IMG/VR virus record: IMGVR_UViG_2778261632_000005
Location: 1-42,705 of that record
Reading direction: 5' to 3' (one strand)
DNA length: 42,705 bases
Source of the DNA: a virus
Lineage: Duplodnaviria; Heunggongvirae; Uroviricota; Caudoviricetes
In this document: positions 1 to 42,705 of the stretch, piece after piece
Layout of the letters: every line of letters starts with the position of its first letter
How positions within the stretch are numbered: the first letter of the stretch is position 1
Made by a program: the position numbers and the translations under genes
Notes under the pieces: model-generated
Seen by the model: only the letters and a program-made list of their open reading frames with translations
Databases searched by the model: none
What the model was told of the DNA's origin: nothing

Positions 1-1134
1 TTAATTATTAATAATTTTTATCCAATCCTTGCCTCTATCATCATGGTATCTGGCTGTTTGCTGGGGAGATTTATGCCCCAGCAGTTTTTGAGTATTTACT
101 CCCTGGTCTTCATACAGACGTTCTGCCAGAGAGCGCTGCTCGTGAAAAGTTGCAGGCGTGCCCTCACCCCATTCAATCTCTGCTTTATCCCGTGCTTTGC
201 TGAAATTCATCGTAATGGTGTTGGACTTCACCTGCGCACCGCGCTCCGCCTGCGACGTTGCCCGAAAGAAGTGGATCATATACGGGCTGACTGCATAATC
301 CCGACATCTGGCAACAACATCCCGAAGACACCAACCTATAGCATTAAGGCGCAGAGAAAGAGGGATTGCGATTTTGCTCCCGGTTTTTTCCTGAATGACA
401 TGGAGATGATCATCCCAAATATCGCTAAATTTCATTCGCGAGATATCACCTAACCGCTGGCCAGTCACCAGTGCTAACAGCATAGCATTCCCCATATACT
501 GATGTTTCTTATCCGCGATATCGAAAATCTTCTGCCACTCGTCGAGGCTAAGTCGTTGTCTGGTAATCTTGCGCCTGGGCTGTTTAGTAGCAAGGGCAGG
601 GTTGTGACCAGACGGCACTTCACCGTAGTGTTGGGCCTCTTTGAATACATCGATCAGAACTGAGCGAACAACTTGTGCCATTCTTGGTTGGCCTGCAGAT
701 AGATACTCTTCAAGAATTTGAGCAATATCCCTGACATCAACAGAAGATATCAGTTTCATTCCCGCACGTTCTTTGAGAAGTGCAACTGGCTTTGCTTTTT
801 GTTTATACGTATTCTCTTTGATATCGCCTGACGCGAATCTTTCCTCCTGAATTTTCCAGTACCGCTCAAGCCAGGTAATAGTCGTAATTGCTTTACCTCT
901 GCTGGTGGCAATCCGATCGCTAATAGCCAGAACCTGTCTTGAGCGCTGCTCGGCAAGTCTTGCGTTCGCTTCAGTAGCAATTGCTATAGCCTCCACTTCA
1001 TCAGTACCCAAGCTGTGAAATTTCCCTGTCACAGGGTGTTTGTACCTCCAATAAACTTTATTGACCTTCCGACTATAGAGTGGATAAAGGTTAGGTACTG
1101 ATACATTATTTTTACGTGGTCTCGCTGCCATCGC
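1..1134 (-). CDS. int: Tyrosine integrase, lambda Int family
   Basis: 377 aa from MAARPRKNN; C-terminal motifs resemble lambda Int (LLALVTGQRLGDI, TFHEQRSLAERLYE, LLGHKSPQQTARYHDDRG); AAGGA RBS 8 nt upstream; the ORF is open to 1197 but 1134 fits the lambda Int N-terminus and the RBS. Confidence 0.9.
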   Translation of the reverse strand, partial: AMAARPRKNNVSVPNLYPLYSRKVNKVYWRYKHPVTGKFHSLGTDEVEAIAIATEANARLAEQRSRQVLAISDRIATSRGKAITTITWLERYWKIQEERFASGDIKENTYKQKAKPVALLKERAGMKLISSVDVRDIAQILEEYLSAGQPRMAQVVRSVLIDVFKEAQHYGEVPSGHNPALATKQPRRKITRQRLSLDEWQKIFDIADKKHQYMGNAMLLALVTGQRLGDISRMKFSDIWDDHLHVIQEKTGSKIAIPLSLRLNAIGWCLRDVVARCRDYAVSPYMIHFFRATSQAERGAQVKSNTITMNFSKARDKAEIEWGEGTPATFHEQRSLAERLYEDQGVNTQKLLGHKSPQQTARYHDDRGKDWIKIINN

Positions 1135-1357
1135 TAAGGATCCTTTGCAATTTTGGTGAGTCAGATTTCTTGATAACCGGCGCAGCAAGTTCTCCAACCA
1201 ATTCCGCGTCCTCTCTAACTCTCCAGAGCCTACCTTGCTTCATTGCTGGTGGAGAAAAGAGATTTTGCTTAGCGTAACGGCGCAATGTTGAGACGCTAGG
1301 TGGATTACTTCTGTATTTATCGGTTGCCCATTCTTCAAGAGTTAACATCTGAATCAT
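1112..1357 (-). CDS. xis: Excisionase-like small DNA-binding protein
   Basis: 81 aa directly upstream of int and overlapping its start by 23 nt as in lambda xis-int; GGAGA RBS. Confidence 0.65.
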   Translation of the reverse strand: MIQMLTLEEWATDKYRSNPPSVSTLRRYAKQNLFSPPAMKQGRLWRVREDAELVGELAAPVIKKSDSPKLQRILSDGSETT

Positions 1358-1416
1358 GCGTTATTCTCCATTTAACCCGGCTGCACCCGGAATACGAAAT
1401 TATAAATTATCGCTGG

Positions 1417-1701
1417 TTAGCTTTGGTGGAACAGCATAGAGCGGCCCGGGTGAGACATCAAAACAGCGCCAGCGTATATCACAGGTTCTTTCTTCACCTT
1501 CTTTGTGCCAGTCAACGACATCTGCCACTGGCTCGGCGTTCCTACCTGCCAACACTCATCTACTACCTTCAACATATCCGCGAGAATGTAAGCTCTGTTC
1601 CCGCCGTTTGAGTACTGGGTATCATGCTGCAGGTGTTCGCGTATCTGGTGCAGTCGATCGAGTGATGCAGGACCGTGCGCCGGGTGGTTGTTAGTTGTCA
1701 T
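1417..1701 (-). CDS. Hypothetical protein (94 aa)
   Basis: ATG overlaps the TGA stop of the upstream methyltransferase gene (ATGA coupling). Confidence 0.5.
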   Translation of the reverse strand: MTTNNHPAHGPASLDRLHQIREHLQHDTQYSNGGNRAYILADMLKVVDECWQVGTPSQWQMSLTGTKKVKKEPVIYAGAVLMSHPGRSMLFHQS

Positions 1702-2477
1702 GCTGCACGCTCCTGATTATTTATTTCTACGCAGCACGCTGAATGCTGCAGCTGCCACTCGCGGAACTTGTCCATTTCCAAGGGCTTTAATTCTGTCCAC
1801 CCGATGGGCCACCCCATTAGCCACTCGACCCATTCCGGGTTCAGTGGGCCAGTTACCGTATCCAGCTGCGGTGCAAATGACGGGATTCTGGATGGCGTAT
1901 TTACCTGCTGCGCTAAGCTGGTTCCCGTCATCTTCTCTGTGTACAGCCTCCCCGGTTCGCGTCGCTCGCTGATGGCGTTGTCCACATCCTGTGCGACGAC
2001 CCAAATTCTGTCTCGCTTGTGAGGCGCTCCAGCGTCGAGTGCTGAAATACGACACCATTGCGCGTCATACCCCATTTCGGCAAGGTCACCAACGACCACT
2101 GCAAGTCCTCTTCTAACAAGCAACGGTGAGTTTTCCACGAGCACGAAGCGCGGTCGAACCTCACTGATAATTCTTGCCATGTGCCGCCATAGTCCAGATT
2201 TCTCGCCATCAATTCCCGCTCCCTTTCCAGCGGCGCTAATGTCCTGGCATGGAAACCCTCCAGAAACGACATCAACAATTCCTCTCCATGGCTTTCCGTC
2301 AAAACTGCGCACGTCAGACCAAATCGGGAAAGGTCTGAGGATTCCATCGTTTTGTCGTTGCGCGAGAACTTGTGCGGCGTAGGCATCACGTTCAACTGCG
2401 CAAACTGTGCGCCATCCAAGGAGGTACCCTCCGAGAATTCCTCCGCCAGCGCCTGCGAAAAGAGCCAACTCATTCAC
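1698..2477 (-). CDS. DNA (cytosine-5)-methyltransferase, short orphan type
   Basis: Motif I FAGAGG, motif IV GGFPCQDIS (PCQ catalytic Cys), motif VI VLVENSP, motif VIII HKRDRIWVV; no adjacent restriction endonuclease gene. Confidence 0.85.
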   Translation of the reverse strand: MNELALFAGAGGGILGGYLLGWRTVCAVERDAYAAQVLAQRQNDGILRPFPIWSDVRSFDGKPWRGIVDVVSGGFPCQDISAAGKGAGIDGEKSGLWRHMARIISEVRPRFVLVENSPLLVRRGLAVVVGDLAEMGYDAQWCRISALDAGAPHKRDRIWVVAQDVDNAISERREPGRLYTEKMTGTSLAQQVNTPSRIPSFAPQLDTVTGPLNPEWVEWLMGWPIGWTELKPLEMDKFREWQLQHSACCVEINNQERAA

Positions 2478-2985
2478 ATGCTCCTCCCTGGCACTCCCCC
2501 TTCACGCCAATGCCAGCGGCTTGTAGTTCATCTTCTAGGTGACAAATCTCTTTCGCCATCCTCATTTGGTTGCTTTCGGCGCGGTCCTTGTAGTCACGGA
2601 AATCTCGCTCTACTTCTAATCGCTTCTCTCGGTGAATGCTTTCCAATGATTTAGCTTGGTGTAAATCCTCTGCCTGTCGCTCAAGCTTGAATCGCTGAAG
2701 TTCTACCAACTCATTTGCGGCTTCCAGCTCATCCATCAGCGCCACCACATCAGGGTCGCTAACATCGACGGCGATGACGCGTGACTGTTCGTAGTGGTAG
2801 TCAGCGATGCTGCGACCTTCTGCGTAATGCCCCCCAGCATCGTCATAAGTTGCTCCAGTACAACCGTAAGTAATTCGGCTGGCAGAAATACGCTGCACTG
2901 TCATTTCCGCGCCGCAAATGTGGCATTTAGGTACTGGCTGCGGTGAATAGCGCTCACGCAGCGCCTGTTTGTTGAGTGCTGTCAT
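2470..2985 (-). CDS. Hypothetical protein with N-terminal Cys-rich segment and coiled-coil C-terminus
   Basis: 171 aa ORF; CHICG...YGC putative zinc-binding pattern; charged heptad-like C-terminal half; stop overlaps the methyltransferase start. Confidence 0.55.
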   Translation of the reverse strand: MTALNKQALRERYSPQPVPKCHICGAEMTVQRISASRITYGCTGATYDDAGGHYAEGRSIADYHYEQSRVIAVDVSDPDVVALMDELEAANELVELQRFKLERQAEDLHQAKSLESIHREKRLEVERDFRDYKDRAESNQMRMAKEICHLEDELQAAGIGVKGECQGGACE

Positions 2986-3239
2986 TGGGTGGTCTCCTTG
3001 CGAAACATCAGTATTGTCAGGTCGCCTTTTGTTTCCAGTCGAACAGACCCACCAGGCTCAATCTCAGAAAGGTTGAATGCGTCATACAGTTCATTAACAG
3101 CCTTCTGTCTCTTTTCCTGCTTCTTTCTGGATACCCATTGCTTAAAGGCGATACTGATAAACCATTCACCGGCTTTAAACATGATGTATAACCACCCAAT
3201 AAGAGCTAAACCAGTATTCATCATTGTTGCGATGCTCAT
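2982..3239 (-). CDS. Small membrane-anchored hypothetical protein (85 aa)
   Basis: One hydrophobic helix (GLALIGWLYIMF) then a charged tail; 4-nt overlaps with neighbours. Confidence 0.5.
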   Translation of the reverse strand: MSIATMMNTGLALIGWLYIMFKAGEWFISIAFKQWVSRKKQEKRQKAVNELYDAFNLSEIEPGGSVRLETKGDLTILMFRKETTQ

Positions 3240-3757
3240 AGCGCGGCTCCTTTGCGAAGTTGGGCGGCGAATTCTGCGATGTCTGCTCTGGCCGTGTAGT
3301 GAGGTGGTAGAGAAGCGAGAAGCATCTCCACACCCTGTGCCCGCACTTCAGCCAGGATGGCGTCGGTGGCTGGGGCTTTGCCAGCTTTGCGCTCAATGGC
3401 GCATTGAAGACCTTGAATGGCATCCACAACGCGATTGCTGTCAAGATAGGTCTTACTACGATATACGTGCCTCATAACATCTGATGCGCACTCTTTCACG
3501 GTTACATTCTCCGCCGCCAGCTCCCTGCACTTGCTCTCGGCGTTAGCGAGCTGTACTGCCATGTCTGTGAGTTTCAGTTCAAGATTGTGAATAGTTGCGT
3601 CTGCTGCACGAAACTCGCGCTGGGATTCCGTTAAATTTGAGCATGCGTTCTGAATTGAGTAGGCCAAAATGGCAGTATCACGATCATCTGATTCTTCAGC
3701 TTTAACCTGCAACTGAACCGCCAGGCTGAAGAGATCAGCAATTTGAGTTTCTGTCAT
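3236..3757 (-). CDS. Hypothetical protein (about 173 aa)
   Basis: ORF open to 3859, but the ATG at 3757 lies 4 nt downstream of the ParB-like gene stop; start uncertain. Confidence 0.5.
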   Translation of the reverse strand: MTETQIADLFSLAVQLQVKAEESDDRDTAILAYSIQNACSNLTESQREFRAADATIHNLELKLTDMAVQLANAESKCRELAAENVTVKECASDVMRHVYRSKTYLDSNRVVDAIQGLQCAIERKAGKAPATDAILAEVRAQGVEMLLASLPPHYTARADIAEFAAQLRKGAAL

Positions 3758-3761
3758 ACGG

Positions 3762-4802
3762 TTATTGATAGTTTGCATTGGTATGTACCTGCTGAAGTTT
3801 GTGTTGTTTAACGAAGTGGGCCACTGCTTTTGACTGGCTGGCGATAATTTTTCTGTCACCTAGGTCGAGCGTGACGTTCTTACCGCGATAAATTATTGCC
3901 GAGCCGATTTCCTTACCGTCCAGCTTCACATACAGCACTTTCCCGATAATCTCTGTCGTAGGGATTGGCTGTGAAAGGCGATATGTTTCGCGAGCTTCAG
4001 CAATGGTTTTATGTTCGTCGATTATCGACAGGGCTTCAGCCAGAGCCGTGCCTTGCAAAGTGAACACGCCTTCATCGCTGATCGTCGCCATGGCCATCAG
4101 TTCCACGAAACGGCGAGCACTTTTAATGTTGAGTTCCGGAGCGATAGAACTGCGCGTAACCTTTGTTTTCCCCTGGGCGGCGGCTACGGCTTTATCGTGT
4201 TGGAGAACTTCACCAGCCTGTTCGCCAAACTCACGAACTCGGTCAACGGCAACATCAACAGACACAGCCCCTGATTTAACTTCCTGCTGAACGTCATGGT
4301 TCGCTGTGCTGAGTAGAAGAAGCTTTTCTACGGTGGCTACAGATTTGTTTACCAGCTTTGCAATCTCGCTGGTGGTTTGGTTGAAAGCATTATGAAGCTC
4401 CTGAATAACAGCAGCCTGTTCAATATCGGAAAGGGGGAGTTGGTTATTACTGGTCATGATGCGAGCCAGCCGCTGCACATCGTTACCGTTAAACGGCATG
4501 ATATGAATACGGTCTACTGGCTTACCAGCTTCAGCACAACGCGCATAGCAACGGCGACGGCGATGGCCTTCAACAACCCACACTCCACCTTCATCACGTG
4601 CGATAACCTCCAGCGGAGGAACGGTTCCACCGTTCATCAGATAGTTAAACAGGTCGTCATCTGCCTGGCGGGTGCGTTCGTCGTCTTCACGCTTGTTGAA
4701 ACCTTCACGCACGTGGATATGTTCAAGGCTGATAAACATCCCGGTATCGGTGCGCTTGATGGTCCCATCACGGGACATCTGTTTGAATGAGTTGGCGGCC
4801 AT
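3762..4802 (-). CDS. ParB-like nuclease-domain protein
   Basis: 346 aa; N-terminal ParB/Srx-like motif VVEGHRRRR; start ATG overlaps the stop of the upstream gene (TAATG). Confidence 0.7.
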   Translation of the reverse strand: MAANSFKQMSRDGTIKRTDTGMFISLEHIHVREGFNKREDDERTRQADDDLFNYLMNGGTVPPLEVIARDEGGVWVVEGHRRRRCYARCAEAGKPVDRIHIMPFNGNDVQRLARIMTSNNQLPLSDIEQAAVIQELHNAFNQTTSEIAKLVNKSVATVEKLLLLSTANHDVQQEVKSGAVSVDVAVDRVREFGEQAGEVLQHDKAVAAAQGKTKVTRSSIAPELNIKSARRFVELMAMATISDEGVFTLQGTALAEALSIIDEHKTIAEARETYRLSQPIPTTEIIGKVLYVKLDGKEIGSAIIYRGKNVTLDLGDRKIIASQSKAVAHFVKQHKLQQVHTNANYQ

Positions 4803-5284
4803 TACGCAGTACCTTCACGAAGTTGGTTAGCGAATAACAGAGCCTGATTACCAGCGTAAACAATGCTTTCTTCTTGCTCTTCTTTCCCTATGGCAATAGT
4901 GACGTTTGCGTACTTTTCCACGCCAGTGGCCTGGATATCGCGAATAACCTGATCGGTTACTGGAGTTAACTCGCGTAATTCTCTCTGCGCCTCCAGCATG
5001 TGCATATTGGTCGGCGATTTGGTATGACGTTCAACGATGCGGTCGCACTCTTTGGCCCAACAATTAACATCGTCGCGTAAAACAGTGTTCTCGATGGCCA
5101 GTGTTTTACGCTGTTCCATTGATTCGCACAGCGCGACACCCTGAACATCGTAGCGGTTCGCCAGTTCATTCATCAGCCACTGGGAAGCAGGTGGCAGGAG
5201 AGGGGCAGCTTTACGGGCTGCATCGATCAGTTGCTCTCTGGTCATACGTGGTTGTAACTCAGTGACGTTCTGTGTGGTCGTCAT
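4802..5284 (-). CDS. Hypothetical protein (160 aa)
   Basis: Start MTTTQNV chosen because GGAGA lies 5 nt upstream; the ORF is open further to 5395. Confidence 0.5.
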   Translation of the reverse strand: MTTTQNVTELQPRMTREQLIDAARKAAPLLPPASQWLMNELANRYDVQGVALCESMEQRKTLAIENTVLRDDVNCWAKECDRIVERHTKSPTNMHMLEAQRELRELTPVTDQVIRDIQATGVEKYANVTIAIGKEEQEESIVYAGNQALLFANQLREGTA

Positions 5285-5530
5285 GGTTAGTTTCTCCGTG
5301 TTATATGCGCCCTGCACGGCGCTGAATTTTGGTTGCACGAATCCATCGCCAAAAGGCGAATAAAAGTTTGGGTTTCGTTTCAGTAAATGCCCCATGAAGA
5401 GGCACTTAGTGAAACGGGCGACTGCAATCGCCGGTAAGTTTCTCCACTCAATTGAAAGCGCGTTCCGCTGGTTTTGGATTTAACGAACTGGCACTTAATG
5501 ACAAGGGACAGAACGCGCTTTCAGTTGAGT

Positions 5531-5576
5531 AAAAAGGGCGGTACCAGGGACTTCAAAGGTTGGTACTGGTACCGCC
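5531..5576 (-). terminator. Intrinsic terminator downstream of the tRNA
   Basis: Perfect 11-bp inverted repeat (5537-5547 / 5566-5576) followed on the minus strand by a U-run (5531-5535). Confidence 0.6.
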
Positions 5577-5628
5577 AAGACTCCACACAGCTTTCTTACT
5601 TCCTTGGATCACGAGAACTACGTGATTC

Positions 5629-5705
5629 TGGTGCAGCATGCAGGATTCGAACCTGCGACCCACGGCTTAGAAGGCCGCTGCTCTATCCATCTGAGCTAAT
5701 GCCAC
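5629..5705 (-). tRNA. tRNA-Arg (anticodon UCU), prophage-borne
   Basis: 77-nt cloverleaf read on the minus strand: D-arm GCTC/GAGC, anticodon loop CUUCUAA, T-arm GCAGG-UUCGAAU-CCUGC, 3' ACCA; the acceptor stem has two adjacent G-U pairs. Confidence 0.8.
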
Positions 5706-5709
5706 AACT

Positions 5710-5773
5710 GGAAGCGCACTCCACCTGTTTCACACCTGTCACCCATAACTGGTAAGTAAAGGAGTGCGCTTCC
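5710..5773. repeat. Perfect 13-bp inverted repeat (GGAAGCGCACTCC / GGAGTGCGCTTCC) with a 38-nt spacer
   Basis: Arms at 5710-5722 and 5761-5773; spacer contains CACCTGT twice; sits 4 nt upstream of the tRNA 5' end. Confidence 0.7.
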
Positions 5774-5885
5774 ATGTTGTGTGCCTGTCTTTTCACCACA
5801 TCAGGCTCGGTGGTTCTCGTGTACCCCTACAGCGAGAAATCGGTTAAAATCTTCTCACCCCTACAGAGAGTGATGGATTCCACCG

Positions 5886-6386
5886 ATGGACAACAAATGG
5901 TTGCAGGAAGTACTGCGTTCAATCCTGCGTGACATAGACATTAGGCGTTTAATGCATATGCTAATCATTTTCGTCATTCTCACGGTGCTTTTGCCTGACT
6001 CTGTTAAGCAGTCTGTTGGTGCTCATAATCCGGAATTCCTTCCAGCTTTCAGCCTCTACTATCTGATGATCATCTGCGTAAGTTTTTTTATTTCTTCGCT
6101 TACCAGCTTCACTACTAAATCTCTTTTAAATGCGCTTCATACATTGGCTTTACGTATTCGAGTCATCATGCTTTCAGAACCTGAAAAGCAGTGCCTTCTG
6201 TCTTTCATAAAGACCGGTGACCATGTTGTGTATGCAAAAAATCACAATCCGGTGGTTGAGCAGTTGGTCTATAAAGGCATTCTTAGGAAAACCTACTCAC
6301 TAAATTGTGGCCCAGACATGGAAGGGTACGTCATAGAAGACAAATATCATTTCCACGTGTTAAGGCACTTATCTACCAGTCTTTGA
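5886..6386 (+). CDS. Membrane protein, putative superinfection-exclusion / abortive-infection candidate
   Basis: 166 aa ORF in an AT-rich island; two predicted TM helices then an 80-aa soluble domain; weak RBS; lies between the tRNA and the repressor. Confidence 0.5.
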   Translation: MDNKWLQEVLRSILRDIDIRRLMHMLIIFVILTVLLPDSVKQSVGAHNPEFLPAFSLYYLMIICVSFFISSLTSFTTKSLLNALHTLALRIRVIMLSEPEKQCLLSFIKTGDHVVYAKNHNPVVEQLVYKGILRKTYSLNCGPDMEGYVIEDKYHFHVLRHLSTSL

Positions 6387-6622
6387 CCAAAAAGCTTTAT
6401 CTTTAAAGCAAGCTTTTTAAGCGCAATAGAAATTAGTTTTTCCAGTCGACTTCTATTGCGACGTTCTCGCCTGACCAGCTCATCGAACGTATCAGGTAGG
6501 ACCTTAATATCTGCAGGCAGCTTTTTAAGGTCACAACCGCATTCTGGGCACTTCGTATAAAGTGGCTCAAATTTCCACGATCTAGACAATGCCTCCATCT
6601 TTCTGTTTGCGTATGTGCTCAT
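6347..6622 (-). CDS. Small putative zinc-ribbon protein (91 aa), first gene of the leftward early transcript
   Basis: CPECGC motif and a basic RRERRNRSR stretch; AAGGG RBS 8 nt upstream; 3' end overlaps the convergent 166-aa ORF by 40 nt. Confidence 0.5.
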   Translation of the reverse strand: MSTYANRKMEALSRSWKFEPLYTKCPECGCDLKKLPADIKVLPDTFDELVRRERRNRSRLEKLISIALKKLALKIKLFGQRLVDKCLNTWK

Positions 6623-6691
6623 TACATGCCCTTACATTTATTCCCGGGTTTTACCAGATGAATGTAACTATGGGGTCGTCTGATGTGTTTT

Positions 6692-6746
6692 AAATGTACC
6701 TTTAGTTACCATCATGGTCAAGTAAGTTAATGTACTTTTTGTTACC
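6692..6746. promoter_or_regulatory. Two tandem operator-like repeats (putative OL / pL region)
   Basis: AAATGTACCTTTAGTTACC (6692-6710) and TTAATGTACTTTTTGTTACC (6727-6746); a third copy at 7501-7521. Confidence 0.55.
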
Positions 6747-6798
6747 TTGGTGGCGAAAAAAAATGCCAGAATGATATCTGGCATTAGAAATGAGTTAC

Positions 6799-7458
6799 TT
6801 AGATGTTCTGCGTTATCTGAACAACTTTGCCTACAATGCGGCAATTGCCATCAATGGGGATCGGCTTAAAGGCGGGATTAAGCGGCATGAGATATGAGTA
6901 AGGGCTATCCCAAACAAGTTTCTTCACAGTCGCTTCTGCTGAACCATCAAGTATTGCAACGACAATTTTCCCATACAGGTCATCAAGTTGTCCGTAATGT
7001 GGCTCAACAATAACGATTGAGCCCTCCGGAATTGATGGAAGTCCATGTGGGTTAGTCATTGACTCACCACGAACTACCAATCCGAAAACTTCATCAGAAA
7101 CGTTTGCTGTGGTTTGAGTCCATGAAATCACATCAGTAAGCCTTGAACATGCATAGGTATCAGTCCATACCCCGGCCTGAACAGCAGAGATAATAGGAAC
7201 GGCGGTAGGTGGCTTCAGGTATGGGATAACTTTGGTGTCATCTTGAGTCTCATCACCCTTGCCGTAAAGAATCCATTCAGGAGTGGTCTGTAAAGCCATC
7301 GCTAGTTGGTGAAGGTTTTCTCCGTCAGGCTTAGTTGTACCGTTCTCCCATTTGGTAACGGACACTCTACTCACCCCAAGGCGTTTAGCCAGGGTCTGCT
7401 GAGTTATATCGAGCTGGACTCGCCGGGATCTTATTCGGTCTTTCATCTCTGTTTTCAT
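6799..7458 (-). CDS. cI: Prophage repressor, cI-like (HTH plus LexA-type S24 autopeptidase)
   Basis: N-terminal HTH (QQTLAKRLGVSRVSVTKWENG), Ala-Gly cleavage site (VQAGVW), Ser nucleophile GESM and Lys (TVKKL). Confidence 0.9.
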   Translation of the reverse strand: MKTEMKDRIRSRRVQLDITQQTLAKRLGVSRVSVTKWENGTTKPDGENLHQLAMALQTTPEWILYGKGDETQDDTKVIPYLKPPTAVPIISAVQAGVWTDTYACSRLTDVISWTQTTANVSDEVFGLVVRGESMTNPHGLPSIPEGSIVIVEPHYGQLDDLYGKIVVAILDGSAEATVKKLVWDSPYSYLMPLNPAFKPIPIDGNCRIVGKVVQITQNI

Positions 7459-7550
7459 GTAACCAATGTTACATTGATTCCTTGTAACTGTTGTTTGCTA
7501 TTTAATGTACCTTTTGTTACCTTTAAGGCGTGAGTTAACCAGGAGGAACC
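7459..7550. promoter_or_regulatory. Divergent repressor/cro promoter-operator region (OR-like)
   Basis: Third operator-like repeat TTTAATGTACCTTTTGTTACC at 7501-7521 plus GTTAC/GTAAC half-site-like motifs at 7465-7490; AGGAGG RBS before cro. Confidence 0.55.
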
Positions 7551-7748
7551 ATGTTTAAAACTGACGTCATAGAACACTTCGGAGGGGTATCAAAAACCGC
7601 GAGTGTTTTGGGAATTTCCCATCCTGCAGTGTGCAGATGGGGTGATGTGATCCCTCAGAAGCAAGCTTTTGTTATCGAACGTATCACTAAGGGCAAGCTT
7701 AAATACGATGCCAGCCTTTACCAAAAGTCTACAGACACAGCAGCTTAA
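7551..7748 (+). CDS. cro: Cro-like small HTH regulator
   Basis: 65 aa, divergent from the repressor; HTH (SKTASVLGISHPAVCRW); AGGAGG RBS. Confidence 0.7.
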   Translation: MFKTDVIEHFGGVSKTASVLGISHPAVCRWGDVIPQKQAFVIERITKGKLKYDASLYQKSTDTAA

Positions 7749-7773
7749 ACATAACTACCAAAGGAAAAACAAG

Positions 7774-8238
7774 ATGGTAGAGCAAACCCTGAAGGAAGTA
7801 GTGAAAGCGATGTGCAAGGCGTACCCCGGAGGCCGTCAGGCTATGGCTGGTGCGTTGGGCATGTCAGAAACCCAGTTCAACAACAACCTTTACGAGAAAA
7901 ACGGTTGTCGTTTCTTTGAAGTCACCGAGTTGGAAGCGATGGAAGACATTTCCAACACGTCATTGGTTGCTGACTACTTTGCCAAGCGTCGCGGCGCACT
8001 GCTGGTGGACGTACCAAACCTGGAAGATCTGGACCGTGTTGACTTGTTCAGCCGTGCAATGCGCACAGCAGCTGCAAGAGGGCAGGTTGATCAGATTATC
8101 CAGAAGGCGCTTGAGGATGGAGTTATTGAAAAGCATGAAGCCGAAGAGATTCAGGAACATCACCGCCGTCATCTGGCAGCGCGTGAAGAAGAAATCCGCG
8201 CGATTGTGGCCTTATTCAGCCGCCGTCAAAAGAAGTGA
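7774..8238 (+). CDS. CII-like / YdaT-like regulator
   Basis: 154 aa immediately after cro; AAGGA RBS; the ORF is open from 7669 but the first ATG with an RBS is 7774. Confidence 0.55.
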   Translation: MVEQTLKEVVKAMCKAYPGGRQAMAGALGMSETQFNNNLYEKNGCRFFEVTELEAMEDISNTSLVADYFAKRRGALLVDVPNLEDLDRVDLFSRAMRTAAARGQVDQIIQKALEDGVIEKHEAEEIQEHHRRHLAAREEEIRAIVALFSRRQKK

Positions 8239-8299
8239 CGCCAGCGAGTGTGCAGCTCCAGGCGTCGTGGCGTGTCGTATTCAGTGGAGAAACTAACGC

Positions 8300-8638
8300 A
8301 TGAACAGTGTAACAACACAGTACCGCAGGTCGCAACTTATTGCTCGACCTATGCCGGGTGGAAAAGGCCCGGCGCAGTTCGTGTATGGGGTAATGGTATC
8401 CGGATGCTTTGAGCCTGTCTGCTACCAGTTTGCCGATTGGGTTGTAGGTGATTTCAACGGCCAGGCGGAGAAGGTCGAATGCGAGCACTCAACAGACGGT
8501 TCAAAGACAGCTACGGCGTCCCAGTCAGGGTTATCCGGTGGGAGCCAGAAACTCAACGGGTTATATACCTGCGCGACGGATACGAGCATGAGTGCTTCAG
8601 TCCTCTCGAACAGTTTCAGCGTAAATTCAGGGAAATAG
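8300..8638 (+). CDS. Hypothetical protein (start supported; C-terminal extent doubtful)
   Basis: GGAGA RBS before the ATG at 8300; the C-terminal third is Ser/Thr-rich, looks like off-frame translation, and overlaps the next ORF. Confidence 0.35.
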   Translation: MNSVTTQYRRSQLIARPMPGGKGPAQFVYGVMVSGCFEPVCYQFADWVVGDFNGQAEKVECEHSTDGSKTATASQSGLSGGSQKLNGLYTCATDTSMSASVLSNSFSVNSGK

Positions 8639-8691
8639 AGGATCAGAATGAGCCTGTTAATGACATCCCGGCCCATAGTAATAAATCCTGA
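8479..8691 (+). CDS. Hypothetical small protein (70 aa)
   Basis: GGAGAAGG RBS; protein-like composition; overlaps the start of the replication gene. Confidence 0.4.
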   Translation: MRALNRRFKDSYGVPVRVIRWEPETQRVIYLRDGYEHECFSPLEQFQRKFREIEDQNEPVNDIPAHSNKS

Positions 8692-9568
8692 CCTTGCATA
8701 CAGCATTGGCCTGAATGAGGCGATTGCTTTGCAGCAGATTAATTACTGGCTGCAAGAAACCAAATCGGGCATGGAAAGTGATGGTGTTCGCTGGATTTAC
8801 AACACGACAGAACAGTGGCTGGAGCAGTTCCCGTTCTGGTCTGAGTCGACCCTGAAGCGTACCTTCACCCGCCTGAAGACACTCGGTGTGCTCAAAATTG
8901 AGCAACTGAACAAGTCCCAACGCGACATGACCAACTTCTACACAATCAACTATGAAAGCGAGCTTTTAGATGAAGTCAAAGTGACCGAATCGAAGAGGTC
9001 AAAATGTGCTCTTCCATCAGGTCAAAATGACACGATGGAAGAGGTCAAAGTGACACGCTCCATCAGGTCAAAACGAACCGATGTCATCAGGTCAAAATGC
9101 ACTGATGATCTTACAGAGAATACAACAGAGAGTACTACAGAGATTACAGGTAAAGACTCTTGTCCGGTTGCGGTGCAACCAGACCGAGATGTGTTGATTA
9201 CTGATCAGGCTAAACAGGTTTTGGTTCACCTTAACCAGGTCACGAACTCACGCTACCAGGTTTCAACCACGTCTCTGCAAAACATCCGTGCACGTATCGG
9301 CGAAGGGTTCACCGTTGCAGAGTTGTCGCTGGTGGTGGATTACTGCAACGCGAAGTGGGGTGATGACCTGAAGATGTCTGATTACCTGAGACCACAGACG
9401 CTTTTCCAGCCGTCCAAGTTCCCGGGATACCTCAAGTCTGCAAATAACTGGGACAAAGCTGGCCGCCCAGAACGAGTGAATGGCGAGTGGGCCCGCGAAG
9501 ATGGCATCTTCAAACCCAGCTTCAAGAACACTGATTACAGCGCTATTCCACCAGGGTTCAGGGGGTAA
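8648..9568 (+). CDS. Replication initiator, lambda O-like
   Basis: 306 aa in the replication position after cII; contains an internal iteron array; GAGGA RBS. Confidence 0.7.
   Translation: MSLLMTSRPIVINPDLAYSIGLNEAIALQQINYWLQETKSGMESDGVRWIYNTTEQWLEQFPFWSESTLKRTFTRLKTLGVLKIEQLNKSQRDMTNFYTINYESELLDEVKVTESKRSKCALPSGQNDTMEEVKVTRSIRSKRTDVIRSKCTDDLTENTTESTTEITGKDSCPVAVQPDRDVLITDQAKQVLVHLNQVTNSRYQVSTTSLQNIRARIGEGFTVAELSLVVDYCNAKWGDDLKMSDYLRPQTLFQPSKFPGYLKSANNWDKAGRPERVNGEWAREDGIFKPSFKNTDYSAIPPGFRG
8971..9099 (+). repeat. Origin-like iteron array inside the replication initiator gene
   Basis: Six direct repeats with core GTCAAA(A/G)(T/C)G at 8975, 8998, 9021, 9044, 9067 and 9091 (23-bp period, last 24), with alternating GAAGAG/CATCAG flanks. 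Confidence 0.75.
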
Positions 9569-9570
9569 CG

Positions 9571-10014
9571 ATGAGCATTCTGAAAATGGTCCAGATGTTT
9601 ATTGCCATGAACCCCGGCTCAACGACCAGGGACATCATCGAAGGTCTGACCCAGTTCAGCCAGGACAGGCTACAACTCGCCGTTTGCCGCCTGCATGGTT
9701 CTGGGCTGGCCACGCGTAAACGCGACGGTCGCCAATTCCGTTACTACGCGGAACCGCCAGCAGATTGCCACTTCGAAGTGTTTGAACCAACTCCTGAAGT
9801 CAGCGCCTTGATGGAAACGGCGAAAGGTCTGGAGTCGAAAGATCTCTTTCACCGTGCCGCGACGATTTACATGGAGGCGTTCAGCGCATCAGCCATTGAA
9901 TCAGAGCGAGCAGCAATACTGGCAGAACGTCAGCGCTGCCTTGGCCTGGCTAAACCAGCAGTTATTGCCGAAGACGGATGCTATCTGGCTGGTCGATTTT
10001 CGGGAGGCCGTTAA
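9571..10014 (+). CDS. Hypothetical protein in the lambda-P position (147 aa)
   Basis: Follows the O-like gene; no Walker motifs, so not a DnaC-type loader. Confidence 0.5.
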   Translation: MSILKMVQMFIAMNPGSTTRDIIEGLTQFSQDRLQLAVCRLHGSGLATRKRDGRQFRYYAEPPADCHFEVFEPTPEVSALMETAKGLESKDLFHRAATIYMEAFSASAIESERAAILAERQRCLGLAKPAVIAEDGCYLAGRFSGGR

Positions 10015-10682
10015 TGAACTATTCACTGATTTACGCCGATCCACCGTGGGAATACGGGAACACTATCAGCAATGGCGCAGCGGAAAACCATTACGGCACG
10101 ATGAAACTCATCGACATTAAACGCCTTCCTGTCTGGGAACTGGCCGCCGAAGATTCAGTTCTGGCTATGTGGTTCACCGGTACACATACCCGTGAGGCGA
10201 TCGAACTGGCTGAAGCATGGGGTTTTAAGGTTCGGACCATGAAGGGATTCACCTGGGTGAAGTTCAACTCACTGGCAGAACAGCATATCAATAAAGCGCT
10301 TCAGGCTGGTGGAGTAGAGGACTTTTACGACTTCCTTGACCTGTTGAACGCTCAGACCCGAATGAACGGTGGTAACTATACCCGCGCCAACACCGAGGAT
10401 CTGTTAATCGCCACCCGTGGTAAAGGGCTGGAACGGTTAAACGCGAGCGTGAAGCAGGTTATCTACAGCCCACTTGGTGAGCATAGCCAGAAGCCAGCAG
10501 AAGCGCGTTACCGTCTGGAGCAGTTATATGGCGATGTGTCACGCATTGAGTTGTTCAGCCGCTGCGCGTCCCCCGGCTGGCATCACTGGGGAAATCAGGC
10601 AGAAAACCCTGATGTAATCATGTTCCCTGGTTACGTTGCTAAACCTGCTCCGCTGCTGGAGGTGGCTTATGCAGGATGTTGA
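10014..10682 (+). CDS. DNA N6-adenine methyltransferase, MT-A70 / phage Dam-like
   Basis: DPPW catalytic motif (LIYADPPWEYG) near the N-terminus; GGAGG RBS; ATG overlaps the upstream stop (TAATG). Confidence 0.8.
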   Translation: MNYSLIYADPPWEYGNTISNGAAENHYGTMKLIDIKRLPVWELAAEDSVLAMWFTGTHTREAIELAEAWGFKVRTMKGFTWVKFNSLAEQHINKALQAGGVEDFYDFLDLLNAQTRMNGGNYTRANTEDLLIATRGKGLERLNASVKQVIYSPLGEHSQKPAEARYRLEQLYGDVSRIELFSRCASPGWHHWGNQAENPDVIMFPGYVAKPAPLLEVAYAGC

Positions 10683-10887
10683 GGCACGAAACGCGCTTCG
10701 TAACATCGCCAGAAGATGCAACGAGGAAATAACCGCTAAACGCAAGGCTAACCCAGGTATTAATTGTGACGAAATAGCCAGGCCAATTTTTAACGATGCC
10801 ATGGGGATGGTTAAGCAGCTCGGCTTTACGCCATCTCATTTGTATCTCGAAGTCGGGATTCTGAACAAGCGGATTAAGGAGCGCTGA
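10669..10887 (+). CDS. Hypothetical protein (72 aa)
   Basis: GGAGG RBS; start overlaps the methyltransferase 3' end. Confidence 0.45.
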   Translation: MQDVEARNALRNIARRCNEEITAKRKANPGINCDEIARPIFNDAMGMVKQLGFTPSHLYLEVGILNKRIKER

Positions 10888-10888
10888 A

Positions 10889-11206
10889 GTGAACAAACTT
10901 ACCGTGAGACAAAGTGAAGTACTTGGTTCGATCGTTAACTATCAGCGCCGGTTCGGATTCCCTCCAACGATATGTGAACTGGCTGGGCTGATTGGTTGCT
11001 CATCACCGAACGCAGCAGCGGAGCATGTGAAGGCCATAGCGAAGAAGGGATATATCTCAGTAGCACCTGGAGTTTCCAGGGGGATCACCGTTATTTCAGG
11101 AAATGATGAGGCAGACGCGATATCGATCATCAAGTCACTCATTAACGGTGAGAGTGATTCAAGAGAACGCGCCTTGTCATGGCTGGAAGCGAGGGGTGTT
11201 CAGTAA
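10889..11206 (+). CDS. LexA N-terminal DNA-binding-domain-only protein
   Basis: 105 aa, GTG start with AAGGAG RBS; resembles the LexA winged-helix domain (FPPTICELAGLIG-SSPNAAAEHVKAIAKKGYI); no S24 peptidase domain. Confidence 0.7.
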   Translation: MNKLTVRQSEVLGSIVNYQRRFGFPPTICELAGLIGCSSPNAAAEHVKAIAKKGYISVAPGVSRGITVISGNDEADAISIIKSLINGESDSRERALSWLEARGVQ

Positions 11207-11595
11207 TGAAATTAACGCTGCCATTCCCGCCAACAGTTAACACCTATTACCGGTCACCTGACCGTGGAGCGTTAAAGGGTAAGCACCTGATCAGTGAGAT
11301 GGGTAGGAAATTCAAGAAGAACGTTTACGCATCTGTTGTTGAGCAGTACGGCGGTATACCTAAACCAGTTAACGTCAACGTTGAGGTAAACATAGTTCTT
11401 TTCCCGCCAGATAACAGACGGCGGGATTTGGACAACTACAACAAAGCGCTGTTCGACGCACTGACGAATGCCAGAGTCTGGGAAGACGACAGTCAGGTTA
11501 AACGGATGGCAATCGAATGGGGGCCTGTAGTAAAGCCTGGAAGGGTAGAGATAACGATCAGCCGATTTGAAACCGTGGCGGGTGCAGCCGCCTGA
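11206..11595 (+). CDS. rusA: Holliday-junction resolvase RusA
   Basis: 129 aa; RusA-like motifs (LPFPPTVNTYYR, RRRDLDNYNKALFDALT); TAATG overlap with the upstream gene. Confidence 0.85.
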   Translation: MKLTLPFPPTVNTYYRSPDRGALKGKHLISEMGRKFKKNVYASVVEQYGGIPKPVNVNVEVNIVLFPPDNRRRDLDNYNKALFDALTNARVWEDDSQVKRMAIEWGPVVKPGRVEITISRFETVAGAAA

Positions 11596-11611
11596 TAAGT
11601 GGAGACAGAGC

Positions 11612-12337
11612 ATGCAACAGATGAGCATAACAGTAACGTGTCCGACCCATCATGCAGCAACGATAGGGCAGCAGATCACCATGTCCAGCCGTGAAATTGC
11701 GAAACTGGTTGATTCCCGGCACAGCAATGTCTGCGTAACGATAGAGCGCCTCATGAATTCCGGTGTGATTGGAGGGTATGCTGCATTGCAGTACACCCAT
11801 CCCCAGAACGGGCAGACCTACCATCACTATGAAGTGAACAAACGAGACAGCTATGTGATCGTTGCTCAATTATCGCCGGAGTTTACCGCCCGACTTGTTG
11901 ACCGCTGGCAGGAACTGGAGAGCAACGGTGGAATGATTGTTCCCCGGTCACTTCCTGAGGCACTGCGCCTTGCTGCTGATCTGGCAGAACAGAAACAGCG
12001 CCTGAGTGAAGAACTGGCAGTTGCAGCACCGAAGGCCGAGTTCGTTGATCGTTATGTTACGGCTACTGGGTCAATGACTTTCCGGCAGGTTGCCAAGCTG
12101 CTTAACGCCAAAGAGCCAGAGTTTGCGATGTTCCTGATTGAGAACGGCATCATGTACCGGCTTAACCGTGTTCTCACACCAAAGAGCAAGCATATCGAAG
12201 CAGGGCGCTTTGAGGTGAAGACGGGCACGACAAACCAGACAAATTATGCGTTCAATCAGTCCCGCTTCACCGCCAAGGGTGTTCGCTGGATTGGTGGCCT
12301 GTGGGCAGAGCATATTGCTAAGGGGCAGGTAGCGTGA
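11612..12337 (+). CDS. Rha-family phage regulatory protein / antirepressor-like
   Basis: 241 aa; Rha-like N-terminus (MSSREIAKLVDSRHSNV) with an antirepressor-type C-terminus; GGAGA RBS. Confidence 0.65.
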   Translation: MQQMSITVTCPTHHAATIGQQITMSSREIAKLVDSRHSNVCVTIERLMNSGVIGGYAALQYTHPQNGQTYHHYEVNKRDSYVIVAQLSPEFTARLVDRWQELESNGGMIVPRSLPEALRLAADLAEQKQRLSEELAVAAPKAEFVDRYVTATGSMTFRQVAKLLNAKEPEFAMFLIENGIMYRLNRVLTPKSKHIEAGRFEVKTGTTNQTNYAFNQSRFTAKGVRWIGGLWAEHIAKGQVA

Positions 12338-13323
12338 GGGCATTACTGACACCTGAAGTGGCACCGATGACCGGGGTAGTGATATTTCGCCCAGGCAGTG
12401 AACTGATGCATCTGTTCAGACGTGGGCGTGTTCTTATCGAGCCGCAGGCAGAGTCAATGACTGAGTTACCGTCTGGCATGCTGCCGGAGACTGCTCAGGA
12501 GCTTCAGAACGATCCGTTAATGCGTGCTGTCTTCGAAAATCAGAAGGTCATACATCGTGCTGGTGGACTGAATTCACTGGATTCCTGGCTCGAAAGAAAA
12601 CTGGAATGTCAGTACCCACACAGCGAGTGGCATGATCGCAACTACACCATCACCCGGCATGCGCCTAGCTCAATCCGCACGTGCTGGGGCTGTGACTTAA
12701 AAATTCGTGAGCAGTTCACTGAAGGTCTGGCGGGTATTGCCCGTCAAAACCTGGTATCCTGGCTTCTGAAGGTCGTAAACGGTCAATTAGGCTTCAGTGA
12801 AGACCATGTTCTTACGCTTCCGGAGTTTTGCTGGTGGATGGTAAAGAGCGACCTGGCTGACGAGATACCTGAAGCCGTAGCCCATAAAGCCCTTCGTCTG
12901 AAGGAGGAGACTAACCAGTCGGTAACACGTGAAAGCGATATTGTTCCGACATTACCCGCTCAACAACTGGTACAGGAGAAAGCGAAAAAGATAGTGGCGA
13001 TGAAGGTAGACCCGGAGACACCGGAATCCTTCATGCTTAAACCCAAGCGTCGCCGCTGGGTGAATGAGAAATACACGAGATGGGTTAAGGCCCAGCCGTG
13101 CGTATGCTGTAACAAGCAAGCTGACGACCCCCACCACCTGATTGGCCACGGGCAGGGTGGAATGGGTACAAAGGCACACGACCTGTTTGTGATTCCTCTG
13201 TGCAGAGAGCATCACGACGAGTTGCATGCTGATCCTGTGGTATTTGAATCGAAATACGGTGACCAGCTGGTCCTGGTGTTTCGGGTTATAGATCGTGCGC
13301 TGGCAATCGGCGTACTGGCGTAA
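12334..13323 (+). CDS. DUF968-like phage protein with C-terminal HNH-like Cys/His cluster
   Basis: 329 aa; C-terminal CVCCNK...HHLIGHG...CREHHDELH; GTG start overlapping the upstream stop. Confidence 0.55.
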   Translation: MRALLTPEVAPMTGVVIFRPGSELMHLFRRGRVLIEPQAESMTELPSGMLPETAQELQNDPLMRAVFENQKVIHRAGGLNSLDSWLERKLECQYPHSEWHDRNYTITRHAPSSIRTCWGCDLKIREQFTEGLAGIARQNLVSWLLKVVNGQLGFSEDHVLTLPEFCWWMVKSDLADEIPEAVAHKALRLKEETNQSVTRESDIVPTLPAQQLVQEKAKKIVAMKVDPETPESFMLKPKRRRWVNEKYTRWVKAQPCVCCNKQADDPHHLIGHGQGGMGTKAHDLFVIPLCREHHDELHADPVVFESKYGDQLVLVFRVIDRALAIGVLA

Positions 13324-13335
13324 GTGGAGACGCTC

Positions 13336-14166
13336 ATGGATCTCGATAATGTTGTTAAATTTTTTGCCCCAAAAGGAATGCATATTTCCGATAGTGTTCG
13401 CGCTACTGCTAGTGAACAACTAACAGTAACTGATGTTATGGCAGCTCTTGGCATGACCCAGGCAGACGCTGGAATTGGCCTTGCCATGTATCTTGGTAAG
13501 GCTGGGGTAAGTAAGCAGGACAGAGAAGCATCAATAAACTGGCTTGCTGAATACGCCAAAGAATCCGCGCCTTTTGCAGTTCGCCGCCTAGCCGGTAAAA
13601 AATTCCCTCTATGTATGCTCATCTTGGCTAAGTTCGCCTATAACGACTATGCATCATCAGCTGCTGATGTATTCGATTGTCCTAAATGCAATGGCAAAGG
13701 GCTAATTGAAAAAGTTGTAACGGTAACTAAAAGCCATTACACAATGAGGCTTCCGCAATGGGCCAAAGACTTCGGGCAGTCACCATCTTATTTCGAAAAG
13801 AAGCGTGAGGTTAAGGATATTGAGCAATCACTCTGCACTAAATGTCACGGAACCGGAAAGCTAAGCAAGCGCTGCCAGTGTGGTGGGACAGGAAAGACGC
13901 TGGACCGAAAAGCAACAGATCTTCAGGGCGTACCGGTTTATAAGGAATGCAAACGCTGTGAAGGTCGCGGTTACAGCAGACCAAAATCCTCCGTTGCTTA
14001 CCGGGGTATCTTTTCCGAACTTCCAAGCCTTCCAGATCGTACTTGGCGCTATAGCTGGAAACCATTCTATGAAATGCTCGTTTCTCGTTGTTTCCAGGAA
14101 GAGAGCTATTCAAATACACAATTGAAAAAAGTTACCAGAAACGAAAGTTTGAGCGATATCGCGTAA
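13336..14166 (+). CDS. Q: Late antiterminator, Q-like
   Basis: Sits just before a promoter-terminator region and the lysis genes; Cys-rich zinc-finger-like motifs (CPKCNGKG, CTKCHGTGK, CQCGGTGK, CKRCEGRG). Confidence 0.65.
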   Translation: MDLDNVVKFFAPKGMHISDSVRATASEQLTVTDVMAALGMTQADAGIGLAMYLGKAGVSKQDREASINWLAEYAKESAPFAVRRLAGKKFPLCMLILAKFAYNDYASSAADVFDCPKCNGKGLIEKVVTVTKSHYTMRLPQWAKDFGQSPSYFEKKREVKDIEQSLCTKCHGTGKLSKRCQCGGTGKTLDRKATDLQGVPVYKECKRCEGRGYSRPKSSVAYRGIFSELPSLPDRTWRYSWKPFYEMLVSRCFQEESYSNTQLKKVTRNESLSDIA

Positions 14167-14262
14167 TTTAGCGTCAAGTTACTTGCAATGTTGCCGTTTT
14201 TGAGTTAATTTGACACTAACGATGGGCATTGTATGTCTACGGTTAGGAATAAAATTTAAAAA

Positions 14263-14285
14263 CCTCGCTACGGCGGGGTTTTTTT
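14263..14285 (+). terminator. Intrinsic terminator (tR'-like) downstream of Q
   Basis: Stem CCTCGC/GCGGGG with loop TACG then a T7 run; candidate promoter TTGCAA-16 nt-TAATTT at 14184-14211. Confidence 0.65.
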
Positions 14286-14437
14286 ATGGATGACCGCCGC
14301 CAATAAGACAAAGAGCGGGGAGTGATAAGGAGTCTACATGTTCCAGCCGACCTTAAAGCTCACATAGGCAGGACCACAATTAAACTCTGCGCAAACCAAG
14401 GTTGAGCGCCCTGTACCAGTAAGCAGGACCATTTTAA

Positions 14438-14462
14438 GGCTGCGCATTGCGTGGCCTTTTTT
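14438..14462 (+). terminator. Second intrinsic terminator in the Q-to-lysis leader
   Basis: 8-bp stem GGCTGCGC/GCGTGGCC (two G-U pairs) followed by TTTTTT. Confidence 0.55.
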
Positions 14463-14508
14463 ATTTCCCCTCAATTTGAGAGGACTCACAGCAATAAGAG
14501 GGGGCTTA

Positions 14509-14904
14509 ATGTCCGATCCTGTTTCTGGCACTACGGTCGCGGCTGGTGGACTGATGGGAGCCAGCGTATTTGGTCTTGCAACCGGTATTGATTATGGCGT
14601 GGTATTTGGCGCATTCGCTGGTGCAGTATTTTATGTAGCGACAGCGGCAAATATCACACGAGTACGATTGATTGCTTACTTCATGACGTCATTCATTGTT
14701 GGCGTTCTTGCTGCTGGCCTGGTTGGTTCAAAGTTGTCACAGGCTACCGGGTACAATGACAGACCATTAGACGCACTTGGTGCTGTTGTAGTGGCTGCGA
14801 TGACAATCAAAGTGCTCACATTTTTCAACAGTCAGGATTTGGGAAGCCTGTTCAGTATTCTTTCGCGATTCCGTGGAGGAGGGGCCAGCAATGGTAACAA
14901 GTGA
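14509..14904 (+). CDS. Putative holin (membrane protein)
   Basis: 131 aa, several hydrophobic helices, GAGGGGG RBS, immediately upstream of the endolysin. Confidence 0.6.
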   Translation: MSDPVSGTTVAAGGLMGASVFGLATGIDYGVVFGAFAGAVFYVATAANITRVRLIAYFMTSFIVGVLAAGLVGSKLSQATGYNDRPLDALGAVVVAAMTIKVLTFFNSQDLGSLFSILSRFRGGGASNGNK

Positions 14905-15172
14905 TCCGTCAGCGATGGTGAATGCAGGTATTTGTGCGGTCATCGTCCTTGTCCTGATGTTTTACCAGCGTGAAGGGGCAAGACATCGCCCCGCTATATC
15001 ATTGCTGGCGTACTTCGTTGTGCTGGTTTATGCCAGCGTTCCATTCAGATATCTGTTTGGCCTCTACCAGGAGTCACACTGGATGGTGGTCATCGTAAAC
15101 CTTCTTATTTGCGCTGCCGTCTTATGGGCTCGTGGGAACGTGGCGCGTCTCGTTGATACGCTGAGGCATTAA
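14891..15172 (+). CDS. Second small lysis-cassette membrane protein (holin/antiholin candidate)
   Basis: 93 aa with 3 predicted TM segments; GGAGGA RBS; overlaps the neighbouring genes. Confidence 0.55.
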   Translation: MVTSDPSAMVNAGICAVIVLVLMFYQREGARHRPAISLLAYFVVLVYASVPFRYLFGLYQESHWMVVIVNLLICAAVLWARGNVARLVDTLRH

Positions 15173-15789
15173 TGAACCAATCACAATTTCAACAGGCGGC
15201 TGGTGTCAGCGCCGGGTTAGCTTCGCGCTGGTTTCCGCACATTGACGCAGCAATGAAAGAGTTCGGCATTGTTAAGCCCGAAGACCAGGCAATGTTTATC
15301 GCTCAGGCAGGACATGAATCAGCAGGATTTACCGCGCTGGTGGAGAGCTTCAACTACACCCCTGCTGCTCTGCTGACCACCTTTGGACGCCGCATTACGA
15401 ACTATCAGGCATATATGCTTGGGCGTGACAAAGAAAAAGGGCAGCTAGCCAATCAGCCAGCCATTGCAAATCTGGTGTACAGCAATCGCCTCGGTAACAA
15501 AGCATCAGGCGATGGGTGGAAATATCGTGGCCGTGGGCTGATTCAGATTACCGGTCTTGATAATTACCGCCGCTGCGGAACGGGATTAAAACTGGATTTA
15601 GTCAGTAATCCTGAGTTGCTGGAAAAGGATATCAACGCTGCACGGTCAGCTGCATGGTTCTACGCCACCAGCAGATGCCTGAGCTACTCCGGCGATCTGG
15701 TTCGTATCACTCAGATCATCAATGGTGGACAGAACGGCATTAACGACCGTCGTGCACGCTACGCCAAAGCAAAATCGGTGCTCTCATGA
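15172..15789 (+). CDS. Endolysin, glycoside hydrolase family 19 (chitinase-like)
   Basis: 205 aa; GH19-type catalytic region (AQAGHESAGF, GRGLIQITG, IINGG) between the membrane proteins and the spanins. Confidence 0.8.
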   Translation: MNQSQFQQAAGVSAGLASRWFPHIDAAMKEFGIVKPEDQAMFIAQAGHESAGFTALVESFNYTPAALLTTFGRRITNYQAYMLGRDKEKGQLANQPAIANLVYSNRLGNKASGDGWKYRGRGLIQITGLDNYRRCGTGLKLDLVSNPELLEKDINAARSAAWFYATSRCLSYSGDLVRITQIINGGQNGINDRRARYAKAKSVLS

Positions 15790-16010
15790 TTAAGTGGCTG
15801 GTTCTCCTCATTCCACATTGGGAAACGGACACGGTTGTTTTGCAGGAGAAGGGTGACGAATTACATATCGCTTGCAGTTATAGCGATATTAAACCTGGCG
15901 AGGTGTTCGACGGGATGTGTGAACTTAAAACCTTCACATGGCTTAACTGGTCTTTCCCATACGGTCAGCCTATCAACGTCCGCTCATTTGAACCAAAGGT
16001 AATCGCATGA
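15786..16010 (+). CDS. Hypothetical lysis-cassette protein (74 aa)
   Basis: ATGA overlap with the endolysin stop. Confidence 0.45.
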   Translation: MIKWLVLLIPHWETDTVVLQEKGDELHIACSYSDIKPGEVFDGMCELKTFTWLNWSFPYGQPINVRSFEPKVIA

Positions 16011-16279
16011 GCATTGTAGAAATCATTATCGGCGTTATTGGCGCAATTATGGTAGCAGCTGCTGGTGGTTTTGGTGTTGGCCATTTGCGAGGCACCAATA
16101 AAGCGGAAGCCAAAGCAGATCAGCAGCGCACTGAAGAACGTGCAGCAGCTACTGAAGCCGTTGCAGAACGCCGGGTAGAGACAACAAAAGGAGCCAGGGA
16201 TGTACAGCAGACTGTTAATCATCTTCCTGATGACGATGTTGACCGTGAGTTGCGCGAAAACTTTACCCGCAAAACCTGA
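16007..16279 (+). CDS. i-spanin, Rz-like
   Basis: N-terminal TM helix (IIIGVIGAIMVAAAGGFGV) then a charged periplasmic domain. Confidence 0.7.
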   Translation: MSIVEIIIGVIGAIMVAAAGGFGVGHLRGTNKAEAKADQQRTEERAAATEAVAERRVETTKGARDVQQTVNHLPDDDVDRELRENFTRKT

Positions 16280-16433
16280 AGTAACGGACACGGCCTGTGA
16301 CTGGGTGAACATCATCTACCTCACAGAACACGACATTGAGGTAATGGATCGCCAGACTAAGAAAGATGTGTTGACGCATAACCGGTCTGTTCAGCGCAAC
16401 TGTCCAAATAAAATCACTACGGCCTCGCAATAG
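16200..16433 (+). CDS. o-spanin, Rz1-like lipoprotein (overlapped, +1 frame)
   Basis: Lipobox LTVSC in the signal peptide; starts inside the Rz gene and runs past its stop; AAAGGAG RBS. Confidence 0.7.
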   Translation: MYSRLLIIFLMTMLTVSCAKTLPAKPEVTDTACDWVNIIYLTEHDIEVMDRQTKKDVLTHNRSVQRNCPNKITTASQ

Positions 16434-16445
16434 CGGGGCTTTTTA
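16422..16445 (+). terminator. Intrinsic terminator after the spanins
   Basis: Stem GCCTCGC/GCGGGGC with loop AATA then TTTTT; overlaps the Rz1 stop. Confidence 0.65.
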
Positions 16446-16465
16446 ACGTAATAAAGGTAAAGACG

Positions 16466-16753
16466 ATGGATGAAGAATATCGTAAAGACCTGCAACTATG
16501 GTTTGGACTATCACACGCCGCTTTTTGCGTAATGCCTCGCGTATTCATGGAAGCTATGCCCGCTGAATGGCAAGAGAAGATGGCCCAACTGCTATTTGAG
16601 TATGACGATACGGTTAAAACGAATGTGTGTGGAATTCATAGTTGTTTTGTTACTGCCAAGGACAGAAGCAACAGATTTATGAAGATGCCAGACGACATTC
16701 TTAATTATCGTCACCCACGGCGTGAGTTCATCGAATCTTTCCTGAACAAGTAG
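16466..16753 (+). CDS. Hypothetical protein (95 aa)
   Basis: ORF after the lysis terminator; no recognisable motifs. Confidence 0.45.
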   Translation: MDEEYRKDLQLWFGLSHAAFCVMPRVFMEAMPAEWQEKMAQLLFEYDDTVKTNVCGIHSCFVTAKDRSNRFMKMPDDILNYRHPRREFIESFLNK

Positions 16754-17017
16754 TCATTACAAAGCTCATCTGCTGGTGGACTATAAACAGATAGCATTAC
16801 AGCAGGCATTCACTGAGTGCCTGTGATAATGTCAAATTGTGGTGAATGCGCAGGCTGATGCGCGTGCAACAGCTACTCATTGAAACGGTAGTTATGTCGG
16901 AGTTCAGCACCGGCCACCACACCTAATTGAATTGTCAGTGGCTAGGGTAGCTCCTGAAAAGCGGCATCGTCACCGCCTGCCACTGATAACATGACGAGCA
17001 ACTAAGACGAGGTTGTG

Positions 17018-17233
17018 ATGGGAGACAATAAAAGCCAATGGATCAGTATTGAATGCCGACTACCAGAAAGCAAAGAGGGTCAGTGGTCGAAAGAGGTAAT
17101 TGCGCTTAGTGATACCGGTGATGTCTTCAAATTATCCTGCATGGGATCATATTGGCAAAGGTCGAAGGCATTCATTGAGTCGGGTTCAACAAAGATAACG
17201 CACTGGATGCCGCTTATTTACCCCGATGATTAA
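17018..17233 (+). CDS. Small phage protein, DUF551-like
   Basis: C-terminal W-rich pattern (HWMPLIYPDD) typical of DUF551 late-region proteins; RBS ACGAGG. Confidence 0.5.
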   Translation: MGDNKSQWISIECRLPESKEGQWSKEVIALSDTGDVFKLSCMGSYWQRSKAFIESGSTKITHWMPLIYPDD

Positions 17234-17250
17234 AACAGAATGAAACGAAA

Positions 17251-17272
17251 GGTCGCTTAGGCGGCCTTTTTT
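17251..17272 (+). terminator. Intrinsic terminator
   Basis: Stem GGTCGC/GCGGCC with loop TTAG then TTTTTT. Confidence 0.6.
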
Positions 17273-17398
17273 ATTGCGCTTCGCACGCGCATATCGAAGA
17301 GAGTCTTTCAGTAGTGAGCCTGGGTGATGCCGTTAGGTTGCGTTTACCTCTCGGGCGGCATTGCCGTGCGACAGGCTCACGTCTAAAAGGAAACGCAC

Positions 17399-17734
17399 AT
17401 GAATTATCAGCTTGCAAAATTGTATCGCGGTGATCGTTTCTTCGGGTATGGAATAGCCGTAGGTGGCTTGCTTATTGATGGTCAGGTTTCAACGGTGGTA
17501 GAAACTGCGCCAAACGAAATGCCGAAAGTAATTGCGACATTTAATCTCAGCAATGAACATTCCGAAAAACAACCACGAATTGATTTAGACAACCCAAGAG
17601 CTTCTAACGAATTCCAGATTGTAATCCATCCAGATAAGACATTAACCGTTGAGCAGTTAGAAGAGTTGCGAGACACGGTTAAAGGATTTCTTACCAAGCA
17701 TAATTTGTCTGATGGTGGTTTATGGAAGTATTAA
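17399..17734 (+). CDS. Hypothetical protein (111 aa), first gene of the glycosyltransferase cassette
   Basis: 3' end overlaps the downstream glycosyltransferase start by 13 nt. Confidence 0.5.
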   Translation: MNYQLAKLYRGDRFFGYGIAVGGLLIDGQVSTVVETAPNEMPKVIATFNLSNEHSEKQPRIDLDNPRASNEFQIVIHPDKTLTVEQLEELRDTVKGFLTKHNLSDGGLWKY

Positions 17735-19179
17735 TAAACGGGGTGCGTTTTACACCAGAAGGCGATAACAAAGTACGTATTGGGATTGCAATCACAACCC
17801 ATAATCGGCATGAAGTGCTTAAGCGTGCCATTGAGCAGCACATGAAGCATCTTCCATCTGGTGCGCTGGTGGTTGTGATAGACGATGGATCAAGTCCTGC
17901 TGCAATAGTTCCTGATGGGGTTAAGTTGGTACGCCATGAGCAATCACGCGGCATTGTCGCCTCTAAGAACGCCAGCCTGACAGCGCTGGTGGACGCAGGG
18001 TGTGAGCATCTTTTCCTGTGGGATGATGATGCGTGGCCAATAGCTGATAACTGGCATCTACCCTACATCGAGTCACCAGAACCCCATTTGGCTTATCAGT
18101 TTCTTGACCTCGCTGGTCCACGAAAGATTAACGATATGACTGTCCTGTACAGGGATGATAAGCATATCGCTTACACCGGGCAGCGCGGCGTTATGCTTTA
18201 TTACCACCGCAGCGCCATTGATAAGGTTGGCGGCTTCGATCCGGTATACGGGCGTGGCATGTACGAGCATCCTGATCTGGCGCTTCGCATTCACAACGCA
18301 GGGTTATCGACCTGGGCGTTTGCGGATGTTGCGGGCTCTGAAAAGCTCATTCATTCGATGGATGAATACGAAGAGGGTGCGCGTTCAATTCCCCGACCTG
18401 AGTGTGAAGCGTTAGCAAAAGCTAATGCTGTTATTTATAGCGACAGACGCGATAACGGTTATACCGCATACGTTCCTTTCAGGAAACAGCGCAACGTGGT
18501 GATTACGGCATTGCTGACCAGCCAGAATGATCCACAACGTCAGGTAAGGATGAAAGCGTCTCCTGAGTTGGTTCAGGGATGGGCCACGTCTATTAGTGGC
18601 GCTGATGCAGTGGTACTGGCCGATGAGCTCGATACAGCACCGAAAGGTGCGGACCTTTTTAAAGTGTCACCTTTGTCAATGAGTCCCTATTTCGCACGAT
18701 GGCTGCATATTTATCAGTATCTGCGTGCTCATCCAGAGTATCTCCTTATCTGGTGTACTGATGGTACCGATGTCGAAATGCTTAGAGAGCCATGGGCAGA
18801 AATGCAGCCGGGTAAAATTTACGTGGGCTCAGAGCATAAGACGTATGCCGACGAATGGATGAAGTCCAATCACCACGGCAAAGCGTATAGCGAGTTCATC
18901 GAGAAGCACATTGATGAACCGCTGCTCAACGCTGGACTACTTGGTGGTAGTCGTGACGATGTAATGGAGTTTGCTCACAGGATCATCAGACAGTATTACC
19001 TGATTGAAAGCCATCATTTCTGGAGGATGGAGACAGCTCTCCCCGCGCTGGTCGATATGGGTGCTTTCGGTATGGCTGCGAAGTCATTTGGCAATAGAGT
19101 CGTTACCGGCCCTAAGGTTCATACCATTTTTAAAACTGATGGTATCGGTAAGGAGTTCGCATGGTTTCGCCACAAGTAA
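17722..19179 (+). CDS. Two-domain glycosyltransferase (N-terminal GT2-like GT-A domain, second DxD-containing domain)
   Basis: 485 aa; N-terminal GT2 pattern (IGIAITTHNRHEVLKRAIEQ, VVIDDGSS, LWDDDAWP); C-terminal half has a further acidic motif (LIWCTDGTDVE). Confidence 0.7.
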   Translation: MEVLINGVRFTPEGDNKVRIGIAITTHNRHEVLKRAIEQHMKHLPSGALVVVIDDGSSPAAIVPDGVKLVRHEQSRGIVASKNASLTALVDAGCEHLFLWDDDAWPIADNWHLPYIESPEPHLAYQFLDLAGPRKINDMTVLYRDDKHIAYTGQRGVMLYYHRSAIDKVGGFDPVYGRGMYEHPDLALRIHNAGLSTWAFADVAGSEKLIHSMDEYEEGARSIPRPECEALAKANAVIYSDRRDNGYTAYVPFRKQRNVVITALLTSQNDPQRQVRMKASPELVQGWATSISGADAVVLADELDTAPKGADLFKVSPLSMSPYFARWLHIYQYLRAHPEYLLIWCTDGTDVEMLREPWAEMQPGKIYVGSEHKTYADEWMKSNHHGKAYSEFIEKHIDEPLLNAGLLGGSRDDVMEFAHRIIRQYYLIESHHFWRMETALPALVDMGAFGMAAKSFGNRVVTGPKVHTIFKTDGIGKEFAWFRHK

Positions 19180-19754
19180 TGTTTGTGGTTATTGGTCATC
19201 ATGTTCGCCGTAAACAGGCATTGATTTTGGCTGAATCTATTGGTGCAACCCTGATGATTGATACTGATGATCACGGTGCTAACTGGAATCATCGCCGCGC
19301 GCTGGAATGGGCAGCCAATCAATCATGCCGTGTGGTAGTGCTTGAAGATGATGCTATGCCAGTTGCTGGTTTCTGCGAAAAGATTGCTGTATGGCTTGCA
19401 CGTTATCAGGATGCACTGTGTTCATTTTATCTCGGCACTGGCCGTCCACCACAGTATCAACTGGAGATAGCATCAAAGCTAATAGCAGCTGATAAGGCCA
19501 GAGCTGACTTCATTACATTGCCGCGTCTTATTCATGGCGTCTGCTACAGCGTACCTCAGCAACATATCAAGAGAGTGCTGGATAAATGGAACCACAGCAA
19601 AGCAGCAGACTATGCAGTCGGTGATGCTTACGGTGGCCCTGTTGTCTATCCATGCTACTCACTTGTTGACCACGCTGATGGACAGCCAGTAGAACCAGCC
19701 AGAGACAATCAGCCAAGAACAGAACGCCGCAGAGCATGGAGGTTACATGTCTAA
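19179..19754 (+). CDS. Putative GT-A-fold glycosyltransferase (191 aa)
   Basis: DxD-like motif VVLEDDAMP; ATG overlaps the upstream stop (TAATG); the ORF is open from 19161. Confidence 0.5.
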   Translation: MFVVIGHHVRRKQALILAESIGATLMIDTDDHGANWNHRRALEWAANQSCRVVVLEDDAMPVAGFCEKIAVWLARYQDALCSFYLGTGRPPQYQLEIASKLIAADKARADFITLPRLIHGVCYSVPQQHIKRVLDKWNHSKAADYAVGDAYGGPVVYPCYSLVDHADGQPVEPARDNQPRTERRRAWRLHV

Positions 19755-20115
19755 GTTAAAGACACTACAACCGCGCCTGAAAGCTATCGACACCCGACGA
19801 ATAAAGCCTGTCTATGGTGAGCATCGTCGAGTGAGTGGAAGCGCAAGGGTAAGCCTTAAGCGTCGTATCTATGTGCGCGACGGTGGTCACTGCTGTATGT
19901 GCAATCAAGTAGTAGACCTGCATGACAGCGAGCTTGATCACCGCATAGCACTACAGTTCGGTGGTGACAACGATGAGAGCAACCTCTGGACGCTGTGCAT
20001 TGATTGCCACTCAGGTAAGTCATCGCGCGAAGCATCAATGAACCAACCTGACAGTGAGGCTCTGAAGCACTCTGTGCCGAAAGATAAATCACAATCTGGC
20101 ATCGTAATTCTCTGA
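19747..20115 (+). CDS. HNH endonuclease (packaging-associated)
   Basis: HNH motif (CCMCN...DHRIALQFGGDNDESNLWTLCIDCH) directly upstream of the terminase genes. Confidence 0.8.
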   Translation: MSKLKTLQPRLKAIDTRRIKPVYGEHRRVSGSARVSLKRRIYVRDGGHCCMCNQVVDLHDSELDHRIALQFGGDNDESNLWTLCIDCHSGKSSREASMNQPDSEALKHSVPKDKSQSGIVIL

Positions 20116-20215
20116 CCAAACACCGGGGGGGTATCGGTGGGTGTCAACGCCGATCGCGCTGGACACCGCGCCCCCTCTCACACACAGAAAATTTTCCCCT
20201 TTGGAGGGTGTTAAC

Positions 20216-20677
20216 GTGTTAACAGGACAAAAGCGCAAATTCGCACAAGCGCTGATGTCCGGTTCATCCCAGGCTGAAGCAGCCCGAAAGGCCGGTTACT
20301 CCGAGAAAACCGCGAGGTCACAGGGTTCCCGGCTGGCAAAAGACCCGGATATCATCGCGTTTATCAGTAAAAAACGTGGGGTCGAAGTCATTGCCGAGCA
20401 GGCTGTTTCTGAACCAGATGATCTGCCAAAAGTTGTTAACAGAACGGTGAAGGAATTTGATGATCCGCTTGAGTTCCTGAAAGCAGTGATGAACGACGTA
20501 TCAGAAGAGACGGACGTCAGAAAAGACGCCGCAAAAGCGATGCTGCCATACCTTCACCCCAAAAAAGGAGAAGGCGGTAAAAAGGATGCAAGACATGCCG
20601 CCGCGAAGGTCGCAGCAACGGGTAGCAAGTTTGGAGCAATGGCACCGCCGAAGCTTGTTGTTAATAACAAGGGGTAA
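20216..20677 (+). CDS. Terminase small subunit
   Basis: GTG start with GGAGGG RBS; HTH-like N-terminus (QKRKFAQALMSGSSQAEAARKAGYSEKTA); ORF open from 20141. Confidence 0.75.
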   Translation: MLTGQKRKFAQALMSGSSQAEAARKAGYSEKTARSQGSRLAKDPDIIAFISKKRGVEVIAEQAVSEPDDLPKVVNRTVKEFDDPLEFLKAVMNDVSEETDVRKDAAKAMLPYLHPKKGEGGKKDARHAAAKVAATGSKFGAMAPPKLVVNNKG

Positions 20678-20680
20678 TCA

Positions 20681-22339
20681 ATGGCTCAATGGACCACGGC
20701 TTGCCCTGAATGGGAATCTCTTCTGGTTGCAAAGCAATCAATCATCCCACCACCAATTTTCCCAGACCAGGCAGAACAGGCACTTGGCATCTTCAAAGAG
20801 TTACGCGTCTCTGATTTACCAGGGAAGCCAACATTTGGTGAGTGTTCCGAGGAATGGGTATTTGACTTTGTTAATGCCATTTTTGGTGGCTATGAAGCAG
20901 AGACTGGTAAGCAGTTAATCCGCGAATATGGACTACTTATCTCGAAAAAGAACACAAAATCGACCATCGCTGCAGGAATTATGCTGACCGCGCTAATCCT
21001 GTGCTGGCGTGAAGATGAAGAGCACCTGATTCTCGCGCCGACAAAAGAGGTGGCTGATAACAGTTTTAAACCTGCTGCCGGGATGATACGCGCCGATGAA
21101 GAGCTGTCTGATATGTTCCAGATTCAGGACCATATCCGCACCATCACACACCGAGTAACACGAAATACACTCAAAGTAGTAGCAGCTGACACCGATACTG
21201 TTTCAGGTAAAAAGTCAGGGCGCATTCTGGTCGATGAGCTTTGGTTGTTTGGCAAGCGAGCTAATGCCGAAGCCATGTTTATGGAAGCACTTGGTGGGCA
21301 GGTATCTCGCAACGAAGGGTGGGTTATATTCCTGACTACGCAAAGTGATGAACCGCCTGCTGGTGTATTCAAAGAACGCCTTGATTACTGGCGAGCTGTG
21401 CGAGATGGGAAGATTAATGACCTTAAAACACTCGGCGTCCTGTATGAATTCCCTGACTCTATGGTGGAAAGCAAGGCTTACCTTGAACCAAAAAATTTCT
21501 ACATCACCAATCCGAATATTGGACGTTCGGTAAGTGAAGAATGGATTGCCGATCAGCTTCTGAAGAACCAGAACAAAACAGACGGCACATTACAGCAGTT
21601 CCTTGCGAAACACCTCAATATCGAAATTGGTCTGAACCTCCGCAGTGACCGATGGGCAGGTGTTGATTTCTGGGAGCCGCAAATTAGGCAGGTAACATTC
21701 AGCGATATCCTTCAGCGAGCTGAGGTTGCTACGGTTGGGATAGATGGTGGTGGCCTTGATGACCTTCTTGGTCTTTACATTATTGGTCGTGACAAAGAAA
21801 CCCGTGAGTGGATTGGATGGGGCCATGCCTGGGCGCATGAAATAGCTGTGCGCCGCAGAAAAAGCGAGGAATCCAGGTTCAACGATTTCGTTAAGGCCGG
21901 TGACCTGACTATCGTAAAACGAGTAGGACAGGACACGGAGGAAGTCGCTGAATATGTTAGCCGTATTAATGATGCGGAACTGCTGGATAAAATTGGCATT
22001 GACCCTTCTGGTGTCGGTCAGATCCTTGATGCTCTTGTAGAAGCTGAAATACCTGAAGATTCAGTGGTTGGTGTCAGCCAGGGATGGAGACTTGGTGGTA
22101 CGATTAAGACCACAGAGCGCAAGCTTGCAGAGGGTGTGCTTATTCATGGCGGACAACCATTAATGGCCTGGTGTGTAGGAAACGCCAGAGTAGAGCCAAA
22201 AGGTAACGCTATCCTCATCACCAAACAGGCCAGCGGTAAGGGTAAAATTGACCCCCTTATGGCCCTGTTTAATGCCGTTTCGCTAATGGCACTTAATCCT
22301 GAAGCGAAGAAGAAAGATTACCAGGTATTTTTTATATAA
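20681..22339 (+). CDS. Terminase large subunit
   Basis: 552 aa directly after TerS; N-terminal ATPase region and acidic nuclease-like C-terminal region (GIDGGGLDDLLG). Confidence 0.8.
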   Translation: MAQWTTACPEWESLLVAKQSIIPPPIFPDQAEQALGIFKELRVSDLPGKPTFGECSEEWVFDFVNAIFGGYEAETGKQLIREYGLLISKKNTKSTIAAGIMLTALILCWREDEEHLILAPTKEVADNSFKPAAGMIRADEELSDMFQIQDHIRTITHRVTRNTLKVVAADTDTVSGKKSGRILVDELWLFGKRANAEAMFMEALGGQVSRNEGWVIFLTTQSDEPPAGVFKERLDYWRAVRDGKINDLKTLGVLYEFPDSMVESKAYLEPKNFYITNPNIGRSVSEEWIADQLLKNQNKTDGTLQQFLAKHLNIEIGLNLRSDRWAGVDFWEPQIRQVTFSDILQRAEVATVGIDGGGLDDLLGLYIIGRDKETREWIGWGHAWAHEIAVRRRKSEESRFNDFVKAGDLTIVKRVGQDTEEVAEYVSRINDAELLDKIGIDPSGVGQILDALVEAEIPEDSVVGVSQGWRLGGTIKTTERKLAEGVLIHGGQPLMAWCVGNARVEPKGNAILITKQASGKGKIDPLMALFNAVSLMALNPEAKKKDYQVFFI

Positions 22340-22358
22340 ATAACACGTCAGTTAATGA

Positions 22359-22378
22359 CCCGCCACGGCGGGTTTTTT
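22359..22378 (+). terminator. Intrinsic terminator-like hairpin after terL
   Basis: Stem CCCGC/GCGGG with loop CACG then TTTTTT. Confidence 0.55.
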
Positions 22379-22397
22379 CGTTTCTGGAGGACAGTAA

Positions 22398-24335
22398 ATG
22401 AAGCTTGACCGCGCATGTACGATCATGACGGTGAAAGCGGTGGATGAGGACAAACGGATAATCACCGGGATTGCTTCCACACCATCACCTGACCGTGACG
22501 GCGACATTATGGACCCTGACGGTGCGAAGTTCGGTAGTGAAAACCCTTTCCTCTGGCAGCATGACAGAACCCAACCTATTGGGAACTGTTCTGCAAAGAA
22601 AGTGAAAGAAGGGCTTCAGATCACGGCGCAACTTGTTAAGCCAACACCTGACATGCCATCGCAGCTGGTGGCCAGGCTTGAAGAAGCGTGGGCATCAATC
22701 AAATCAGGTCTTGTGAAAGGCCTGTCTATCGGCTTCAAGCCAATTAAATACGCATATCTCGACTCTGGTGGCATCCATTTTCTTGAATGGGAGCTTCTTG
22801 AAGTTTCTGCAGTAACGATCCCGGCGAATGCCGAGTGTTCGATTCAAACCGTTAAATCGTTTGACCGCCAGTTACTCGCCGCGCTCGGCACTGAGAAACC
22901 GGTAGTTAAAACCATAAATTCTGCTGGCGCTTCAGCACCGAATAAATCTTCTCAAAAAGGAAAATCAACGATGAATATCGCTGAACAGATCAAAAGTTTT
23001 GAAAACAAGCGTGCAGCGCTGGCTTCTTCACTGAACGACATCATGAGCAAAGCCGCCGATGAAGGCCGCACGCTGGATGCGGAAGAAACAGAAAGCTACG
23101 ACAACACCTCTACTGAAATCAAAGCGGTCGACGAGCACCTTAAACGCCTGCGTGATATGGAAACCAGCATGGCATCAACCGCCAAGCCAGTAACTAAAGC
23201 AGCATCTGGTGAAGTTACAGTGGTGAATAACGCACCATCCATCATCCGTGTAGAGCCTAAGCTGGAAAAAGGTATTGCCTTTGCCCGTTTTGCCAAGTCT
23301 CTTGCAGCTGGTAACGGTAGCCGCTCCGAAGCGCTACAGATTGCGAAAAACCAGTATCCTGATGACACCAAACTTCATCACGTTCTGAAAGCTGCGGTAA
23401 GTGCTGGTACTACCACAGACCCTGCCTGGGCTGGTGCACTGGTTGAATATCAGGATTACGCGCAGGATTTCGTTGAGTTTCTGCGTCCTCAGACCATTAT
23501 CGGACGTTTTGGCCAGGGTAACATCCCGTCCCTGCGTCAGGTTCCGTTCAATGTTCGAATTCCGGCGCAGACCTCCGGTGGTTCTGCTAACTGGGTTGGT
23601 CAGGGTAAAGCCAAGCCTCTGACCAAGTTTGACTTCGCAACCATCACCTTCGGTTTCTCCAAGGTGGCTTCTATTGCAGTACTGACCGAAGAGTTGATCC
23701 GTTTCTCAAATCCATCTGCTGATGCTCTGGTGCGTAACGCCCTGGCTGAAGCGGTGATCGCGCGGCTGGATACCGACTTCATCGACCCGGCAAAAGCGGC
23801 AGTGGCTGATGTTTCCCCTGCATCTATTACCAACGGTATTACTGCGATTCCGTCTACTGGCGATCCAGATACCGATGCTGCAGCAGCATTTGGTAAATTT
23901 ATTACCAATAACCTGCAGCCGAATGGCGCGGTATGGCTGATGTCCAGTACTACGGCTCTCACTCTCTCCATGCGTAAAAATGCCCTGGGCCAGAAAGAGT
24001 ATCCTGACATGACCATGCTGGGCGGTACATTCCAGGGTCTGCCAGTAATTGTCTCCCAGTACGTTGGCAATCAGTTGGTGCTGGTTAATGCACCGGATGT
24101 ATACCTGGCTGATGACGGCGGTGTGGCAGTTGATATGTCTCGCGAAGCTTCTCTGGAAATGCAGAGCGCTCCGACCCATGACAGCACCACCCCAACGGCA
24201 GTGGAACTGGTATCCATGTTCCAGACCAACAGCGTGGCCATCCGTGCAGAGCGCTGGATTAACTGGAAACGCCGTCGCGATACAGCAGTGGCCGTTATCT
24301 CCGGCGTTGATTACAGCACTGGCGCTACCAGCTAA
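22398..24335 (+). CDS. Fused prohead protease (HK97 family) and major capsid protein (HK97 fold)
   Basis: 645 aa; N-terminal 170 aa resembles HK97-type prohead protease, the rest from MNIAEQIKSF resembles HK97-family major capsid protein. Confidence 0.75.
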   Translation: MKLDRACTIMTVKAVDEDKRIITGIASTPSPDRDGDIMDPDGAKFGSENPFLWQHDRTQPIGNCSAKKVKEGLQITAQLVKPTPDMPSQLVARLEEAWASIKSGLVKGLSIGFKPIKYAYLDSGGIHFLEWELLEVSAVTIPANAECSIQTVKSFDRQLLAALGTEKPVVKTINSAGASAPNKSSQKGKSTMNIAEQIKSFENKRAALASSLNDIMSKAADEGRTLDAEETESYDNTSTEIKAVDEHLKRLRDMETSMASTAKPVTKAASGEVTVVNNAPSIIRVEPKLEKGIAFARFAKSLAAGNGSRSEALQIAKNQYPDDTKLHHVLKAAVSAGTTTDPAWAGALVEYQDYAQDFVEFLRPQTIIGRFGQGNIPSLRQVPFNVRIPAQTSGGSANWVGQGKAKPLTKFDFATITFGFSKVASIAVLTEELIRFSNPSADALVRNALAEAVIARLDTDFIDPAKAAVADVSPASITNGITAIPSTGDPDTDAAAAFGKFITNNLQPNGAVWLMSSTTALTLSMRKNALGQKEYPDMTMLGGTFQGLPVIVSQYVGNQLVLVNAPDVYLADDGGVAVDMSREASLEMQSAPTHDSTTPTAVELVSMFQTNSVAIRAERWINWKRRRDTAVAVISGVDYSTGATS

Positions 24336-24342
24336 GAAGGAG

Positions 24343-24360
24343 GGCGGGGGAAACCCCGCC
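24343..24360 (+). other. GC-rich stem-loop with GAAA tetraloop downstream of the capsid gene
   Basis: GGCGGGG-GAAA-CCCCGCC, perfect 7-bp stem; no strong U-run. Confidence 0.6.
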
Positions 24361-24367
24361 GTTTCAT

Positions 24368-24538
24368 ATGGCAAAGATCAGATACCTACAGCGTACACAT
24401 GACTCATTGCCAGGTGATGAGAAAATTGTGAATGACCAGTGCGCAAAGGTACTGGTTCTGCTGCATAAAGCTGAATATGTGACTGGCAAAAAAGCTGGTG
24501 GACCGAAAAAGAAAAAAGTTAACGCGGAGAATGGCTGA
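24368..24538 (+). CDS. Small basic hypothetical protein (56 aa), absent from the supplied ORF track
   Basis: Found by manual translation (MAKIRYLQRTHDSLPGDEKIVNDQCAKVLVLLHKAEYVTGKKAGGPKKKKVNAENG); stop overlaps the portal ATG; no clear RBS. Confidence 0.4.
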   Translation: MAKIRYLQRTHDSLPGDEKIVNDQCAKVLVLLHKAEYVTGKKAGGPKKKKVNAENG

Positions 24539-25890
24539 TGTGGAATCCTTTTAGTCGGAAAGAGAAAGCACTACAGCAACCATCATCTCGCGGCTGGACT
24601 CCGATATTTTCCTTTGTCAGAGAACCTTTCGCAGGTGCCTGGCAAAGAAACATGGAAATCAGGAATGAGACCGTACTTTCGTATTATGCGGTGTTCTCTT
24701 GCATTACGCTGATAGCCAGTGACATTTCAAAGATGTCGCCAGCCATTCAGGCCAAAGATTCTAACGGCATCTGGAAAGAAGTTTCGGATAATGAATTCGA
24801 CACACTAATCAGTAAACCTAACCAGTTTCAGAACACAATTCAGTTTTTTGAAACGTGGATGAATTCAAAACTTTCTCGCGGAAATACCTACGTGATGAAG
24901 GTTAAAAACAATACCGGGAAGATTACAGAACTTCGTATTCTTGATCCGGATAAAGTCACACCCTTAGTTGCTGATGATGGTTCTGTTTTTTATCAAATTA
25001 GCCCTGACCAGATTAGCGGTTTGCCGACACAAGTAACCGTTCCGGCGCGAGAAATAATTCACGATCGCTTTAACTGCCTATTTCATCCTTTGATCGGTAT
25101 TTCTCCTATCTATGCATGTGGACTCGCAGCAATGCAGGGTAAGCACATCCAGGAAAGCTCTGCGTTCTTCTTTAAAAATGGCGGCAAACCAAGTGGCGTT
25201 ATTACTATTCCTGGCTCTGTTGATGCTGACAAAGCCACAGAAATAAAAAAAGCATGGGATGCAGGTTACACAGGGGAAAATGCAGGAAAGACTGGACTGT
25301 TATCAGGTGGCGCAGAATACAAAGCGATCACCATGTCTGCGGTAGATGCGCAGACTGTTGAGCAGCAGAAACTCTCTGCAGAAATGGTTTGTTCTGCCTT
25401 CCATGTCCCGGCATATAAGGCTGGCGTTGGCGAAATACCAAGTTCTGATAACGTTGAAGCACTTGAACAACAATATTACTCACAGTGCCTGCAGGTGCTG
25501 ATTGAGTCTATCGAGTCACTCTTGAAAGAAGCTTTCGAACTGGATGCCAAAAAGCGTGTTGAGCTTGATATCGGCGCGCTGTTACGAATGGACAGCGAAC
25601 GCAGAATGAAAGCGCTGGGTGATGGAGTTAAAAACACCATCCTTACTCCAAACGAAGCCCGTAAAAGTGAAAACCTTCCTCCTGTTGAAGGTGGTGATTC
25701 TCTCTTCCTGCAGCAGCAGAACTTCAGCCTGGCAGCGCTGGCCAGGCGCGATGCATCAGAAGACCCATTCGCGAAAGGGACGCAACAGCCGCAGACAGCG
25801 ATTGCACCTGTTGATGAAAGTGGAAAGACGCTAAGTGAGACTGAACTTTTCGCGGCGAAAACAATGCTCAGAGGATTATTAACAAAATGA
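24538..25890 (+). CDS. Portal protein, HK97 family
   Basis: 450 aa; composition and C-terminal pattern (LTPNEARKSENLPPVEGGD) consistent with HK97-type portals. Confidence 0.7.
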   Translation: MWNPFSRKEKALQQPSSRGWTPIFSFVREPFAGAWQRNMEIRNETVLSYYAVFSCITLIASDISKMSPAIQAKDSNGIWKEVSDNEFDTLISKPNQFQNTIQFFETWMNSKLSRGNTYVMKVKNNTGKITELRILDPDKVTPLVADDGSVFYQISPDQISGLPTQVTVPAREIIHDRFNCLFHPLIGISPIYACGLAAMQGKHIQESSAFFFKNGGKPSGVITIPGSVDADKATEIKKAWDAGYTGENAGKTGLLSGGAEYKAITMSAVDAQTVEQQKLSAEMVCSAFHVPAYKAGVGEIPSSDNVEALEQQYYSQCLQVLIESIESLLKEAFELDAKKRVELDIGALLRMDSERRMKALGDGVKNTILTPNEARKSENLPPVEGGDSLFLQQQNFSLAALARRDASEDPFAKGTQQPQTAIAPVDESGKTLSETELFAAKTMLRGLLTK

Positions 25891-26771
25891 ATGAACGTGA
25901 ATTATCCCTGATTAAAGCGCTTGGTGAAGAGTTTGGAGCAGCCATTAAAAAAATGGCAGATGACTTTCAGCAAGCGCTGGAGAAAACAGCCAGTAATCTG
26001 GAGAAGCAACTGGAAGAGGTTCGTCAATCAATTCCAGAATTCCAACCAGTAGAAATACCAGATGTATCTAAAATGGTTGCCGATGCTGTAAGTGAAATTG
26101 AATTACCGAAGGCTCCAGAACTACCAGACTTGAACCAGATTATCGCCGATGCTGCCAAAAGCGCGGTGAAGCAGGTTTTTGAATCAATTCCAGTACCCAA
26201 GGATGGTAAAAGCGTCACGGTTGATGATCTGCGTCCCCTTGTCGAAGAGGTAGTTAATGCGTTAATTCCTGAGCCGGTAGATGTTGAAAAGCTCGCTCAG
26301 GATTTGTTGTCAAAGATTCCTGATCCTGAACCTGGTTCAGATGGTCGTGACGCTCTTGCAATAGAGCTTGAACCATTCATTGACGAGAAAAAAAGCTATC
26401 CACGCGGTACCTATGCGACTCACAAAGGCGGCCTTTGGCGCGCCCATGAAAAGACGCACGGCATGCGGGGCTGGGAATGTATTGTTGACGGTGTGTCTGG
26501 CATTGATATCAAACAAGATAACCAGCGAACCTTCTCAATTTCTCTCGAAAGAGCAAGCGGAACTGTTGAAGTTAAGTCCTTTGACATCCCGGTAACTATC
26601 TATCGCGATGTATTCAAATCTGGTACCGAATATCAACCTGGCGATACGGTCACATGGGGTGGTTGTATGTGGCATTGCAACGAGAAAACCTGCGACAAGC
26701 CTGGTGAGACAGGATCAAAAGGATGGACGCTTGCTGTTAAGAAAGGGCGAGATCTGAGGGATAAACCATGA
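25887..26771 (+). CDS. Hypothetical head-region protein (294 aa)
   Basis: Coiled-coil N-terminus, Pro/Glu-rich linker, Cys/His-containing C-terminal domain (WGGCMWHCNEKTCDKPGE); ATGA overlap with the portal stop. Confidence 0.5.
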   Translation: MNERELSLIKALGEEFGAAIKKMADDFQQALEKTASNLEKQLEEVRQSIPEFQPVEIPDVSKMVADAVSEIELPKAPELPDLNQIIADAAKSAVKQVFESIPVPKDGKSVTVDDLRPLVEEVVNALIPEPVDVEKLAQDLLSKIPDPEPGSDGRDALAIELEPFIDEKKSYPRGTYATHKGGLWRAHEKTHGMRGWECIVDGVSGIDIKQDNQRTFSISLERASGTVEVKSFDIPVTIYRDVFKSGTEYQPGDTVTWGGCMWHCNEKTCDKPGETGSKGWTLAVKKGRDLRDKP

Positions 26772-27094
26772 TTGAACTGGTTACGCTCGAAGAAGCTAAA
26801 TTGCATCTCCGTATTGATGACGACTATGGAGATACTGATCTTACCTTGAAAATTAAGGGCGGCAGTGCGGCGATCCTTTCTTACATCCAGGGGAGTCGCG
26901 CGCTAATCGTGGGTGATTCTGGAAATCTTATCGATGGTGAGCCGCTTACTCGCGTTCAGACAGCCCTGTTGGTTCTGCTTGGCTATCTGGACCGTAACCG
27001 CGGCGGCGAAGAAGAAGAAAAGTTGAAACAGGGAGAGCTTCCTTTTTCTGTATCAATGCTGATTTACGACCTCCGTAAGCCGACAATTATTTAA
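26768..27094 (+). CDS. Head-tail connector protein (gp6-like)
   Basis: 108 aa, N-terminal LEEAKLHLRID pattern typical of gp6-like connectors. Confidence 0.6.
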   Translation: MIELVTLEEAKLHLRIDDDYGDTDLTLKIKGGSAAILSYIQGSRALIVGDSGNLIDGEPLTRVQTALLVLLGYLDRNRGGEEEEKLKQGELPFSVSMLIYDLRKPTII

Positions 27095-27164
27095 GGGGCA
27101 GGTATGGCATGCGCAGGATGCGCCAGACGGCGCGAGTGGATTAAAAAGTGGACGAGGATTGCCT

Positions 27165-27359
27165 ATGAACGAGCAGCAGGTAAACGAACTAACGGTGGCA
27201 CTGAAAGCGCTGGCAACGTCTCAAATGAAACAGGCAGAAGCGATAAACCGTCTGGCTCAGGCTGATGAAACACTGATATCTCTGATTGCAAAAACGCTCG
27301 TTGATGAAATTGACGATGAGTTGCCACCGCAAACCTATCTTGATGGCAAGCCGAGGTAA
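27165..27359 (+). CDS. Hypothetical small head-tail region protein
   Basis: 64 aa ORF between connector and head-closure genes. Confidence 0.4.
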   Translation: MNEQQVNELTVALKALATSQMKQAEAINRLAQADETLISLIAKTLVDEIDDELPPQTYLDGKPR

Positions 27360-27361
27360 TT

Positions 27362-27694
27362 GTGGAATTTGCAAAACTGCGCCACCGCGTCACCATTCAG
27401 CGGAGAACCGCCATCCAGTCACCTACTACTGGTGCAATGGAATATACCTGGAATGACCTTGCAGATGTCTGGGGTAACGTGGTTGCCTCTTCGGTCAGGG
27501 ATTTCATTACAGCCCAGGCATCAAACGTAAAAGTAACAGCCAGAATCACTATTCGATACCGGGAAGATATCCAGGAGAAAGACCGTATTCTTTTCTGTGG
27601 CAAAATCTACAGCATTGAGGGGATCCTTCCTGACCCTGATAGTGGACTCGAATATCTCACGCTTCCGTGCTCAGAGGGGGTAAAGGATGGCTGA
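27362..27694 (+). CDS. Head closure / head-tail adaptor protein
   Basis: 110 aa, GTG start with GAGG RBS; position and size typical of head-tail joining proteins. Confidence 0.55.
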   Translation: MEFAKLRHRVTIQRRTAIQSPTTGAMEYTWNDLADVWGNVVASSVRDFITAQASNVKVTARITIRYREDIQEKDRILFCGKIYSIEGILPDPDSGLEYLTLPCSEGVKDG

Positions 27695-28172
27695 CAGCAT
27701 TGAGTTTAAGCTTGAAGGTGTAGATTCACTGCTTGGTAAGTTAGAAGCCATTACCACGGAAACTAAGCGCAAAACAGGGCGCTCCGCACTGAGGAAGGCG
27801 GGTAACGTTATCGTAACTCAGGTAAAGAGAAACGCAGAACGACTGGACGACCCTCACACAGCCCGTAGCATTGCTGATAACGCCGCGCTTCGCTGGAATG
27901 GTCGTATGTTTAAACAAACCGGTGATCTTGCCTTCAGGATAGGCATTCTTCAGGGCGCCGTACTTAAAAAACATCCAAGCACTGCGAAAGATGCACCCAC
28001 TCCACACTGGCGTCTTCTTGAGTTTGGCACTGAAAAGATGGCAGCAAAACCGCTGGTTCGTGCTGCAGCAAATTCCAGCTTGATAGAGGTTTTCAACACA
28101 TTCTCTGTTAACTACGAAGCGGGGATTGACCGAGCCATCAAACGAGCACAGAAGAAAGGAGAGACGGCATGA
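27687..28172 (+). CDS. Tail completion protein (HK97 gp10-like)
   Basis: 161 aa; position and size. Confidence 0.55.
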   Translation: MADSIEFKLEGVDSLLGKLEAITTETKRKTGRSALRKAGNVIVTQVKRNAERLDDPHTARSIADNAALRWNGRMFKQTGDLAFRIGILQGAVLKKHPSTAKDAPTPHWRLLEFGTEKMAAKPLVRAAANSSLIEVFNTFSVNYEAGIDRAIKRAQKKGETA

Positions 28173-28534
28173 TTGCTCCTATTTTCCCTGTTTGCGCATC
28201 GAGTTCTGAAGTCACTGCTTTACTCGGAAGTAATCCGTTAAGAATTTACCCTTTCGGCATTCAGGATGATAACGTTGTTTATCCATACGCCGTCTGGCAG
28301 AACATCAGCGGCTCTCCCGAAAATTTCCTAAACCAACGACCAGATGCGGACATGTATTCGCTTCAGGTTGATATCTATGCCGATACCCCTGATGAGGCTA
28401 TTTCTGTCGCTCAGGCCATGCGTAATGCGATTGAGGTAAAAGCCAACATTGTTCGCTGGGGTAATCAGACGCGAGACCCTGAGACGCTCAGGTATCGATA
28501 TTCTTTCGACGTTGACTGGATAGTCAACCGATAA
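28169..28534 (+). CDS. Tail terminator-like protein
   Basis: 121 aa immediately upstream of the major tail gene. Confidence 0.5.
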
Positions 28535-28546
28535 CAAACCTTCCAC

Positions 28547-28570
28547 AACCGGCCTTGAGCCGGTTTTTTT
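28547..28570 (+). terminator. Hairpin plus T-run upstream of the major tail gene
   Basis: Stem AACCGGC/GCCGGTT with loop CTTGA then TTTTTTT. Confidence 0.55.
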
Positions 28571-28586
28571 ATACCCGGAGATAATT

Positions 28587-29084
28587 ATGTCAGTAGTGAC
28601 TCAAGGCACTCAGATGTACGTTCTGAATAACGGTGTGGTCAGTGAAGTTGAATGTATTACTTCGTTCTCACCAGGTAGTAGCCCGGCAGATCAGATTGAA
28701 GATACCTGTCTGAGTGAAACCAGTACTCGTTCCTATAAAAAAGGTCTGCGCACACCTGGTCAGGCTACGGTAGCTCTTAACGCAGACCCGGCAAACGCCA
28801 GTCATGTCATGCTGAGCAATCTTGCCGAATCAAGCGATCAAACAAACCTGACCTTCGCTATTGGCTGGGCTGATGGAACGGATGAACCAACGGTAGCGAC
28901 TTCAGGTGATCCAGATGCAGTAGATGGTCTTTCTCTACCGGATACGCGTACCTGGTATGTATTCCAGGGCTATGTTTCTGATTTCCCGTTCGACTTCCAG
29001 GCTAATACGGTCGTACAAACCTCAGCAACTATTCAGCGTTCAGGGCAGGGGGTTTGGGTTCCAAAGGCCCAACCAACGAGCTAA
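28587..29084 (+). CDS. Major tail tube protein
   Basis: 165 aa, GGAG RBS, immediately upstream of the G/GT chaperone pair. Confidence 0.7.
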
Positions 29085-29101
29085 TAACCAGGCATTAATG
29101 A

Positions 29102-29117
29102 GCGGGGGAAACCCCGC
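29102..29117 (+). other. GC-rich stem-loop with GAAA tetraloop downstream of the major tail gene
   Basis: GCGGGG-GAAA-CCCCGC; same motif as at 24343-24360. Confidence 0.6.
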
Positions 29118-29139
29118 AAATTGAGAGGAGAGGAAAGAA

Positions 29140-29517
29140 ATGAAACTGAATATGGATTCGTTAAAACAGGCAGGGGCGTTCACTGGTCGTCCTGTTGAAA
29201 AGGAAATTACCTGGAAGCAAGGCGATAAGGAGATCACAGCTACCGTTTATATCCGACCAATGGGTTATCACGACGCGGTATCAAATGTTCTTTCAGCAGT
29301 GGGAAAAATTGATGGTGTTGCAGGGCGTATTGCTGCATCAATCTGTGATGAAAATGGTGCACCTGTTTTCACTGTCGCCGATATCACTGGTGAAGCAGAC
29401 CCTGAGCGCGGCGCACTTGATGGTGCTCTTACCGTCGCTCTGCTTGTCGCTATTCAGCAGGTTAACGATCTGGGAAAGGCGAACTCAGCGCAGAAGACGA
29501 ATTCTGGTGTGAATTAG
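29140..29517 (+). CDS. Tail assembly chaperone (lambda gpG-like)
   Basis: 125 aa between major tail and tape measure genes; contains a G GGA AAG slippery heptamer near the 3' end. Confidence 0.75.
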   Translation: MKLNMDSLKQAGAFTGRPVEKEITWKQGDKEITATVYIRPMGYHDAVSNVLSAVGKIDGVAGRIAASICDENGAPVFTVADITGEADPERGALDGALTVALLVAIQQVNDLGKANSAQKTNSGVN

Positions 29518-29783
29518 TTCTCAACGGAATCGGTGGTCGCACCATTGCTGAAGCAAAAGAACGCGTTAGCGTCACAGAGTATCGCGACTGGGTTCTTTAC
29601 CGTCAAAAGTACGGTAGCCTTAACGGAATGATGCGTACTGAGTGGGCCGCTGGCCTTATTTCTTCTGTGCTGGCTAACGTCAACCGTGGAAAAGATTCCC
29701 CCTCCTTCAAAGTAACAGACTTCACACCACACATTAACGAGCCTTCCATTTCACTGGAGCAGGCTATGCAGGAGTGGACATAG
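29140..29783 (+). CDS. Tail assembly chaperone frameshift product (gpGT-like), -1 shift at 29472-29478
   Basis: The -1 frame is open from the slippery site to TAG at 29781-29783, 2 nt before the tape-measure start. Confidence 0.7.
29472..29478 (+). promoter_or_regulatory. Programmed -1 ribosomal frameshift slippery heptamer G GGA AAG
   Basis: Identical to the lambda G-T slippery sequence and correctly phased in the G-like ORF. Confidence 0.75.
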
Positions 29784-29784
29784 C

Positions 29785-32310
29785 ATGGCTGGTAAATCCC
29801 TCGGAACGCTGACCATTGACCTCGTAGCTAAGGTTGGTGGATTTGTATCTGGTCTAAGCCAGGCTGAACGAGCATCACAAAAATGGCGAAAACAGGTTCA
29901 GGCTGATGCAAAAGCAGCTGCGGTAGCATTTACTGGTTTTGCTACCGCGGCAAGTGCGGCAGCTATCGGTGTCGGCGTCGCCGGTTACAACCTGCTAAAA
30001 ACAACGTCAAAGCAGATTGCCGAAACAGACCGTTGGGCTAAGTCGCTCAATATGTCTACGCAGTCTTTGCTTGCCTGGCAGTATGCAGCTGAAAAAGCTG
30101 GCGTATCCGGTGACCAGATGGCCGATATCCTCAAGGATATTGGCGATAAAATTGGTGATGCTGTACTGAATAAATCTGGGGAAGCTGTTGGTGCGCTTGA
30201 TGCGCTGGGATTATCCGCAAAAAAATTAGCCGGTGAGTCACCTGATAAACAACTGCTCGCTATCAGTGATGCTCTTGGCAAGATAAAAACAAACGCCGAA
30301 AAAACAACCATTCTCGAAAGCCTTGGTAATGACCTGTCAAAGCTCCTGCCCTTACTTGATCAGGGTGGTGAAAAGCTTCGTCAGTACATGGATGCGGCAA
30401 AGCAGTTCGGTGTTGCCCCTGATGATGCAGACATCGAAAAACTGGTGAAAGTAAACTCCCTGTTTGAGGACATGGAGACACAGGTAAACGGTGTAAAAAT
30501 TGAGATTGCTACCGGTCTTGCAAATGTTGACCTGTCAGGATTACAGAATGCGATCACTGACATGGGCGATGTTTTCAAAGACCCTCAGGTGATTCAGGGA
30601 CTAACAGACCTTGTTGGCGGCGTTGTTGACCTCGCTACCTGGCTTGTGAAAGTTGGTGCTGAAGCAGGTAAGCTAATTGACCTGTACAAAGGTGGGAAGG
30701 CTGTTGGTGACAATGCATCTGTAACTGATATAGAGCGCCGACTTAATAACCTTAAAGCTGATGTAGAAGATCAGGGCTTCCTTGCCAGTTTTAACAGAAT
30801 TGGAATGGACGTTGACGGGAAGAAAGCTGAAATAGCGCAGCTTGAACGCCGACTTTCCATCATGAAAGCCGGTAATAATCTTCCTCTCAGTCCTGCCACC
30901 ATTGGTGGGCCACCCTCATCCAGCAAAAATTATTCCTTAGGCTCAGGAGAAACAAACGGTAAAGCATCGCCTGACGCCGGGGCCAAGAAGCTGGAATCAG
31001 CATTTAAGTCTCTGGAAATGAGTTATCAGCGCCAGATTGCGTTAATTGACATAACTGGCAAAAAGAACCAGCAGGTTACTGAGCTTGAGAAGCTGCGTTT
31101 TGATTTCACTTCTGGAAAATTAACAGGGATTAATGCAGCTCAGAAAGAGCGTCTTGAGCAGCTTGCTACGGAAATAGATCGTCTAAACTCCCTGAAAAAA
31201 GCCAATGAAGAAAACCTGAAACTTGTCGAATTTACCGCTAATTTGCGCAAGCAAAATCAGAATGACCAGGCAGCAAATGATTCTGATTTTATTGGCGCAG
31301 GAATGGGCGACAAGACTCGCCAGCGCATGAAGGAATTGCTGGATATTCAGCGTAGTTTTCTCGACAGACAGTCTGACCTTCAGAAGCAATACCAAAGCGG
31401 CGATATCAGTAAATCGCTTTATGACCAGGAGACGGCAGCATTACAGCAGGCACTTATTGAGCGTCTCGATATTCAGCAGGACTATTACAAAAAGTCCGAT
31501 GCACAGATGGGCGACTGGCAAAGCGGGATTATGGATGCGTTGAATGATTACGCTGATAACTCTGCTGATTACTACCAGACCGCCGCCGATGCGATGACAT
31601 CAATTCTTAATGGTGCAACGGAATCCATCTCTGACAACCTGAATGATCTTGTGCACGGGGCGGAGGATTTAGGTGATTTCTTCAGCAATATTTTCTCTGG
31701 TCTTGGTGAAACAATCATTAAAACCCTTTCTGATATGGCGGCGCAGTGGTTGGTATATCAGGCGGTGCAATTGCTGGTAGGTAAATCAACACAGGCAAGC
31801 GCAGCGGCATCAATGCTGGCGAACGCACAGGCTTCATCCTTACAGGCTCAGATCGCCGCTTATGCATCTACTGCGGCTATTCCTATCGTTGGTCCCGCTC
31901 TTGCGCCTGCTGCTATGGCAACGGCGGCGGCAGTGACTGCTCCGCTTGTCGCTGCAGTTGGTACTTCTGCCCTTGCAGGTATGGCCCACGATGGTATCGA
32001 CAGCGTTCCTGAAACTGGGACTTGGCTCTTGCAGAAAGGTGAGCGAGTCGTTACATCGCAGACTTCGGCCAAGCTTGATGAAACACTTGACAGGGTAAAT
32101 CAGCAGTCCACACAGGGCGCCAGCTTCTCACCCGTTATTAACATGAATGTGAATGGTGACCCTTCCGACACTCAGATTGCCATGATGAAGCAAGCAACCA
32201 CAGAAGGGGCAAAGCTTGGTTATCAACAGGCAGCCAGTGACCTGGCAAGCGGAAAGGGAAGCATCTCAAAAGCGATGATGCGATGGAACACTAACAGGAG
32301 AACTGGTTAA
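29785..32310 (+). CDS. Tail tape measure protein
   Basis: 841 aa, Ala/Gly/Gln-rich with coiled-coil segments and a hydrophobic stretch. Confidence 0.85.
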   Translation: MAGKSLGTLTIDLVAKVGGFVSGLSQAERASQKWRKQVQADAKAAAVAFTGFATAASAAAIGVGVAGYNLLKTTSKQIAETDRWAKSLNMSTQSLLAWQYAAEKAGVSGDQMADILKDIGDKIGDAVLNKSGEAVGALDALGLSAKKLAGESPDKQLLAISDALGKIKTNAEKTTILESLGNDLSKLLPLLDQGGEKLRQYMDAAKQFGVAPDDADIEKLVKVNSLFEDMETQVNGVKIEIATGLANVDLSGLQNAITDMGDVFKDPQVIQGLTDLVGGVVDLATWLVKVGAEAGKLIDLYKGGKAVGDNASVTDIERRLNNLKADVEDQGFLASFNRIGMDVDGKKAEIAQLERRLSIMKAGNNLPLSPATIGGPPSSSKNYSLGSGETNGKASPDAGAKKLESAFKSLEMSYQRQIALIDITGKKNQQVTELEKLRFDFTSGKLTGINAAQKERLEQLATEIDRLNSLKKANEENLKLVEFTANLRKQNQNDQAANDSDFIGAGMGDKTRQRMKELLDIQRSFLDRQSDLQKQYQSGDISKSLYDQETAALQQALIERLDIQQDYYKKSDAQMGDWQSGIMDALNDYADNSADYYQTAADAMTSILNGATESISDNLNDLVHGAEDLGDFFSNIFSGLGETIIKTLSDMAAQWLVYQAVQLLVGKSTQASAAASMLANAQASSLQAQIAAYASTAAIPIVGPALAPAAMATAAAVTAPLVAAVGTSALAGMAHDGIDSVPETGTWLLQKGERVVTSQTSAKLDETLDRVNQQSTQGASFSPVINMNVNGDPSDTQIAMMKQATTEGAKLGYQQAASDLASGKGSISKAMMRWNTNRRTG

Positions 32311-32783
32311 TGGCTAAAACTACCAGCATTAACTATCCGAATGATTACCTTCCGATTCCATTACAGGAAGGGTTCGGGTTAAAGCCTGTTAGTCCATTGC
32401 TGAGAACAGAACTTACATCTGGCAGGGCAAGGCAGCGCCGCCTGTACACTTCAACGCCAACTCAGGCCTCAGTGGCATGGTTGTTTACAGATCCGGAGTC
32501 TCAACTGTTTGAGGCGTGGTTCAGAGACACCATCAAAGATGGGGCTGACTGGTTCAATATGCCTCTTCGCTCACCTCTTGGCATTATCGACATGTACGTT
32601 TGCCGGTTCGTCGATATTTATGAAGGGCCGACCATTGAGGGGGGTAATTACTGGCGATATACAGCCACCCTTGAATTATGGGAACGACCAATTCTTGCAC
32701 CTGGTTGGGCTGATTTCCCGGATTACATTATCAACAGCAGCATTATTGATATTGCGCTCAACAGGGAGTGGCCCAGACCGTGA
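32310..32783 (+). CDS. Minor tail protein
   Basis: 157 aa, TAATG coupling to the tape measure gene. Confidence 0.55.
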   Translation: MAKTTSINYPNDYLPIPLQEGFGLKPVSPLLRTELTSGRARQRRLYTSTPTQASVAWLFTDPESQLFEAWFRDTIKDGADWFNMPLRSPLGIIDMYVCRFVDIYEGPTIEGGNYWRYTATLELWERPILAPGWADFPDYIINSSIIDIALNREWPRP

Positions 32784-33262
32784 CAATTCTGAATCGTCTT
32801 TACGCCTCATCTGGTGAAGAGGTGATTATCGAAACACTCCAGATAAACATCGGTAGTGAAGTTTATTATTTATGTAAGGGCTTCGATGATATTACCGCAA
32901 CCACAGAAAATGGTGATGCTGTGACATTCAATGCAGCAGCGATTGATATTGCTCTTCCTGCCCGGAATAGTGATGGAACTCAGGACTTGCAGTTTGCTAT
33001 CGATAACATTGATGGAGTTACTTCAACAGCGATTCGTAACGCGCTGGATAATCTCTCCGAGGCATCTTTAACCTATCGTAACTACGTCTCTACTGACCTC
33101 AGTGCACCTGCTTCTGTTCCATACACTCTGGCTATTAAGAGCGGTTCGTGGACGTCGACACAGGCGCAAATAACGGCTGGCTATATGAACGTACTCGATA
33201 CTGCATGGCCTCGCCACCGTTACACCCTTCCGTACTACCCAGGCCTCCGTTACATGAGTTAA
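32768..33262 (+). CDS. Minor tail protein
   Basis: 164 aa; start ambiguous (GTG at 32768 or 32780). Confidence 0.5.
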   Translation: MAQTVTILNRLYASSGEEVIIETLQINIGSEVYYLCKGFDDITATTENGDAVTFNAAAIDIALPARNSDGTQDLQFAIDNIDGVTSTAIRNALDNLSEASLTYRNYVSTDLSAPASVPYTLAIKSGSWTSTQAQITAGYMNVLDTAWPRHRYTLPYYPGLRYMS

Positions 33263-33271
33263 GGAGAAACT

Positions 33272-33652
33272 ATGTTCAATCCTGACAAATACCTTTCTGT
33301 TGTGTGGCAGAAGGGGGGGCGCGTTTACCCTGATCTTGACTGTTTTGGCATCGTCAATGAAGTACGGAAAGACCTTGGATTACCTCTCTGGCCAGATTTT
33401 TCAGGAGTAACTAAAGATGACGGTGGTCTTGACCGAGAGGCTGTCAAACTGATGCGATCACTTGAGAAGTGCGATCCTTGTGTTGGGGCAGGCGTTGCAT
33501 GTTATTCCGGGTCAACCGTCACTCACGTTGGTGTCGTAGTTGAGATAAATGGTCAACTTCACGTAGCTGAATGTAATCCGGGAATGAATGTGACCTTTCT
33601 TCCTGTTTCGCGTTTCAAGCGACGCTTCGTTAAAGTGGAGTTCTGGAAGTGA
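33272..33652 (+). CDS. Tail assembly protein with NlpC/P60-like Cys/His pattern (lambda gpK-like)
   Basis: 126 aa; candidate catalytic Cys (DCFGIV) and His (VTHVGVV); AAGGAG RBS. Confidence 0.55.
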   Translation: MFNPDKYLSVVWQKGGRVYPDLDCFGIVNEVRKDLGLPLWPDFSGVTKDDGGLDREAVKLMRSLEKCDPCVGAGVACYSGSTVTHVGVVVEINGQLHVAECNPGMNVTFLPVSRFKRRFVKVEFWK

Positions 33653-36366
33653 CAATCAGAATTTATCCCTCTCGCTTGCCTGGTGAACCGCTTGAAACGC
33701 ATGAACACGGTTCCATCACAATTCACCAATGGCTGATTAAAAAAGTAGAAGGCTATAAGCCTGATATGAGGCAACCGATAACAATTGATGTTGATGGAAA
33801 AAATATTCCACCTCAGGCGTGGTTTGAGTTTGCTATCAAATCAGACAGTGATGTCAGAATTTACCCTGTCCCTTATGGCGCTGTAGCTCTTGCCTGGATT
33901 GCCGTTGCTGTATCGGTTGCATCAGTCGCGTATGCTCTTTTCTTTGCTCCTGGTGTTGGTGACCTTGGCGGTTATTCATCAGGTACTGGAAACCCTCTTG
34001 ATGTAAATCCTGCTAAAGCGAATAACGCAAAATTGGGCGACCCGATACGCGAGTTATTTGGAAGAAGCCGTATTTATCCTGACTATGCAGTGCAGCCTGT
34101 AACAAGATTCTCAGTTGATGATCCAACCGTAATGACAGTTGAAATGTTCGTTGTTATGGGGAGAGGGCGTTTTTCATTTGGAGATGGTGATATTCGCGTT
34201 GGCTCAACCCCAATTGCCTCTCTTGGCGATGGGTTTAACTACACAGTGTATCAACCCGGGCAAAACGTTAGTGGAGATCAACGATCAGAAAACTGGTTCA
34301 ATTCCACAGAGGTTGGGGGAACCGCATCTGGTTCTGGTCTTGATATGGCGCAAACCGCGCCGGACACGGAAGATGTTGTTGCCAATTCGTTAACCGTTTC
34401 AGGACCAACAATAACATTTAATGGGCTGAGCACGGATGATGGAGATGAAACAACAAATGACCTTCCAGATACATGGACTGTTGGTGCAATTGTTGAGTTA
34501 ATTGTTCCTGATTCCTATGTGGTAACTAATGACGGTGCTTACAGCAGAATTACCAGTGATACGCTTGAGGAAATAGCTCCTTATGTTGGGATGCCTGTAA
34601 CGCTCTGGTACAACAGCATTGATTACCAACTATTCATTGCTGATTTTATACCTCACTCTGAGCCAGTCGGCGAAGATGTGATTACCGCATCAATAACTCT
34701 CGCTTACGATAGCGCTACCGGGACTCCGTTCACCGGGATTCCTGAGGGTTATGTCAGGCTATCTGTTTCCCATTCCGGAAGCGAATATAAGATTCTTGAT
34801 ATAGATGGTAGCTCTGTAACTCTAGAGAGGATTATTGATGGCAGCGTTGACCCGTCATGGCCTGGATTTTCCCCGCGTACAGTTCTTGATTTTGAAGCAA
34901 ACGGTTTAAATGAGAATGATAGCTGGATGGGGCCTTTTCTGGCATGCCCCGAAAATGAAGTTGCTGATATGTTCGAAGTAAACTTCTACTTCCCAAACGG
35001 AATTTGTGGGTACAACAAAAAAGGGAACAAGCAAAACCGTGAGGTGAAGTGGGAGATTCAGTACCGGCCATACAGTTCTGGTGCCGGGTGGATAAGCAAA
35101 ACAGGATCGTACAATCTCCAAAACATCAACGGACTTGGATTCACCGAAAGAATCACGCTGGATACGCCTGCGCTTGTAGAGGTGAGAGCTCGCCGCACGA
35201 ACGAGCAGGGACAGAATAACAGCCGCGATAACATGTACTGGCAGTCATTGCGTGGGCGTTTGTTGTCACGGCCAGCATCGTATACTGGCGTCACCACAAT
35301 GGCGGTTACTGTGGAAACTGGCGGTAAACTGGCAGCGCAGTCAGATCGCCGCGTAAACGTTGTAGCCACGCGAGTTTATGATTCTGGTGTGTCAAGGAGC
35401 ATTTCTGGTGCTTTGTATCATATAGGTAATGAGTTGGGTCTGGCGATGGACCATGAAGCTATTGACTCACTAGAAACTACTTACTGGACTCCTGGCAGTG
35501 AATTTTTTGACTTTGCCACTACGGATTCTGTTTCTGCACTTGAGATGCTTCAGAAAGTGACAAACGCAGGAAAAAGTTACTTCCTTCTGACTGATGGTCT
35601 GGCATCTGTAGCAAGGGAAGGTGTGAAAACGTGGACGGGAATAATCAGCCCACAGGAGATGACTGATCCGCTTCAGACGGCTTTCGTTGCTCCTTCAGCA
35701 GATGACTATGATGGTGTTGATGTTACATATATCAACGGTACAACATGGGCTGAAGAGACGGTGCAGTGCAGAACAGCAGATAACCTAACTCCGGTAAAGA
35801 TTGAGGACTATACGCTTGATGGTGTTCTTGACCAGGACCGCGCGTATCAGATAGGTATGCGACGTCTGATGAAGTACCGTCAGCAACGGCTGACTCACAC
35901 CACCACAACGGAAATGGATGCTCTCTGTTATAACGTTGGCGACAGAATTGTTTTTACAGACGATATTCCTGGAAGCAAAACAGTCAGCACGCTGATTGAA
36001 GATATGAGATCAAGTAGTGGTGTGACGACGATTGCAGTGTCAGAGCCCCTTGACTGGACATTCAATAATCCTCGCGTATTAATCCGCTATCAGGATGGTT
36101 CAGCGTCTGGTTTACTGACCGCTATGAAAGTGGGTGATTATGAATTATCTGTTCCTGAACAAGCAGAATTCATTAACATCATAATGAACGACCCAGCAAT
36201 TGAACCTCCGCGCCTGATATTTTGCGAGTCATCTCGTGTTGGATACAGCGCGTTAATTTCAGAGATTGCACCACAATCTGACGGTACATGTCAGGTAACT
36301 GCCAAAGAATACCGCGATTCATTCTACCAGTACGACAATGCCACATACCCAGGCAATGTAGCTTAA
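33649..36366 (+). CDS. Tail tip / central fibre protein (lambda gpJ-like)
   Basis: 905 aa, GTG start with AAAGTGGAG RBS, in the J position after the M/L/K-like genes; has an N-terminal hydrophobic segment. Confidence 0.7.
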   Translation: MTIRIYPSRLPGEPLETHEHGSITIHQWLIKKVEGYKPDMRQPITIDVDGKNIPPQAWFEFAIKSDSDVRIYPVPYGAVALAWIAVAVSVASVAYALFFAPGVGDLGGYSSGTGNPLDVNPAKANNAKLGDPIRELFGRSRIYPDYAVQPVTRFSVDDPTVMTVEMFVVMGRGRFSFGDGDIRVGSTPIASLGDGFNYTVYQPGQNVSGDQRSENWFNSTEVGGTASGSGLDMAQTAPDTEDVVANSLTVSGPTITFNGLSTDDGDETTNDLPDTWTVGAIVELIVPDSYVVTNDGAYSRITSDTLEEIAPYVGMPVTLWYNSIDYQLFIADFIPHSEPVGEDVITASITLAYDSATGTPFTGIPEGYVRLSVSHSGSEYKILDIDGSSVTLERIIDGSVDPSWPGFSPRTVLDFEANGLNENDSWMGPFLACPENEVADMFEVNFYFPNGICGYNKKGNKQNREVKWEIQYRPYSSGAGWISKTGSYNLQNINGLGFTERITLDTPALVEVRARRTNEQGQNNSRDNMYWQSLRGRLLSRPASYTGVTTMAVTVETGGKLAAQSDRRVNVVATRVYDSGVSRSISGALYHIGNELGLAMDHEAIDSLETTYWTPGSEFFDFATTDSVSALEMLQKVTNAGKSYFLLTDGLASVAREGVKTWTGIISPQEMTDPLQTAFVAPSADDYDGVDVTYINGTTWAEETVQCRTADNLTPVKIEDYTLDGVLDQDRAYQIGMRRLMKYRQQRLTHTTTTEMDALCYNVGDRIVFTDDIPGSKTVSTLIEDMRSSSGVTTIAVSEPLDWTFNNPRVLIRYQDGSASGLLTAMKVGDYELSVPEQAEFINIIMNDPAIEPPRLIFCESSRVGYSALISEIAPQSDGTCQVTAKEYRDSFYQYDNATYPGNVA

Positions 36367-36417
36367 TCAATATCAAATCAACCTGCCGAGGCGAGTTGTT
36401 TCTTTTATGAGGCCCAT

Positions 36418-38514
36418 ATGACCACTTATAACACCGGCAATCCGCTGGGGTCTGCTGCTGCAAAAGATTTATACGATAACGCTCAGAACTTTGATCATCT
36501 GTCGAATGATCTTGAAAATGAGATGTGGCCTGACCGATTTGGGAAGAGCAGGTTAACTTGGCATGGAATGGAAAAAAGATACCAGGAAAAGCTGGTGTCT
36601 ATGGGGTGGGAACTGATTGATTCATTTCAGGGAGGAACTACGTTAACGAGGGCAGATCAGGCGTTGCGTTGGGAATTACCTGATGGGGATGGAGAGTATT
36701 ACCGCTGGGATGGCTCTCTGCCTAAAACAGTCCCTGCCGGTTCTACACCAGATTCAACAGGTGGTGTTGGCACTGGCGCATGGGTTGGAGTTGGTGATGC
36801 ATCTCTTAGATCTGATCTAACAAAATATGGTGCAACGGTTGACCAGATAGCGCATCGGGTTACAACACTGAAATCTTTTGAAGAGTTTGGTGCGATTGGA
36901 GATGGGGTTACTAATGATACAGCCTCGATGCTGGCAGCGCTGGAATGGCTGAAAGATGTCCCTTTCGGTAAATTGGTTGGCAGACCTGGCGCAAATTATC
37001 TAATCACACAAAGCCTCGTCATGAAATTTGACGGCTCATACACTCAAGATGTAACGTCAACTCGCTATCTGGATTTTACTGGGACAGTGATTGTGGCAGG
37101 CGCCGATAATATCACTTGCATTCGCATGAGCCATGATTTCTGCCATATCATCAATCCTGTAGTAATTAACCCAAATAACTATTCCGACGTTATCGCCTAC
37201 GCTATTGCACCAGAAACCGAATCTCAGACTACCATACGCGTGTCACAGCAATTCTGTGTAATGGAGAATCCACGAGCACGGGGAACTAAGATAGGCCTTA
37301 AGTTTAAACCAGGGCCTACAGTCGGTGGGAGTAATAGCGGTGCGTATTACCACTCAATTATGAATCCTAATTTTGAGAGAGTGGATTGCGGATTCTATTT
37401 CGAGCGCAGCGTAAGCGGAGACAATAACAACACAAGGATTCATATCTTCAATCCAGTTCATATAACCGGTAACTGTGCTTTTTGGATCGAAAGCACTGAC
37501 TCACTACGCGTTTACGGTGGATCATGTGAAAATATCACATTGGGAACCTGGCCGGCTGACGTGCCATGCGCAGTCCGTGTTGTAAAAACAGTAAGCACAG
37601 ATACACAGGTCGCTGGAAACCTACATTTCTACGGATATCTTGGAGAAGTTTGTCACAGAGCCTATCAAATAGATACAAATGTAGGAACCTACGAAAACTA
37701 CTTTGATTGGAAATGGGTATTAATTAATGAAAACCCATATCGCGCACCAGGACAGGATGGGAATTTCGTAGCACGATTTGATGGGGAAATTCTTAGTAGT
37801 AGCTGGGACAACAGTGCTCTTAACGTAGTAGGGTGTAGAAACCCACATACAGGACATCAGGCAATAATCATCCAAAATCCAGATGAGACGCCAGCAGAAC
37901 TTTGGAGTAATACTGGGTGGAAATTTACCGCAACAATTTACGATTGCCCGGCACAAAATTTACAACATAGTAATAGCCATGAACAGATATTAGGGGCATT
38001 GTATGCTGGATTGACGCTTACAACCTATCCTGATAGCAGGAGAATAATGTTAACAAGCAAGGAGGGGGCTGATGGGGTTGAGAGACCACAAAATGATCTG
38101 ATAATTAATGGATTTAACAGGCTATGTGCAGAAAATGATAATGATACCGCTCTTGGTGATTCTGATAGACGGTGGAGTGTTGTTTATGCAGCTACTAGTT
38201 CAATAGTTACATCTGATGAGGAGCATAAAACCTCTTTTCTATCAGATGATAATACTTTAGAAAGAGAGAAGAAGGCAGCTAAGGAAATTAAAAGCTGTAT
38301 ATTTCGGTATAAGTTTAAAAAAAGCATTGATAAAAAAGGAGAGGGGGCCCGTCTTCATTATGGAGTGGGGGCGCAAACTGTTGGCGAAATTATGAGGAAG
38401 TATGACCTGAATCCGGATAATTATGCTTTTTGGTGCAGAAACAAAACAAATGAAGGCGATAGGTATGGTATCAGATACGAAGAGTTAATTATGTTTCTGA
38501 TGGTTAACGCATAA
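36418..38514 (+). CDS. Tailspike / side tail fibre with C-terminal intramolecular chaperone-like domain
   Basis: 698 aa; central region looks like a beta-helix depolymerase domain; C-terminal 110 aa resembles peptidase-S74 autoproteolytic chaperone domains (TSSIVTSDEEHKT ... GARLHYGVGAQTVGEIM ... YGIRYEELIMF). Confidence 0.6.
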   Translation: MTTYNTGNPLGSAAAKDLYDNAQNFDHLSNDLENEMWPDRFGKSRLTWHGMEKRYQEKLVSMGWELIDSFQGGTTLTRADQALRWELPDGDGEYYRWDGSLPKTVPAGSTPDSTGGVGTGAWVGVGDASLRSDLTKYGATVDQIAHRVTTLKSFEEFGAIGDGVTNDTASMLAALEWLKDVPFGKLVGRPGANYLITQSLVMKFDGSYTQDVTSTRYLDFTGTVIVAGADNITCIRMSHDFCHIINPVVINPNNYSDVIAYAIAPETESQTTIRVSQQFCVMENPRARGTKIGLKFKPGPTVGGSNSGAYYHSIMNPNFERVDCGFYFERSVSGDNNNTRIHIFNPVHITGNCAFWIESTDSLRVYGGSCENITLGTWPADVPCAVRVVKTVSTDTQVAGNLHFYGYLGEVCHRAYQIDTNVGTYENYFDWKWVLINENPYRAPGQDGNFVARFDGEILSSSWDNSALNVVGCRNPHTGHQAIIIQNPDETPAELWSNTGWKFTATIYDCPAQNLQHSNSHEQILGALYAGLTLTTYPDSRRIMLTSKEGADGVERPQNDLIINGFNRLCAENDNDTALGDSDRRWSVVYAATSSIVTSDEEHKTSFLSDDNTLEREKKAAKEIKSCIFRYKFKKSIDKKGEGARLHYGVGAQTVGEIMRKYDLNPDNYAFWCRNKTNEGDRYGIRYEELIMFLMVNA

Positions 38515-38525
38515 GTAAATTAATA

Positions 38526-38553
38526 CCCCCCGCACTATATAATTATACGGGGG
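38526..38553. terminator. Hairpin between convergent tailspike and gtr genes (possible bidirectional terminator)
   Basis: CCCCCG / CGGGGG stem flanking an AT-rich 15-nt loop. Confidence 0.45.
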
Positions 38554-38558
38554 TTATA

Positions 38559-39995
38559 TTAGAATCTAATAACTACAATATTATCAACGAGATATATTGC
38601 AAATACATTACCTGCATATAAGGTGGTTTTGTCATTTGCTTTTAGTAAAATTTCATCACGTTTATCATTATTTGCATAGGTAATATCATTTAGCCCGTTC
38701 CTCATTAAAATAAATCTTCCACCATCATAACCCCAAGAAAATGTGTCAAGCATCATGTTATTCATGAATGGATAAATGTTAATGGTTGACTCCATGACTC
38801 CAGAATGTTGTGGGCGCCCATCAATAATAAATTCTTTATGCTTTGATAAATTCAACCTGTCAAGATTACTCACTATCCTGGTTGCTAAAGATTCTGCATA
38901 TCTAAAATCTTCTCGCACTGCATTTGTAGATGCACATAAAAAAAGATAATTAGTAAAGTAAAAAAATACCGCTGGCGCAAGCCATAGCCATTTACGTTTA
39001 AAAGAACAGCACAACGCATAAAGACAGAAGAAGGATGCAGCAGAAATCCCTATAATTGTTCGTGGTATGATTGATGGATTTTGCCCATACACTCCAACTC
39101 CTGGTATAAACGTGACAAGTGCACATAAAACAATAACTATCGTCAGAAAGGTAAATAATGGTTTTGTTGATCTAAAGCACATAACGCATACAGCAACAAC
39201 AAACGCAGCGCACATGATTGCAATCGGGTATAAAAATGGTGAGTCTAGTAGTTTTAAAATGAGTATGTATGAGTTTTTGTAATTATTAAGAACTGTTTCA
39301 AGTCCCGAATAAGTCAATGGAACGATTTTATTGAAATTCAAAAAGTAATAACTTACATTAGTTATTGGGATAATAACTTTAAGGTATGCTATAGTGCCTA
39401 AAAGAAATGTTAAAGCTCTAATTATCAATACTTTGGTTATGTTTTTATAATTTTCTTTTTTTACATAAGCTCCCATGAATATCTCAATAGCGGATAGACA
39501 TATAAATAGTGCTATTGCAGCTTGGTAAAGAGAAAGGCTGGCAACAAGAGCCGTTACTGACAAAACAAAAGAAGATATTTTGTTAGTGTGTAAAATATAA
39601 GGCGTAATTGCCATGGTTACAGATAGAACCATAAAGAAGGAATCATATCTGAATAATAAATTAGAAACAAAAAAAGGAGATGCTAAGAAGCATAAAGATA
39701 GCACTATTGCTTTAATCCCTTTGCTCCCTATAAAGTATTCACATACTTTTAAAGATACTGCACTATAAAGGATTAATGCCAGAATTGTCATTCCTGGGAA
39801 GTAGTCAGGAAGAACATCTCCTGTAGTAATTGTTCTATATATAGCTTCTGCAAGAGGTCGTCCATCTCCTTGCCATCCATAATATGACCATACCGACCTA
39901 AATATGTCGTCATTATAATAACTAGTTCCTAACAGTAATGGAATGGCATAAAATAATGTCAGTCCAGCAGCAATAACTATATGTCTATTAGGCAT
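38559..39995 (-). CDS. Serotype-specific O-antigen glucosyltransferase, GtrC-like polytopic membrane protein
   Basis: 478 aa, about 10 predicted TM helices, strongly AT-rich coding sequence, immediately downstream of gtrA-gtrB. Confidence 0.75.
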   Translation of the reverse strand: MPNRHIVIAAGLTLFYAIPLLLGTSYYNDDIFRSVWSYYGWQGDGRPLAEAIYRTITTGDVLPDYFPGMTILALILYSAVSLKVCEYFIGSKGIKAIVLSLCFLASPFFVSNLLFRYDSFFMVLSVTMAITPYILHTNKISSFVLSVTALVASLSLYQAAIALFICLSAIEIFMGAYVKKENYKNITKVLIIRALTFLLGTIAYLKVIIPITNVSYYFLNFNKIVPLTYSGLETVLNNYKNSYILILKLLDSPFLYPIAIMCAAFVVAVCVMCFRSTKPLFTFLTIVIVLCALVTFIPGVGVYGQNPSIIPRTIIGISAASFFCLYALCCSFKRKWLWLAPAVFFYFTNYLFLCASTNAVREDFRYAESLATRIVSNLDRLNLSKHKEFIIDGRPQHSGVMESTINIYPFMNNMMLDTFSWGYDGGRFILMRNGLNDITYANNDKRDEILLKANDKTTLYAGNVFAIYLVDNIVVIRF

Positions 39996-39999
39996 GATA

Positions 40000-40920
40000 T
40001 TACCTCTTATTCTTCTTTATAAGATATTTTGGCCTTTTTTTGGTTTCTAAATATATTCTACCAATATACTCACCAAGTACTCCAATTCCTATTAATTGAA
40101 TTCCACCAAGAAACAGAATAGACACTAGCAGGGATGGATAGCCCCGTACGGCGTTACCAAACGCTAAAGTGTTGAATATCATCCAGGCGCCATACAAAAA
40201 AGCGCAACCGGCTACCACTAGCCCAATATACGTCCAGATGCGAAGCGGGAAGGTCGAGAAAGAAGTTATGCCTTCTAGTGCTAAATTCCATAGTTTCCAG
40301 CCATTAAATTTTGAGTCTCCGGCAACACGTTCAGCTCTTGCATACTCAACAACATCAATTTTCCCACCAACCCATGACAAAACACCTTTCATGAAGAGAT
40401 TGCGCTCAGGAAGCAGTTTGATGTTTTCAACAACTTCGCGTGACATCAGGCGAAAATCACCCACGTTCTCTTCAATTTTTGGGTTGCTAATTTTGTTGTG
40501 TAGCTTGTAGAACCACTCAGCAGATTTGCGCTTTAGCCTTCCATCGGTAGAGCGGTCTGTTCTTTTAGCCAGAACCATATCAGCGCCATCCTGCCACTTA
40601 GCAATGAGGTGCGGGATGACATCGATAGGGTCTTGCAGATCAACATCGATTGGGATGACTGCTTCGCCGGTAGCATTATCGAGACCTGCGAATAGGGCAG
40701 GCTCTTTACCAAAGTTTCTGGTGAAAGATAGAGGTACCACCAATTTGTCAGAGACAGCAAGTGCATTGATGATGGATTCTGTTGAATCGCTGCTCCCGTC
40801 GTTAATAAATACAATCTCAATGTCGTACTCTTTTAGGCCTTCAAACTCGCGTACCGTTTTATAAAATATAGGTATTGTGGCCTCTTCGTTAAAGACCGGA
40901 ACAACTAAAGAAATTTTCAT
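40000..40920 (-). CDS. gtrB: Bactoprenol glucosyltransferase GtrB (GT2)
   Basis: 306 aa; GT2 motifs ([24 protein letters not shown]) and two C-terminal TM helices. Confidence 0.85.
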
Positions 40921-41279
40921 TTCGCATCCCTAAAGACAATGAATTTCGAGTAAATAAATCCGCATACCAAGCTGATCGCGGAAAAAGCAACCAGGGTGAC
41001 AATAGGTGGGAGTGCGCACAAATCAGCCCCCCAGCCAACAGCAGCGCTTAATGATCCCATAAAACCGACATATAACATGTAGCGCAGCATTGTTGTCGAT
41101 GAATTGAATGTGAATTTGGCATTGGCATAAAAACTGAACGATACAGCTACGGCAAATCCAGCCAGGTTCGCTAGAGCCTGATTTGTGTGCAATACGTAGA
41201 TGCAGATTGCAAACACAACCCAGTGGATAAGCGTATTGATGATGCCGATAGATGTGTACTTAGCGAATAGCTTTAACAT
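40917..41279 (-). CDS. gtrA: GtrA flippase-like small membrane protein
   Basis: 120 aa from MLKLFAKYT, 4 predicted TM helices; stop overlaps the gtrB start; ORF open to 41342. Confidence 0.8.
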
Positions 41280-41495
41280 TATAAAAATCAGTGAATTCTT
41301 AGAGGCCGAAAGTTTAGCATTTGAAAGTGGATCGATCGACATATCATGTTAATTTGGTGAGACAAAAACGGGATACACAAAGCTTTGCATCGGTTTGCAA
41401 GGCTTTGCAGTGCCCACCTATGACACATTCTCATGAAGAGCTCAGCAGTAATTATTGATAGGCAGCGCCGCATTGATCTGCAATCATTTTAAAAC

Positions 41496-41515
41496 TACTG
41501 TATATAAAAACAGTA
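41496..41515 (+). promoter_or_regulatory. LexA operator (SOS box)
   Basis: TACTGTATATAAAAACAGTA matches CTGT-N8-ACAG; lies 18 nt upstream of the next ORF. Confidence 0.8.
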
Positions 41516-41532
41516 AAAGATTGGTGAAAATC

Positions 41533-41772
41533 ATGCCACGCCGTTCAGATATTAACGCTGCATTTTCGTCAGCAGTACAACAAAACCAGAAAGGATATCA
41601 GTGCTTACGCACAGACGACTTCATCCGAGAGTTAGCGAAAGTGCACTGGCATTTCAGCCGTGTCGATGCTAACTCCTGGATAGAGCGATACCAGCCAGAT
41701 TTTGCCGACAAGACCACGGACAACAGTGATAACCGTTACTGGATCCTGCGCAATATGGGAAGGGTATTCTAA
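41533..41772 (+). CDS. Small SOS-box-preceded protein upstream of a UmuD-like gene (ImpC-like by position)
   Basis: 79 aa; stop overlaps the downstream ATG; the ImpC label is an inference from operon architecture, not from sequence. Confidence 0.45.
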   Translation: MPRRSDINAAFSSAVQQNQKGYQCLRTDDFIRELAKVHWHFSRVDANSWIERYQPDFADKTTDNSDNRYWILRNMGRVF

Positions 41773-42160
41773 TGGGATTTACTTCACCTGCAGCAGATTA
41801 CGTTGAAACAAGGATTTCCCTTGATCAGCAGTTTATCAGTCAGCCCGCAGCGACTTACTTTATGCGAGCATCACGTTCACATTTCAGGTAAGGGATAATC
41901 CTGGGGGCGCTGCTTGTTGTGATGCGTCACTTTCTCCATGTGATGGCTCGTTGCTGATATGCGCGATAGACGGAGAATTCAGGATCAAGCGATATCGGAC
42001 TCATCCTCAGCCCCACCTGGTTAATCTGGAGAACGGGAGAAGGGAGGCGCTGCCAGCAGATGATGACGGTTACAGTTCTGCACCCGCTATATTCGGAGTG
42101 ATCACGTACATCATTAATGATGCCAGGAACGCGGAGTTTGATGACTGCCCGGTAATGTGA
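41772..42160 (+). pseudogene. UmuD/ImpA-like S24 peptidase gene, apparently disrupted
   Basis: N-terminus MGFTSPAADYVETRISLDQQF...ATYFMRAS ends at TAA (41889-41891); the C-terminal part (AIDGEFRIKRY...FGVITYIIND) continues in another frame; no umuC-like gene follows. Confidence 0.6.
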
Positions 42161-42528
42161 ATAGCTTAAATTGTGCGAGGATTTTAACCTCATTCACCTG
42201 ACTCGTTATGGCTATGTTGAGACCAAAAAATATTTCACCATTGTACCTCCTAGATGATTATAAGTTATTGATTAAGTTGATCTTAAAATCATGAATTATT
42301 GGCGAAAAAACGGTGTAACTTGTTGATAGTGCTTGATAACACGCATGATTTAAAATCCCTTTATCGTGAAAGGGCTGATAGGTACAGGCACTTGTTTTTG
42401 CCCTCTAAAACGGTTATCAAAACCAAAAAACACACATTGATAATCAATCGGTTAGGGGAATGCTGAAAGCCAGTTGATTTACAATAAAATTATAGAATTA
42501 TTTTTATTTATCATGTGGTTGTATATGA

Positions 42529-42705
42529 AGCATCTAACTACTGTTACGCCATATGGGTTGGACTGAAGCGGCTGACCTGATTGTTAAAGGTATGGAAGGC
42601 GCAATCAATGCGAAGACCGTAACCTATGACTTCGAACGTCTGATGGAAGGCGCTAAACTGCTGAAATGTTCAGAGTTTGGTGACGCGATCATCAAGAATA
42701 TGTAA
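42529..42705 (+). pseudogene. icd: 3' fragment of the isocitrate dehydrogenase gene (icd), prophage junction remnant
   Basis: Encodes [55 protein letters not shown], recalled as near-identical to the E. coli Icd C-terminus; an in-frame TAA lies immediately upstream, so only the 3' end is present. Confidence 0.8.

Follow-up and report, generated by a model that had tools for sequence, protein, structure and literature searches.

A probable attR of an e14-type lambdoid prophage in the 3' part of Escherichia coli icd

The attP site of phage 21 combines dodecamer arm sites with 209 bp of homology to icd. The gene icd is well known as a prophage site, for which attP carries replacement sequence (PMC10111431), and the element e14 is flanked by icd on one side and by icdC on the other (PMC13626634; PMC6379469). 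In Campbell's account, phages 21 and e14 use one site with differing specificities of integration and excision (PMC3530522), and the classic e14/phage 21 arrangement is credited to Hill, Brody and Campbell (PMC13626634; PMC12803456; PMC3530522).

In the present work, we have analysed the right end of a 42,705-nt stretch of viral DNA (hereafter the window) together with the genes at its left end that bear on integration. Our analyses indicate that positions 42161-42705 very probably represent the attR (P-O-B') of a ~43.7-kb lambdoid prophage that is integrated in the 3' part of E. coli icd and carries an e14-type int/xis/att module. A junction of this kind is already known and annotated in RefSeq; the element adds another member to the e14-type group, and its junction shows no departure from the known mechanism. 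Between the two ends the window holds a complete lambdoid genome with head, tail, lysis, replication and immunity modules, which include, besides the genes listed in Table 1, a replication gene with iterons, terminase, capsid, portal, tape measure, TipJ and tailspike genes and a gtrABC cassette.

Table 1. Coordinates of the features discussed in the text (positions are those of the window)
Feature	Position	Strand	Basis
Tyrosine integrase, e14-type, 376 aa	1-1131	-	PF09003 (Arm-DNA-bind_1) and PF00589 (Phage_integrase)
Excisionase, 81 aa, overlapping the start of int	1112-1357	-	Pfam Exc PF07825, E = 2.9e-12
CI-like S24 repressor	6799-7458		
Predicted P arm of attR, non-coding AT-rich right end of the prophage	42161-42541	+	GC 0.331; blocks conserved with e14
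IHF-consensus match	42261-42273	-	Fits WATCAANNNNTTR
IHF-consensus match	42316-42328	-	Fits WATCAANNNNTTR
Putative arm-type integrase binding site GGTTATCAAAAC (e14-type dodecamer)	42412-42423	+	Motif, position and conservation
IHF-consensus match AATCAATCGGTTA	42442-42454	+	Fits WATCAANNNNTTR; e14 has AATCAATGAGTTA at the aligned position
In-frame TAA	42535-42537	+	Closes the icd frame from the left; inside conserved CATCTAACTA
att identity block TGTTACGCCATATGGG (16 bp)	42542-42557	+	Common to attL and attR in related lysogens
Probable resident (B') DNA, displaced icd 3' end, icdC-type pseudogene fragment	42558-42705	+	Divergence step, alleles and match to native icd

The transition from phage to icd and the limit of the mobile DNA

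The right end of the window (42542-42705) matches, without gaps, the 3'-most 164 nt of icd from K-12 and from other E. coli strains. The match comprises 53 whole codons and the stop codon, with positions 42544-42705 being translated in the icd frame. This segment is matched in every one of the complete E. coli genomes covered (5,426/5,426), so that chance resemblance is not an issue. An earlier note on this DNA, made from the sequence alone, had assigned the last 177 nt to the C-terminus of isocitrate dehydrogenase; the C-terminus is real, but its coding segment is 164 nt long, and a segment of 177 nt (42529-42705) would take in the stop codon that lies ahead of it. The AT-rich DNA and the in-frame stop that the same note had described in front of the icd part are both present. 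The GC content of the 381 nt of the predicted P arm is well below the values of 0.457 in the icd part and 0.475 in the whole window. No similarity to icd is detected by alignment to the left of 42542, and the transition from phage DNA to icd homology falls exactly at 42541|42542, which is at the right edge of the bracket previously proposed for it (around 42515-42545).

The start of the icd homology agrees within 1 nt with that of K-12 icdC, which is 165 nt in length. In a 99.9% identical prophage, the equivalent of 42538-42705 (168 nt) is described by RefSeq as an incomplete isocitrate/isopropylmalate dehydrogenase pseudogene. An ATG-initiated frame of 50 codons is retained within the fragment (42553-42705; MGWTEAADL...IIKNM) and is repeatedly called as a gene by gene callers. 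Extra icd 3' fragments are common in the species, amounting to roughly 1,900 across the 5,426 complete E. coli genomes.

Compared with the Icd of K-12, the icd-like segment shows exactly two residue changes, viz. MDGAK to MEGAK and IIENM to IIKNM, which are the two substitutions (D to E and E to K) that had been named earlier. The MDGAK…IIENM C-terminus of K-12 itself lies inside the annotated e14 interval (1196209-1211412). The "substitutions" are therefore not mutations; the reference C-terminus of K-12 is an e14-borne, phage-derived copy, which explains why the fragment in the window differs from it at two residues.

The same prophage is present in E. coli PCP07014 and 23CRST032 (identity of 99.9% in the right-hand 25 kb and of 100% in int-xis), where it sits between icd and iraM. 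We also read the right junction in 12 related lysogens that were found through exact look-ups of GtrA and GtrB, and in all 12 an icd 3' fragment adjoins the same P arm. This recurrence, together with the coincidence with icdC, bears out the earlier placing of a right prophage junction in icd.

The limit of the prophage can be located by comparing how the two sides of the identity block vary. Relative to 23CRST032, the window shows 9 mismatches in the 24,852 nt of 17706-42557 (0.036%) vs. 12 mismatches in the 148 nt of 42558-42705 (8.1%; Fisher p = 3e-22), the step in divergence being at 42557|42558. The 262 nt of 42296-42557 are identical to the window (262/262) in 11 of the 12 related lysogens, and the window and the 12 lysogens taken together have two P-arm sequences over this interval vs. 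six alleles of the 148 nt that follow (B'). The exact B' allele of the window is found in none of the 12, and IMG/VR, scanned for exact matches to a 63-nt probe spanning the junction, gave 0 hits. From the divergence step and these allele counts, it follows that the prophage ends at or before 42557. Hence, the right boundary of the prophage is 42557|42558 and not 42705, and positions 42558-42705 lie outside the prophage, as part of the DNA beside which the phage inserted. The presence of the same phage (~0.04% diverged) beside six B' alleles points to several independent recent integrations, and hence to a phage that is active.

Int, Xis and the predicted arms of the attachment site

The integrase at the left end of the window is of the lambda family, as had been noticed before. 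It is 85% identical (318/373) to e14 IntE (b1140) and 87% identical to the Int of vB_EcoM-689R6, an excerpt of a prophage that takes in host icd as well. Its identity to the Int proteins of phage 21 and 21-like phages, including a 380-aa Int encoded by tandem elements that are described below, is 56.6-57.4%. The gene overlapping the start of int is labelled "excisionase" by RefSeq in PCP07014. The arm motif TTCCCCAAAA, which phage 21 and the tandem elements of two lysogens (L014 and L019) contain, is absent on both strands of the whole window. The earlier assignment to an "e14/phage-21" type is therefore upheld in its e14 part, by the 85% identity to IntE and by the e14 arm motif, but not in its phage-21 part, given an Int identity of 57% and the absence of the 21 motif.

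The predicted P arm is, from 42296 on, common to other prophages in icd, and 42296-42705 is ~92% identical in unrelated ones (e.g. AH01). The putative arm-type site GGTTATCAAAAC lies 130 nt upstream of the start of the icd homology, contains the sole exact GTTATCAAAA in the 42.7-kb window and is invariant in an alignment of seven e14-type attR sequences. One-mismatch copies of the motif elsewhere in the window show no enrichment (7 found vs. 4.2 expected). The other blocks that are invariant in the seven attR regions are AAAAACA (42426-42432), ATAATCA (42440-42446) and the identity block with the adjacent TCTAA. Three of the four perfect matches to WATCAANNNNTTR in the whole window fall within 42261-42454, where ~2.3 are expected window-wide and where the local AT-richness raises the background. 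These features suggest that the arm-type site and the consensus matches may serve for the binding of Int and IHF, respectively, and 42161-42541 has the look of a P arm in the style of lambda, with e14 specificity. Searches of 41000-42705 against Rfam gave no match, the promoter and terminator scans of 41300-42705 gave counts no higher than in shuffled sequence, and nothing was found by Pfam in the small open reading frames at 41455-41772, 41951-42160 and 41927-42193 (minus strand).

The window begins on the stop codon of int and ends on the stop codon of the icd fragment, and seems to have been cut at gene boundaries on either side; attL and iraM would flank it on the outside. In the relatives, attL lies ~1.1 kb to the left of the position at which the window starts. 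We examined the left side in eight lysogens, viz. PCP07014 and seven loci retrieved by exact Int sequence. All eight have the same order of a full-length icd (416 aa), 123 nt, putAbiC (278 aa) and int, with 956 nt from the icd stop to the equivalent of window position 1, and all eight, whose Int is identical, share a distinctive icd end, TTGGGTAGAAGCAGC…, which encodes GWVEAADL…MDGAK…IIENM. This end is identical to the fragment in the window at 135 of 148 positions, and represents the phage's own surrogate copy. In PCP07014, three e14-type arm motifs (CGGTTATCAAAAT, ATTATCAAAAC and GTTTAACAAAAC) follow the terminator of the surrogate. By analogy with these relatives, the lysogen from which the window derives probably has the same attL, so that the window would be without ~1.1 kb of the left end of the prophage, attL included. 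A second att copy near int, the absence of which would according to the earlier note count against the insertion, does not occur in the window; this is uninformative with respect to integration, because the window starts on the int stop codon and the ~1.1 kb of prophage that includes attL would lie to the left of it.

In PCP07014, attL and attR are identical over TGTTACGCCATATGGG only and then diverge. This block occurs once in the window; two matches to it with 3 mismatches, on the minus strand in the middle of the prophage and not near int, look like chance. Strand exchange would be bounded by the identity block to 42542-42557. In re-analysed evolution experiments, excision of e14 turns codon 366 of icd from CAC into CAT, which is the icdC version (PMC13626634), and the e14 crossover thus falls to the left of this base, in the 11 bp with which the homology begins (ATGCTGCGCCA). 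By transfer from e14, the overlap of the present phage is probably in 42542-42551, within which an exact overlap of 7 bp may be supposed. A CTG/TTA polymorphism in the attL of two lysogens (L008 and L013) was considered as a marker that would place the crossover to the right of 42546, and was rejected, CTG being present in the attR of the same genome (L014) as well; the phage variant simply carries CTG.

Origin of the icd fragment and proposed mode of integration

Positions 42558-42705 are identical (148/148) to the end of an intact icd located directly before iraM in NZ_OZ197100.1, a genome with a single copy of the gene and an unoccupied site, and the fragment is 99.4% identical to hundreds of single-copy icd genes, e.g. 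that of O157:H7. By these matches the fragment is a common native allele of icd, and it is most likely the original icd tail of the host.

Another, rather unlikely, reading accepts the attR of this prophage but takes the icd fragment as the surrogate 3' end of a second, phage-21-type prophage lying in tandem on the right, with the host tail 40-50 kb further on. Such a layout is known from two loci pairs (L014/L028 and L019/L034) and from the e14-like strain 82.0311 (L025), where an icd-type terminator, three copies of TTCCCCAAAA and a 380-aa 21-type int with xis come after the fragment. After the terminator of the icd fragment, the flank on the iraM side reads …GTTGTTTTATTTATGT… and the tandem 21-type flank reads …TTTTATGATGATGTAAAATCTTCCCCAAAA…. 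Two of the 12 related lysogens, as well as one that is e14-like, thus have the surrogate of a second phage as the fragment, icd fragments reach up to 4 copies in some E. coli genomes, and the 21-type surrogate copies are identical to the window fragment at 143-145 of 148 positions and encode the same peptide. However, the only 148/148 match found is to a native, unoccupied icd followed by iraM, and host flank lies to the right of the fragment in 10 of the 12 related lysogens. On account of these two observations, an origin from the host is much the better bet than one from a tandem phage; it is favoured rather than proven by sequence alone, because the 21-type surrogates come so close.

It is most improbable that the fragment is the phage's own surrogate and that the window represents a circularly permuted or excised genome ending in attP. 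Phages that integrate in icd do carry such a copy, and free phage 21 has an "ICDH-like" pseudogene beside attP, but in a phage genome, phage 21 being an example, the surrogate lies opposite the P arm, on the side of int, whereas int is here 42 kb away at the opposite end. The surrogate of this phage is, moreover, a different sequence (135/148, encoding GWVEAADL) in all eight lysogens examined on the left side, and the jump in divergence from 0.036% to 8.1% at 42558 is unexpected if the fragment had travelled with the phage. Finally, next to no probability remains for the view that the fragment resembles icd by chance, is an artefact of the assembly or ends an intact icd, since the sole point in its favour is the truncation of the window at both ends and it is opposed by the 164-nt match at up to 100% identity, by the in-frame stop and unrelated AT-rich DNA upstream of it, and by the recurrence of the arrangement in independent complete genomes, where it is annotated as a pseudogene.

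Taking the fragment as the displaced tail of the host gene, we propose the following course of events. In the free phage, attP would consist, in order, of the P arm (42161-42541), TGTTACGCCATATGGG, a surrogate of the last ~148 nt of icd together with a terminator, followed by three arm-type sites, putAbiC and int; no free-phage genome with an e14-type Int that shows a contiguous attP was found. Int, with IHF on the arms, would recombine attP with icd inside the identity block. At attL, the 5' part of host icd would be joined to the surrogate 3' end and terminator of the phage, yielding a full-length functional icd just outside the left end of the window, and at attR the P arm would be joined to the resident icd 3' end, leaving a promoterless dead fragment closed by the stop codon. 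The attL of this lysogen would accordingly comprise the 5' part of icd, TGTTACGCCATATGGG, TTGGGTAGAAGC… (encoding GWVEAADL…IIENM), the terminator, three copies of (G/T)TTATCAAAA, putAbiC and position 1 of the window. The earlier suggestion that integration duplicates the 3' end of icd is thus wrong as to mechanism; the phage brings its own surrogate copy, located at attL, and the copy in the window is displaced resident DNA. Excision by Int and Xis would rejoin the fragment to icd and restore the native allele, and the prophage would appear to be still excisable.

With two integrase specificities (e14-type and 21-type) acting at one central metabolic gene, the last 53 codons of this gene are shuffled among strains, sometimes with tandem stacking of prophages. 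We give very little credence to a further idea, viz. that the displaced fragment might retain some activity. Transcription from the P arm, if it took place, could give rise to a micro-peptide from the C-terminus of Icd, by which the dimeric enzyme of lysogens is regulated or disturbed; in a milder variant, attR would serve as a landing pad for 21-type phages, whose tandem arrays would serially swap the C-terminus of Icd.

Comparison with known systems

The closest described system is the cryptic prophage e14 of K-12, with its attR, icdC (b4519), IntE and XisE. Its insertion point is the same within 1 nt, and its Int is 85% identical. Its gene order is also that found here, viz. icd, cargo, int (minus strand), xis (minus strand), phage body, P arm, the icd fragment and iraM. 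In e14, (G/T)TTATCAAAA occurs three times after the terminator of the surrogate icd, and GGTTATCAAAAC lies ~130 nt upstream of icdC, at the same distance as in the window. An IHF-like site, and CATCTAACTA beside the core, are conserved between the two. The P arms are only partly alike, with 38 of 67 positions identical in the last 67 nt, and the identity block begins TGTTACGCC... in this phage vs. ATGCTGCGCC... in e14. The cargo consists of putAbiC and gtrABC here vs. lit, mcrA and pin in e14, and e14 is a 15-kb defective remnant, whereas the element of the window measures ~43.7 kb and has complete modules.

In the free genome of phage 21 (OL657228.1), the P arm is followed by an "ICDH-like" pseudogene of 165 nt, a terminator, the three arm subsites YYTTCCCCAAAA and int. 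One further copy, CTTTCCCCAAAA, lies ~130 nt upstream of the icd homology, at a position equivalent to that of GGTTATCAAAAC in the window. The arm consensus differs, being YYTTCCCCAAAA in phage 21 vs. the e14-type motif in the window. Phage 21 and 21-like lambdoid phages and prophages at icd (e.g. NC-SV and 50icd) have in common with the present element the bacterial site and the strategy of carrying in attP a surrogate 3' end with its terminator, along with one arm-type dodecamer ~130 nt ahead of the homology and three behind the terminator (PMC12803456; PMC10111431).

The predicted organization likewise resembles the attR of lambda (P-O-B') and its Int/IHF/Xis intasome, in having an integrase with an arm-binding domain (PF09003), an AT-rich P arm with predicted arm and IHF sites, and int and xis at the other end. 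Lambda itself uses a non-coding site between gal and bio, with a 15-bp core and no host gene segment. Unlike that of lambda, the target here is inside a gene of an essential pathway, and ~148 nt of coding sequence form part of the att region. The principle is the same as in elements that target the 3' ends of tRNA or protein genes, where an identity block extending into the target gene preserves its function (PMC10111431). In contrast to tRNA-gene targets, however, the target of the present element is protein-coding, and the replacement alters 2-3 amino acids of the enzyme.

Limits of the window and of the prophage

Both ends of the window fall exactly on gene boundaries: at the left, the stop codon of int (position 1), and at the right, that of icd', the displaced 3' fragment of icd at attR (position 42705). 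About 1.1 kb of the true prophage, comprising the surrogate (phage-borne) icd end, a terminator, three arm sites and putAbiC, is missing from the left side, and the right end holds 148 nt of non-phage DNA. In the attL sides of relatives (L003, 2881-3044, and L007-L013), the surrogate Icd C-terminus differs from that of the native allele by T to V (GWVEAADL), E to D and K to E; therefore, the Icd of lysogens has three altered residues. In relatives' attL, the abortive-infection-like gene putAbiC lies between the surrogate icd end and int.

Tandem arrays at icd

Tandem prophages are present to the right of icd' in the related lysogens L014/L028 and L019/L034 and in the e14-like lysogen L025. In these loci, icd' at the e14-type prophage's attR is immediately followed by int-xis of the 21 type, together with three YYTTCCCCAAAA arm sites; thus, phages with the other integrase specificity still target attR. 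The copies of the icd 3' end number up to 4 per genome.

Gene content of the prophage

Features located in the window
Feature	Position	Strand	Characteristics
C-5 cytosine DNA methyltransferase	1698-2477	-	259 aa; PF00145
Replication-initiator-like gene	8648-9568		306 aa; Phg_2220_C domain
Direct-repeat array	8955-9107		within the replication-initiator-like gene; 23-nt spacing
ORF	17722-19179	+	485 aa; in E. coli 23CRST032, whose prophage is identical, annotated as family-2 glycosyltransferase
Tailspike	36418-38514	+	Tail_spike_N domain and C-terminal Peptidase_S74 chaperone domain; adjoins gtr cassette
O-antigen glucosylation (serotype-conversion) gtr cassette	38559-41279	-	GtrA (120 aa), GtrB (306 aa, GT2), type-specific GtrII-family glucosyltransferase (478 aa)
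Hypothetical gene	41533-41772		79 aa; immediately upstream of the pseudogene
HumD/UmuD-like translesion-polymerase accessory pseudogene	41772-42160	+	stops in every frame

In the prophage of E. coli PCP07014, which is otherwise identical, the methyltransferase gene has a stop codon within it; in the window the gene is intact. Relatives with an identical Int first depart from the window in this part of the sequence, starting at about 1630 to 1940. The repeat array (…CATCAGGTCAAAATGA…) looks like an iteron-type origin comparable to that in lambda O. The 485-aa ORF immediately precedes the HNH and terminase genes, an unusual location for a gene annotated as a glycosyltransferase. RefSeq flags the HumD/UmuD-like gene as frameshifted in the 99.9% identical prophages.

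The gtr cassette and the tailspike

The tailspike gene is interrupted in PCP07014 by an IS66-family element, which the window does not carry. The adjoining gtr cassette is very low in GC (0.34-0.36), and the same cassette is also present at another locus, within a prophage on the tyrP-yecA side (L018/L030). In Shigella and P22-type phages the gtr cassette adjoins int, whereas in the window's prophage it lies just inside attR.
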